From assembly GCA_048938855.1 (NCBI GenBank), contig JBHLLT010000002.1:384001-448000 (forward strand): a stretch of 64,000 nucleotides of DNA, read 5' to 3'. The notes under the pieces were generated by a model. That model was not told the origin of the DNA, did no database searches, and saw nothing but the letters and a program-made list of their open reading frames with translations. The translations under genes were made by a program, and so were the position numbers. Below are positions 1-64,000 of the stretch, in pieces. The stretch's first letter is position 1. Every line of letters begins with the position of its first letter. The DNA comes from Promethearchaeota archaeon. Lineage in GTDB: Archaea; Asgardarchaeota; Lokiarchaeia; Sigyniarchaeales; SOKP01.

Positions 1-1
1 A

Positions 2-2152
2 GTAAAGATATTTGGAGTTTCTGTCAAAAAACCTTCGGTATTTAAGAATACTATCAAAGAAGTCGATGAAATCGGTTTTTTTACATTATACAATACTGAT
101 CTTCCAATTTCTCAAATGTACTTCTATGTTAATGACTTGTTCCCGATGTCTCTATGCAATTTTAGAGTTAAAATTGAAAATAAGGGAAGATCTGAAGTAC
201 CAGTAATGCGTTTGATATCATTAGAGTTGAATGATGACAACGAAGAACTGTTTTATGAACTACCCCCTCTAAAAGCTGTATGGCTGGATATTAAAGTGCA
301 ACAGCGTGGGATGAAATCGTATTATAATGATTCTCTCCTATATGCTGAAGTTAGCATAGTTGAAAATGATGAGAAAGCTAACATTCCAAGAGCAGATGGG
401 CAGAAAAAAAACAAGATCTTAATAGATAAAGCAGATGAAGCCGAAACCATAAAAACAATAAGCAAAGTAATTGAGCGATTGGATCCTGACATTATATTAA
501 CACATGGAGGAGATGAATTTGTATTTCCGTACTTAGTTGCTCGAGCATCAGTGAATCGAGTTTCAAAGGATCTCTATCTCTCTCGGACAAAAACGCCTCT
601 CAAAAATTGCATCTTTAATCTTTCTGGAAACTCAGAGCATTACATGTCATATGGAATAATAATGAGGCGCTCCAAAACTCAAGTCTATTTAACAGGGCGG
701 TTTCACCTAGACACAACAACTTATGGCAGTCTACATTTTAGTGAGGGGAATATACCAGGAGTAATAGAAGTTGCAAGAGTATCCCGAGTTCCTATGCAAA
801 GACTCTGTAGAGTAACTATTGGTGGTGCACTGCAATCAATACAATATTATAATGCATACAAACTAGATCATCTTATCCCGCCATTTAAGAAAAGTCCGGA
901 AAGTTTTCGAAATGGTATGGAATTGATAATAAATGATAGGGGAGGGCATATATTTGAACCATTAATTGGGGTTTTTGATCAAGTTGTAGAATTAGACTTT
1001 TCTTCAATGTATCCGTCGCTAATGGCAAATTTTAACATTTCTCCGGAAACTATTAACTGTAAATGCTGTAAAGATGACGGTACAGGAATTAAAGTACCCG
1101 GTACAAAATTTCATATATGCACAAAAAGGCAGGGCATCATTTCTAAATCAATTAGCTTGCCACTTAGAAAACGATTAGAATGCAAAGAATATAACAAGAC
1201 TCATGATGATATTCGATACAAATTCACCGATATTGCTTTAAAATGGGTACTTGTTGTAAGTTTTGGATATTTAGGTTTTAAAAATGCTCGTTTCGGTAAA
1301 ATTGAGGCACATCAAACGGTTTGTGCTTTTGCACGTGAGTTTTTATTGAGATCTACTGAGATTGCAAAAAGTTATGGCTGTAAGGTTGTCCATGGAATTG
1401 TTGATTCTATGTGGCTTCAAGATACGAAAGGAAGAACTCCAGAGGAATTTGAAATAGTAACAAAAAAGATTGCAAAAGAAATTTCTGACACAACGAACAT
1501 TCCAATGAGTTGGGACGGACAGTTTAATGTCATTGTCTTTTTACCTTCTCGAGCAGAACCAGATGTTCCAGCACTTAGTCACTATTGGGGGATAAAGACT
1601 AATGGCGAAGTGAAAGTGAGGGGTATTGAAGTGAGACGCAGAGATATGCCCAAAATTGTGAAAGATGCACAGTATGCGTTTATTGATATATTTAAAGGAG
1701 CAAAGACCGTTGATGAATTCAAAAAAAGAATACCAGAAGCAAAGAAAAAACTATTTGAATACGTGGAGAGGGTTTACTCAGGAGAAATCTCTCGTGATGA
1801 ACTCACGATAAAGCAAAAGATCTCTCGAAGTCCAAATCAATATAAGGTAAATTCATACCAAGCGGTTGCTGCTAGACAGTTAGAACGATCGGGTATTATA
1901 GCGTCCGCAGGAAAAAATGTGAGGTACATTATTCTTAATGCTGATGCGGATCCGAATTTTCCTGAAAAAAAAGTTATCCTTTCAGCTTTATATGACGAAA
2001 AAAGACATGATTACGACAGAAAGAAGTATGTAGAACTTCTGAAAAGAGCTTTTGAAAGCATTTTTCCTTTTGAATTCCCGGAACTTGAAGAATTGTTGAG
2101 TTCAGATTACAATAAAAAATCTCTTCAAAAAGATTTGTCATGTTTCATTTAA
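2..2152 (+). CDS. polB2: Family B DNA polymerase, PolB2 group (5' end outside the window)
   Basis: Frame is open from position 2 (VKIFGVSVKK...LYNTDLPISQMYF). Motif A DFSSMYPS, motif B ALKWVLVVSFGYLG, motif C altered to HGIVDS, degenerate exonuclease motifs (DIK, HGGDEF), C-terminal PIP-like QKDLSCFI. Confidence 0.9.
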   Translation, partial: VKIFGVSVKKPSVFKNTIKEVDEIGFFTLYNTDLPISQMYFYVNDLFPMSLCNFRVKIENKGRSEVPVMRLISLELNDDNEELFYELPPLKAVWLDIKVQQRGMKSYYNDSLLYAEVSIVENDEKANIPRADGQKKNKILIDKADEAETIKTISKVIERLDPDIILTHGGDEFVFPYLVARASVNRVSKDLYLSRTKTPLKNCIFNLSGNSEHYMSYGIIMRRSKTQVYLTGRFHLDTTTYGSLHFSEGNIPGVIEVARVSRVPMQRLCRVTIGGALQSIQYYNAYKLDHLIPPFKKSPESFRNGMELIINDRGGHIFEPLIGVFDQVVELDFSSMYPSLMANFNISPETINCKCCKDDGTGIKVPGTKFHICTKRQGIISKSISLPLRKRLECKEYNKTHDDIRYKFTDIALKWVLVVSFGYLGFKNARFGKIEAHQTVCAFAREFLLRSTEIAKSYGCKVVHGIVDSMWLQDTKGRTPEEFEIVTKKIAKEISDTTNIPMSWDGQFNVIVFLPSRAEPDVPALSHYWGIKTNGEVKVRGIEVRRRDMPKIVKDAQYAFIDIFKGAKTVDEFKKRIPEAKKKLFEYVERVYSGEISRDELTIKQKISRSPNQYKVNSYQAVAARQLERSGIIASAGKNVRYIILNADADPNFPEKKVILSALYDEKRHDYDRKKYVELLKRAFESIFPFEFPELEELLSSDYNKKSLQKDLSCFI

Positions 2153-2169
2153 TATAAATAAAAAAAAGA

Positions 2170-2715
2170 TTAGGGAATTACAAGTATCCCAAAAAAATCA
2201 CATACTATTATTATTAAACAGATCAATTCTAATAAAATCCAGAGATTGCGTTTTAAATTTCTAATCGCTCCTAGTGGTTTACCAGCATAGTTGATTATAT
2301 TATATATAAAAATTAGTACCCAAGTAGTTATCAAAAATGTAATTGGTAATATCAATGTGATTAAATGAAGACCTATATAAGTGAGTAGGTATTTATAACC
2401 CAGAATTGTAAATCCTGTTAAAACTAAAGTAAAACCAAGTCCAAATGAATATTCTGCGAATGTTACAAATCGATTAATGCGGGTTTCAGAGACATTACCT
2501 TGATTTGCTTCAAACTGAGCTTTGGAATTAACAGATACAGAATTAACAAAAAAGATAAATGAAACCATTAACAAAAATGTACTTGTAACTATTCCATTTG
2601 CAGGTGGAACTTGCCAAATTAAAGCCAAAATCGTCAAAACCGCACCCATCATCACTGTACTTAGCACTATCCAATCTCTTACGTTTATTTTTTGCTTACG
2701 CTCTTCATTACTCAT
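2170..2715 (-). CDS. Hypothetical integral membrane protein (about 5 TM helices)
   Basis: 181-aa ORF with long hydrophobic runs; no recognised motif. Confidence 0.7.
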   Translation of the reverse strand: MSNEERKQKINVRDWIVLSTVMMGAVLTILALIWQVPPANGIVTSTFLLMVSFIFFVNSVSVNSKAQFEANQGNVSETRINRFVTFAEYSFGLGFTLVLTGFTILGYKYLLTYIGLHLITLILPITFLITTWVLIFIYNIINYAGKPLGAIRNLKRNLWILLELICLIIIVCDFFGILVIP

Positions 2716-2821
2716 TTTCTTAGTCTCAAAAATTTTTAGTTAATTAAGATTACTTGAGACTTAAAATTTAAAGATTATCATACAATCTATCAACGATAAA
2801 ATAAAAAAAGAAAGTAAAAGT

Positions 2822-3454
2822 TTATTTAAAAGGCTGTCTAATGACAGTTTTCATGTTTTCTGGTGTAGCTTTTCGTGGATCACTAAGATAGATTTCATGA
2901 TGTTTTTGATTGTGCCCATCAAAAGTCCCACCAATTGATTCAATAAATTTGTGTACTTTTTCAACAGTTGGACCTTCTTCAGAATAAGGGCCAATATGCA
3001 TTATCTGTGCTACTTTTCCTTCTTTATATGATTGAAGATAAAGTTTTGAAATTTTGTCTTTAAGTTCTGGTTTCTTTTCTACTGTAATTTTAATTGCCTC
3101 GTCAATCATCTCTTGAGTTATCCAATCAGGTTGCATAATCATCATAATCCACTTCCATTTATCTCGATTTCCCTTTGTAAAATCGTCCATATTATCAGCC
3201 CACCAGAGACCTTCTAAAGGAGGCACGACATAGTCTTTCCCTTTTGCCTTACTCAAGAATTTTGTTTTGAACGCAATTGGATATAACACAGCTAGAGCAT
3301 CTTGATACTCTTGTGAATCACCTGGGGATCCCATTCCATCAATCATTAAGAATTGCATTTCAGGAACTTCAACCATTACTACTTTCTGAGCATTTGGATT
3401 ATAAAATTCTTTCATTGATTTTTTAAAATCTACTTTCATTGGAATAATATTCAC
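2822..3454 (-). CDS. GyrI-like small-molecule-binding domain protein
   Basis: VPPLEGLWW, HIGPYSEE and HHEIYLSDPRK motifs. True start may be the ATG at 3439. Confidence 0.85.
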   Translation of the reverse strand: MNIIPMKVDFKKSMKEFYNPNAQKVVMVEVPEMQFLMIDGMGSPGDSQEYQDALAVLYPIAFKTKFLSKAKGKDYVVPPLEGLWWADNMDDFTKGNRDKWKWIMMIMQPDWITQEMIDEAIKITVEKKPELKDKISKLYLQSYKEGKVAQIMHIGPYSEEGPTVEKVHKFIESIGGTFDGHNQKHHEIYLSDPRKATPENMKTVIRQPFK

Positions 3455-3468
3455 CTTTAAAATTTATT

Positions 3469-3783
3469 TTAAATATTTGAAGCTATTACTTCTCCAATCC
3501 ATTCCTTTACATTTGAACAAACTTTTGAAGCTTCTTCTATTGTCATTGCCATTTCTTCAGGAGGATCTATCTTAAAGAAACTGTCTATATCGGGAATTTC
3601 AAAATATCCGATATATTGAGGAATATTATCTCCTCTTAATGTCGCTTTTTGCTTAAATAATTGCCAATTTTTACAGTATTTTGACATTATAGGTATACCA
3701 TAGTTTTTCATATACTCTACAAATTTCTTTTCATTCTTCTGTAAAACTTCAAACGAATAGAAGAACTTAGCAATTTTAGTCAA
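3469..3783 (-). CDS. Hypothetical protein, possibly dimeric alpha/beta barrel (EthD-like)
   Basis: 104-aa ORF tightly packed in the operon; PQYIGYFEIPDID resembles the EthD/ABM pattern. Confidence 0.55.
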   Translation of the reverse strand: MTKIAKFFYSFEVLQKNEKKFVEYMKNYGIPIMSKYCKNWQLFKQKATLRGDNIPQYIGYFEIPDIDSFFKIDPPEEMAMTIEEASKVCSNVKEWIGEVIASNI

Positions 3784-3808
3784 GTTTTAACATACCTTAT
3801 TTTTTAAT

Positions 3809-3940
3809 TTATTCTCGTGGCTGAAAGCTGTTTGTAGGGCATTTATTTGTATCTAACGTTGCAGGAACTTCATGCCCAAAACAATCTCCTTTCATCTCAT
3901 CTATAGGTTTGTAATATTTGCAATCTTTACATTGAGCCAT
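3809..3940 (-). CDS. 43-aa four-cysteine peptide (BssC/HpdC-like Fe-S or metal-binding), not in the ORF track
   Basis: Reads MAQCKDCKYYKPIDEMKGDCFGHEVPATLDTNKCPTNSFQPRE with an ATG start and SD-like GGGATGAT upstream; first gene of the minus-strand operon. Confidence 0.75.
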   Translation of the reverse strand: MAQCKDCKYYKPIDEMKGDCFGHEVPATLDTNKCPTNSFQPRE

Positions 3941-3989
3941 TTTATTTGATCATCCCAAAATTATTTCTTAGTTATTATATATAAGTATG

Positions 3990-4047
3990 ATTTGTGACAA
4001 TAAGAAACTTATTATTTTACAAAGATTATTTAAGTCATGTCACAAAT
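3990..4047. promoter_or_regulatory. 10-bp inverted repeat in the divergent promoter, candidate TrmB-type operator
   Basis: ATTTGTGACA (3990-3999) and TGTCACAAAT (4038-4047). Confidence 0.5.
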
Positions 4048-4086
4048 TACTATACTATCGAATAACGATAAATATCTCATTATAAG

Positions 4087-5100
4087 ATGAACTCGCAAAT
4101 TCTTGCTTTTCTTAAAGAAATTGGATTTTCTGATATTCAAATAGATATTTACAAATATTTTTTGATGTATAAAACTGGCACTATTAATGATATTAAAACG
4201 GAACTTAATTATTCATATACCCAAGTATATCATAACCTTCTTTATCTAGGAAATAGAAACCTTATAGAATCCTCAAATGAATCAAAACCAAAATTATATT
4301 TTAGAGTCAATCCAAAAATAGCATTGACAAAATTAGTTACCAAGAAAATAAACAATCTTAAATACAATATTGAGAAAATTGATGAGGAGCTTAAAGCTCA
4401 AGAAAGTAAGTTTGGAAGATGTTTGAAGGATATTAGTTTCTATCATTATTCTGATGTTAACCTTGCTTATGAAAACTTTTACAATTTGTTTGAAACAAGT
4501 CAAAAAGAAATTATATTAACTTCATTACCCCCCTCAATGCTAAAAAAACTTGAACCTAGTCTATATGAGGCGTATAGGAGAGGGATTGAAATTAAGTTCT
4601 ACTTTTCTTTAGCAGATTTTGAAGAAATCTCTAATTATCTTGAAATTATTACAGATATCCTAAAAAAAATCAAAATTGAATTAATTCAAACAGAACAAAA
4701 AACTTGCCAAGTTATTAAATACAACGATGAAATAGTAAATATGGGTAATATCCTTTTAGATGAGAATTATTTGAACTCAATTGTTTTTAAAGAAGATGAA
4801 GCATTTCATTTTGATGGTTTTCGAAGTCCTTTTGCAAAACAAGCGAAAAATTACTTAGAAGTATTAACTGTTGTTAAGAGAATAGAAATTGAGTATCCTG
4901 AACCAATTAAGAAAATATTGAATACAATTAAGGAAACCAAAATTATTAAAACTAGAGATCTTAGTAGTAAATCGAAATTAGGTGGAGCAAAATTAAAAGA
5001 AATCCTAGGATTCTTAGTAGATGAAGGATTAATTAAAGAAACTATAATTAAAGGAGAAAATGCCGGTCGACCAAAAAGAGTATACTCCTTAGTAAGTTAA
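4087..5100 (+). CDS. TrmB-family transcriptional regulator with an extra C-terminal HTH
   Basis: N-terminal wHTH (YTQVYHNLLYL...KPKLYFRVNP), coiled coil, sensing domain (EAYRRGIEIK), C-terminal GRPKRVY wing. Confidence 0.8.
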   Translation: MNSQILAFLKEIGFSDIQIDIYKYFLMYKTGTINDIKTELNYSYTQVYHNLLYLGNRNLIESSNESKPKLYFRVNPKIALTKLVTKKINNLKYNIEKIDEELKAQESKFGRCLKDISFYHYSDVNLAYENFYNLFETSQKEIILTSLPPSMLKKLEPSLYEAYRRGIEIKFYFSLADFEEISNYLEIITDILKKIKIELIQTEQKTCQVIKYNDEIVNMGNILLDENYLNSIVFKEDEAFHFDGFRSPFAKQAKNYLEVLTVVKRIEIEYPEPIKKILNTIKETKIIKTRDLSSKSKLGGAKLKEILGFLVDEGLIKETIIKGENAGRPKRVYSLVS

Positions 5101-5328
5101 TATTCTTATTAACTTATATATAATTCATTTTTGTCGGATACATCCTTTGTAAAGAAAATATAAAAGTTTTCCTATTAATATCTTTGTTAAATATATTATT
5201 TCGTTCTTTTGGAGCGAATTTTAGAATATAATGCTCAAATCTAAATATACAAATTTGTATTATTTTTCCAGAATTAGAAAACTGATAGTCTGTATTGGTT
5301 TATTTTAAATAAGATTAAATATAAAATT

Positions 5329-5487
5329 ATGTCAAAAGCAGTTTCTTATTATGATTGGGAATTATCATTTAAGACCAAATCTAATAAGGATCAGACGGAA
5401 CACAAAGAAAATTTTAATTCTCTAGGAATTTCTGATAACAATTTCAAGGATTTTATAAAAACATGGAAAGAAAAAAACCTTTCTTAA
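5329..5487 (+). CDS. Putative 52-aa small protein, not in the ORF track
   Basis: MSKAVSYYDWELSFKTKSNKDQTEHKENFNSLGISDNNFKDFIKTWKEKNLS; TTTTAAATA TATA-like element about 20-25 nt upstream, compatible with a leaderless transcript. Confidence 0.45.
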   Translation: MSKAVSYYDWELSFKTKSNKDQTEHKENFNSLGISDNNFKDFIKTWKEKNLS

Positions 5488-5518
5488 ATTTCAGTTTCTT
5501 AAGGCATTAAACATATCG

Positions 5519-8110
5519 TTATTCAATTATATCATAACGATAGAAAAGTTTGACTATCAGTCTTATAAACCAAAAATATCTTTTAGGAATTTTACTAATT
5601 AAAGTATTCAAAAATGGGAAATTTTCATCAGAGTTAGATGGTAAATTTTTCTCGAAATTAGGCCAATTTAACCCACCTGTTGCCTTAGGTGGTTTACCAA
5701 AGCTTTTAACATTTTTCCAGTCATTTTTATTTGTTTTTGACCCCAACCATGTTGTATCCGTTTTAATATAGATTAATTCATTTGATTCAAATTTTATTAT
5801 ACCAAATACATTTATAGGGCCGATACCTCCTATGTAATCAAAATTCTCAATTAATATCACATTTTCCCCTTTTATTAGATAATCCTTAATATCAAATATT
5901 TGTATATTGTTTTCAATCCCAACAAAATTTAATGTTCTTCTTGTAATCACATGCCCAATATATTCATTATTTATATAAACTTTCGCGAAACACCCTGCTA
6001 TTACTTGTAAATAAGCCTGACTGATTTCTTCGTCAATATGAATATGCTTTTTATAATATGTTGTATGAACGTCATGTATGTAATTTGAATTAAAATAAAT
6101 CAGTTCACTTGGGATGTTAGGATCTTCCCATTGACTATTAGTCTTAAGCTTATTTAATTTATCATCGTAAAATTGCATTAACCATAAATATTTTTGCTTG
6201 ATTGATTTAAATCCTTCTTTCTTAGAGGATTTTAGCCATAATATTTCATGCTCTTCTAATAAATCTATCAAATCTTCTTTTAGATCTTTAATTTCTTTTA
6301 TCAATCGATCTTTTCGATTTTTCTTACTTTTAAATAAATATTCAATAGAATTTTTCGAATTTACTCTTTTTTTACAATAAAATTTTAAATTTTTAGCAAC
6401 AAAAGCGAGACTCCTAATATTTATTTTATTTTTGGGGATAATATTCTCTAATTCTTCACACTTTTTAATTATTTCATCCATATCTGAGATTAGTTTGCCA
6501 AAACCCTTAACTTTTATATTCTTTTTGTACTTAGAAGTTTTCTTATTAAATGGATGAGCAAAAAAATGATTATAATAACCTGATGGTCTGGTATGTAATA
6601 ATCTTTTATCTTGAATTAACCTCAACTTGCTAAAAATTTCAACCAATCGACGATCATCAATTCCAAAGAAATGAATAAATAGACTTTTCCAAAATTTAAA
6701 CTGATTAATTTCTCTTAATGGATTCCAACCTATCATACCAGAGAAAATAAAACCATAAATTCTGTTCTCTCGAATTTCTTTGTTTCTATAATCACCCCAA
6801 CTTGATGTGATTTCTCCAATTATCCCTTTTTCATAACCATACTTAATTAAATTTGCGATATTTTTTTCGTATTTATCGATTGATGGAAAAAATCGATTGA
6901 AATCCATTATTGAAGGACTAACTATTATTGGAAAACCAAATTTATTAATTTCTTTTAATATAGGATATTTTTCTTTCACATTATAATTCCAATATACTAT
7001 AATCATATCTTTAGGTAAATTTTTGAGGAGTTTCTTCAATGTATATAGAGTATCATGGTAGATAACAATTTTTTGATATCCATATTTTTTAACGATTTTA
7101 TAAACTTTTTTATAATGATTAAGATAAGCATTTTCAATACCAATTTCATTTATATATTGTTTCGAATTTTCTCGTCCAACATCTAAACTTTCATCGCCTC
7201 CAATATGAAAATATTCAGATGTAAAAACTTCACTTAGTTCACCGATCATACCATCTAAAATTTCATATATTTCCTTATTTGCAATATTTAAACTGTTTGA
7301 ACCTGGAAATTCTCCATACTTCCAATATTTAGGACTATGTAAAATATTATCCCAATTTCCTAATGTTTGAAAGACAGGAATCAGTTCCACAAACCATTTT
7401 TTTGCATATTCGATTAAATTTTTTAATTCTTCTTTAGAATAGGCGCCTCTATCTTTTCCAATATCGGGATAATTTTTAAAGCTAAACATGTCTAACATAA
7501 ACGCTAAATAATATTGATTTACTTTATAACAGCTTAAAGTCTTGATAAATTTCTTCAAATTTTCAATTGTAGGTGCTTGACCTCTTGAAATATCATCAGA
7601 GATGCCACGAATTTGTAAAGAAGGAAAATCTAAAATTCTTAAATTATTAATTGAGAGCTTATCACTAGACGAATTTAATAATTGAAGAAAAGTTTGAACT
7701 CCATAATAGAATCCTTGTAAAAATTTTGCTTTTATAATTACTTTAGAATCTCTAGCGATTAAGAGATATCCTTGATTTTCGTATAACTTCTTCTTTTTAG
7801 TTTCATTATAAAGCGATTCTGGAAAAATAGAGATACTCTCATCTAAAAATAAATTTATCTTTGGAAAATTATCAGGATCTTGAACTTTAATAACTTCTAT
7901 ATTCTTATTAAAACTAGAAGAGGCTAAAGATTCTTGTATTTGTTGTATAATATAATTATTTTTTTCAGATAAATCGGTATACAATTTCGAAAATTCATTA
8001 ATTTTCATTTTTTGAGAATTATCAATCTTAATGTATTGAGGAGAAGGAATTATAAATAATTCTTCTTTTGTCACTTCAGTTTGAACTAAATTATCTAAAT
8101 AAAGGAACAT
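5519..8110 (-). CDS. Glycoside hydrolase family 20 (beta-N-acetylhexosaminidase-like) with a C-terminal beta-sandwich domain
   Basis: [17 protein letters not shown], catalytic HIGGDE, TSSWGD. Confidence 0.9.
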
Positions 8111-8173
8111 AATTTTAATTAAAAAAGATTAAAAAATTTAGCTAAATAAAGGAAAATTAATTTTCTTTTAAAT

Positions 8174-9859
8174 TTATACTTCTTCTCCTCGCCTTTTGGC
8201 CTCAATTTCCTTTAGGTCTTTCCTAAGCACTTTACCTACAAGAGTCTCTGGCAACTCTTTTCTATATTCGATATGTTTTGGTACTTTATAGGGTGCTACG
8301 TTTTTCCTGCAAAATTCTCTTAATTCATTTGTCATTTCTTCACTTTCCATAAAACCATCTTTTAAAACTATATATGCCTTAACATGTTCACTACCTGGGA
8401 TTTTCGGATTGGGGATTCCAATAATAGCAACATTTTCAACAGCTTCGTGTTCAAATAAGACATCTTCAAGTTCCCTTGGATATACTTTAAACCCACTAAC
8501 ATTTATCATATCTTTTTTTCTGTCAACAATGTAGAAGTAACCATCTTCGTCCATTTTTCCAATATCACCTGTTAACAACCAACCATCTTTAATTTGATTC
8601 TCAGTAGCATCTGGTTTATTCCAATATCCTTTCATCACTTGAGGGCCTTTTATTATAATTTCTCCTTCTTGACCAAGCGGCATAATTTTTGTATAGTCAT
8701 CAATATTAACTATTTTTACTACTGTATCAGGAATAGGCATTCCGACAGAACCGACTTTTCTTGTACCGATAAATGGATTACTATTTGTTACAGGTGAAGA
8801 TTCTGTTAAACCATAACCTTCAAGAATTTTACCACCAGTTCTCTCTTCAAATTCTTTCTGAACTTCCGGTGGCATTGGAGCTGCTCCAGTATTGCAAATC
8901 CTAATAGATTTCAAATCTTTAGCATAGTCTTCAAGATCGTCTCGTTCTAGCAAACGCATATACATCGTTGGAACACCTGGAAACATTGTAGGTTTCGTAG
9001 ATTTTATTAATTCGAATAAAGATTTTTGATCTCTTGGATCAGGATTTAGAGCTATTGTCGATCCGTTATAAATATGTAAATTCATACATACAGTTTGACC
9101 ATAAATATGAAATAATGGTAAATTTGTTAAAATGGTTTCTTTTCCTCTTCTAAAGTCTTCTCCACCCCACGCAACTACAGCCATACAGTTCGAGACAAGA
9201 TTATAATGAGTAAGCATTGCTCCTTTTGGTAATCCTGTTGTACCTCCCGTATATTGAAGGCATGCGGGATCTTCTTTTGCTTTAATTTCAAATTGAGGAG
9301 GGTTAGGTTTAGTACTATTAATTAAATTAAGAAATTGCAAAGTTCCTGCGATTTCTGGGGGATTTCTTGAAGCCATTGGTGCATAATCAAAGATATTGGT
9401 AACAATGATATGCCTAAGGCGCGTACGTTCCTTTATTTTATTGATCTTCTCTATTTGATTATCCCAAGCAATAATAATCTCAGCTCCAGAATCATTTAAT
9501 TGGTAAGCGAGTTCATGTTCAGTGTGTAAAACTGAACAAGCAGTGACAATACCACCAGCTTTCAATATTCCATAATAACCAATTATAAATTGAGGAAAAT
9601 TTGGAATCATTAATGCAACAACTTGTCCTTTTTTTAACCCCAAATTAACTAAGGCAGTTGCGAGTCTTTCTGCAATGTCTTTTAACTTTTTATAAGAAAT
9701 TTTATTCTTCATAAACCAGATTGCAGTTCTACTTCCAAATTCATTTGTTGAATTGTCGAGAAATTTATAGATATTCATTTCAGGATAATCAATACTACTA
9801 GGGACTCCTTTATCATAATTTTTTAACCAAGGCTTTTCAGCATAAGGGTCTTCACTCAT
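8174..9859 (-). CDS. fadD: Long-chain fatty-acid--CoA ligase
   Basis: YTGGTTGLPKG, EGYGLTE, TGDIG, DRKKDMI, GKVLR. Confidence 0.9.
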   Translation of the reverse strand: MSEDPYAEKPWLKNYDKGVPSSIDYPEMNIYKFLDNSTNEFGSRTAIWFMKNKISYKKLKDIAERLATALVNLGLKKGQVVALMIPNFPQFIIGYYGILKAGGIVTACSVLHTEHELAYQLNDSGAEIIIAWDNQIEKINKIKERTRLRHIIVTNIFDYAPMASRNPPEIAGTLQFLNLINSTKPNPPQFEIKAKEDPACLQYTGGTTGLPKGAMLTHYNLVSNCMAVVAWGGEDFRRGKETILTNLPLFHIYGQTVCMNLHIYNGSTIALNPDPRDQKSLFELIKSTKPTMFPGVPTMYMRLLERDDLEDYAKDLKSIRICNTGAAPMPPEVQKEFEERTGGKILEGYGLTESSPVTNSNPFIGTRKVGSVGMPIPDTVVKIVNIDDYTKIMPLGQEGEIIIKGPQVMKGYWNKPDATENQIKDGWLLTGDIGKMDEDGYFYIVDRKKDMINVSGFKVYPRELEDVLFEHEAVENVAIIGIPNPKIPGSEHVKAYIVLKDGFMESEEMTNELREFCRKNVAPYKVPKHIEYRKELPETLVGKVLRKDLKEIEAKRRGEEV

Positions 9860-9936
9860 TTCTATATTACCTTTTTAATTTTTCATATTTTTTATGTTAT
9901 AAAATTAAATAATTTGATATTGACTAATTAATTTTC

Positions 9937-11361
9937 TTATTCTTCTGTTAAAATGTCTATGGCATTAAGAGCAGATTCACAAACATAATCACACCTATCG
10001 TGTACTAACCCATTTAAACTTGAAATTATTTCATCTGTGTTTATGCCAATCAATCCTAAAGCTTCTGATGCTCTCCATCTAACATCAGGATTTTCATCCT
10101 TAAGAGCTTTTATTAAAGATGGAATTACTTTATTTGAAATTGAGCCTAATTTTCCTAAAGAAAGTGCTGCAACACGTCTTACAATATATTTTGGGTCATT
10201 TAAAGCTTTAGCAAGAGCATAAACTGCCTCTTCTGAATTTAATCCAATCTCCCCTAATGCTCTAGCAACTTCTACTCTAAAAGATGCCTTTTTCGAAAAA
10301 GGATCTTTAAAAAATGTGTCCATTTTTTTTATAAATTTGTTTGTAAAAGTAGGAGATATATCTTTTTCTTGTTCCTGCATATAAAGATAGTCAATTAATA
10401 CTGGTACAGCTTCTTCAGCATCAATACTTATCCCTCTTAATGCAGAAATTATAATATTTCTCATATTGATATTTGATTTTTCTATTGCTTTAATTAAATA
10501 TGGCACAGCAATTTTACCAATATTCCTGAGAGCATCAGCAGCTTTTCCTCTAACAGCTTCAACTTTATCATTTAATAAATCTGCTACTCTTTCAATAATT
10601 TTTGGATCATTAACTTTCATCTCTCCTAAAGTTTCAACTGCTTTTTTCCTAACTGTATCACTCTTATGAGATAATATATCTAAGAGACTAGGAATAGCAG
10701 CCTCTCCAATATCACTTAAAGTGTTCGAAACTCGGTATCTTACTCTCCAATCGGGATCTTCAAGTGCAGTTATTAAATTTGGTATTGCCTTTGTAGATCC
10801 TCTTCCAATCTTGCTAATTGATTGAGCAGAGGCAGTTCTAACTTTCCAACTTACATCTTTAAGGCCATTCATTAAATGCGGAATTGCTTCATATGCATCT
10901 GTTCCGAGATCTCCAAGTGCTATCGCAACCTCAGCTCGCACAATTTCAGATTTGTCATCTAATGCATCTATTAATCCTGAAATTGCTTCATTAGTAGGTT
11001 CTCCAATACTCCCAATAGCGATTGCAGCCTCTTTTCTTATTGATTCTTCATTATCTGTTAACATTTTAGATAATTGAGGTATTGCATCGTTGGCAATTTT
11101 TCCTATTTTACCCATTGTTCTAGCAGCTTCACGACAAATACTCCAATCATTATCTTCTAAACACTCTTTCAACTTTGAAAGACCATTAACAGACTTTTGT
11201 CCCAATTCTCCTAATACAAGAATAGCATTAAATTTAACAGATCTAATTTCACTACCTAAATGGTTTATTACTTCATTTATAACAGCTTCATCTTTCTCGA
11301 TACGAGATAAAACTAGATCAATTCGAGCATCTCTTAATAAATGTTCCAAAGAAGCAGACAT
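9937..11361 (-). CDS. HEAT/PBS-lyase-type repeat protein
   Basis: About 12 repeats of L.D....VR..AA.ALG.IG; SD AAGGTGA upstream. Confidence 0.9.
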   Translation of the reverse strand: MSASLEHLLRDARIDLVLSRIEKDEAVINEVINHLGSEIRSVKFNAILVLGELGQKSVNGLSKLKECLEDNDWSICREAARTMGKIGKIANDAIPQLSKMLTDNEESIRKEAAIAIGSIGEPTNEAISGLIDALDDKSEIVRAEVAIALGDLGTDAYEAIPHLMNGLKDVSWKVRTASAQSISKIGRGSTKAIPNLITALEDPDWRVRYRVSNTLSDIGEAAIPSLLDILSHKSDTVRKKAVETLGEMKVNDPKIIERVADLLNDKVEAVRGKAADALRNIGKIAVPYLIKAIEKSNINMRNIIISALRGISIDAEEAVPVLIDYLYMQEQEKDISPTFTNKFIKKMDTFFKDPFSKKASFRVEVARALGEIGLNSEEAVYALAKALNDPKYIVRRVAALSLGKLGSISNKVIPSLIKALKDENPDVRWRASEALGLIGINTDEIISSLNGLVHDRCDYVCESALNAIDILTEE

Positions 11362-11372
11362 TTCAAATCACC

Positions 11373-12086
11373 TTAAATACCTAAATATACTTGTTTAATT
11401 CGTGGTTCTCTCTTTAATTCTTCTTTCGTCCCTCGCATCTCAATTTTTCCTTCTTCTAGAACATGAATGTATTGTGAAACATCCATAGCTAAAACCGCAT
11501 CTTGTTCAACCAATAGAGTTGTTGTTCCTTCTTCTTTTATTTTCTCAATGGCATCAAAAATACTCTGTTTAACTTTTGGTGCTAATCCTAAAGATGGCTC
11601 GTCCATAAGTAATAGTTTCGGATTGGACATTATGGCCCGAGCAATTGCTAACATTTGTTGTTCTCCACCACTTAGTGTTCCCGCTCTCTGTTTTAACCTT
11701 TCTTTTAAACGTGGGAATATTTCATATATAAAATCTAATAATTCATCAAACTTTTTCCTATTTTTAAGTGTGTATGCGCCTAATCGTAGGTTTTCAGCAA
11801 CAGTCATATCATAAAATAATCTACGTCGTTCTGGACAATGAGAAATTCCCCTTTTAGCAATTTTATGAGGTTTCATACCATCTATCCTCTCACCTAAAAA
11901 TACTATTTTCCCTCTGTCTGGTTCTTCTAAACCCGAAATTACCCTAAGTAGAGTAGATTTTCCCGCTCCATTTGGGCCAATTACTGAATCTAACGATTGT
12001 TCGTCTATTTTTAAATTAATTTCTTCAAGAGCTCTAGCTTTTCCATAATAATGATATATTTTTTTTATTTCAAGCAAATCCTTCAC
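11373..12086 (-). CDS. livF: Liv-type ABC transporter ATPase
   Basis: GPNGAGKS, LSGGEQQMLAIARA, DEPSLGLAP, LVEQ. Confidence 0.92.
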   Translation of the reverse strand: MKDLLEIKKIYHYYGKARALEEINLKIDEQSLDSVIGPNGAGKSTLLRVISGLEEPDRGKIVFLGERIDGMKPHKIAKRGISHCPERRRLFYDMTVAENLRLGAYTLKNRKKFDELLDFIYEIFPRLKERLKQRAGTLSGGEQQMLAIARAIMSNPKLLLMDEPSLGLAPKVKQSIFDAIEKIKEEGTTTLLVEQDAVLAMDVSQYIHVLEEGKIEMRGTKEELKREPRIKQVYLGI

Positions 12087-12810
12087 CTCTTCCTAAATAT
12101 GCTTCAAGTACAATTTTATTATTAGCAACCTCTCGAGGAGGTCCATCTGCAATAAATCTACCTTGGTGCATCGCAATTACTCTTGGTACTAGTGTCATTA
12201 ATTCACGAAGTACATGTCCAGTCAAAAAAATAGTAACCCCATCATCATGTAACTTTTTAATTAAATCAGTTATAACTGAATTTTCCTCGTGTGTTAATCC
12301 ACTAAAAGGCTCATCTAAAAGAAGTAATTCAGGATTGGTTCCAAGAGCCTTTCCAATTTGCAATTTCCTTAGATCACCATGAGGTAAAACTATTGGAGGA
12401 ATTCTAGCTTTATCTATAAGGCCTACAGAAGCGAGAATTGAACTTGCCTGTGCTTCAGTACCAACTTTTTTAGAAAGTTTTTTTCCCCTATTAGATAAGC
12501 AAGGTACTGTTATATTATCAAGTAAACTTAGAAATTTGAAAGATCGAACTAGTTGGAAAGTTCGAGCTATTCCCAAGTTTACAATTTTGAAAGGTCTCAT
12601 TCCAGTAATGTCAACGCCATCAAATCTAATTCTACCTGAAGAAGGTTTTTCAAACCCACTAATTAAATTGAAAACTGTTGTTTTTCCCGCACCATTTGGA
12701 CCAATCAAACCTACGAATTCTCCTCGTTCGATTTCGAAGCTAAAATCATTGACGGCTGTTAATCCTCCAAATTTTTTTGTTAAATTTTTAACTTCTAAAA
12801 TAACTCCCAT
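12070..12810 (-). CDS. livG: Liv-type ABC transporter ATPase
   Basis: FGGLTAV, GPNGAGKTT, GIARTFQ, LLLLDEP. Confidence 0.92.
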   Translation of the reverse strand: MGVILEVKNLTKKFGGLTAVNDFSFEIERGEFVGLIGPNGAGKTTVFNLISGFEKPSSGRIRFDGVDITGMRPFKIVNLGIARTFQLVRSFKFLSLLDNITVPCLSNRGKKLSKKVGTEAQASSILASVGLIDKARIPPIVLPHGDLRKLQIGKALGTNPELLLLDEPFSGLTHEENSVITDLIKKLHDDGVTIFLTGHVLRELMTLVPRVIAMHQGRFIADGPPREVANNKIVLEAYLGRGEGFA

Positions 12811-12846
12811 TCTTTAACTCATCTTATGTTAAATTTTTATAAAATC

Positions 12847-13869
12847 TTATCTACCTAGCAATACATCCCATAAATCTTTCAAACGCTCCAATATAGGCTT
12901 TAATATACCATGTTCAGCAAACCTGACAACGATAATTAATATTAATGCAAAAATTAAAAATACATAATTTTCAAAACCAATTTGTATAAGAGAATATTCA
13001 AGAAAAATGAAGAAAAAAGCCCCCAATGCTGATCCAGAAATTGATGTTAACCCCCCTAAAGATGCCATCAAAATAGCAAAAAATGAAATAGTAGAACCAA
13101 AGTTTCCAGTAGGATTTACCGCTCCAACATATAAAGCGTAAAAAGAACCTGCAATTCCAGCGAATAAAGCACTTAACATGAAAGCATAAACTTTATATCT
13201 AGTTGTATTGACTCCCGAAGCATCTGCTCCTGTCTCATCATCTCGAATAGCTTTTAAGATAGTTCCAAATTTAGATTTAGCGATTTGGAAAATTATAATA
13301 AAAATTGCTACCATTGAAATTAAAATAATAAAATATTCAATAATTGGATTTGGACCTATACTGGGAAGTCCAGAAATTCCCTCTGAACCAAAAAAAATAT
13401 ACGATAACGATCCCATCAAAAACAATTTTAGTAGAATTAAGCTGAATGCAAGTGTTCCTAAAGCTAAATAAGGACCTTTTAAACGCAAACAGGGAATTCC
13501 AATGATTAATCCAAAAAAGACAGCTCCTATGGGGCCAATAATAACTGCTGCCCAAATAGGAAAATACCGGTAACTAATTAGATAAGCACAAATATAACCT
13601 GCAATTCCAAAAAAAATAGAATGACCAAAACTAATTTGACCAGATATTCCAGTTAATAGATCCCAACTTGCAGCAAAAATTGAATAAATCATTGCTAAAG
13701 TAAATTGTCGTAAAAAAACATACAAAAAATTCTGATTTGGAGAAAAAAAGGGAAGCATAATAAGAGCAATTAAAGTAAAAAGAGTTAACCCCCCAGTAAA
13801 TGTTTTAGCCCAAGATTTTAAATAATGTGGTACTTCTGAAACTTTATTCTTAATATTTTTTTTAGTCAA
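12847..13869 (-). CDS. livM: Liv-type ABC transporter permease
   Basis: GQISFGH, LRLKGPYLALGTL, AIRDDE. Confidence 0.9.
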   Translation of the reverse strand: MTKKNIKNKVSEVPHYLKSWAKTFTGGLTLFTLIALIMLPFFSPNQNFLYVFLRQFTLAMIYSIFAASWDLLTGISGQISFGHSIFFGIAGYICAYLISYRYFPIWAAVIIGPIGAVFFGLIIGIPCLRLKGPYLALGTLAFSLILLKLFLMGSLSYIFFGSEGISGLPSIGPNPIIEYFIILISMVAIFIIIFQIAKSKFGTILKAIRDDETGADASGVNTTRYKVYAFMLSALFAGIAGSFYALYVGAVNPTGNFGSTISFFAILMASLGGLTSISGSALGAFFFIFLEYSLIQIGFENYVFLIFALILIIVVRFAEHGILKPILERLKDLWDVLLGR

Positions 13870-13873
13870 TATA

Positions 13874-14761
13874 TTATCTCACCTCTTTTTTTCCAAATAA
13901 TCCTTGTGGTCTTATTAAAAGCACGATTACAATAACAATTATAGGTACTAAATGAGCCCAAGAAGGTCCATTGGGTATAAAAACTGATGTAAAACTAGTA
14001 ATATATCCAACAATAAAAGATCCAATAATACTTCCAATAAGACTTCCCATTCCACCAAGAATAACTACTGCAAATGAGCTCGTTAAATATTCCCATCCCA
14101 TATGCGGACCGTTTATAGAAGCTCCTGGTAAATAAAGGAATGCTCCAATTCCAGCAAGGAATGCAGAGATCATTACAGTATATAAAAGTATCCTATTTGC
14201 ATTTATGCCCATAAGTGTTGCAGCTTCACGATCTTGCGAAACAGCACGAATCGATTTACCTATTTTTGTCTTATTAATAAATAATGCGAAGGTTAATACT
14301 ATAATCAAAGAAATAATAATAAGTAATATGTATTGATTTATCATCGTATATCCTAAAACATCCACTGAACCTGGTATTAATCTTAATTGTGGAAGTGACC
14401 AAGATTCTGTACCTGAAATTATTAAAACTAATTGTTCTATGAAGAAAGCTAGAGCAAAAGTAATTAGAACAACTCCTACACTAGTATCTTGAAGTGGTTT
14501 AATTAATAATAAATAAGTTAACCCTCCAATGATTGTTATGACCACTAGTGCTATAACAACTATAAGCCAATTAAGCCCTGCAAGTATTGGCCACGATAAC
14601 ATCCATAAAAGAAGATATCCCGTTAACATAAAATAAGCACCATGAGCTAAATTCATAATGCCACCTACTCCATAAACCAAGGAATATCCTAAAGAAATTA
14701 ATGCAAGAACAGCGCCCTGTAAGGCACCATTAAATAACATATTAATTATATCGCTAATCAT
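13874..14761 (-). CDS. livH: Liv-type ABC transporter permease
   Basis: GIMNLAHG, GKSIRAVSQDREAATLMGIN, RPQGLFG. Confidence 0.9.
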   Translation of the reverse strand: MISDIINMLFNGALQGAVLALISLGYSLVYGVGGIMNLAHGAYFMLTGYLLLWMLSWPILAGLNWLIVVIALVVITIIGGLTYLLLIKPLQDTSVGVVLITFALAFFIEQLVLIISGTESWSLPQLRLIPGSVDVLGYTMINQYILLIIISLIIVLTFALFINKTKIGKSIRAVSQDREAATLMGINANRILLYTVMISAFLAGIGAFLYLPGASINGPHMGWEYLTSSFAVVILGGMGSLIGSIIGSFIVGYITSFTSVFIPNGPSWAHLVPIIVIVIVLLIRPQGLFGKKEVR

Positions 14762-14918
14762 AATAATTAACTCTGAAAATAATTACAACAGACTCTTATA
14801 TTTATTGTTCAATCTCATCTTTTATAAAACTAATCTTTATTCCATTTTTAGACAAATATATACAATTCATTGATTTTATATAATAAAAAAAAGAAATTAA
14901 TTAAATTTTTAAATTATT

Positions 14919-16349
14919 TTATGGGGTACTCCAAGCGGTATGAACCCATGGTGGTACTTGATATGTACCTAACGGAGTAATCCTATCATTTGGATATTCA
15001 TTACCGTAAGCAGGCACAACCACCTTAGTACTATTTGCTTGCCATTGAGTCCACAACGTATATGAAAATGGATATCCTTCAACTAGATCATGAGTGTCAG
15101 GCCACCATGCACCTCCTCCACTTACTCCTGGATGGGGGTTGGATCTTGTCCAAGTTTCCATTTCTGCTATAAGATCAAGAGCATCTAGTGAATCTTGTGC
15201 GACTGCTGCATCTATAATCCCCATTACAGCATCATATGCACCACATGCTATATAAAGTGGTTCATGTCCGAATTCTGCCTTAAAAGCATTCCAAAATGTG
15301 ATAGTAGTAGCACTTTTGTTAACTGCATATGCTGTTTGCATTAACGTCTCATATATGCAATCACCACCGCTTTGTGTCCAAAATGTATCTAATTGAGATT
15401 GTACATCTATTCCTATTATAACATAGTTTGGGTGTAAACTTGCATATTGTTGCATCATCATAATACCTCCTTGAGCAGAAATAACTGGGATCAAAATATC
15501 AACACCTTGATTACTCATTGTTTGTAAATGAGTATTCATATCTGCTGCACTTAACGTCACATCATATCTAATCACTGCTGCTGGAGGAACTGATATTTTA
15601 CCACCGGAGTAATAGGGTAATGCAACTGGCATGTTAGTTGTCATACCTTCACTCCAAGTCAAATCTTCAGCAAGAATACCAATAGTATCAATCTCTTCAC
15701 CGCCATAGTACCCTGCATATGTTCCATTTAAAACAGCTTGATAAGTAAGAAGAAATGCGACGATTTCACTCCCTAATGCGGATGTGTTTATTGGCATAAA
15801 TCTCCAGAAATATTTATATCGATCATAATAGTTTTTAACATTTAAACAGAATATATCTGTAGCTGCTCCTGTATCAATAAACAAAATCTTATTATCCATA
15901 AATACTTCTTGGTATGCTAGTAATGCTTCAGATCTAAATCCACCAAGTGCAAAATCAACATTTTTTTTATAAACTAACCTTTCTGCTGCAGCTATTCCCC
16001 TTGAGGTCACTAAATTTGGATTAGATTCATCAGTATCTTCTCTTGTTACCCCAATATAATAGGTGGTACTGTTAATAACAACTCCTCCTCCTTGATTTAT
16101 AGTTTTTGCTGCGAACCATGCTCCTTCATAATTAGCATCTCCTTGTATCTCCCCCGTATCACCAGCGCAACCAATTTTAATAATTTGATCGGCACTCAAT
16201 CCTGCTGGCGCACCGGGGCAATCAGCAGAGCTCCATTGATATTCACCAGCTCCTGGTGCTAAAAGAAAAAACCAAGCCCCAACGCCTATCCCAGTACCAA
16301 TAACAGCGATAAGTACAATAGCTAGAATTCTTTTTGCCATTTGTTCCAT
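14919..16349 (-). CDS. livK: Liv-type ABC substrate-binding protein with N-terminal membrane anchor
   Basis: N-terminal hydrophobic anchor, IKIG, INQGGGV, GGFRSE, YDAV; first gene of the liv operon. Substrate cannot be determined. Confidence 0.8.
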   Translation of the reverse strand: MEQMAKRILAIVLIAVIGTGIGVGAWFFLLAPGAGEYQWSSADCPGAPAGLSADQIIKIGCAGDTGEIQGDANYEGAWFAAKTINQGGGVVINSTTYYIGVTREDTDESNPNLVTSRGIAAAERLVYKKNVDFALGGFRSEALLAYQEVFMDNKILFIDTGAATDIFCLNVKNYYDRYKYFWRFMPINTSALGSEIVAFLLTYQAVLNGTYAGYYGGEEIDTIGILAEDLTWSEGMTTNMPVALPYYSGGKISVPPAAVIRYDVTLSAADMNTHLQTMSNQGVDILIPVISAQGGIMMMQQYASLHPNYVIIGIDVQSQLDTFWTQSGGDCIYETLMQTAYAVNKSATTITFWNAFKAEFGHEPLYIACGAYDAVMGIIDAAVAQDSLDALDLIAEMETWTRSNPHPGVSGGGAWWPDTHDLVEGYPFSYTLWTQWQANSTKVVVPAYGNEYPNDRITPLGTYQVPPWVHTAWSTP

Positions 16350-16545
16350 TTATTAGATCACTTCTTTAAAAAATTTTAATATATCATGTATGTTTATTTT
16401 TAGATTAACAAATATTAGTTCATTTTAACATATATTTAAAGTTTTCAACTTTTCATATTTGAAATCGGCTGATGTCAACAAAAATGTTTTAAAAAATAAA
16501 AAAAAAGATGTAAAATCTTGGACTTTTTGTAAAATCTTAGGCCTT

Positions 16546-19500
16546 TTATAGAACAATGTTCACAAAAATTTGAATTCCCACGATAATCCCTACAACTATA
16601 ACCAGTACTATGAATATTATAAGCGTGTAAAATCTCCACTTAATTGAGATATTTTCACTTCGTTCCTTAAATCTTATATAGGGCAATAATATCACCCCTA
16701 TAATCCAAATAGATATCCAAAAAGTAAATACATACCAAACAGGCGTTATAATCGCAAATAAAAGTACAATGATGCTTCCCCAACTAATTATTAACCGAAT
16801 AATACGACGTCTGAACCTTACATCAACATCATCAGTTTTTTTGGAGGGTAGAATAGCGTACATCATACCAAATATCGGAAAAATTAAAAGGATTGAATGT
16901 GTCCACCCTAAAAGATTTCCTACTGCTGGTGATATAGAGATACCGATTAAACTGGATATGAATACACTAAAAATTATCCAAAGAGTTTTATAATTTACTT
17001 TAATAAAATGGAAAATTTTAATAAACATATTCTTGATTGCTAACTGTATAGCTTTGAAGAATTTTGAGAGATACTCTACAATATTATTAATAAATCTTTT
17101 TAATTCCTCTAAAAGAAAGATAAATGGATAAAGTATAATACCAAAAATAATAAAAGTTATGCCTAAACCTAAGGATGAAGCACGATATACTATTATACAC
17201 AATAATGTGAATATCACTAACCAAAATATAAATGCCTTGGATACGAATTTTGAATGCTTTTTAAATGGTCTTACCTGGATTGTTAAAAATATAACAAAAA
17301 TAAGTAGACTGCTACTTATGTTTAAAGCTAAATCAAAATTTGGAACTCCTAAAAAACCTAAAAACAAATCAACTGACAGTAATGCCCCAATTACTAGAAA
17401 TGAGATAGATCTCAAAGATTTACGTAATTTCTCATTAACAATTTTATCTATAAGAGTTATTACAAACAATATAGATAACGATGCTAAGAATAAATTAAGG
17501 TTAGCAAAATGATTTGAACCAAGGAAATACAGGGGCCATGTAATAAAATTCAGATATGATATTATTATTAAACCTGACTTGATTTTCTTTTTATACGTAG
17601 CAACAACCTTCCAAAAACTCAATAATTTAAATAGATACGCGAACTCAAGAATTTGAATTATTACTATAATAGGAATTACTGTAAAAAAGAAACCACTAAA
17701 AAGTGTACTGTAAATCCAGATTAAGTATGTTGATGTAAAGATCATTATCATAATCCAAGAGAAGGATTTGACATAATCAGTTAGTTTTCCTAAGAATTTG
17801 AATAAAACACTATCTATTATCATTAAGATGTGAATTATAATACTCAAAATCAATAATATCAATTGTAAATTCAAGCCTACCAATATTAATGGTTGTACTA
17901 TAGAAAAACACAATGTAGCATAGAAGCCAATACCTAAAAGCCGGTGGATGTATTTTTGAGCCTTATCATAAGCTTCTTTTTTAACAGGGGAAGAGAGTTT
18001 TAACACTTTAAAGAAAGAATAATTTGTATAAAATTGCATTATCAAAAAGAAGAAGATTTCTAGACTAAGCAAGAAAAGAAATTGAGATACAAAGCTGTGT
18101 AAAAAGAGAAATAGATTTAACGATAATGCAAAATAACTAATTGTATGAACTAAACCCGCATAAATTATCTTTACTTTCTTTATAGAATAAATGTCTAATA
18201 GTGTTAAGACAAATAATATTGATAATGCCACCAATATACTTTCATAAACTCCTAAAAATGCACTTACTAAACCGTATACCATAATACTTATTTCAAAATA
18301 TAATATCAAAACCATAAATGAATGTATCTTTGATGAAAAGTCCGGATATTTTTGTTTTCCCCATATAATATCATAATATTTTATAGATACAAATGAAAGG
18401 CATATTTCTATAAAAATAATTAAATTAATAGAAATGAAGTTCAAAGAACCAAACAGTATGAATATATATGCCAAATTTACTGCAATTAATCCTTGAAATA
18501 CGATAAAAAGAATAAATTCGACTCTGTACTTTATATTTTTTTCGATTCTAACGAATAATAGACTGAAGAAATATAAAAAAAGAGAGGAATTCTGAAATAA
18601 TAAAGATAAGTATCCAAATCCCCTTAATTGGTCAAAAATAAGTACAAGTCCATTAGATATTAAAGATGCTATAAAAAATGAACTCCAGATGAAGGAATTA
18701 TAAATAAGTAATATCCTGAGCTTTGAAATTGTCTCTTTTGAAATCTTTAAGCGAGACATGAAATGAAGTGTAAGTAGATTTAGAACTGAAAATGTTAAAA
18801 CTAAGAGAAAAGGGTTCAAATGAAATAAATATATAAATAAAGAAAATGTATTACAGAAAATAAACCAACTCCATAGTGTAAATCTGTTTCGGGTTGAATC
18901 TATTAAAAATTTAAAAATACTCTTATCCATGAAAGCGACTTCAATAAATAGCATAATAGTTGACGATAATAGAACCAAATAGATTATAATTACTAAATTA
19001 AGATTGATAAAAACAAGATATAGGAAGATATTCATTCCGACGGCTATAGTAATAAAAAGATATAAAACACAGCTTAAGATGCTAAAATTACGTAATAAAC
19101 CTTTTAATTTTATATCCAGCTCTGACTTTATTATATATTTCATACAAATTAGGAATAAAAATGGCCATATGAATAGAAAATCAAAAATTTGATAAATAAT
19201 TATGATATCCGTAAATATTATTGACATAAATAGATTTGGTAAAATAATCGTGAGAAATAATGATATACATACTGAGTTTGTTAAGAAACATGTAAAATTA
19301 AGCCATTTTAATTGAGTTTTATCTTTGTAAATCTTAAATATACTATTTTTTATTTCTTCCGTATCATCTTCTACAGACCGCTTGAAAAGATTAATTAAAA
19401 TCTGAAAGGTAATAAGGTAAAGCATCGGCCATGATAAAAATGCAAAAATCCAATTAGAATAAATTAAATCAAGTGTCAATAACCATTCAATAATAGGAGA

Positions 19501-22500
19501 AATTATAGGTATTGGAATGACAAACCAAAGAATATATCGATATTCAACAAATATTTTGTAGAGAAAAATAATGAACACAGCAGAAAAGACAGTTATTAAT
19601 ATTCCAATTGGAGCATGAAATAAAATTGAGCTGAGAGAAGTTATTGATAAGGATGACCCAAGTGCTACAGCTAAATAGGGATATATTTTATTAAGACGTA
19701 ATCTCATCTTATAACGGTTAAATATAAAATAGGAGCATCCAAATACAGTAAGTCCTAATGATAACGCTAAAATTATAAATCCTAGAAAGAAATAAAAAGT
19801 GTTGAATGTCAGCCATGAGAAATTTATAATCAATATCCAAGAAAGGCATAAATCTATTATTCTTTTTGGCAACTTCAAGTATTTAGAAGAAAAGAGCGTA
19901 ACCCCAAATACCAATAGACTTAAGTTTACTGCAAAAATTATATGATGAATTACAGCATAGAGAATAAAATAGATTGTTAAGAAAATTCCTAATAAGGATA
20001 TGCTATATGCTGTTATCAAGACCAAGCCAATAGATCTAATATTTGGGAAGAAGGAGTATACTATTAAAAATATTCCAATAACTAAAATATCAAGAGAAAT
20101 CGTAATTTCTAAGGGGAGACCAATCGAAGTTAAATAAAACAATAAAAATGAAACATTCATAAATGTCATTGGAAATAACCAAAAGATTGAAACTATTTTC
20201 CAAAATTTAAATAACATTAATAAAGGCATCAAAAGAGTGGCTGAAAACATAATAAAAAACAAATTTCTTAGAACAAGATCCGCTACAAATAAATTCTGAC
20301 TAAACCAATAAAGTAAAAATAAACTTTCACCCCAAATTGTAAAAACAATTATAGAAAAGTATTTCTTAATTTTACTATACACCACTGGTATGAAAAATAA
20401 AGAGCAAATTATGAGAGATAAAAAGAAAGAACCCCCAAATTCAAGAGTTCCAATACTCCATAGTTCTGTGGTAAAGATATCTATTCCTGTTAAACTTTGG
20501 TAGATTATATACCAATTTATTATAGGTAGAATGTTCCACATGTACCACCCTGATTTCCAAATCGCCCAAGATACTTTCCATTGGTAAATTCCAATAGATA
20601 GATAAAATAGAAAGACGCCAAAATTAATAGAAACTATTAAGGGAACTATAGACAATAGCGGCATTGATAGAGCTGCAATTATTAGAAAATATATAAATGT
20701 TGGAAAAGAAATAACAATTGAGATTAATACAATATAAAATGATTTCTTTCTAAATCTTGCAGGAGCGTTATTATATAAAAGAACAAACGCAAATCCTGTC
20801 ATACTCAAAGTTAATGTAAACGTTAAAATTGGGTTGAATTCACTAAATATAGGGCCACTAAATAGCACAAAATACGACATAAAGCTGATGAAATCAAATA
20901 CAAATAGAATTACACATGGATTTATAAACCATTTATAGCGTTCATCCTCTTTACGATAAAATGAGATTCCCAAAAATAGCAAAAACAAGAAAAGAGATAT
21001 TGTTATGTTATAAAGAAGTAAAATATTTGTAAATAAGCTTAGATAGATAAAAGATAGGGTTGAGATGAGAAAATATAATGAAAATTTTTCAAAAGTATTA
21101 TTTCTTTTTATATTTAATAATATCGAGAAAAATAAAACTCCACTTAGGGATAGAGGATAATTTATAGCAAATAAACCTATTAGATCAATATTATAAGCAG
21201 TTATAACCTCATAAAAGGTTAAAACAACAAGAACATCAACAATAATAACATAACTCAATAAGAAATAAGTTATAAACCTATAAATGGGAAAAATATTTCT
21301 TTTAGTAAGAATAAATATGGCTACTATTACAATAAGAATTGGTGAGAAAAATAAACCAAAATAAAGAAGGCTTGTTGACAATATGATTGATAAAATATAA
21401 AAACCAAACAATCTTAAATTAGCTTCTTCTTCGACTATTTTATTAAATTTTGAAAAGAAATAAAATATAATCAAGATCGGAGTAATTATAAGAGTGGATA
21501 TATGAAGACTAGGGTTAAAAGAGAAAATAGGGATTTGAGGTGTCAAATTAAAAAGAATTTCAAGGTATATGCTCAATAATGATATCATAAATACTATTAC
21601 TGTTACTTTTTTCAATGCTAGTTGATTTTTAACTGAGATATATTTCAAATTCTTTAAAACATAAAGACTAAGAGGAGTAAAGAAGGCAAACGTTAAACAA
21701 AATAATGTAATTACGTTCAAAATAAAGAATTGATATATAAAATAATTGAGTATCGAAGTTAACAAAATGCAAATTACACTCTTAACCATTAGCCATGTAC
21801 ATAACTGAATAATTGTCTTAAGTTGTGTAAATCTCATTTCACTTAGACTATTCAAGAAAATAAGTGATAAAAGAATAATGATGAAAAAAAATCCAATCCA
21901 AGTTGATCCACTAATTAAAACTGGTAACGTGTTCAGAAAAGTAAAAAGATTAAGAGAGATGATTAAAAATGTAAAAATAGAGGATATTGAGATAATTAAA
22001 CCATAAATTGGTATATCTATAAATTTACTTAAATTTGGTAATTTAGTAATTACTTTTGAGGCGAAACTTATCGTATATATACTTAGAGTAAAAAAGACAA
22101 AAAAACAGCAGCTCAATATTAAATAAGTAAATGGAGTCAATTCAATCGTAGTGATAAAGATTGAAGCAATATAATAAGATACAAATAATGTGAAAGAAAA
22201 CCAAGTGATTAATCCCACTGTTTTGAAACTCTTGATGTAAATACTTTTTAATTTAATTTTTGTACTAATAAATTCAGAAACCCTCAAAAAACAAAATAGT
22301 AAAAATAATGTTATTGTAATTATTAGGATATAATTTGGTAATAATCCAATTCTTACTAGCTCTAATCCAATTATTGTAGGTATAGAGATAATTAAGGCAG
22401 ATAGAGCAAGAAAGTTATAGATTGTTAACTTTTTAATTAAATCTAAGTTGAAATATTCTCTTTTATAAGAATAATAGAATAGTAAAAACCATGAAATAAG

Positions 22501-25107
22501 TAAAGTGATTAACGGTAAGACATACGCATATAAAGTTCCACTTAATAGGAACCATGGGTAGTAGAATACTGTTGTAAAGCTTATACAAAATCCAACAATC
22601 ACACGTGATTTCAGAAAGAAATTAACAGTTTTTTCTTTACATTCTAATTTTTTTAATGAATAATAGTAAACACTTAAAATTATAAAAAGAATATATAAAG
22701 TAAAATTAATTACTGTCATTATTAAGAGAATTAAATCAAAATATAGGCCTAAATTATATATATCTAACCCTATAAAAGTGGGAATCACTGTTAATGTTGC
22801 AGATAATATTACACTGTTTACTTTAATTGCGCTAATTGCAAAGGTAGGATATATCTGTTTCTTTCTTAGATAGATAACAGGCAAAAAGAAGACTAAAGTA
22901 GAGACCAAAAGTGGGAGATTAAAAACAAATATTGTATTCAATGTTAGCCTTAAAAATAAGTAAAATACTATTAATACGCTATATAGCAAAACAAAAACAT
23001 TTATTTTAATGTAAAAGTCTTCAGAAAAAATCCATCTTTTTGAGATAAGGTTAATTAATACGCAAACTGAAGCTAATGATGAAAATATTGAATATAGTGC
23101 ATTATCAAACAAAGGGAGACTATGAAATACTGAAAAAAATAATGTATAGAATAAATATAAAAGTTCGATGGTTATCAAATATGAATTTATTTTAACATAT
23201 TTCTTAAACCTGGATTCTTTCACGCGATCTAAATTCACGCCAAATTTTATAATAAAATAATAGAAAACTGAGGTAATAAGGAAATCAAATGCTAATAGAA
23301 TAAAAATTGCAGAAAGCAAAGAGATAATAAGTAGAGATATGAATAAATCACTTAATAGTATCCAAAGAGCAAAATAAGTATATTTTAAGAAATATTCTTT
23401 AGGAAAAATATGTAGAACATTATTTAAATAGAGAAAAGCAATAAAAACGATTGGAAAGCAAATTAACGAGATACATAATACTTGTAAAAACGGAATGAAC
23501 TCGATTAAGTAGTAGAATCTAAAATTAACAAATACAAATAGAATTAGTTCGATTAATAAACTATTCACTAATACAATCCTTCTAAATAATTTAGGACTCT
23601 TTACATTGAAATATCTAATACCAAGTATATAGTTGGAAATTAGTAAGGTTATTAGAATAAATATTGAGTGTAAGAGAATGTTTGAAACTAAAATCACAAC
23701 GGGAGGATCTGAGGGAAATGTAGTAGATTCAATGATCATTGGAAAGAATATATATAATACTAAGCAAAAACTTGCGACAGCAAGTAAATTTTGGAAAATG
23801 ATAACTTCATCTTTAGCAAAATATTTTAGTTTAACGAAAATTTGTAAAACAAAATATAGAGCGATTGTAAGTATTAGGAAATTTATTAATATCGTCTGTA
23901 TGGATGATGGAATTATTCCAAATGAGATAGCGACTAAAATTGCTATCGAATTTAATAAGCCTGCAAATTTATTATACTTTTTTGAACATAGACCTGCCTT
24001 CTGTTCATAATGAAGCAGAAAATAGATGAATGGTAGAACTATTAAAATTATTAGAGGAACTCTTGTTGAAAAGGAATATAAAGAAATTAATATAATCAAA
24101 ATGCTAGAGAGAACTGAATTGTATTTTTGATATTTTACATATCCTAATTGAGTTTTTTCATTGGAAGTTTCTTCCCTTTCAGAATTATTATATATCGATA
24201 ACTTTGAAGTGAAATGAAAACCAATATAAAACCTGGATTTAAAATAAAACAAAACAAAAATTATAACCAAGAAAAGATTATTTATTACTTCTAAACTCAA
24301 AAATGGAATTCCCGAAATAACTCGTGCAGAAATTGTAATAAGAGGTATTTCGATTAAAAGAATAAAAATTAAGCCTATTTGAGTGTCTACTAATCGCCGT
24401 TTAAAGATTGTCAGGGATTTAAGTATAACTTTTTTTTCTTTTATAGATTCGCGAATAGATTTTACCTGAGTCTTTGTACTTGTAAAGGTAATAATATAGA
24501 AAATTATATTTGTTAAAAGAGCAAAAAGCCAAGCAAAATTAGTAGGTGCTAGAAAGGATAAAAAGAAAATATGGATCACATAATTTAGGAAAACAAGGAA
24601 ATTGTAAGGTTGTTTAATCATCAATTCGGTACTCTTAGCATGTTTAAACTCGCTTTCTTTTAAATCAAAATAATCTATAGGTTGGAAATGATAATAATAA
24701 TAAACGATATTATAGAGAAACGCATAACTAATAAGTGGAAGGTAAATAAATGAGTCATATGGTGAAATAAGGATAAATATGGGAGTTGTGATAAATGATA
24801 CAACGGAAATCAGATATAATACATGAATTCGTGCCCCTAGATTATTTGTTTTATTTAGAAAAAAGGGATTATCTCTATATTTGTCATAAGCTTTATAAAA
24901 AAATAGCAACGAAAACATAAACCCGACAATTGAGAAAGATAATGAAATGAATAATCCAACACTGGCAAAATTAAAAATAGCAAAAATTGCGATTGCTACT
25001 ATTAATGGAGCAATAATTAAAAAGAAGGCAAACCACCATGATTTATGGAGCACTTCAGTTGCCTTTCTAATTCTCTCTTGCGAGTTATCACTACTTTTTG
25101 ATTTCAT
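16546..25107 (-). CDS. Giant (2853-aa) polytopic membrane protein of unknown function
   Basis: Uninterrupted 8.5-kb ORF of I/L/F-rich helices separated by short K-rich loops; GGTGGG SD-like sequence before the ATG. Confidence 0.85.
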   Translation of the reverse strand: MKSKSSDNSQERIRKATEVLHKSWWFAFFLIIAPLIVAIAIFAIFNFASVGLFISLSFSIVGFMFSLLFFYKAYDKYRDNPFFLNKTNNLGARIHVLYLISVVSFITTPIFILISPYDSFIYLPLISYAFLYNIVYYYYHFQPIDYFDLKESEFKHAKSTELMIKQPYNFLVFLNYVIHIFFLSFLAPTNFAWLFALLTNIIFYIITFTSTKTQVKSIRESIKEKKVILKSLTIFKRRLVDTQIGLIFILLIEIPLITISARVISGIPFLSLEVINNLFLVIIFVLFYFKSRFYIGFHFTSKLSIYNNSEREETSNEKTQLGYVKYQKYNSVLSSILIILISLYSFSTRVPLIILIVLPFIYFLLHYEQKAGLCSKKYNKFAGLLNSIAILVAISFGIIPSSIQTILINFLILTIALYFVLQIFVKLKYFAKDEVIIFQNLLAVASFCLVLYIFFPMIIESTTFPSDPPVVILVSNILLHSIFILITLLISNYILGIRYFNVKSPKLFRRIVLVNSLLIELILFVFVNFRFYYLIEFIPFLQVLCISLICFPIVFIAFLYLNNVLHIFPKEYFLKYTYFALWILLSDLFISLLIISLLSAIFILLAFDFLITSVFYYFIIKFGVNLDRVKESRFKKYVKINSYLITIELLYLFYTLFFSVFHSLPLFDNALYSIFSSLASVCVLINLISKRWIFSEDFYIKINVFVLLYSVLIVFYLFLRLTLNTIFVFNLPLLVSTLVFFLPVIYLRKKQIYPTFAISAIKVNSVILSATLTVIPTFIGLDIYNLGLYFDLILLIMTVINFTLYILFIILSVYYYSLKKLECKEKTVNFFLKSRVIVGFCISFTTVFYYPWFLLSGTLYAYVLPLITLLISWFLLFYYSYKREYFNLDLIKKLTIYNFLALSALIISIPTIIGLELVRIGLLPNYILIITITLFLLFCFLRVSEFISTKIKLKSIYIKSFKTVGLITWFSFTLFVSYYIASIFITTIELTPFTYLILSCCFFVFFTLSIYTISFASKVITKLPNLSKFIDIPIYGLIISISSIFTFLIISLNLFTFLNTLPVLISGSTWIGFFFIIILLSLIFLNSLSEMRFTQLKTIIQLCTWLMVKSVICILLTSILNYFIYQFFILNVITLFCLTFAFFTPLSLYVLKNLKYISVKNQLALKKVTVIVFMISLLSIYLEILFNLTPQIPIFSFNPSLHISTLIITPILIIFYFFSKFNKIVEEEANLRLFGFYILSIILSTSLLYFGLFFSPILIVIVAIFILTKRNIFPIYRFITYFLLSYVIIVDVLVVLTFYEVITAYNIDLIGLFAINYPLSLSGVLFFSILLNIKRNNTFEKFSLYFLISTLSFIYLSLFTNILLLYNITISLFLFLLFLGISFYRKEDERYKWFINPCVILFVFDFISFMSYFVLFSGPIFSEFNPILTFTLTLSMTGFAFVLLYNNAPARFRKKSFYIVLISIVISFPTFIYFLIIAALSMPLLSIVPLIVSINFGVFLFYLSIGIYQWKVSWAIWKSGWYMWNILPIINWYIIYQSLTGIDIFTTELWSIGTLEFGGSFFLSLIICSLFFIPVVYSKIKKYFSIIVFTIWGESLFLLYWFSQNLFVADLVLRNLFFIMFSATLLMPLLMLFKFWKIVSIFWLFPMTFMNVSFLLFYLTSIGLPLEITISLDILVIGIFLIVYSFFPNIRSIGLVLITAYSISLLGIFLTIYFILYAVIHHIIFAVNLSLLVFGVTLFSSKYLKLPKRIIDLCLSWILIINFSWLTFNTFYFFLGFIILALSLGLTVFGCSYFIFNRYKMRLRLNKIYPYLAVALGSSLSITSLSSILFHAPIGILITVFSAVFIIFLYKIFVEYRYILWFVIPIPIISPIIEWLLTLDLIYSNWIFAFLSWPMLYLITFQILINLFKRSVEDDTEEIKNSIFKIYKDKTQLKWLNFTCFLTNSVCISLFLTIILPNLFMSIIFTDIIIIYQIFDFLFIWPFLFLICMKYIIKSELDIKLKGLLRNFSILSCVLYLFITIAVGMNIFLYLVFINLNLVIIIYLVLLSSTIMLFIEVAFMDKSIFKFLIDSTRNRFTLWSWFIFCNTFSLFIYLFHLNPFLLVLTFSVLNLLTLHFMSRLKISKETISKLRILLIYNSFIWSSFFIASLISNGLVLIFDQLRGFGYLSLLFQNSSLFLYFFSLLFVRIEKNIKYRVEFILFIVFQGLIAVNLAYIFILFGSLNFISINLIIFIEICLSFVSIKYYDIIWGKQKYPDFSSKIHSFMVLILYFEISIMVYGLVSAFLGVYESILVALSILFVLTLLDIYSIKKVKIIYAGLVHTISYFALSLNLFLFLHSFVSQFLFLLSLEIFFFLIMQFYTNYSFFKVLKLSSPVKKEAYDKAQKYIHRLLGIGFYATLCFSIVQPLILVGLNLQLILLILSIIIHILMIIDSVLFKFLGKLTDYVKSFSWIMIMIFTSTYLIWIYSTLFSGFFFTVIPIIVIIQILEFAYLFKLLSFWKVVATYKKKIKSGLIIISYLNFITWPLYFLGSNHFANLNLFLASLSILFVITLIDKIVNEKLRKSLRSISFLVIGALLSVDLFLGFLGVPNFDLALNISSSLLIFVIFLTIQVRPFKKHSKFVSKAFIFWLVIFTLLCIIVYRASSLGLGITFIIFGIILYPFIFLLEELKRFINNIVEYLSKFFKAIQLAIKNMFIKIFHFIKVNYKTLWIIFSVFISSLIGISISPAVGNLLGWTHSILLIFPIFGMMYAILPSKKTDDVDVRFRRRIIRLIISWGSIIVLLFAIITPVWYVFTFWISIWIIGVILLPYIRFKERSENISIKWRFYTLIIFIVLVIVVGIIVGIQIFVNIVL

Positions 25108-25302
25108 CGCCCACCACGATTTTTATTATACGTTGAGATTAATAATAATTTTGGTTTATAAATTTTTCAGAATTATCTTTACAAATATATTTTACTAATG
25201 TGTTAAGACCACTTAAAAGGTTTTGTCACTTATGCTAGTAGAACCTATAAAAATAGTAGTAAATCGTTTATTAAGGTGGTAGTAAATTTAAAATTAGTTT
25301 AA

Positions 25303-26625
25303 TTATCTAAAATTTGGTAAATAATTTTTTTGAACTTCCATCATATCATTAAATATCTTTTCTGCCATTTCAAAATTACCTACATTAGGATCAATAGCCA
25401 AACTTGCAATTGCTAATTCTTTCGATTCTTTTAGAACTGCTTCAACACATAAATCTTGAACTGATGCTTCGATACGAAGTAAAGCAGCAATATTTTTAGG
25501 TAATGATCCTACTCTGATGCCACTAATCCCATTTCTATTGACAATCGCTGAGCATTCTAAAATTAAATCATTTGGCAAATTATCAACTATATTATCATTA
25601 GGGATGTTTACTGCCGTCTCATACGAATTCGTATCATTAATTAAAGCTTCAATAATTGGAATAGCGCGTTCTCCTGAGGGGACACTATATAAGATTCCTT
25701 TTTTCGGAAATCTTCCTTCTTTTAGTTTTTTATAATATATAAGATACCTTTTATATCGCAGATCTCCTTCTTTTTCAATAAAATTTAGCCAATCTAACAT
25801 ATCTTGAGTCTTAGTGAATTCTTCTCCAAATTGGAGATATTCTCCTAAATGATTATCACCTACATAGGGAAAAAATCCAAATCTTTTATAAACTTCAAAT
25901 GTAAGCTTGGAAAACTCAAATTTATGTTCTGTAGTACTGAAATAATTCATAGCTTTATTATTAAATTCAGGCATCAAATCTTTACCAGTTATTAAGTCTT
26001 CAAGACTAATCAAAAATGCAAAATGATTTAATCCATTTGTTTTCATCTTTAATTCATCTATAGATTTATTAAATAATATAGGTAAATGCCGTACCATAAA
26101 TCCAATTTGATGGCATAATCCAACAAATTTTAGAATTTCTGTACTTCTTTTAATTGCTAAGCAAACTCGAGACACTGGATTAGAAAAATTAATAAAAAAT
26201 GCATTAGGACAAATTTTTTCAACATCTTTAACAATCTCTATAATGGGGGGAATTATTCTCCAGGAATGAAATGTACCCCCTGGTCCCCCACACTCACCCA
26301 GAATCTGGGTGGATCCATATTTTCTTGGGACCTCATAATCTTGACGCCATAATTTCATTCTATCTCCAATTTCTATTGAATTAATTATGAAATTGGCATC
26401 CTTTAGTGCTTTAACTCTGTTAGTTGTCCTTTCAAGAAACATTTTATTTTTATGAAGTTCATTTTCAGCGACTAAAAGATCATAAATCATTTCCAATTTA
26501 TCTTTATTAATATCATGAAGAACGACTGTAGACCCTTCCAAAACATCACTTAAATATATATCATTGAACATATGTCTTCCAAATGATGCCGAACCCGCTC
26601 CAATCAACACTATCTTTTTATTCAT
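25303..26625 (-). CDS. Glycoside hydrolase family 4 (NAD+/Mn-dependent alpha-galactosidase/glucosidase)
   Basis: IGAGSASF, GECGGPGG, INFSNP, VGLCH, GLNHF. Confidence 0.92.
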   Translation of the reverse strand: MNKKIVLIGAGSASFGRHMFNDIYLSDVLEGSTVVLHDINKDKLEMIYDLLVAENELHKNKMFLERTTNRVKALKDANFIINSIEIGDRMKLWRQDYEVPRKYGSTQILGECGGPGGTFHSWRIIPPIIEIVKDVEKICPNAFFINFSNPVSRVCLAIKRSTEILKFVGLCHQIGFMVRHLPILFNKSIDELKMKTNGLNHFAFLISLEDLITGKDLMPEFNNKAMNYFSTTEHKFEFSKLTFEVYKRFGFFPYVGDNHLGEYLQFGEEFTKTQDMLDWLNFIEKEGDLRYKRYLIYYKKLKEGRFPKKGILYSVPSGERAIPIIEALINDTNSYETAVNIPNDNIVDNLPNDLILECSAIVNRNGISGIRVGSLPKNIAALLRIEASVQDLCVEAVLKESKELAIASLAIDPNVGNFEMAEKIFNDMMEVQKNYLPNFR

Positions 26626-26718
26626 ATAATATTCCCCATTATATTAGGCAAATATTTTATGTTTAGTTAAAAGTATAATCACCTTAATATGTTCTTCTGG
26701 ATGTTCCATTATACTTAC

Positions 26719-26745
26719 TTGTCAAATTTCTTAATAGTTTGACAA
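26719..26745. promoter_or_regulatory. Inverted repeat TTGTCAAA-N11-TTTGACAA upstream of the GH4 gene
   Basis: Perfect 8-bp arms about 95 bp upstream of the GH4 start. Confidence 0.4.
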
Positions 26746-26814
26746 ATGGGAAGGAAATGGGAAAGTTTATAAGGTGTCTCTATCTAATTTTATATAATGA
26801 GTTTTTCACAAAAT

Positions 26815-26921
26815 AATAATACTACAGATAATAATTGCGGCTTACATGCATACGTAAAGCCAATCTTTATTCGTAGTATTATTAAGAGAGAATAAATCAA
26901 ACCTCTTAACCTTTTTCCTTT
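26815..26921 (+). ncRNA. Candidate structured small RNA or leader (long hairpin, second hairpin, pyrimidine tract)
   Basis: AATAATACTAC (26815-26825) pairs with GTAGTATTATT (26873-26883) around an inner GGCTTAC/GTAAAGCC stem; TTAAGAG/CTCTTAA hairpin follows; TATA box TTTATATA at 26789-26796. Confidence 0.35.
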
Positions 26922-27040
26922 AATTTTTACTGATTTGTTCTCTTTTATAACTACATAACAATAAAGATTATTTGAAATAGGTTAATATTAGATTTGTTCC
27001 TCCTAAAGAAGGACTCAATTAAAAAAGGAGGTGAAATAGA

Positions 27041-27220
27041 CTGAAAGAAAAATCAGATAATATGGATCTGATATTAGAATATTATCAAGATTGGGATTCT
27101 TATAAGAGCCCAGTCATGATGTCATTCGATGCCCCAAATGAGTTTTCCGAAAGTCTTGAAGCTGAAGACGAACGAAGGATGAAATCTTTAAGGCAAAAAA
27201 TGAGTAGAAGACTGGGTTGA
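27041..27220 (+). CDS. Putative 59-aa small protein (CTG start; 52 aa from the ATG at 27062), not in the ORF track
   Basis: Perfect SD GGAGGTGA (27027-27034) 6 nt before CTG; product LKEKSDNMDLILEYYQDWDSYKSPVMMSFDAPNEFSESLEAEDERRMKSLRQKMSRRLG. Confidence 0.55.
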   Translation: MKEKSDNMDLILEYYQDWDSYKSPVMMSFDAPNEFSESLEAEDERRMKSLRQKMSRRLG

Positions 27221-27268
27221 TAAAATTAAAACTTAATTATAAATTTTAAACAATTTTTTTTATTATTT

Positions 27269-28450
27269 TTATTTTAATAGTGGCTTTATACGATTTATTG
27301 CTTCAATTAACCTGTTTTCTGGTTGTGTTAAAGCAAATCTTACATATCCCTCTCCATATTGACCAAACCCAATTCCTGGCGTTGTTATTACCCCAATATC
27401 AATTAATTTCTTTACGAACTCCATACAACTAATATTTTTATAACTTTCAGGAATTTGAGTCCAAACATAAAATGTAGCTTGAGGTGTGTCAGTTATCCAA
27501 CCATTATCATTTAATCCTTTCACTAGGACATCTCTCCGCCGTTGATAAGTCTCCACTATCTTCTCCACTATTTCCGGTTTTTTTTCTGATTTATATTCAT
27601 TTAACCCTATTGCAACTGCTTTTTGAATAAATGTAGGACAACCAGAATCGATTTGAGATTTAACTTTTCTTAAACCTTTAACGATATCTTTATTACCCGC
27701 AACCCAACCACACCTGAATCCTGTCATATTAAACATTTTAGATGCACTATTAATTTCGATATGGTTAGGATCAATCTCTAATATTGATGGTGCAATGTAT
27801 TCTCCAAATGTAAACTCCGAATATGGATTGTCATGAACTATAATAAAATTGTAGTCTTCAGCATAATCCACAACTTTTTTAAGATAGACCTTAGGTATTG
27901 TTGCTCCTGTTGGATTATTAGGGTAATTTAAATACATTAATTTGGCTTTTCTAAGAACTTCTGTATCAATGGCATCTAAATCAGGTAAAAAATGATTCTC
28001 TTTTAATAAAGGCATTAAATAAGGTTCTGCATCACATAGTTTTGTGGCTCCATTCTCATAAACCGGATATCCTGGATTTGGGCATAGCACAATATCTCCT
28101 GGATTTATAAAGGCTCTAGCAATATTAGCAACACCTTCCTTACCTCCAATGACATTTGATACTTCATCTTTAGGTCTTAAATCCACATTAAACCTAATTT
28201 TATACCATTTTGCAACAGCTTCTCTAAAACTTTCTTCTCCCATACTAGCAGGATATTTCTGATTCTCGAGAATTTTAACTTGTTTTATTATCTCATTAAT
28301 GATCAATTCAGGAGTAGGTAAATCAGGGTCTCCTATTCCTAAAGGGATTAGATCAATTCCCTTCCTTTTCTTTTCTGCTATTATCTGTTCAATCTCAACA
28401 AAGACGTATATTGGTAGTCTTTTTATTCTCTCAGAATATTCTATTCTAAT
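27269..28450 (-). CDS. dapL: PLP-dependent class I/II aminotransferase, LL-diaminopimelate aminotransferase-like (extended to an ATT start)
   Basis: YSERIKRLPIYVF and LGIGDPDLPTP lie upstream of the track start; NYPNNPTG, HDNPYSE, SASKMFNMTGFRCGW. Confidence 0.75.
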   Translation of the reverse strand: MRIEYSERIKRLPIYVFVEIEQIIAEKKRKGIDLIPLGIGDPDLPTPELIINEIIKQVKILENQKYPASMGEESFREAVAKWYKIRFNVDLRPKDEVSNVIGGKEGVANIARAFINPGDIVLCPNPGYPVYENGATKLCDAEPYLMPLLKENHFLPDLDAIDTEVLRKAKLMYLNYPNNPTGATIPKVYLKKVVDYAEDYNFIIVHDNPYSEFTFGEYIAPSILEIDPNHIEINSASKMFNMTGFRCGWVAGNKDIVKGLRKVKSQIDSGCPTFIQKAVAIGLNEYKSEKKPEIVEKIVETYQRRRDVLVKGLNDNGWITDTPQATFYVWTQIPESYKNISCMEFVKKLIDIGVITTPGIGFGQYGEGYVRFALTQPENRLIEAINRIKPLLK

Positions 28451-28569
28451 TTAAAACACCTTCAATATAAAATTTGCTTTAGAAATATGTTAAATTATTC
28501 AATTAAAATGAAAAAATTTTCTTTATCAATTAAGAAAAATAAATGAAAAAAAAAATATTTAAGATTCTC

Positions 28570-29883
28570 CTAGGTGGTTCTTTCGAGATTAACTTCATAA
28601 TCTTTGGGATTCAAAGTAAAGAAAACACCCAAACCGATATTCATAATTATCGCCATAGTTAAGAAAAGAATAGCATAAATGAAGAATGCCTCTAGTCCTG
28701 CTAACACCCCGATTAAAATACTTGTTAATTGTAATCCGATTGTTGATCCAATATTTGTGAACGAATTACATGTAGCATAATAGGTACTATCCATTTCAGG
28801 ATATTGCTGTGATTCTTGACCTATGACAGCAGAAAATGCGGAATTTCTCCAACCAGCAGAAGATCCTAGTAGTAAGGAAAATATGAGTAATACAGGCCAA
28901 ACTATTGGTATTATAAATATCAAGAAAGAAATGGTGGTTAATATAAATGATGTGTAAACAGCTCGTTTTCTAGATTGTAAATCGGCTATTCTCCCTCCAA
29001 TTATAGCACCAGTAATTACCCCTAAACCAATAATTAAAGCTATTAGGGCTTGAGGAGCATATAAATCTTGGTGAGCTGGATCACCAATAAGATCCAATGA
29101 TGCCCCACTAGCAGAGACTAGACCCCATTGAATTAGAATAAAAAGAGGTACGACTACGAAAACAATTCCATCACAAAATGCGTTAAATAAAGAGAATGCA
29201 TATACTTTCCAATTTTTTCTTTTGCCAAAAATTATTTTAAGATTTCTTATGGCATTTATTTCTATTTTTTTTATTGATTCTTTAACTAGTAATATAGTAA
29301 ATGAAAAAATCATCATAGCAATACCTAGTCCTATAAATACTAACTCTACGAATCCTCCCGTCAATAATATTAAAATTACCAACAATGGACCACCAGCGAT
29401 TATACCAACAGACCTAAATCCCCAACAAATTCCTTGTACTCGTCCAAGCTTTTCTTTGGGGTATATATCTAAAATTAATCCATCTATGGCAGTATCACCC
29501 ATCGCAACTCCAATTACAATTAAGACTCCCAGAAATGTAACCAAAAATATTGCATTATTTGCTGTTAACAAAAATGGAAACATTACCCAAACTATACCTG
29601 AGAGTATAGATGGACCAATTATCCAGGGTTTTCTTCTTCCAAGGTTTCCCAAACCTATTTTATCGGACAAAATACCATAAATAAATTTTACCCCAAAGGG
29701 AAGAAGAACAATTGACATCATAGAAGCAATTTGACTTGAAGTTAAGGTTCCAGGAGGTAATACATAGAATAGAAAAATAGGAATAATTGTTGTAAACATC
29801 GATTGATTGATTCCTTGAACAAAGTAATTAAGTGAAAAAACTCCAATATTCAATTTTTTTAATTCTACCCCACTTTCTTCCAT
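28570..29883 (-). CDS. MFS transporter (AmpG/BT1-like)
   Basis: LPFGVKFIYGILSD, GRRKPW, DTAIDG, GGRIAD; about 12 TM helices. Confidence 0.85.
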   Translation of the reverse strand: MEESGVELKKLNIGVFSLNYFVQGINQSMFTTIIPIFLFYVLPPGTLTSSQIASMMSIVLLPFGVKFIYGILSDKIGLGNLGRRKPWIIGPSILSGIVWVMFPFLLTANNAIFLVTFLGVLIVIGVAMGDTAIDGLILDIYPKEKLGRVQGICWGFRSVGIIAGGPLLVILILLTGGFVELVFIGLGIAMMIFSFTILLVKESIKKIEINAIRNLKIIFGKRKNWKVYAFSLFNAFCDGIVFVVVPLFILIQWGLVSASGASLDLIGDPAHQDLYAPQALIALIIGLGVITGAIIGGRIADLQSRKRAVYTSFILTTISFLIFIIPIVWPVLLIFSLLLGSSAGWRNSAFSAVIGQESQQYPEMDSTYYATCNSFTNIGSTIGLQLTSILIGVLAGLEAFFIYAILFLTMAIIMNIGLGVFFTLNPKDYEVNLERTT

Positions 29884-30053
29884 ATTAATAACCTAAATTA
29901 ATCTATTTTTTATTAAAATTATAATTTAAAAAGTAATTTGTTTTTATGATTAATAATATTAATGGATTTTTATGGTGTAAATCTGAATTCTTTACCCCCA
30001 AATAGAGTCTTCTAATACTATGAAGAAGAGCGAAAAAAGTAAAAATTAGTATT

Positions 30054-30227
30054 TTATCTCGAAAAATCTCTCTGTATTTGGAGTTCCCGTTTGTAGAATT
30101 TAATTTGACTCTTTATAAACCTAAGCGGTCTTGGCTGTATTAGATGTTCATATTTCTGTAGATGATCTTCCAAAAGGTTAATGGCAAGCTCTAACTTACT
30201 AATTCTTTTTTGAGTTTGACTCATCAT
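30054..30227 (-). CDS. Putative 57-aa helical-hairpin small protein, not in the ORF track
   Basis: MMSQTQKRISKLELAINLLEDHLQKYEHLIQPRPLRFIKSQIKFYKRELQIQRDFSR; heptad pattern; fills the intergenic gap. Confidence 0.55.
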   Translation of the reverse strand: MMSQTQKRISKLELAINLLEDHLQKYEHLIQPRPLRFIKSQIKFYKRELQIQRDFSR

Positions 30228-30428
30228 AATTTTATCTTACAACAAACACTTAAATTTATATTAATCGGGATTTAAGATGCATCAATTAAAAATTATTAGG
30301 GGCTTTAAATTTTATGGATTTTTACTAAGACTTTCGCTTCTTCTTATAAAATCTTCTCATAATATAATTAAATCATGAATTTTTTTATTTATTAAAAACT
30401 ATTTAAGGAACTTTCAAATTAGGGGACT

Positions 30429-31328
30429 ATGGTTGTTCAAATAACTTACCACTATAATAATGAAATTCTAGAGTGGCAATGGGCATCTGATAATGATTTG
30501 ATGCCATATCCTTATTTTACTTCTTGCTATTTAGTGGATGGTCTCCTAATTGATTCAGGTGCTCCTGGAGGAGCAAATGATCTTAAGCTATTCCTTGAAT
30601 CACTTAAACCTAATCAAATGATTGATAAATGTTTTATAACACATGCACATGAAGATCATGCTGGTGGTGCTCATATGATTCAAACTGAATTCGGAATACC
30701 AATATTTACCAGCAAAGAAACAGTAGATCTCTTAAAAAAGGGAAATACTTATCCTGAATATCGTCAATTAGCATGGGGTCCGAAATTATTACCAGTTGAT
30801 GCTAAAGAAATTAATGAACCAATAATAACTAAGGCAAAGAAATATAAGTTTGAATTATTCCCAATGATCGGCCATGCTTCAGAATTAGTTGCTTTAATTG
30901 AAAAAGAACAAAAATGGGCTTTTGTAGCTGATGCTGTGCAACCTAAATACAAGATGATTTTTGGTCGGAATAGCGACATCCAAGAAGATATATCTTTAAT
31001 ATATCAATCTCTTTCTAAGTTATATGAATTTACAGTGGGTATGGACAAATTACTAATCTTCTCTGCAGGAAATGGTGTACTCCAAGGAAGAAACATGATA
31101 AAAGAAAAGATGGAGGAGATTGAAAATTTATATACTAGAGTTCATCAGGAGCATAGTAAACTTCAGAAGGAAGGATTTAAAGAAAAAAAAATTACAAAAA
31201 AAATAGTTAAGAAAATATTCAAAAGAGAGAGTATTATTGGTCAATTAACTCTAGGTGACCTTTCTAGAGAAAATCTAATCCTTTCCCTATTAAAATGGGA
31301 AAAAAAAGAGGATTTAATTATTTTATAA
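30429..31328 (+). CDS. Metallo-beta-lactamase-fold hydrolase
   Basis: LIDSG, THAHEDHAGG, GH, VADA. Confidence 0.9.
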   Translation: MVVQITYHYNNEILEWQWASDNDLMPYPYFTSCYLVDGLLIDSGAPGGANDLKLFLESLKPNQMIDKCFITHAHEDHAGGAHMIQTEFGIPIFTSKETVDLLKKGNTYPEYRQLAWGPKLLPVDAKEINEPIITKAKKYKFELFPMIGHASELVALIEKEQKWAFVADAVQPKYKMIFGRNSDIQEDISLIYQSLSKLYEFTVGMDKLLIFSAGNGVLQGRNMIKEKMEEIENLYTRVHQEHSKLQKEGFKEKKITKKIVKKIFKRESIIGQLTLGDLSRENLILSLLKWEKKEDLIIL

Positions 31329-32552
31329 GTGTCTTGGAACGTTTATCTCAAGATCCGATATTGGATATGAGTAGCAAGGATGGAAATAATTAAATTTCTT
31401 ATCTGCAGCCTTTCTCCAATCACTAATTGGACTTATATATATATTTCCTGATATGAGAAGAGAACGACAGAATCCACATTCACCAGATCGACATTTTGAT
31501 GGAGGGGCAAGATTTGCTCTTTCCATCGCAACAAGAATTGATTCAGTAGCATTTGCAGGGATTTCTTGTATTTTATCTCCAATTTGAACTTTAATTCTAA
31601 ATGTTTTTTCAGCCAATTCTTTGGGATATCCAGAATAACTAATAATATCTTTTATTTCACCAAATGCCTCTCTACGAATTCGTTTTCTAGATACATCAAA
31701 TCTCTTCAATTCTTTTTCTACAAACTCATACATTACTTGGGGGCCACAGATGAAAACCGTACTATTCTTTACATCACAATATTTTTCAATAATATCACCA
31801 GTTATAAAACCAGATTCGCACCCTTTTAAAGAAACTACTTCACAACTTAGTATATGAATTATTTTTATTTTATCAGGGTATTCCTCCATGAGCTTATTAA
31901 ACTCCTCATAAAAGATAATATCATCTTCTTCACTACTGCCATAGAAAATAGTTAAATTAGCATCTATTTTACCTTCTATAATTGATTTAGCGATTGAACG
32001 AAAAGGTGTTATGCCAGAGCCTCCTGCAATCCCTATTACATTCTTTAAGTCTCGCAATGGCTCAAAATAAAAGAAACCTTCAGGTCCTGAACTTAAAACT
32101 TTTGTTCCAACTTTCCAATTATCCCAAATATGACTTGTTAAAAATCCTTGTTCTTCTTTTCTGATTGTTATTTCATAAAACCCTTCTAATACTTCCGACG
32201 GTGAGGAGGATATTGAATATGGTCTTGTGATTTCTACACCATTTACATTAACTTTTAAACTTAAATATTGTCCCGCTCTGAAATAAGCTAGACTCCTTGT
32301 GATTGAATTTGGATCTGGAACCAATTTAAAAGTTTTTGCTGATTTTGTTTCGTCTATTATATCACTTATAATCAAGTATTGTCTTTCTGGATGCAATGCT
32401 TTAGCAAGCGTGTTTATAGCATCTGATTCTATTGGCTCATTGGAAGCATTTTCTATTCTTTTCTTTCTATTAGGTACGAGTTTCATAAAGTTATATAGAT
32501 CTTTTGTATTACTCTTTACAGTAATATTAAATTTTTTTTTATCTTCCGTCAT
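31323..32552 (-). CDS. FAD/NAD(P)-binding reductase with C-terminal [2Fe-2S] domain (PaaE/Hcr-like)
   Basis: RPYSISS, AGGSGITP, ICGP, CRSGECGFC...C. Confidence 0.9.
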   Translation of the reverse strand: MTEDKKKFNITVKSNTKDLYNFMKLVPNRKKRIENASNEPIESDAINTLAKALHPERQYLIISDIIDETKSAKTFKLVPDPNSITRSLAYFRAGQYLSLKVNVNGVEITRPYSISSSPSEVLEGFYEITIRKEEQGFLTSHIWDNWKVGTKVLSSGPEGFFYFEPLRDLKNVIGIAGGSGITPFRSIAKSIIEGKIDANLTIFYGSSEEDDIIFYEEFNKLMEEYPDKIKIIHILSCEVVSLKGCESGFITGDIIEKYCDVKNSTVFICGPQVMYEFVEKELKRFDVSRKRIRREAFGEIKDIISYSGYPKELAEKTFRIKVQIGDKIQEIPANATESILVAMERANLAPPSKCRSGECGFCRSLLISGNIYISPISDWRKAADKKFNYFHPCYSYPISDLEINVPRHL

Positions 32553-34104
32553 TTTGAACCCTCACCTTTATACTTAATTCATTTAAAACAAATAATGCAG
32601 CAATTTCACCATCTTTTAATGCACTACTATATCCATGACATCGTCTCCCAAAACCTCCTGCGAATTCTAAACCTTTTATATAATTATGATCTCCCATCAT
32701 CATTAATCGAGGTACTAAGGAGTCCCAAGATTCTGGTTCATATCCATATATTATTCCATTATATGAACGTGTAAATCTTGCAAATGTTTCAGGTGTTGCA
32801 ATTTCAATTTCCTCAATATGTTCTCTGATAGAAATATCCAAAGCATTTTCAAAATCAGTTATAAGCCCATCAGCAATTCTATTTTTTGCTTCTACATAAT
32901 CTTCTGGTTTCACATCCTTCCATGCTTCTGGCTTAAATAACGTAGTAATGTATAGGATTGATGTTCCTGGAGGTGAACAATCTGGGATTGCAACATTCAA
33001 ACAAACAGTTGCTTGACCTTTTGGTACTCCTAATTTATTCCACTGATCATAGAGATTTACTGTATCCATATCATCCATAATGAAATAACTATACTCATTT
33101 ATCCCTAATTCTTCAACAGATGCGTCAAGTCCTAAATAAACCACAAAAGCAGAAAGTCCATGAATTCTAGAGTTTACTTCTTTATAAGCAATTTCCGGGA
33201 CTTCAGATTTAGGATATATTAAATTATTATATACTAATGTTTGTGAAGCATTAGAAATTACTTGGTTTGTTTTGATTTTATCTCCATTTGAAGTTTCTAC
33301 TCCTATAACTTTACCATTTTCTACAAGAATTTTCTCAACTCGAGTATTATACATGATTTCTCCTCCCAATTCTCTAATTCTTTTATCAAGAGCTACAGTA
33401 AATTCAGTAGAACGGTATTTTGGAATATATGCACCCCTCTTTATGTAAGTGTTAATCATGGCAACAAATAAAGTAAAATTTATCCTACTTATAGGAAGAC
33501 CTAAATATGCCCAATATGCATTTAAAATATCTCGAGCTTTTTTTGGTATACCTAATGCTTCTTCTACTTCTAATGCAGAATAAGATGCAGTTCTAAGGAA
33601 ATTAGAATGTTCCTTAATTAATAATTTCTCATCTGGATTACCCCTTGATTTTCCAATATATGCGAAAGCAGTGGAAATATCTTCACCAAGCTTGAAAAAA
33701 TTCTCTACAGATTCTCTGCAACCTGGAACTTGTTTTTCAATCTCATCTAAAAAATTCTCTATTCCAAAAGGCATTATCACATCAAGATCTTTTGTAATAA
33801 TTCTATATGCTTCAGGAACTTCTAAAAATTCAGCATCAATTCCAAGTTTATCAAATAGAACTCTTATGGCTCCAGGGTTTGAAACTGAGCCAAAATCCGC
33901 CATTTCATGTAAAGAAGTTTCAAATTCAAATCTTCCTCTAACAAAACTTGAAGCAAAACCACCAGGCAAGTTATGTTGTTCAATTAATAATACCTTAATG
34001 CCTGCTAATGCCAATCTTGCAGCTGCAACAAGTCCACCATTTCCAGCACCTATGATTACTACTTTATAATCTTCATTTTCTTGTTCATTCATATTTAAAA
34101 CCAA
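32539..34104 (-). CDS. Phytoene desaturase/retinol saturase-family FAD oxidoreductase
   Basis: IIGAGNGGL, EQHNLPGG, RGRFEFE, ATPETF...GIIYG. True start is probably the ATG at 34092. Confidence 0.85.
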   Translation of the reverse strand: MVLNMNEQENEDYKVVIIGAGNGGLVAAARLALAGIKVLLIEQHNLPGGFASSFVRGRFEFETSLHEMADFGSVSNPGAIRVLFDKLGIDAEFLEVPEAYRIITKDLDVIMPFGIENFLDEIEKQVPGCRESVENFFKLGEDISTAFAYIGKSRGNPDEKLLIKEHSNFLRTASYSALEVEEALGIPKKARDILNAYWAYLGLPISRINFTLFVAMINTYIKRGAYIPKYRSTEFTVALDKRIRELGGEIMYNTRVEKILVENGKVIGVETSNGDKIKTNQVISNASQTLVYNNLIYPKSEVPEIAYKEVNSRIHGLSAFVVYLGLDASVEELGINEYSYFIMDDMDTVNLYDQWNKLGVPKGQATVCLNVAIPDCSPPGTSILYITTLFKPEAWKDVKPEDYVEAKNRIADGLITDFENALDISIREHIEEIEIATPETFARFTRSYNGIIYGYEPESWDSLVPRLMMMGDHNYIKGLEFAGGFGRRCHGYSSALKDGEIAALFVLNELSIKVRVQNDGR

Positions 34105-34226
34105 GTTTTCAAATTAAAATTAAGATAATTAATAATAATTTAAATTGGTTGGAATTTAAGAATTTTAACTAGATTAATGTAAATCTAACTAAATGATAAA
34201 AATTAGGATTTTTTTTCTAATACTTA

Positions 34227-35231
34227 TTAGACAAGATTATTGATTATAATTTCGGAAATATCACCACTATATTCTGAAGTACGTCTAATACTTTCAATTA
34301 TATATCCTACTGCAATTGACACTTCAGCTTTACCAATTGTAGTTAAATTTACTTTTTCAGTAGCTGCAATTAATTCTTTAATATCTTCAATATTTTCATT
34401 TGCGAGAACTAAACTCTTTTGAAGCCATGCATCTAAACTTTTATTCAACAACTCTAATGATAATTTACTTAAAGATTTAAGTTGCCCTTTCAAACTATCA
34501 TCCACTTGATGGTTAATAAGGATTAAAACATTTTTCGCAATTTTTGAGGCATGATCTCCTATTCGTTCTAAGAACCTTGACATTTGTTGATAATGACTCG
34601 CTTGTTCTAAGGTAATTCCCATTTTTTGACATAAAATAATATCTCTTAATACAATGTGGGACTGGCGACCGATTAGCCAATGTAATCTGTCAACATCATT
34701 ATCCCTTTTGATGATTTCATCTGCTAATTCACTATTTTCTGTCTCAAGAGCAACGATTGAATCTTCATGCATACCTTGTACAAGTATATACATTCTTTTT
34801 ATAGTTTTCTCAAAAGGCATTTCTTTTGGATTCAGAAGATCTTTGATTACAATGATGTTATTGGATTCTTCTACAATTTCAGGGCCAATGGCTATTTGTG
34901 TAAAATTAGTAATTGTCTCCCTGATTATTGGTTCGAATTTTCTGCTAGATTTTATAACAATTCTAGAAAATCCCATTATATACGCTCCAATTAAAACTCG
35001 AAAAAGAAAATTTTCATCTCCATAATCATCTACAATAATTTCCTTGGTTTTAATCGTTGTTTCATTATCAATTTGGGGTGTAATTAATAGATTACCATCA
35101 GGCTGGGAGAGGATCCCCAAAGTATCATTCTTTTCAACGCCATGTTTATCTATCCACACTTTGGGCAAAGATATTATATAAGAACTGCCCCCTGTTTTCT
35201 GGACTTTTCTAGTTTCAATATGAAAACTCAT
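34227..35231 (-). CDS. phoU: Archaeal phosphate uptake regulator (AbrB DNA-binding domain plus PhoU domains)
   Basis: ETRKVQKTGGSSYIISLPKVW, DNDVDRL, LERIGDH. Confidence 0.92.
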   Translation of the reverse strand: MSFHIETRKVQKTGGSSYIISLPKVWIDKHGVEKNDTLGILSQPDGNLLITPQIDNETTIKTKEIIVDDYGDENFLFRVLIGAYIMGFSRIVIKSSRKFEPIIRETITNFTQIAIGPEIVEESNNIIVIKDLLNPKEMPFEKTIKRMYILVQGMHEDSIVALETENSELADEIIKRDNDVDRLHWLIGRQSHIVLRDIILCQKMGITLEQASHYQQMSRFLERIGDHASKIAKNVLILINHQVDDSLKGQLKSLSKLSLELLNKSLDAWLQKSLVLANENIEDIKELIAATEKVNLTTIGKAEVSIAVGYIIESIRRTSEYSGDISEIIINNLV

Positions 35232-35274
35232 TTTTATACCCTCTTAATTAATCTAAATTAGTTCAGGATAATTT

Positions 35275-35555
35275 TTCTATATAGAATAAAAAATATCATT
35301 ATTAACTCAATTTAGTTATATAGAATAAATAATAGGATTATTTTATACATAAACTATATACTATATATACTTTCTATATTCTATATATATAACAATATTA
35401 CATTGATTATAAATCTTTACAATAGAGTATAATCATTTCAGTATCCTCTATATAGTTTGATATTTTTATTAAAAAACAACAAGATAATTAATGTGATAAT
35501 TATACCCATTTGCCTTTGCGATGATAAATATAGTCTATCTCTATAGAATATATAG
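35275..35555. promoter_or_regulatory. Cluster of CTATATA(G) boxes upstream of phoU
   Basis: Palindrome TTCTATATAGAA at 35275-35286; further copies or variants at 35316, 35354, 35361, 35374, 35381, 35448 and 35548. Confidence 0.55.
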
Positions 35556-35938
35556 TGTAAATAACTCCACATATATTATGGCGAGATTCCTCATATATAA
35601 TAAGTAAATCCTTTGCATAATCAAATTTAGACAGAAGTTTTAGTATTATAGTAAAAGGGTTTAAAATGCGAGAACTACCAATAATATATATTTTAGCAAT
35701 TACCTTAGTTGGAACGATGAGCAGATCACGTCTGTAAAATAGCTGAGAAAGTTTATTATATAGTGAAGGAGATGCATAAAGAAATTAGTTAAGATTACCT
35801 TAATTAATATTTAGTACGTTAAATTTATGCGAATTAGGAAAATAATCATATATTTCTTATAAAAGTTTAAAAAAGACTTTATAAATAATAATTAAACAAT
35901 AAAATTAAACACTAATCAGAAAATTTGAGGGGATTTTT

Positions 35939-36571
35939 ATGGACTCATATGAAAAATTACCTGATAGAGAAATTAAACCTGGAGGTCAAATGTCGGATAA
36001 GTTTTTACAGCTAGGAATCAAAACTTTCAAGGAGGCTTGTGAATATGTGCATAATGAAGAATATGGTTATAATACTAATTACGATGATAGATTGATTTTT
36101 TTTAAGGAAAATAAAGGAACTTGTACTACTAAACATGCTGTAATTGCAGGATTAGCTGAAGAACTCGAAATACCGCTTTACAAACATGTTGGAGTCTATA
36201 GATTTACAGAAAGAACCTCGACTGGAACAGATGGAATTATGAGAAAATACAAGGTTCCTTATATACCAATGGTACACTGTTTTTTGGTATATAAAGATTT
36301 TAAATTTGATCTAACAGAGGATAATTGTCATGGCAAAAATACCAATATAGAGGAATTTATTCACGAGGAGCAAGTTGAACCCTTCATTAGCAGAAAAGAT
36401 GAATATTTACTTCTTAAAAAAGTGATAAAGGAAAAAATTTTACCATCTAAGGAAATGGATGGGATTAAGGAAAGATCACTATTAAAAGCAAGAGAAGAAG
36501 CAATTATACTTTTAAAAGAAAATATTGAACGGCAAAAGAAGTCAAAATTAGCTATCAACTCAGCAATTTAA
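35939..36571 (+). CDS. Hypothetical protein with a transglutaminase-like Cys-His-Asp pattern
   Basis: GTCTTKH, VHCFL, FDLT. Confidence 0.65.
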   Translation: MDSYEKLPDREIKPGGQMSDKFLQLGIKTFKEACEYVHNEEYGYNTNYDDRLIFFKENKGTCTTKHAVIAGLAEELEIPLYKHVGVYRFTERTSTGTDGIMRKYKVPYIPMVHCFLVYKDFKFDLTEDNCHGKNTNIEEFIHEEQVEPFISRKDEYLLLKKVIKEKILPSKEMDGIKERSLLKAREEAIILLKENIERQKKSKLAINSAI

Positions 36572-37257
36572 GTAGTCTCTGAACTTGTTAATAAAACCAT
36601 AATATAATCAGCTACTGATTCAATTGCATCTGAAATTGCTTCAATAATGTTCATAGTCATTCCAACTGTAAAGATTGTAAAAGTATTAACCTTATAATCA
36701 GTTTGTTGCAAACTTTTTCTTAGCTTAATGTTAAGAACATCAACTTGATGCTCAAGGTTATTAATTTTAGTCGCGATTTCTTTAACTTGAGCTCTGTTTC
36801 CTAATAAATCAATTAAAATTTTATCTAAATATTCAACACATACTACAGATTTATTCATCATTTCACTTATTAGACTGACAGTTTCTTCACTACTTTGTTC
36901 CCAAAATGTATTTGGAATCGTATCTATTCGTCGAGCCACACCAGTTGCACAGTTTGCAACATCATCCATTCTCTTAACCAAATGTGATAAATCAGTACGT
37001 ACACTAGGATTCAATTCTCCTCTTGAAACATCCTTCATGATCTCTCTCCTCATAGTATCCGCTTCTCTTTCAAAAGCATCGACCATCAGAAAAATGTCAT
37101 GGGAATTTTCAACTTTTTTAGTTTTTAAGAGAAGTTGTACTCCTTCATCTAGTTTCTTTACGCATTTTTGAACTTGTTGAGCATGTTTTATGGATTTTTC
37201 TAATACACTTTCAGCTGTTCTTCGTTTCACAAATTCAATCAAGGACCCCATATTCAT
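36568..37257 (-). CDS. DUF47 (PhoU-like) phosphate transport regulator
   Basis: EREADTMRR, RMDDVAN, LEHQVD, EAISDAIESVAD. Confidence 0.88.
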   Translation of the reverse strand: MNMGSLIEFVKRRTAESVLEKSIKHAQQVQKCVKKLDEGVQLLLKTKKVENSHDIFLMVDAFEREADTMRREIMKDVSRGELNPSVRTDLSHLVKRMDDVANCATGVARRIDTIPNTFWEQSSEETVSLISEMMNKSVVCVEYLDKILIDLLGNRAQVKEIATKINNLEHQVDVLNIKLRKSLQQTDYKVNTFTIFTVGMTMNIIEAISDAIESVADYIMVLLTSSETT

Positions 37258-37334
37258 CCTATAAGATTATTGTTTAGTAAGTATATACAATTTATCTATG
37301 ATATGACTATATAAATGACTCTGGTATAAATATT

Positions 37335-38396
37335 TTAGGGTAATCCAAAAGAAATGAATCCATAATAGATAAACCCTGCTAAAAAAGCAGCAATAGGAAA
37401 TGTTAGAAACCAAAATATTGCCATCTTCCCCAATGCTTTTAAATCTACTTCTTTTTTTTGTGCTACACTTAATCCTATTATAGAAAATACAATCACATGA
37501 CTATGAGATATTGGTAATCCAAATATTGTAGCAACCATTAAAATTATTGCTGAACTTGTTTGTAGAATGATGCCTTCACTGGGTCGAGTGTCAATCATTT
37601 GGGAAGCCAAATTTTTAATAACATAACGAGCAGCTATATATATTCCTAAACCTGAAAAAACTCCACATATTATAGCAAAGAATAAATACTGACTTATATT
37701 TAAAGATCCACTATTAAATAATCCATAAAGAATCCCTAATGCTTCCCCAGAATTAGCACCAACCCATATTTCAGCAAATATAACGGCAACCAATAAGATC
37801 CATTTGAAATATCGTTCAGATTTCTCTATTTGATTTAAACCTTTTAAACGAGAAAGATAAAATTTAGCAATTACCTTGAATAGAATATATGTTACAACAA
37901 GACCAAAAATAGGAGATAAAAACCAGCTTAAAACAACATTTCCTAATTTTGTCCAATTTAAAGCAGTTTCAGGGTTTATTGTGCCTTGAACTAATGCATA
38001 TGTTATTAATACACCAAATATACTTCCAATTAATGAATGAGTACTACTTAAAGGAATTCCTGCAAAACTTCCAATCACCAACCAAATTATACTGCTAATT
38101 AGAACAGTTAATAACATAAACGTTGTATATGTTATACCTTCCCCCAAAATATCAGCTCCTACGGTTTTAGCTACAAATCCACTACTAAAAAAAATCATAC
38201 CAGCACCAATTGCTAAACCACCAATTATTAAGGCAATTTTAAATTTGAGAACTCCTGCCCCCACTAATGCAGAAAGAGTTTCATCATTGGCTCCAATTGA
38301 AAAAGCAAGAGATATTGCCATTATTATTAAAACTATAACTAAAATTGAAGTTAAATCTGCAGCCATAATAACTCTTAATTTTAAATTCTTAATCAA
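37335..38396 (-). CDS. pit: Inorganic phosphate transporter, PiT family
   Basis: GANDE, GIPLSSTH, second repeat GANS, GLPISHSH. Confidence 0.9.
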   Translation of the reverse strand: MIKNLKLRVIMAADLTSILVIVLIIMAISLAFSIGANDETLSALVGAGVLKFKIALIIGGLAIGAGMIFFSSGFVAKTVGADILGEGITYTTFMLLTVLISSIIWLVIGSFAGIPLSSTHSLIGSIFGVLITYALVQGTINPETALNWTKLGNVVLSWFLSPIFGLVVTYILFKVIAKFYLSRLKGLNQIEKSERYFKWILLVAVIFAEIWVGANSGEALGILYGLFNSGSLNISQYLFFAIICGVFSGLGIYIAARYVIKNLASQMIDTRPSEGIILQTSSAIILMVATIFGLPISHSHVIVFSIIGLSVAQKKEVDLKALGKMAIFWFLTFPIAAFLAGFIYYGFISFGLP

Positions 38397-39066
38397 AAAT
38401 TAGATATTTAATAGCAAGAAATTGTATGTATTCAGAGAAATTTTTAATGTGGTCTGCTAGCATCATTACAGTTTCTATCAATTCTTTGAGATATAAGAAA
38501 GTTCTTGACAAGTAATCCATTTCATAATTATATAAACGATTGATTAATTTCCATTCTTTTTTTCTCATCGTTCTTCTTTCCTCCTTTATATCTTCACATA
38601 TATTATGTGCTTTCTTAAGATCAGTTCCAATTGATTTCACTGCTTCGCATATTCCATTAGAAATTGTTTTTAAAGATGAAAGAATATCTAACATTTGTAG
38701 TTTAAATGCATCATCCGGAAAGACTACCCTATAGAGGAGCATTTTATTAGCTAAGAATTCCCCTATATTTTTTATATCATTAATTTTATTGAATAATTTT
38801 AATCTATCTGCTTTAGAAAACATCAATTTTGACTTAAAAATCTTTGATTCAAATACTTTCTTGATATGAACTTCTGTATTCGTTTTAATGACATATTTCA
38901 TATTTTCCATAAATTTCTCGAAATTTTCCTCAACTAGAAATTCAATTCCTTCAATTAACTTTAAAGTTTGGCTATTAATGTTTTCCGAGAATAAATGAGT
39001 TAATTCATCGATACTTAATTTTACCAGCTTTTTTTCATCTAGTTCGTTAATATCGAGATCTTCCAT
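38389..39066 (-). CDS. Divergent DUF47-like protein
   Basis: Same size and helical layout (ADRLKLFNKINDI, ETVMMLADH); acidic metal motifs eroded; abuts pit. Confidence 0.65.
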   Translation of the reverse strand: MEDLDINELDEKKLVKLSIDELTHLFSENINSQTLKLIEGIEFLVEENFEKFMENMKYVIKTNTEVHIKKVFESKIFKSKLMFSKADRLKLFNKINDIKNIGEFLANKMLLYRVVFPDDAFKLQMLDILSSLKTISNGICEAVKSIGTDLKKAHNICEDIKEERRTMRKKEWKLINRLYNYEMDYLSRTFLYLKELIETVMMLADHIKNFSEYIQFLAIKYLIFD

Positions 39067-39317
39067 CTTTATTCAAAAATATTTATAATTAATTTTTATA
39101 GAGATTTGTTTTAAATCTCTAATTTGTTATATTTGATTTATTAAATTTATAGTTTCATTATTAGGCTCTGGATATTTATAATTAATTTTTATTAAATAAA
39201 TAGAATTTAAACGCTATTAATAGTAAGAACAAAATTTTTAATGGGATATAAATAATACTTTCTATATAAATACTCTTTATAAATGAATCTAGAAATTAAA
39301 ATGCTAATTTCCAGAAC

Positions 39318-40004
39318 TTATTTTAATCTTTTTGCTAGAGTTAACATTATAATATAATCCGCTACATCTTCAGCATTATCACTAATTGCTTCCATCGTTG
39401 ATATACAATTATAAATTACTATGGCACTGAAAGGATTTATTTGAAGATGATTTGATACTAGCATTCTACTTATTGTGTAATGTTTTTCATCACATTGATG
39501 TTCTAATTTATTAACTTCTTCCCCTAAACTTTGAATATTTGTATCTTTTGCCTTCAACAATTGATCTACCATTAGATTTATTTTTTTAATAGCCTCTACC
39601 GTAATTCTTGAAATATCTAAAATATTCTTGTGAATATCCTCTCCTAAATTTAAAAAATCCATATGATTCATAGAGATGAGTATTCTTGCGCTAGCATTAG
39701 CTGCATTTGCAATGTCATCAATTCTCTTAACAAGGTTCATTAAATTTTCTCGAATTTTGGATGGTAATTTTGCCTGTGATAACATATTCAGAATATTTCT
39801 ACGAATGCCATCTGCTTGGTGTTCTAATTCATCAACTCGGAAAAAAACTTTTAATGCAAGGTCAATATTTTTTTCCTCAAGAAAAAACGATAAACCTTTA
39901 TCAAATTCAACTATACATTCAAGTACTTTTTGAGTATGAATTAAGGTTAAATTCATTGCGTTTTCTTCATTACGAGATTTAAACCAGTCCATTAAAGAAC
40001 TCAT
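39318..40004 (-). CDS. DUF47 (PhoU-like) phosphate transport regulator
   Basis: LEHQADGIRR, RIDDIAN, LEHQCD, EAISDNAEDVAD. Confidence 0.88.
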   Translation of the reverse strand: MSSLMDWFKSRNEENAMNLTLIHTQKVLECIVEFDKGLSFFLEEKNIDLALKVFFRVDELEHQADGIRRNILNMLSQAKLPSKIRENLMNLVKRIDDIANAANASARILISMNHMDFLNLGEDIHKNILDISRITVEAIKKINLMVDQLLKAKDTNIQSLGEEVNKLEHQCDEKHYTISRMLVSNHLQINPFSAIVIYNCISTMEAISDNAEDVADYIIMLTLAKRLK

Positions 40005-40051
40005 AAATTATTCCTCATTTTTTTTCTTAATATAAATGTTATTATTTATTT

Positions 40052-41275
40052 TTATTCTAATTTTAATACTTCTTTTATAATTTCATCACCAGGATACTTG
40101 AAAATTATTCCTAATTCCTTTGGAAAATATACAGTTACTATAGAATTCTCTAAAAATGATTCATGTATTTCAAAAGTAGCGGGTCTGGTGACTATAATGA
40201 GCTTATCTTTATGATTTACTTCCACTAATATTTCGAATCGGTAAAATACTCCCATAAATTTACGACGGAGTATTTTTCCTAATATTGCATTTCTCTTTTC
40301 TTTAACACGATTACCAAGTCGAATTTTCATATGATTAGCTCGAACAACTAGTAATATTTTATCATCATGCTGGATTTCATTATATAATGATTTTTCCAAA
40401 TAGCCGGCAAATTTATCCTCAAGACCGATGTCTATTAAAATTGGTATTGAATCTTCTTGAAGTTTATTAAAGAGTTTATCACCTTGTTTTGATTTACTGT
40501 AAATATCCCATTTAGGTTCTTCATTTTTAATAGAAATTCCATCAAAATAATTAATTTCGCTCAGAAAATTAGCTGCAAAAAGATTAATAGGATGATAATA
40601 AATTTCATGGGGTGTCCCAACCTGAACAAGTCTACCTTGGTTAATCACTGCTATTCTATCAGCAGCCATCATTGCTTCTTCTTCATCATTCGTGACATGA
40701 ATAACTGTTAAGCTTAATTCTTTTGATTTTGCCATAAGGAGCAATTCTCTTCGAAGACTCATTCTAAGTCCAGCATCAAGAGCTTTTAATGGCTCATCTA
40801 ATATCAATAACTTTGTCTGTTCTAAATTTAGCAAGGATCGGCACAAAGCGACTCTTTGTTTCATTCCGCCACTTAATTGATCTGGAAAAGCATCATTTCT
40901 TCCTGTTAAGAGAGTCATCATTAAGACTTGATCAACTAGAGTTTGAGTAATTTGAGGATCCCTCGCATTTACCCTACCACTGTAAGAAATATTATCAACA
41001 ATATTCATATGAGGAAATAATGCATAGTTTTCAAACATGAAACCTATGTTTCGTTCCCCTGATGTTTTTTTGGTAACATCTTGTCCATCAAAAAATATTG
41101 TTCCAGAATCAGAGTTAATAAGTCCTGCAATAATTTTAAGTAATGTAGTTTTACCTGCTCCCGTAGGGCCTAAAATAATAAAATATTCATTATCTTTAAT
41201 TTCCAAGGAAATATCATCTAAAGCAGTGAAATTTCTAAATTTCTTTGAAATATTAGTTAACTTTATATCTACCAC
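40052..41275 (-). CDS. ABC importer ATPase (CysA/PotA/MalK-like, TOBE domain)
   Basis: GPTGAGKT, LSGGMKQR, LILDEP; Q-loop reads FEN and H-loop reads VTND. Confidence 0.88.
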   Translation of the reverse strand: MVDIKLTNISKKFRNFTALDDISLEIKDNEYFIILGPTGAGKTTLLKIIAGLINSDSGTIFFDGQDVTKKTSGERNIGFMFENYALFPHMNIVDNISYSGRVNARDPQITQTLVDQVLMMTLLTGRNDAFPDQLSGGMKQRVALCRSLLNLEQTKLLILDEPLKALDAGLRMSLRRELLLMAKSKELSLTVIHVTNDEEEAMMAADRIAVINQGRLVQVGTPHEIYYHPINLFAANFLSEINYFDGISIKNEEPKWDIYSKSKQGDKLFNKLQEDSIPILIDIGLEDKFAGYLEKSLYNEIQHDDKILLVVRANHMKIRLGNRVKEKRNAILGKILRRKFMGVFYRFEILVEVNHKDKLIIVTRPATFEIHESFLENSIVTVYFPKELGIIFKYPGDEIIKEVLKLE

Positions 41276-41286
41276 TAGTCTTTCAC

Positions 41287-42432
41287 CTACGATAAAGAGA
41301 GTTCATAAAGAAGGTTATCTGGTGATTTGAATACATGTATATCATCTTTATGAATTCCAATTATTAATTTTTGTCCAGAGATAAAATTCTCCTCAAAATT
41401 TCCTGGTTTCACTGAAATAAATTTATCACCATTATCTAAAAATAAGTAGAATCTTTTTGTTGCCCCAATAAACCTTGAGTTTTCTAAATTTGCTTCAAAT
41501 AATTGCATTTTTGACCAATCATATTGACTACTTTTAAAATCATAATCTTCGGGAAATAAATAAACATCTTCAAAACGGAAAGCGATTACAATATTATCAT
41601 CTAAATCAAATTCATTATTATAATTATTTGTTTCAAATTTGGGACCACCTAACCTTATCCATATTTTCATTTCTTCATTTTCAAGTAATTTCAGTACAAA
41701 ACCTTGAAGAAAATTTGTCTCCCCTAAAAAATTCGCTACAAATATACTATTTGGACTTTCATATAATTCATAAGGAGATCCCATTTGAAGGAGTTTTCCT
41801 CCTCTCATGATAATTATTTTATCTGCTATGGCCATAGCTTCCTCTTGATTATGGGTCACATGTATAGCAGTGAGATCTAAATCTTTTATTAAATTTCTTA
41901 ATTGATGTCGAAAAACTTTTGAAATTTTTGGATCAAGAGAGCCCAATGGTTCATCCATTATTAAAATTTTAGCTCCCGTTGCAATAGCTCTTGCTATACC
42001 TAATTTTTGTAACCCAGGATTTCCAAACATTGATGGATACTCATCAGCGTATTGCAATAAATCAACAGTCTTTAGAGCTTTTTCAGTTTCTTTAAGAATA
42101 TACTCGTCATCATAACCTCGCATTTCTAAGCCAAATGTTACATTTTCCCAAACTGTTAAATGTTCAAAAATTTCAAAGTGTTGAAAAATAAAACCCATAT
42201 CTCTATCTTCAGGTGGGATGCCTTTTACATCTTTTCCATCTATTAAAACTTGTCCTTTTGTTGGTTCTTCGAGCCCAGCTATCATTCTAAGTGTTGTAGT
42301 TTTCCCACAACCAGTAGGTCCTATCAAAAAGACATACTCTCCATGTTCAATTTTTACAGAAATGTTGTCCACAGCAAGAACCTTTCCTTCATTAAAAGTT
42401 TTGATAATATCTACTAACTCAATAGTTGGCAT
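41287..42432 (-). CDS. ABC importer ATPase (CysA/PotA/MalK-like) with degenerate signature motif
   Basis: GPTGCGKT, FQH, LIMDEP and VTHN intact; signature position reads FGNPG. Confidence 0.88.
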   Translation of the reverse strand: MPTIELVDIIKTFNEGKVLAVDNISVKIEHGEYVFLIGPTGCGKTTTLRMIAGLEEPTKGQVLIDGKDVKGIPPEDRDMGFIFQHFEIFEHLTVWENVTFGLEMRGYDDEYILKETEKALKTVDLLQYADEYPSMFGNPGLQKLGIARAIATGAKILIMDEPLGSLDPKISKVFRHQLRNLIKDLDLTAIHVTHNQEEAMAIADKIIIMRGGKLLQMGSPYELYESPNSIFVANFLGETNFLQGFVLKLLENEEMKIWIRLGGPKFETNNYNNEFDLDDNIVIAFRFEDVYLFPEDYDFKSSQYDWSKMQLFEANLENSRFIGATKRFYLFLDNGDKFISVKPGNFEENFISGQKLIIGIHKDDIHVFKSPDNLLYELSLS

Positions 42433-42436
42433 TAAG

Positions 42437-44113
42437 TTATCCCCTCTTTTTTGTTACTACTCTCAAAGCAAAAATTAAGAATGCACTAAAAATTATAACA
42501 ATTACACTTGCAAATATACCTGATGCATAAGCATTTGCTTCAACGAAATCAACAATAAGTACTGGAACCGTTCGTATACCACCCATAACAACAATCGTAG
42601 CACCTGTTTCTCCTAATGAACGTGTAAATGTCATTATACATCCTGCAATGATCCCTTGCTTTATATTAGGAAGTGTAATTTTTCTGAATACAGTCATATT
42701 AGATGCCCCTAAAGTTCGAGCAGCTTCTTCTACTCCTTTATTTGAAGTCTCCAAAACACCAATAATAGGCCGAACCATATAAGGAAATGTAAATGCAATA
42801 TGCACAAATAAAATCATAAAAAATCCGGATTGAAATAATCCTAAACCAGCAGGTCCCCAAAACATGAATGTTGCGAATCCCAAAGCAGCTGATGGTATTG
42901 CTATTGGGATATCTAAAATAGTATCTAAAAATGTGATAACCCTCCCCCAATTTCTTTTTGTTATAATAAACGCAAATGGGATCCCAAAAATAATATTCAC
43001 AAATACTGCCAACGCGCCAATTTCAATTGAATAAATGAAACTAGTATATAAAAAGGCCCATTTATAATCTCCTCCTAAAAATACTTCGCCTACAAAATCT
43101 TCTCCAATAATTTGTGTTACAATATAAAAAGCGGGGATAAGAATTATAACAAAAAGGATTCCTAAAGCCAGAATGTCCCTTAAATATCTTAAATTCTTTT
43201 TACTTAAAAATCTTTCAAACTTAGGCCATACAGATTTAACTGGAATTCCTACTTTACGAGTTAAAAACTTAATTGAAAATAATAATAAAATAGATACTGC
43301 AATTAATATTCCAGCTAACAATGAAGCAGATGGCAATTGTAATTGCCTTCTAAATCCAACAATCAAAATAGGGGCAGTTTCAACTAATCCTGAAAGTATA
43401 ATAGTCGCTCCAGTCTCGCCTAAACTCCTCGTAAATGCAAGAACAGCACCAGCTATTAAACCTTCTTTCATCAATGGAACTGTAATAGTTCGAAAAACTG
43501 TAATGCCTGAAGCACCAAGCGTTCGGGCGGCATCTTCATAGAGTGTCGCAGTTTTTTCTAATACAATTTTCATATTCCTTACAATATATGGAAATGTAAA
43601 AACAACATGTCCCAATAAAATTAAACTAAAGCCCGGTGTGATGCCAAAAATACCCCAAAATAACATTATGGAAAACCCTAATGCACTTGTAGGTACTGCC
43701 ATTGGTAAATCCACCATAGCATCAAGGATTTTCTTTCCTCTAAAATTATAACGAGTTAATATTATTGAAATTGGAAAAGCGATTACAATATCAATTCCAA
43801 CCGCAATAGATGCAATTGAGAATGAAGTACCAAGAGCCTTCAGTATATTAATCCATTGTAGATTACCTAAAAGTGAGTCATTAAAAACATCCTCATTAAT
43901 TGCAGCAATATTAAAAAAAATGGTAGAAAAAATGTTAATTATAGGACCGATAATAACCAAAATAAAAAATATTATTACAATGGTATCTAGACTTTTCCTG
44001 TAAATTGATTTGGAGAAGAACCTGTCTAATTTAAGACTAAGAGGTAATTTTAACTCCTCTACACCATATTCCTGTTTTAAATTCTGTTGCTTTTTAACGA
44101 TTTTTTTAAACAT
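42437..44113 (-). CDS. Fused two-domain ABC permease (CysT/CysW/ModB-like)
   Basis: Two repeats of D(L/I)P.A(V/I)P, E(D/E)AARTLGAS and FTRSLGETGAT. Confidence 0.88.
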   Translation of the reverse strand: MFKKIVKKQQNLKQEYGVEELKLPLSLKLDRFFSKSIYRKSLDTIVIIFFILVIIGPIINIFSTIFFNIAAINEDVFNDSLLGNLQWINILKALGTSFSIASIAVGIDIVIAFPISIILTRYNFRGKKILDAMVDLPMAVPTSALGFSIMLFWGIFGITPGFSLILLGHVVFTFPYIVRNMKIVLEKTATLYEDAARTLGASGITVFRTITVPLMKEGLIAGAVLAFTRSLGETGATIILSGLVETAPILIVGFRRQLQLPSASLLAGILIAVSILLLFSIKFLTRKVGIPVKSVWPKFERFLSKKNLRYLRDILALGILFVIILIPAFYIVTQIIGEDFVGEVFLGGDYKWAFLYTSFIYSIEIGALAVFVNIIFGIPFAFIITKRNWGRVITFLDTILDIPIAIPSAALGFATFMFWGPAGLGLFQSGFFMILFVHIAFTFPYMVRPIIGVLETSNKGVEEAARTLGASNMTVFRKITLPNIKQGIIAGCIMTFTRSLGETGATIVVMGGIRTVPVLIVDFVEANAYASGIFASVIVIIFSAFLIFALRVVTKKRG

Positions 44114-44130
44114 ATTTCTTCTTTTTTCTC

Positions 44131-45255
44131 TTAAGCTGTTGCTTTACATAATAACCATAAATCAGGGATCTTTAATAACACATCACCATCCACAGGAGTA
44201 TGTAATTCAGGAATGGTTAAATTAAAGGCAATTCCATTGGTCTCATAATTAAAGACATCTGGATCCAAAGGAATTGAGGGATCAATTGGTCTAAATCCAT
44301 ACTCTAAGGCGGTGACGACTGTTTCATTTTTATTTAAAAAATCAAGAAATGCTTTAGCTACTACTCTTTGCTGAGGACTTATCCAATCTGCGTTTAATAT
44401 ACAAAATGGATGGTCACTATATAAAGTGCCTTCGTCTGGATAGATAGCAATGATTTTTCCTCCTGTAGCTGTGCTTGAAATATCTCTAATTAAATTTTCA
44501 TATAAAAAAGCAATATTCAAACCAGTTGGACCCTCATTTTTCATATAACGTGCCAAGAAACCGGTAGAAGTGCCATAAACCACAGCACTAGACTCAAATT
44601 CCCTTAGCCATTGTTGATTTCCTAGATTTGTTAGATCGGACATAGTCAAATTCTCTGAAGATATACCAGATGCAGCTGATAATGCCATTATTACACTCAT
44701 AAATCCCGAATTTGATAAACGAGGGTCGGTATGAGCCATTCTGATATGTACATTTGGGTTTAAAGTTAGATTATGTACATCTCTAAACCCATGAATATTA
44801 TAAGTTTGATTAAATGATTCCCAAGTAGCAATTACTATGGGTGAGTATATTATTTTAACTGCACCGCTAATATTTACTATTGGTATGGTACTTTGAGTTA
44901 ACTCTGCCCATTTAGAATTTAAAAATGTCATCCATATCGAGCTAGCAGGACTCCAAATTGTGGGTTTGATCTCACCATTGAGTATGCTAATAACACTATC
45001 CGAACTCCCATAAGGATGGAGATCTATTGAAATTGGATCATCTGGATTATTGTTTTGCCAATAAACGATAAAATCTGAATAAGCTCTTGCCATCCAGCTA
45101 GCTTTCTCTGAGCTGTAAATTATTGTTATATGCACATTTCTTTTTTCATTTGAAAGTGTTAAGTTAGTCAGAGAGAATCCGAAAATGAAACCAATAATAA
45201 AAGTGAATACGAATACATTTTGATTTCGTTTTCGTGCCTTATGTCGAACGCTCAT
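44131..45255 (-). CDS. Extracellular solute-binding protein of the type usually fused to vWA domains (no vWA domain here)
   Basis: N-terminal anchor; SSEK, WSPASS, SPIVIA, TDPRLSNSG, YEN, YPDEGTLYSDHPF, GFRP. Confidence 0.75.
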   Translation of the reverse strand: MSVRHKARKRNQNVFVFTFIIGFIFGFSLTNLTLSNEKRNVHITIIYSSEKASWMARAYSDFIVYWQNNNPDDPISIDLHPYGSSDSVISILNGEIKPTIWSPASSIWMTFLNSKWAELTQSTIPIVNISGAVKIIYSPIVIATWESFNQTYNIHGFRDVHNLTLNPNVHIRMAHTDPRLSNSGFMSVIMALSAASGISSENLTMSDLTNLGNQQWLREFESSAVVYGTSTGFLARYMKNEGPTGLNIAFLYENLIRDISSTATGGKIIAIYPDEGTLYSDHPFCILNADWISPQQRVVAKAFLDFLNKNETVVTALEYGFRPIDPSIPLDPDVFNYETNGIAFNLTIPELHTPVDGDVLLKIPDLWLLCKATA

Positions 45256-45282
45256 CCTCTAATATCACGTCATTCTTAGACG

Positions 45283-45381
45283 TTATATGAATGATCTAAT
45301 ATAATTATCTATAATTGCAAATATGATCCCACTAAAAATCCCAATCATCAATACTATGATTATCCAAATTCGTCTTTTCAT
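45283..45381 (-). CDS. Putative 32-aa single-TM peptide leading the ABC operon, not in the ORF track
   Basis: MKRRIWIIIVLMIGIFSGIIFAIIDNYIRSFI; ATG start; ends 27 bp before the binding-protein gene. Confidence 0.5.
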   Translation of the reverse strand: MKRRIWIIIVLMIGIFSGIIFAIIDNYIRSFI

Positions 45382-45438
45382 TATTAATATATAATGGTCG
45401 ATTTATTATATTTGTTTAATAAATCCCAAATAAGCTCA

Positions 45439-45481
45439 CTATATACACTATATATTCTATATAGCCCTTGTTTTTATATAG
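45439..45481. promoter_or_regulatory. Three CTATATA direct repeats at 9-bp period plus TTATATAG upstream of the ABC operon
   Basis: CTATATA at 45439, 45448 and 45457; TTATATAG at 45474. Confidence 0.55.
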
Positions 45482-45499
45482 TCAGAGATCATAACAATG

Positions 45500-47071
45500 C
45501 TATATCAGACTTGATCCTACAACACTATTATGTGGCTTTGTTCCCATAAGTTCTAGTAAGGTTGGAACTATATCAGTAATTTTACAAACTTTTATTTCTT
45601 TTTTCGGAATTTCTAAAGAACCTCCGATAATTAATGGGACTTTCATACAACTTCTTAGACCGAGATCATGATCAAAGAGATTTTTACTTTTCTGCTTTCC
45701 ATGGTGAATACTAAATTTTATTTTCCCATCATTACATAGTATTATATCGGCGCTTCTTGGATTTTTTAAATGGCGTGGTATTAGATCTGGATGCATTGAG
45801 TAATCTAAATGGTTTGTTGCTTCTAACCACTCTTGAGTTGAGTGAAATTTATTATCCATCAGTTTGCTTGCTCCGCTATCGTTTAAAAAATTGAACATAT
45901 CTATTTCACTACTTTCTGAGCTATATCGTGTTTTGTAATCTTTACCAATCCCTTCATATTCGATCTTACCTGAAATGATTGTACCATTCTTATTTATTTT
46001 TCTTTTAAGATGGATAATGCCCTTTTTATACGTATTTTTATCATCTCCATAAAACATTAACCGACTACCTTTAATCTTAAACAGTTCTTTGAATAAATTC
46101 ACTCCCTTTGGGCCATATTTCTCTAGTTCTTTATTTGTAGGGCATCTCCAGCCATTATTATCTGAATTTTTATTTCCCTTAAAGTAGAAAAAACCTACAC
46201 CCGCATAATAAGCAAGATCTATATTTCCTTTTGTATATTTAAAAGGATGATAGTTCATTAGACCATTCTTCTTTAGAAAGGGATTTAAATCTCCAACATG
46301 TTCTGCTTTATAATTTCCATGATCTGAAGTAATGGCAATAGCTGTTTCATCTAAATAACCTAATTTATCTAAATTATCAATTAAAACTCCAATTACCTTA
46401 TCGATGTGGAGCAAATTTATTTTGTAAAGATAAGAATCGAAGCCAAACCTATGCATTAATAGATCTGAAGACATAAACCACATAGAAGAGGCAATTGGAG
46501 GTTCTGGATTATCAAAATATCTTCTCGGTGATTCAAAAATCTTAATTAACTTTTGAGTTATAACAGAATTCGATCGAATAAATCTTCTTTTTACTCCGGG
46601 AAAGTATTTTAGAAAAAGGTAAAACATTGCAAGTTTTGATTTTCTTTCGGGAAAAATATAGTCTGAACCTCTATTAATAAATTGAGCTATACTTGCTTTA
46701 TTCCCGTCTCCCACCATCTCTAAGATTGTTTTACATCTATCACCCATATCCTCATTAATTTTGTAAATTTGTAAGTTTTTTGAAGCATATTCTCTTAAAA
46801 TAGGTGGAGCTACATTACGTCCCATCCAATTTAAAAGAGGAACTCCGTGAGATGGTTCTTTCCTGAAATCTCCAGTATATGATCCAGTAATAATAGATAC
46901 TTGGGTTGGATAAGTCACTGGTGGAAAATCAGTGATACAATTCTTTGAATGTATTCCATTATCCATTAATTTTTTAAGATTAGGAAGTAAGCCCTTGTCT
47001 ATATAATCAAAGAGATGATCTGCTCTTACATCATCGACAATGCAGAGAATTATTCTATTAACTTTATTAAT
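45500..47071 (-). CDS. Alkaline phosphatase superfamily / nucleotide pyrophosphatase-phosphodiesterase (extended to an ATT start)
   Basis: First metal motif IILCIVDDVRAD lies upstream of the track start; FPPVTYP nucleophile, DLLMH, TSDHG, FDHD. Confidence 0.85.
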   Translation of the reverse strand: MNKVNRIILCIVDDVRADHLFDYIDKGLLPNLKKLMDNGIHSKNCITDFPPVTYPTQVSIITGSYTGDFRKEPSHGVPLLNWMGRNVAPPILREYASKNLQIYKINEDMGDRCKTILEMVGDGNKASIAQFINRGSDYIFPERKSKLAMFYLFLKYFPGVKRRFIRSNSVITQKLIKIFESPRRYFDNPEPPIASSMWFMSSDLLMHRFGFDSYLYKINLLHIDKVIGVLIDNLDKLGYLDETAIAITSDHGNYKAEHVGDLNPFLKKNGLMNYHPFKYTKGNIDLAYYAGVGFFYFKGNKNSDNNGWRCPTNKELEKYGPKGVNLFKELFKIKGSRLMFYGDDKNTYKKGIIHLKRKINKNGTIISGKIEYEGIGKDYKTRYSSESSEIDMFNFLNDSGASKLMDNKFHSTQEWLEATNHLDYSMHPDLIPRHLKNPRSADIILCNDGKIKFSIHHGKQKSKNLFDHDLGLRSCMKVPLIIGGSLEIPKKEIKVCKITDIVPTLLELMGTKPHNSVVGSSLI

Positions 47072-47176
47072 TAAAGATCACCAGACAATTATACTTTCAA
47101 ATTCTTTGAAATTAATAAATTTTAATGATTGCATGGATTTTCGTGGTAATAATAAGATAAGAATAAGATATCTAGG

Positions 47177-47944
47177 TTATAACTTCAAACTGATGAGTGC
47201 TTGGATCTCCTTTATGATCATTGTTACCATTTCTTCTTCAATCAGCTTTCCTTTCTCTTTTGTAGCTAGTGTAGGGTTACCCCATATGCCAGTTGGTGAG
47301 TAATGACTAGTTTTATTATATATCCTTGAGAGACCACGTAAATTAGGTCTATTATCATAATCTTCCACGGCTTGCTTCATATTAACTGTTTCAGTGGCTA
47401 TATATAACATAAAAGATGTTTCACCTTCATCTGCGTGAGTTCCTCCTTCCTGAGACAAAAGATTTTCAGGTAGGCGTTCATCTATCTCAAGAAGATTTGA
47501 GTACTTCAAGATTATTCCTTTGGTTTGTAGTTTAACCGAGGCTAATCTTAAAGGCTCCAATGTAGATACACCAGTATTTAGAATATAGAATTTTTTTATT
47601 CCATATCCATGCATTGATTCACAAATATCAATAATTACATTCTGAAAAGTCTCTGATTTTAAAGAGACTGAACCAGGATATTCTAAAAAAGCGGGATAAT
47701 AACCATACTGTAAAGTTGGAAGAATAATTACTGACACCTGTTCGCAAACACGATTCCTGAGGTGTTCAGCTATTAAGTAATCGTTTTTCAATAATAAATG
47801 AGGACCATGCTCTTTAGTACGAGCTCCTAATGCTATTAACACTACCTCCTTCTCTTTGATTATTTCTTCTGCCCGAATCCAATTCATATTTTCTATTAAA
47901 TACGATTTTCCTTGAGTTTCAGCTTTAGATGACTTTATCTCCAT
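47177..47944 (-). CDS. Creatininase/creatinine amidohydrolase family protein
   Basis: KEHGPHL..ND, YPGSVSL, GTHADEGETS, GIWGNP. Confidence 0.88.
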   Translation of the reverse strand: MEIKSSKAETQGKSYLIENMNWIRAEEIIKEKEVVLIALGARTKEHGPHLLLKNDYLIAEHLRNRVCEQVSVIILPTLQYGYYPAFLEYPGSVSLKSETFQNVIIDICESMHGYGIKKFYILNTGVSTLEPLRLASVKLQTKGIILKYSNLLEIDERLPENLLSQEGGTHADEGETSFMLYIATETVNMKQAVEDYDNRPNLRGLSRIYNKTSHYSPTGIWGNPTLATKEKGKLIEEEMVTMIIKEIQALISLKL

Positions 47945-48161
47945 AATATTTCACTTCTAGAGTTAATATATAATGTAATGAAATTCCTTATAGATATTTA
48001 CTATAAGCTTATCAATTATATAATTACAAATTCTTCGAACGTAATAAATCATTTTGTAGAATCGTTACTTTAATGATGTTTAAATATCTTAGAACTTGAA
48101 TAATCAAATAATTAAAGAAGTTTGAAATATTAATGATTTTATTAGGAAACTAAAATGAAAA

Positions 48162-49262
48162 ATGATGAATAGAAAGGAAATTTTTAGAATAATTAAAACA
48201 CTCTCGTCTGCTCGTTCACCATCTGGTTTAGAAAAGGCTCGTGGGGAACTCTTTAAAGCGGAATTAGAGAAAATTATAACTAATAAAAATGTTGAAATTA
48301 GCAATGATTCATTGAATAACTATTATATTAAATTTAATGGTAAAAACAGCAAAAAAACTCTAGCAATATTCGCTCATATGGATGAGATTGGAGGAACGAT
48401 AAGAAGAATAAAAAAGAATGGAACTCTAGAGTTTTCTCAAAGAGGAAGTTATGAAAGTAGGTGGCTCGTTTCAAGAAAAGTTTTAATCTTAAATAAAGAA
48501 GGGAAGTGGATTAACGGTGTTATCGGTGGAAGATCAGCTCATGCTACTCCTCCAAAATTAAGAAGTGAAGAAAAACTAAATAATCTTGAAATGGAGATAT
48601 TTATTGGAGCTGATAACAAAGAGGAAGCCATAAATAAATATAAAATTCATATTGGAGCACCATTCGTATTCTCCGGGGAATTCGAAATACTAAATGAGGA
48701 AATTAATAATAACGTTATTTGTGGGTATTCTATGGATAACTTAGTAGCATTAACTGGATTGGTGCTATTAGTAAAAAAAATATCAGAACATTTATTAAAC
48801 GATTTAGGAAATTTAACTTTACCTCTAGACCTTTATATCGTAGGAACTGCTCGAGAAGAGGTTGGAACTGAAGGTTCTTTATTTTTTGCTAGAAATAATA
48901 ACATTGATGAAATTATAGCGTTGGATATAGGGCTTGTTGAAAATTTTCCAGGAACCGTAAGTTCGGATACAAAATTGAATGAAGGACCTGTTATAGTGTG
49001 GCAAGAAGCAGGTGGTTCGGGTGTTTTCGATTATCAAATATGTAAGTCTCTAGTTGAGGTTGCTGAACAAAATAATATAAAATACCAGAATGGAGTTTTG
49101 GAATTCTATGGTTCTGATGCGGGAAAAGCTCAAAAATGGCTTGGTATCCCATCCGCCTTAGTTGGCATACCAGCTATGTTTGCTCATAATGTACCCGAAA
49201 TAAGCACTTTGGAATGTATCGAACAAGCAGCTGAACTGATATACCAGTACTTAAGAAGGTAA
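48162..49262 (+). CDS. M42-family metallo-aminopeptidase
   Basis: SPSGLE, AHMDEIG, MDN, REEVG, LDIG, GSDAG, AH. Confidence 0.88.
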   Translation: MMNRKEIFRIIKTLSSARSPSGLEKARGELFKAELEKIITNKNVEISNDSLNNYYIKFNGKNSKKTLAIFAHMDEIGGTIRRIKKNGTLEFSQRGSYESRWLVSRKVLILNKEGKWINGVIGGRSAHATPPKLRSEEKLNNLEMEIFIGADNKEEAINKYKIHIGAPFVFSGEFEILNEEINNNVICGYSMDNLVALTGLVLLVKKISEHLLNDLGNLTLPLDLYIVGTAREEVGTEGSLFFARNNNIDEIIALDIGLVENFPGTVSSDTKLNEGPVIVWQEAGGSGVFDYQICKSLVEVAEQNNIKYQNGVLEFYGSDAGKAQKWLGIPSALVGIPAMFAHNVPEISTLECIEQAAELIYQYLRR

Positions 49263-49298
49263 AATTAAGAAGAAATTCTTGATTATTAATAATAATGA

Positions 49299-49400
49299 AG
49301 CCCCCGGTGGGACTTGAACCCACGACCGGCAGATTTTACAGAGTTTCTTATTAAGAGACGCTTTTACAAGTCTGCTGCTCTACCACTAAGCCACGGAGGC
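49299..49400 (-). tRNA. tRNA-Thr(UGU) with a 30-nt intron
   Basis: Acceptor GCCTCCG/CGGGGGC, D arm GCTTAGTGGTAGAGC, anticodon stem GCAGA/TCTGC with loop CT-TGT-AA, T loop GTTCAAGTC, discriminator U, CCA not encoded. Intron at about 49335-49364. Confidence 0.92.
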
Positions 49401-59893: not shown

Positions 59894-60789
59894 TTTTTGA
59901 AATCAATATTTGTTAATTTAACACTTACATCCCAGAGTTGTTTAGCAACATCCGTATCATATGATATTTTCACAGATCTCTTTTCTTTTCTCTTTTTGAA
60001 ATATTTTCCACTTATTCCATCAATTTCTGGAGATGAAGCAAGGTATACTGGTGTTTTTGCGCCTTTTTTTGGGGTTAACATAAATAAACCAATTAAATGA
60101 TAGAAATATTTGACAAAGGGGCGATATTTACGTATCATATTTGTTTTAACATATCCTGGGTGAAGGCAATTTACTGAGACCCCTGAACCTTCGACTTTTT
60201 TAGCAAATTCATATGTAAAAAGGACAACTGCTAACTTTGATTGAGAATATGCTCTCCATTGACTATAATGATGGTCTCCATATAAGTCCTCAAAATCGAT
60301 AGATTTTGCTTGAACACTTGAAGCTACATTTACAATCCGAGCGTGTTTACTTTTCTTTAGTTTTTCAAATAATAAATTACAGAGCATAAAATGTGCTAAA
60401 TAATTTACGGCAAAAGTTGTTTCAATTCCGTCTTCTGTAAAAGTTTGCTTATGTAAATTAACACCAGCATTATTAATTAAAACGTGTAATTCATCATACT
60501 TATTATTGATTTCTGATACAAGTTTATGAATGCTCTTTTGAGATGATAAATCCGCTAAAATTAAATCAATAGACTCATTTCCAGTTTCTTTTTTAATTTC
60601 TGCTATTGCGTTTTCTGCTCGAGCTTTGTCTCGGCATACCAACACTAATGAAGCACCTAATTTTGCTAGACCGATCGCAGTTGCCTTACCAATTCCCGAA
60701 TTAGCACCCGTAATCATACAAACTTTTCCTTTCATTATTTTGGCTTTGTCATTATACATTATAGCCATTACCAATCGTTCAAAATACAC
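59890..60789 (-). CDS. Short-chain dehydrogenase/reductase (retinol dehydrogenase-like)
   Basis: TGANSGIG, LINNAG, YSQSK, LHPG. Confidence 0.92.
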   Translation of the reverse strand: MYFERLVMAIMYNDKAKIMKGKVCMITGANSGIGKATAIGLAKLGASLVLVCRDKARAENAIAEIKKETGNESIDLILADLSSQKSIHKLVSEINNKYDELHVLINNAGVNLHKQTFTEDGIETTFAVNYLAHFMLCNLLFEKLKKSKHARIVNVASSVQAKSIDFEDLYGDHHYSQWRAYSQSKLAVVLFTYEFAKKVEGSGVSVNCLHPGYVKTNMIRKYRPFVKYFYHLIGLFMLTPKKGAKTPVYLASSPEIDGISGKYFKKRKEKRSVKISYDTDVAKQLWDVSVKLTNIDFKN

Positions 60790-60855
60790 TTAATTTCCTA
60801 ATTATAAAGAATAGAATAAGTAGGAAAATAATGTAAAACTAATAAAACCTACTTC

Positions 60856-61079
60856 TTAACTGTTGAAATTCGTGAGATCAACACATACATCCCAATTTTT
60901 TTTGCAGGCGACATTGCATAAGTAATATTACTTGGTTTACTCTTCTTTTATTAAATAAAATATTTTTCAGTTTTATTTTCTACTTCTGGTGATAGTGGTA
61001 AATATATTGAAGGTTTTACTCCTACATCAGGACTTTTATTAAAACGAAAAAAGATTTTTGTAAGCAATTTTAAAAACCT
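60856..61079 (-). pseudogene. Decayed C-terminal fragment of a second SDR
   Basis: Reads KSPDVGVKPSIYLPLSPEVENKTEKYFI**KKSKPSNITY.../WDVCVDLTN, paralleling TPKKGAKTPVYLASSPEIDGISGKYF...SY...WDVSVKLTN of the neighbour; two stops and a frameshift. Confidence 0.75.
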
Positions 61080-61136
61080 TCTCTATCAAAGTATGGATCT
61101 CTTAACTCGAAAAAGATTAGAAATCAAGAATTCAAA

Positions 61137-62084
61137 TTATTTTTTTGTAACCTTCCTAACATTTTTAACTAAATAGCCCCAAAAAGTATCTTTTACAAGT
61201 CTTCCACTAAAACTGATTTTATCGCCTTTTTTAAAATTATTTTCATTCTGTAATTTTGCACTTAACCGTAATTTTAAACTTTCAATATTCTCGATATCTT
61301 CTTCCCGATAATCACTTGCTTTTTTTAATTTGGAGCCAATTTTCAGATTTTCAAGTGATATCATATAGAAAATTGTTATATTTCCTTGAAATTCAGATTC
61401 TCGTTCAACTATCTCAACAATTTCTCCTTCATATATGGTAATTGAAGTATCAAGATATTTCATAAGTGTTCCACCTGAAGAGGTCTCATCAATTAATACT
61501 GCTGATTTTTGTTTCCCTTTCACATTTTCTCCTACTTGAACTTCCGCAAGTTTAATCGTTTTAACTTTCTTTTCAAAATCATCAGGCAGAGCTGTTAGAG
61601 TCCAGTCAGAAAGATTAAACCAATTTTGTTTTAAAGAATAGATGAATCCAATCCAAAAATGACTACAAAACCCCATATTTGCCCCAATTTTGCAATCACA
61701 GTCACGTTCAGGATTTTTTATATTATTTGGGTTAATGGACAGATAAGATTCTGTTTCCCAGTTCCATCCTTTAAATTTTAATTCGATTTCATGTTTACTA
61801 GGGTTTATAATCCTAATTTCAGCTACACTTTCTCTGTCTTCGCCATTAATCTTTTTTATTGCTAAATCAATTCCACTTGAGATAATCTCAACTTCTCTCT
61901 GTTTTAAAAGATCTTTCAATTCTTCTTCTGCTAACGAATCAAGAATATAATCAATTAATTCTGATTTTTTTAATTTTGAAAAACCTTTTATTTCAAAATC
62001 TCGACAAATTTGCTTCAAAGCATCATTGTTTAAGTACTGTAAAAGGTATTTCGAATATGTTTTATCATCAAGCTCTCTATTCAT
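61137..62084 (-). CDS. SWIM zinc-finger protein with an N-terminal Rho-N/SAP-like motif and a possible C-terminal OB fold
   Basis: LKQICRDFEIKGFSKLKKSELI, CDC...CSH, beta-rich C-terminus (KKGDKISFSG). Confidence 0.7.
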   Translation of the reverse strand: MNRELDDKTYSKYLLQYLNNDALKQICRDFEIKGFSKLKKSELIDYILDSLAEEELKDLLKQREVEIISSGIDLAIKKINGEDRESVAEIRIINPSKHEIELKFKGWNWETESYLSINPNNIKNPERDCDCKIGANMGFCSHFWIGFIYSLKQNWFNLSDWTLTALPDDFEKKVKTIKLAEVQVGENVKGKQKSAVLIDETSSGGTLMKYLDTSITIYEGEIVEIVERESEFQGNITIFYMISLENLKIGSKLKKASDYREEDIENIESLKLRLSAKLQNENNFKKGDKISFSGRLVKDTFWGYLVKNVRKVTKK

Positions 62085-62233
62085 TATATCTTATAATCCA
62101 CATTTTTAAATTATGAATTCTCCAAATATATTTTTGTTATATTGCTTATATTTCTAACTATTATAACAATCCTAGAAAACCGTTATAATTTGTAAATAAT
62201 ACTTAAAATTAATGTCTATTATAGAAATAAGAC

Positions 62234-62848
62234 CTATTTGGTCATTGTTCCTCTAACGAGAAATGCTGTTAAATTATTTACAAGTTCTTCTTCATCTAAT
62301 TCAAAACCACTACGAATCCACCAAATAAACACTCCAAGTACCGTAGATGTCCAAATTCTAGCTGAGATCTTAGGGTCTTGGTCTCGAGCACCGTATTCTG
62401 ATAACTTTATTATGATTTTTTCAACTTCCTGTGTAAAATTATCCATTATTTCATTTCTTTTTATGCGATATTTTTGGTCCATTCCCCCCATTTGCTCAAA
62501 GAAAATTAGAAAAGTTTCTTTTTTTTCCTTAAACATTTTCGCGTATCCCCGAAAAAGTTTCTTAACTGCAGAGATTGGGGGAATTCTATTTTCTCTGAAA
62601 TAAATGAATAATTCTCTAAATTTGCTTATCATAAGTTCAGCTAACCCACTAATTAACACTTCTATCACATCCTCTTTTGAATTAAAGTAATTATAGAAGT
62701 TCCCTACGCTCGTATTAGCCTTGTTTGTTATATCTTTTATTCGGGTATTATTAAATCCCTTTTTTTCAAAGACAGTGAGAGCTGATATTATAAAAAGATT
62801 TCTTTTTTCCTTTTTAATTCTCTCACTTTTTTTTTTTCTTAAAGACAA
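62234..62848 (-). CDS. TetR/AcrR-family transcriptional regulator
   Basis: VFEKKGFNNTRIKDITNKANTSVGNFYNYFNSKED. Confidence 0.92.
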   Translation of the reverse strand: MSLRKKKSERIKKEKRNLFIISALTVFEKKGFNNTRIKDITNKANTSVGNFYNYFNSKEDVIEVLISGLAELMISKFRELFIYFRENRIPPISAVKKLFRGYAKMFKEKKETFLIFFEQMGGMDQKYRIKRNEIMDNFTQEVEKIIIKLSEYGARDQDPKISARIWTSTVLGVFIWWIRSGFELDEEELVNNLTAFLVRGTMTK

Positions 62849-63125
62849 GTATAATCAACTCAAAAAATTAATTTAAACATTTACAAACTTCATTAAAAAT
62901 ATTATAAATCTTAAGAAATCATGCTATAATTTATTACTTTTTAATCTTCAAACCAATGAATTTTCAATAAATTTTTAAAAATTGAAAAATTGGGCAAATA
63001 TCACAATTTAAGTAGGACAATAAAGACAAATAATAAGAAGAGGGAAATTAATGGGAAAAGTTTAATAATATTTATTTCATATTTTTTCAATACTATAAGC
63101 TAAATTAAAAAAGATATAAAAAAAA

Positions 63126-63141
63126 GAATGAACCTTCATTC
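63126..63141. promoter_or_regulatory. Perfect palindrome GAATGAA-CC-TTCATTC, candidate TetR operator
   Basis: Located in the region divergent from tetR; weaker copy AATGAATTTTCAAT at 62955-62968. Confidence 0.55.
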
Positions 63142-63284
63142 ACTGAATGATGATTCGGTAAATTACAAGAAATTTACACTGTTGCATGTGTAGGAAAATA
63201 TTTATATACTAGACTTGTTTATTTAATTAAAAAAACATTTGAATAAAATAAGAATTGGTGATTACGATACTCAAAGAGGATATA

Positions 63285-63470
63285 ATGAAGTATTTTGGTG
63301 AAATTAAATTTGCTGAACATAATAGTCTTGCTATTAATGATTTCGAACGTGCCTTCAAGAAACATTTTTCTGGGAAAACTAAATTACCCCGTGGCCGCTA
63401 TAAATTCGGTGAAATTGACAATTCTTCAGTAAAGGATTTTACTAAATCGTTTATAAGTTATTTCGAATAA
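63285..63470 (+). CDS. 61-aa hypothetical protein with an internal duplication
   Basis: GAGGA SD before the ATG at 63285; FGEI...DF...F...F occurs twice. Confidence 0.6.
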   Translation: MKYFGEIKFAEHNSLAINDFERAFKKHFSGKTKLPRGRYKFGEIDNSSVKDFTKSFISYFE

Positions 63471-63584
63471 GCAAAAGCTTATTTTGTTATATATTTATAT
63501 TTATTTTCATCTTATTTTTCTAAAATTACTTACTGTCAATCATATTTGATTAAAAAATAAATAGCTTTTTGCATTTCCAAAAAT

Positions 63585-64000
63585 ATGGAAGCTATAAAAA
63601 AAGTATTTATTGAAACAAATGGGATAAAGCTTCATACTATAATCGTCGGATCTGGAGAGCCCTTGATATTATTACATGGGTTTCCAGAATTTTGGTATTG
63701 TTGGTCAAAAGTGATTCCGCTTCTTAAAGATGATTTCAAATTGATTATCCCGGATATGAGAGGTTACAATTTATCTGATAAACCTAAAGGTATAGAAAAC
63801 TATACAGTAGAAATTTTAGTAGATGATATTAAAGGATTATCTGAAGAACTAGGATTGGGAAAATTCAGCCTTATAGGTCATGATTGGGGGGGAGCAGTAG
63901 CCTGGATTTGTGCTGAAAAATATCCAGAGCTATTAAATAAACTGGTAATACTAAATTCTCCTCATCCAAAAATTTTTTCTCAAAAGCTAAGAACTGATAG
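63585..64000 (+). CDS. Alpha/beta hydrolase, epoxide hydrolase-like (3' end outside the window)
   Basis: Manual translation gives LLHGFPEFWYCW, PDMRGYNLSDKP and nucleophile motif GHDWGG. Confidence 0.9.
   Translation, partial: MEAIKKVFIETNGIKLHTIIVGSGEPLILLHGFPEFWYCWSKVIPLLKDDFKLIIPDMRGYNLSDKPKGIENYTVEILVDDIKGLSEELGLGKFSLIGHDWGGAVAWICAEKYPELLNKLVILNSPHPKIFSQKLRTD

What the first reader, a model, noticed from the sequence alone, without database searches (positions are those of the whole stretch)
16546..25107. 2853-aa protein made almost entirely of transmembrane helices
Seen: no soluble domain anywhere. Hydrophobic 20-25-aa segments alternate with short basic loops over the whole length (rough visual estimate 75-85 TM helices). 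Intramembrane Glu recurs (LLIEIP, LLIELI, ITIELL, IYLEIL, IFIEIC, LYFEIS), there is one Trp-rich segment (YQWKVSWAIWKSGWYMWN) and a long amphipathic helix near the C-terminus (LEELKRFINNIVEYLSKFFK). Known: Piezo, a benchmark for polytopic proteins, has 38 TM per chain. Inference: a repeat-built membrane sheet or solenoid that could shape or sense membrane curvature, relevant to Asgard protrusions.
Basis: partly seen in the sequence, partly recalled or inferred. Interest (0 to 1): 0.75.

Follow-up and report, generated by a model that had tools for sequence, protein, structure and literature searches.

The report
Giant ~85-helix Lokiarchaeial membrane protein
This is a real, conserved gene of Loki-type Asgard archaea whose single 2,853-residue protein crosses the membrane about 80-90 times as a fixed central hub between two arms of repeated four-helix blocks; it has no known relative, fold or function, but cultured species carry and transcribe it, so it can be studied.

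Summary
The ORF at 16546-25107 (-) is intact and encodes 2,853 aa (334 kDa) with no soluble domain: 79 hydropathy windows and about 86-90 helices extrapolated from AlphaFold2. A shuffled chain already gives 61±3 windows, so the stronger evidence is charge segregation, positive-inside alternation and confident models.

It belongs to an undescribed family confined to one Asgard class, almost entirely one order. The hub profile matched 118 of 400 phylum genomes and none in about 245 genomes of 28 other families. It is mostly single-copy.

Orthologues include MK-D1 DSAG12_00898 (3,940 aa, RPKM 152) and two Lokiarchaeum ossiferum copies (3,146 and 4,908 aa).

The architecture is N head, N arm, a 651-670-aa hub, C arm and C tail. 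The arms vary from 518 to 2,097 aa, the N arm in steps of about 133 aa, built from four-helix repeat units.

Pfam, NCBIfam, PDB sequence profiles, a profile search of 1.84 billion proteins, Foldseek and VIA-align found nothing outside the family.

The function is untested. My best guess (about 0.35) is an in-membrane scaffold or strip. Channel and lipid-handling roles remain open.

This scan has already found the family on at least ten other genomes.

The parts
16546..25107 (-). Whole coding sequence, 2853 codons plus TAA stop (16546-16548)
   Evidence: Single copy in its own genome. 114 homologues, from E=0 to 1e-144.
23308..25107 (-). N head plus N1 module (res 1-600). The cytoplasmic N-terminus is basic. 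Res 1-300 is absent or variable in some orthologues; res 301-600 is conserved.
21301..23307 (-). N arm (res 601-1269): about 20 helices in four-helix units of about 133 aa. Arm length varies among orthologues from 518 to 1339 aa.
   Evidence: Repeats. AF2 model md46f2bd8b246 has pLDDT 81.8 and 20 long helices. K/R alternation. Arm lengths.
22204..22998 (-). Best-defined tandem repeat pair: res 704-838 and 837-968
   Evidence: hhalign score 125-127, probability 98.7%, E about 3e-16. Reversed-profile control maximum is 31.4. A unit HMM re-finds the neighbouring units.
19318..21300 (-). Central hub (res 1270-1930): the most conserved part, non-repetitive, about 22 helices and one small extracellular beta-hairpin. 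Length is constant (651-670 aa, one of 705) in 46 orthologues.
   Evidence: Profile search finds only family members.
20044..20559 (-). Deeply conserved signature (res 1517-1688): W1517, W1524, P1528, N1531, I1535, G1559, S1560, P1574, W1592, W1601, N1605, F1607, P1628, W1636, W1643, F1654, G1678, P1688. It contains no conserved charged residue.
   Evidence: These positions are kept in 6-7 of 7 distant homologues (25-30% identity), including those of MK-D1 and L. ossiferum.
20533..20586 (-). Trp ladder (res 1508-1525): W at 1510, 1514, 1517, 1521 and 1524, spaced 4-3-4-3, so all lie on one helix face
17248..19317 (-). C arm (res 1931-2620): repeat units at offsets of about 127/254/380 aa. Arm length varies among orthologues from 554 to 2097 aa.
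   Evidence: res 1996-2120 against 2250-2363, score 91, 97%. Arm lengths. Unit duplication in L082.
16549..17247 (-). C tail module (res 2621-2853), constant at 219-255 aa. It includes the strongly amphipathic helix at res ~2665-2690 (window 17038-17115) and the conserved last cytoplasmic loop (E2815, K2823, R2825).
25108..25165 (-). Candidate own promoter and ribosome-binding region: GTGGTGG (25111-25117) lies 4 nt before the ATG, and TTTATAAA sits about 50 nt upstream
   Evidence: Read from the sequence. Not tested.
16491..16545 (-). Candidate terminator region: two copies of AAGATTTTACA (16528-16538 and 16509-16519), then a T-run (16491-16506)
   Evidence: Read from the sequence. Not tested.

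Best explanation
What it is (shown, about 0.95). This is an intact, monocistronic gene. It encodes a 334-kDa polytopic membrane protein of an undescribed family confined to Lokiarchaeia, almost entirely one order. The chain is a long series of helical hairpins, about 80-90 membrane helices in all. Turns on one face are tight and uncharged. On the other face, taken as cytoplasmic by the positive-inside rule, the helices extend into basic segments. The chain has five parts: an N head, an N arm of four-helix repeat units, a non-repetitive hub of about 660 aa, a C arm of repeat units, and a C tail of about 230 aa. Hub and tail keep a constant length, whereas the arms gain and lose blocks between species.

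How it most likely works (inferred, about 0.35). It acts as a structural element inside the bilayer rather than as a solute transporter or enzyme. The hairpin arms would occupy and stiffen or organise a strip of membrane whose length is tuned by unit number. The hub would be the site of self-association or of lipid or partner contact, through its mid-membrane Trp/Pro/Asn signature. The basic cytoplasmic segments and the C-terminal amphipathic helix would lie against the inner leaflet or meet cytoplasmic partners. Whether the outcome is curvature generation, curvature or tension sensing, or delimiting a membrane domain cannot be told from sequence.
For: - ORF intact and single-copy.
- 114 homologues of 1570-3754 aa in the protein search; giant ORFs in closed genomes reach 4,920 aa. 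All named ones are called hypothetical.
- Phyletic range: the hub profile hits f1 101/134, f3 12/14, f2 1/1, f4 2/4 and f5 1/3 genomes, and none of about 245 genomes in 28 other families (single-sequence version).
- Topology: K/R alternation and charge-free hairpin runs well above shuffles.
- AF2 models: pLDDT 79 and 82, 79-85% helix, loops of 1-10 residues.
- Repeats.
- Constant hub and tail with arms that vary stepwise.
- Tolerance of large changes in arm length fits a spacer or scaffold better than a catalytic or transport cycle.
- The 21 hub positions kept across the order are W, P, N, G, F, S, I and L, with no Asp, Glu, Lys, Arg or His. This argues against enzymes and ion-coupled transporters.
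- No transporter, channel or enzyme family or fold matched.
- The weak Foldseek neighbours of both models are elongated alpha-solenoids, not compact transporter bundles.
- No conserved operon partner across the order.
- The MK-D1 orthologue is transcribed: RPKM 152 in Imachi et al. 2020, Supplementary Table 3 (PMC7015854).
Against: - No experiment or context bears on function.
- I could not inspect model coordinates, so 'extended strip' rests on indirect evidence: solenoid-like weak hits and hairpin topology.
- The hub has proline-broken helices (res ~1857-1884) and two invariant mid-membrane Asn, which would also suit a channel or a lipid groove.
- The arms carry conserved membrane-embedded carboxylates (E520, E648, E916, E2272, D2305, D2432, D2554). 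A pure scaffold does not obviously need these.
- Several near-complete genomes of the same family lack the gene: g7 0/2, g10 0/1, and g11 with 8 of 10 lacking. So it is not a universal structural requirement.
Confidence: 0.35

Rival explanations
1. Lipid-handling protein: a lipid or lysolipid sink, a scramblase, or a membrane-homeostasis factor. The many helices and the mid-membrane Trp/Asn sites would bind or redistribute lipids. It would be functionally analogous to bacterial Arc3A (DUF2339).
For: Arc3A is a protein with 35 predicted TM segments and no catalytic residues. Its family has varying TM numbers, and it prevents lysophospholipid accumulation (eLife 2022, PMC8926400). DUF2339 was the nearest named cluster in the ESM Atlas, but at a chance-level 0.79. 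Deeply conserved mid-membrane Trp, Asn and Pro without charges would suit lipid contacts. One L. ossiferum paralogue lies divergent to a PlsC-type acyltransferase, and the MK-D1 orthologue follows a flotillin gene. These are single cases only.
Against: PF10101 does not match the protein (no Pfam hit at E<=1) or any frame of the genome (none at E<=10). The lipid-related neighbours are not conserved. No lipid-binding fold was detected.
Confidence: 0.2
2. Piezo-like mechanosensitive (or other) channel. Hubs of several chains would form a pore, and the arms of four-helix units would act as curvature- or tension-sensing blades.
For: The arms are built from four-helix units, as Piezo blades are (Piezo architecture from my own knowledge; units shown). 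The hub is conserved and has proline-broken helices and invariant Asn. There are conserved intramembrane carboxylates and a strongly amphipathic helix near the C-terminus.
Against: No Piezo Pfam domain. Piezo is not among the best 50 Foldseek or VIA-align rows for either model. The conserved module is central and flanked by two arms, not a C-terminal pore module. There is no cap or other extramembrane domain, the longest polar stretch being about 59 aa. No charged residue is conserved in the hub across the order.
Confidence: 0.15
3. A divergent transporter, ion-translocating membrane arm (complex I/Mrp-like) or membrane enzyme (for example a GT-C-like glycosyltransferase or polymerase) whose homology is hidden by divergence and biased composition.
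Against: No Pfam or NCBIfam hit at E<=1. No PDB profile hit at E<=10. Only family members appeared among 1.84 billion representatives. The fold rows are at the level expected for any helical bundle (notes). No charged residue is conserved in the hub. GH4 adjacency is lost in the more distant family f3. Arms that change by hundreds of residues are hard to reconcile with a defined transport cycle.
Confidence: 0.08
4. Artefact: a chance ORF in AT-rich DNA, or a mis-assembly joining several genes.
For: The gene has 25-26% GC with a T-rich coding strand. Composition alone yields about 61 hydrophobic windows.
Against: An 8.5-kb open frame in DNA rich in stop-codon letters. Collinear full-length orthologues at 30-88% identity on dozens of contigs and in closed genomes. 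A 54%-GC orthologue. Transcription in MK-D1.
Confidence: 0.01

Closest known systems
Uncharacterised orthologues in cultured or closed Lokiarchaeia: Promethearchaeum syntrophicum MK-D1 DSAG12_00898 (QEE15075.1, 3,940 aa); Ca. Lokiarchaeum ossiferum NEF87_002906 (UYP46621.1, 3,146 aa) plus a 4,908-aa second copy; Ca. Harpocratesius repetitus MCF2139232.1 (4,296 aa)
   Same: Same family. The hub aligns at 25-30% identity (profile E 1e-50 to 1e-67). The N module, central hub and C tail come in the same order, and 21 hub positions are kept. All are nearly pure helix arrays with 79-115 hydropathy windows.
   Different: Their arms are much longer (N arm up to 1,339 aa, C arm up to 2,097 aa) and no longer align with the arms here. 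Their neighbouring genes differ. All are annotated only as hypothetical proteins, and I found no paper that discusses them.
Piezo1/Piezo2 mechanosensitive channels
   Same: Very large polytopic chains whose peripheral parts are tandem four-helix units (own knowledge for Piezo; here).
   Different: No sequence or detectable fold relation. This protein has two arms around a central hub instead of one blade leading to a C-terminal pore. It has no cap or other soluble domain and more than twice as many helices per chain. It is found only in Lokiarchaeia.
Arc3A / DUF2339 (PF10101), e.g. Pseudomonas aeruginosa PA5114
   Same: A large protein made of many TM segments, with variable TM number across species and no evident catalytic residues. 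It has an experimentally shown membrane-protective role (PMC8926400). It is the best available functional analogy for a protein that is nearly all membrane helices.
   Different: PF10101 does not match. Arc3A has about 35 TM segments and is bacterial. It often has an Arc3B partner, which has no counterpart here.
Omnitrophota giant membrane-anchored proteins (bioRxiv 10.64898/2026.06.07.730766)
   Same: Prokaryotic giants with very many predicted TM helices, up to 147.
   Different: In those proteins the helices are a small part of chains of up to 147,155 aa that lie mostly outside the membrane. Here almost the entire chain is membrane helix, about one per 33 residues.

Membership tests
Undescribed Lokiarchaeial giant hairpin-array family (orthologues of DSAG12_00898) | Central hub of about 660 aa with the W1517/W1524/P1528/N1531 ... 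W1636/W1643/F1654/P1688 signature | tested here: met
   The hub profile (A2) scores E 3e-279 on this gene and 1e-18 to 1e-292 on 117 other genomes. The signature is kept in distant members.
Undescribed Lokiarchaeial giant hairpin-array family (orthologues of DSAG12_00898) | Order of parts: N module, variable arm, hub, variable arm, C tail of about 230 aa | tested here: met
   Section HMMs map in this order in 46 orthologues. Hub is 651-705 aa and tail 219-255 aa.
Piezo channels | Sequence match to Piezo Pfam domains | tested here: not met
   No Pfam-A family at E<=1 for the whole protein. None for the 4,297- and 4,920-aa ORFs of the distant homologues (L077, L078).
Piezo channels | Fold similarity of the arms to Piezo blade four-helix units | tested here: inconclusive
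Piezo channels | C-terminal pore module with a large extracellular cap domain | tested here: not met
   The longest stretch between hydrophobic windows is 59 aa. The conserved module is central. The C tail is about 230 aa of helices.
Piezo channels | Homotrimeric propeller assembly and mechanically gated conductance | not testable with these tools
   Needs a structure of the oligomer and electrophysiology.
DUF2339 / Arc3A (PF10101) | Match to the PF10101 profile | tested here: not met
   No hit in hmmscan at E<=1. No six-frame hit at E<=10 in the whole genome, while the control genomes did give hits.
DUF2339 / Arc3A (PF10101) | Protection against phospholipase-induced lysolipid accumulation | not testable with these tools
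   Phenotype known only for bacteria (PMC8926400).
Known transporter, channel or membrane-enzyme families (MFS, RND/MmpL, ABC, complex I/Mrp antiporter-like, GT-C and others) | Any curated family or solved-structure sequence match | tested here: not met
   Pfam 0, NCBIfam 0. PDB profile search of the hub gave 0 hits at E<=10. The exhaustive profile search returned family members only.
Known transporter, channel or membrane-enzyme families (MFS, RND/MmpL, ABC, complex I/Mrp antiporter-like, GT-C and others) | Fold match of hub or arm to a solved membrane protein | tested here: inconclusive

The most novel reading that the evidence does not exclude
The family is a new class of membrane machine: a single-chain, in-plane 'membrane solenoid'. 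Its species-specific arm length would set or sense the geometry (curvature, width or tension) of the thin protrusions and blebs typical of Lokiarchaeia. It would be an archaeal, protein-only answer to what reticulons, Piezo blades or flotillin scaffolds do in eukaryotes.
Probability: 0.15. Interest if true: 0.92.

Novelty: categorically new. Interest (0 to 1): 0.72.

Why it matters
A protein of 80-130 membrane helices with almost nothing outside the bilayer is at the edge of what is known for polytopic proteins. It raises questions about how such a chain is inserted and folded by the archaeal Sec/YidC machinery.

The family is confined to the Asgard lineage that includes the only well-studied cultured relatives of eukaryotes, whose hallmark is elaborate membrane protrusions. 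It is one of the largest genes in these genomes, yet it is annotated only as hypothetical.

MK-D1 and L. ossiferum carry orthologues, and the MK-D1 copy is transcribed. Its location and role can therefore be tested directly by proteomics, cryo-ET and reconstitution.

The hub-plus-stretchable-arms design, with arms that change in four-helix steps, is also a natural system for studying how membrane proteins grow by repeat accretion.

Tried and rejected
- Self-BLASTP with composition correction found no internal repeat. Profile-profile comparison was needed.
- Pfam and NCBIfam on this protein gave nothing. Pfam on the 4,297- and 4,920-aa ORFs of the distant homologues (L077, L078) also gave nothing.
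- A PDB sequence-profile search with the hub gave nothing at E<=10.
- An exhaustive profile search of 1.84 billion representatives gave 54 hits, all family members or fragments.
- ESM Atlas: recognition was low, the best score was 0.87 to unnamed clusters, and DUF2339 scored 0.79. No lead came of it.
- Foldseek against PDB and VIA-align wide, run on both models, gave only generic helical hairpins, bundles and soluble solenoids. No Piezo, transporter or GT-C fold stood out.
- PF10101 searched against the genome gave nothing.
- Operon partner. The order GH4 glycosidase, aminotransferase, giant gene, Liv-type ABC importer is conserved within the close family: GH4 in 36 of 40 loci and the binding protein in 26 of 49. 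It is absent around the distant orthologues, so I read it as inherited gene order, not a functional link.
- Default hmmsearch missed the distant orthologues until the bias filters were switched off.
- hmmalign of the C tail and N1 module to the distant orthologues looked out of register, so I drew no conclusion on residue conservation there.
- Literature searches for a description of the family or its locus tags found none.
- The MK-D1 glycoproteomics paper has no supplement held as text, so I found no evidence at protein level.
- I could not read model coordinates, so overall shape, buried charges and cavities were not examined.
Full report
**1. The observation**

The window holds one open frame at 16546..25107 on the minus strand: 2,853 codons, starting with ATG. 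The product is 334 kDa, pI 9.5, GRAVY 1.14, and 44.5% Leu+Ile+Phe. A simple hydropathy scan gives 79 non-overlapping 19-residue windows at Kyte-Doolittle >=1.6. The longest gap between them is 59 residues, so there is no room for a soluble domain. The C-terminal helix he noted (res ~2665-2690) has the largest helical hydrophobic moment in the chain.

**2. Is the helix count more than composition?**

The raw count is weak evidence. Shuffled copies of the sequence give 61 +/- 3.2 such windows, maximum 69 of 200. Three things carry the claim instead.
- Charges are segregated. There are 18 runs of >=40 residues without D/E/K/R, against 2.6 +/- 1.4 in shuffles (max 7). K/R density autocorrelates at a lag of about 60 residues, which is one hairpin.
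- Loops alternate strictly. Between residues 607 and 1250, ten loops hold 42 Lys/Arg and the nine loops between them hold one. This is what the positive-inside rule predicts for a row of hairpins with tight outer turns.
- AlphaFold2 models of two 660-670-residue pieces, built on alignments of 55 and 42 orthologues, are confident (pLDDT 79 and 82, pTM 0.66 and 0.60). They show 22 and 20 long helices joined by loops of 1-10 residues. Scaled to the chain, that is about 86-90 helices.

A homologue with 54% GC still has 71 hydrophobic windows, so AT-richness is not the cause.

**3. The gene is real and conserved**

A search of 5.8 billion protein clusters returned 114 homologues of 1,570-3,754 residues, from E=0 to 1e-144. 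All carried Asgard-type labels apart from one MAG filed as Nanopelagicaceae. All were named hypothetical or 'membrane protein of unknown function', and none had a Pfam domain. Seventy-five genomic loci were recovered from GTDB species genomes. The gene is single-copy in its own genome, which is 3.95 Mb and 97% complete.

A hub profile searched in 400 genomes of the phylum hit 118. By family the counts were 101/134 in the window's own family, 12/14, 1/1 and 2/4 in three other families of the same order, and 1/3 in another order of the class. There were no hits in about 245 genomes of 28 further families (single-sequence version).

Some near-complete genomes of the same family lack it: g7 0/2, g10 0/1, and 8 of 10 in g11. 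It has therefore been lost repeatedly and is not indispensable.

**4. Orthologues in cultured species**

Exact look-ups named several orthologues:
- DSAG12_00898 (QEE15075.1, 3,940 aa) of Promethearchaeum syntrophicum MK-D1.
- NEF87_002906 (UYP46621.1, 3,146 aa) of Ca. Lokiarchaeum ossiferum, which also has a 4,908-aa second copy.
- MCF2139232.1 (4,296 aa) of Ca. Harpocratesius repetitus.

These giant ORFs have 79-115 hydrophobic windows. In Supplementary Table 3 of Imachi et al. 2020 (PMC7015854), DSAG12_00898 has RPKM 152, with neighbours at 203-317. The gene is therefore transcribed in culture. I found no evidence at protein level, and no paper that mentions the family or these locus tags.

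**5. Architecture**

Conservation along 90 full-length orthologues peaks at residues ~1300-1900. Profile-profile self-comparison, with reversed profiles as a control (maximum score 31-33), shows two repeat arrays.
- N arm: residues 704-838 match 837-968 (score 125, 98.7%). Residues 631-770 match 754-904, and 771-910 match 905-1042. The period is about 133 residues, or four helices.
- C arm: residues 1996-2120 match 2250-2363 (score 91, 97%), with weaker matches at offsets of about 127 and 380.
- The two arms resemble each other only marginally (score 39).
- The hub shows no repeat.

Section HMMs were mapped on 46 orthologues:

| Part | Length across orthologues |
|---|---|
| Hub | 651-670 aa (one of 705) |
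| C tail | 219-255 aa |
| N arm | 518-1,339 aa, clustering at about 527, 670, 804, 903 and 937 |
| C arm | 554-2,097 aa, clustering at about 693, 869 and 945 |

So there is a fixed hub and fixed ends, with two arms that grow and shrink by helix blocks. One orthologue shows three or four tandem copies of a single C-arm unit.

**6. What is conserved**

Within the close family, several membrane-embedded carboxylates are kept. E520, E648, E916, E2272, D/E2305, D2432 and D2554 are acidic in 88-100% of sequences.

Across the whole order the picture differs. Of 80 hub positions that are >=90% conserved in the close family, 21 survive in at least 6 of 7 distant orthologues. They are W1517, W1524, P1528, N1531, I1535, G1559, S1560, P1574, W1592, W1601, N1605, F1607, P1628, W1636, W1643, F1654, G1678 and P1688, plus F1404, F1416 and L1428. 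None of them is Asp, Glu, Lys, Arg or His.

By the AF2 helix boundaries, several of these Trp, Pro and Asn residues lie mid-helix, and so mid-membrane. The Trp-rich segment places five Trp at 4-3-4-3 spacing on one helix face.

**7. No relative, no fold**

- Pfam and NCBIfam: no hit at E<=1.
- PDB sequence profile: none at E<=10.
- A profile search that reads all 1.84 billion representatives gave 54 hits, all members or fragments of this family.
- Foldseek against the PDB: best E 0.28 (hub) and 0.083 (arm), TM-scores <=0.2. The top rows are long soluble TPR/HEAT solenoids.
- Piezo does not appear in the best 50 rows of any list.
- ESM Atlas gave no usable neighbour.

**8. Context**

The gene has its own Shine-Dalgarno-like GTGGTGG and a TATA-like box upstream, and a T-run after the stop. 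Its neighbours are a GH4 glycosidase and an aminotransferase upstream, and a Liv-type ABC importer and a HEAT-repeat protein downstream.

This order is conserved within the close family: GH4 in 36 of 40 loci with enough flank, and the binding protein in 26 of 49. Around the distant orthologues the neighbours are different and mutually unrelated. They are flotillin and an amidohydrolase in MK-D1, histidine biosynthesis and a GNAT gene (or a PlsC-type acyltransferase) in L. ossiferum, and an alpha-amylase family gene and a PhoU-domain gene in Harpocratesius. I conclude there is no conserved partner gene.

**9. Mechanism**

What is shown is a membrane-embedded row of helical hairpins. It has a constant hub and ends, arms of variable length, basic cytoplasmic extensions and almost nothing outside the bilayer.

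What is inferred, at about 0.35, is that it works as a structure within the membrane. The arms would occupy and organise a strip of bilayer whose length is set by unit number, and the hub would be the contact or assembly site. Three points favour this:
- The arms tolerate changes of hundreds of residues.
- No conserved charge survives in the hub.
- There is no resemblance to compact transporter folds.

Three points count against it:
- Proline-broken helices and invariant Asn in the hub would also suit a pore or lipid groove.
- The arms carry conserved carboxylates.
- The gene has been lost in some genera.

The rivals are a lipid-handling role analogous to Arc3A (0.2), a Piezo-like or other channel (0.15), a hidden transporter or enzyme (0.08) and an artefact (0.01). 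The remainder is something not yet imagined.

**10. Novelty and standing**

The family is real, undescribed in the searchable literature, and without a detectable sequence or fold relative. I class it as categorically new, with the caveat that its function is unknown. The claim of no known fold also rests on two partial models whose coordinates I could not inspect.

This scan has already reported the same family on at least ten other genomes. I re-tested four of those notes' points on this copy:
- the hub-and-arms layout;
- the MK-D1 and L. ossiferum orthologues;
- transcription in MK-D1;
- the shuffle caveat.

- The order-wide conserved hub set contains no charged residue.
- Arm lengths across 46 orthologues fall into clusters, spaced about 133 aa apart in the N arm.
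- PF10101 gave a negative result against the whole genome.
- The gene is absent from some near-complete genomes of the same family.

Noticed in passing
window 16491-16545 (-): Directly after the stop codon lie two copies of AAGATTTTACA, 19 nt apart, followed by a 16-nt T-rich run. This could be a terminator or a small regulatory repeat.
   Followed up: no
window 25303-26625 (-) and loci L001-L075: A family-4 glycoside hydrolase gene sits about 100-1,200 bp (median about 200 bp) upstream on the same strand in 36 of 40 close orthologous loci. An aminotransferase gene lies before it in 37 loci. The adjacency is lost in the MK-D1/L. ossiferum family.
   Followed up: partly
window 9937-11361 (-): A 474-aa protein made of HEAT/Armadillo repeats (HEAT_2 E 6e-66, also Adaptin_N and Cnd1-like hits) ends the Liv-type ABC importer cluster. 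It is conserved at this place in about 25 loci.
   Followed up: no
L080:1707-2939 (+), MK-D1: The gene directly upstream of the MK-D1 orthologue, on the same strand, is an SPFH/Band-7 flotillin-like protein (DSAG12_00897, RPKM 284). A membrane-microdomain scaffold next to the giant is suggestive, but it is seen in this one genome only.
   Followed up: partly
L079:3601-4569 (-), L. ossiferum: A PlsC-type acyltransferase (PF01553, E 7e-32) is transcribed divergently from the 3,146-aa L. ossiferum copy. This is a single case.
   Followed up: no
G138 (L. ossiferum) C1:3431772-3433349 and C1:3672778-3674424: L. ossiferum carries two paralogues (3,146 and 4,908 aa), whereas nearly all other genomes have one copy.
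   Followed up: partly
tallies (genera g7, g10, g11 of the window's family): Several 92-99% complete genomes of the same family have no match to the hub profile, so the gene has been lost in whole genera.
   Followed up: partly
L053 / P0104: One homologue sits on a contig deposited as 'Candidatus Nanopelagicaceae bacterium' (DATKTW010000160.1). Given 36-44% identity to the Lokiarchaeial proteins, this is probably a mis-binned Asgard contig.
   Followed up: no
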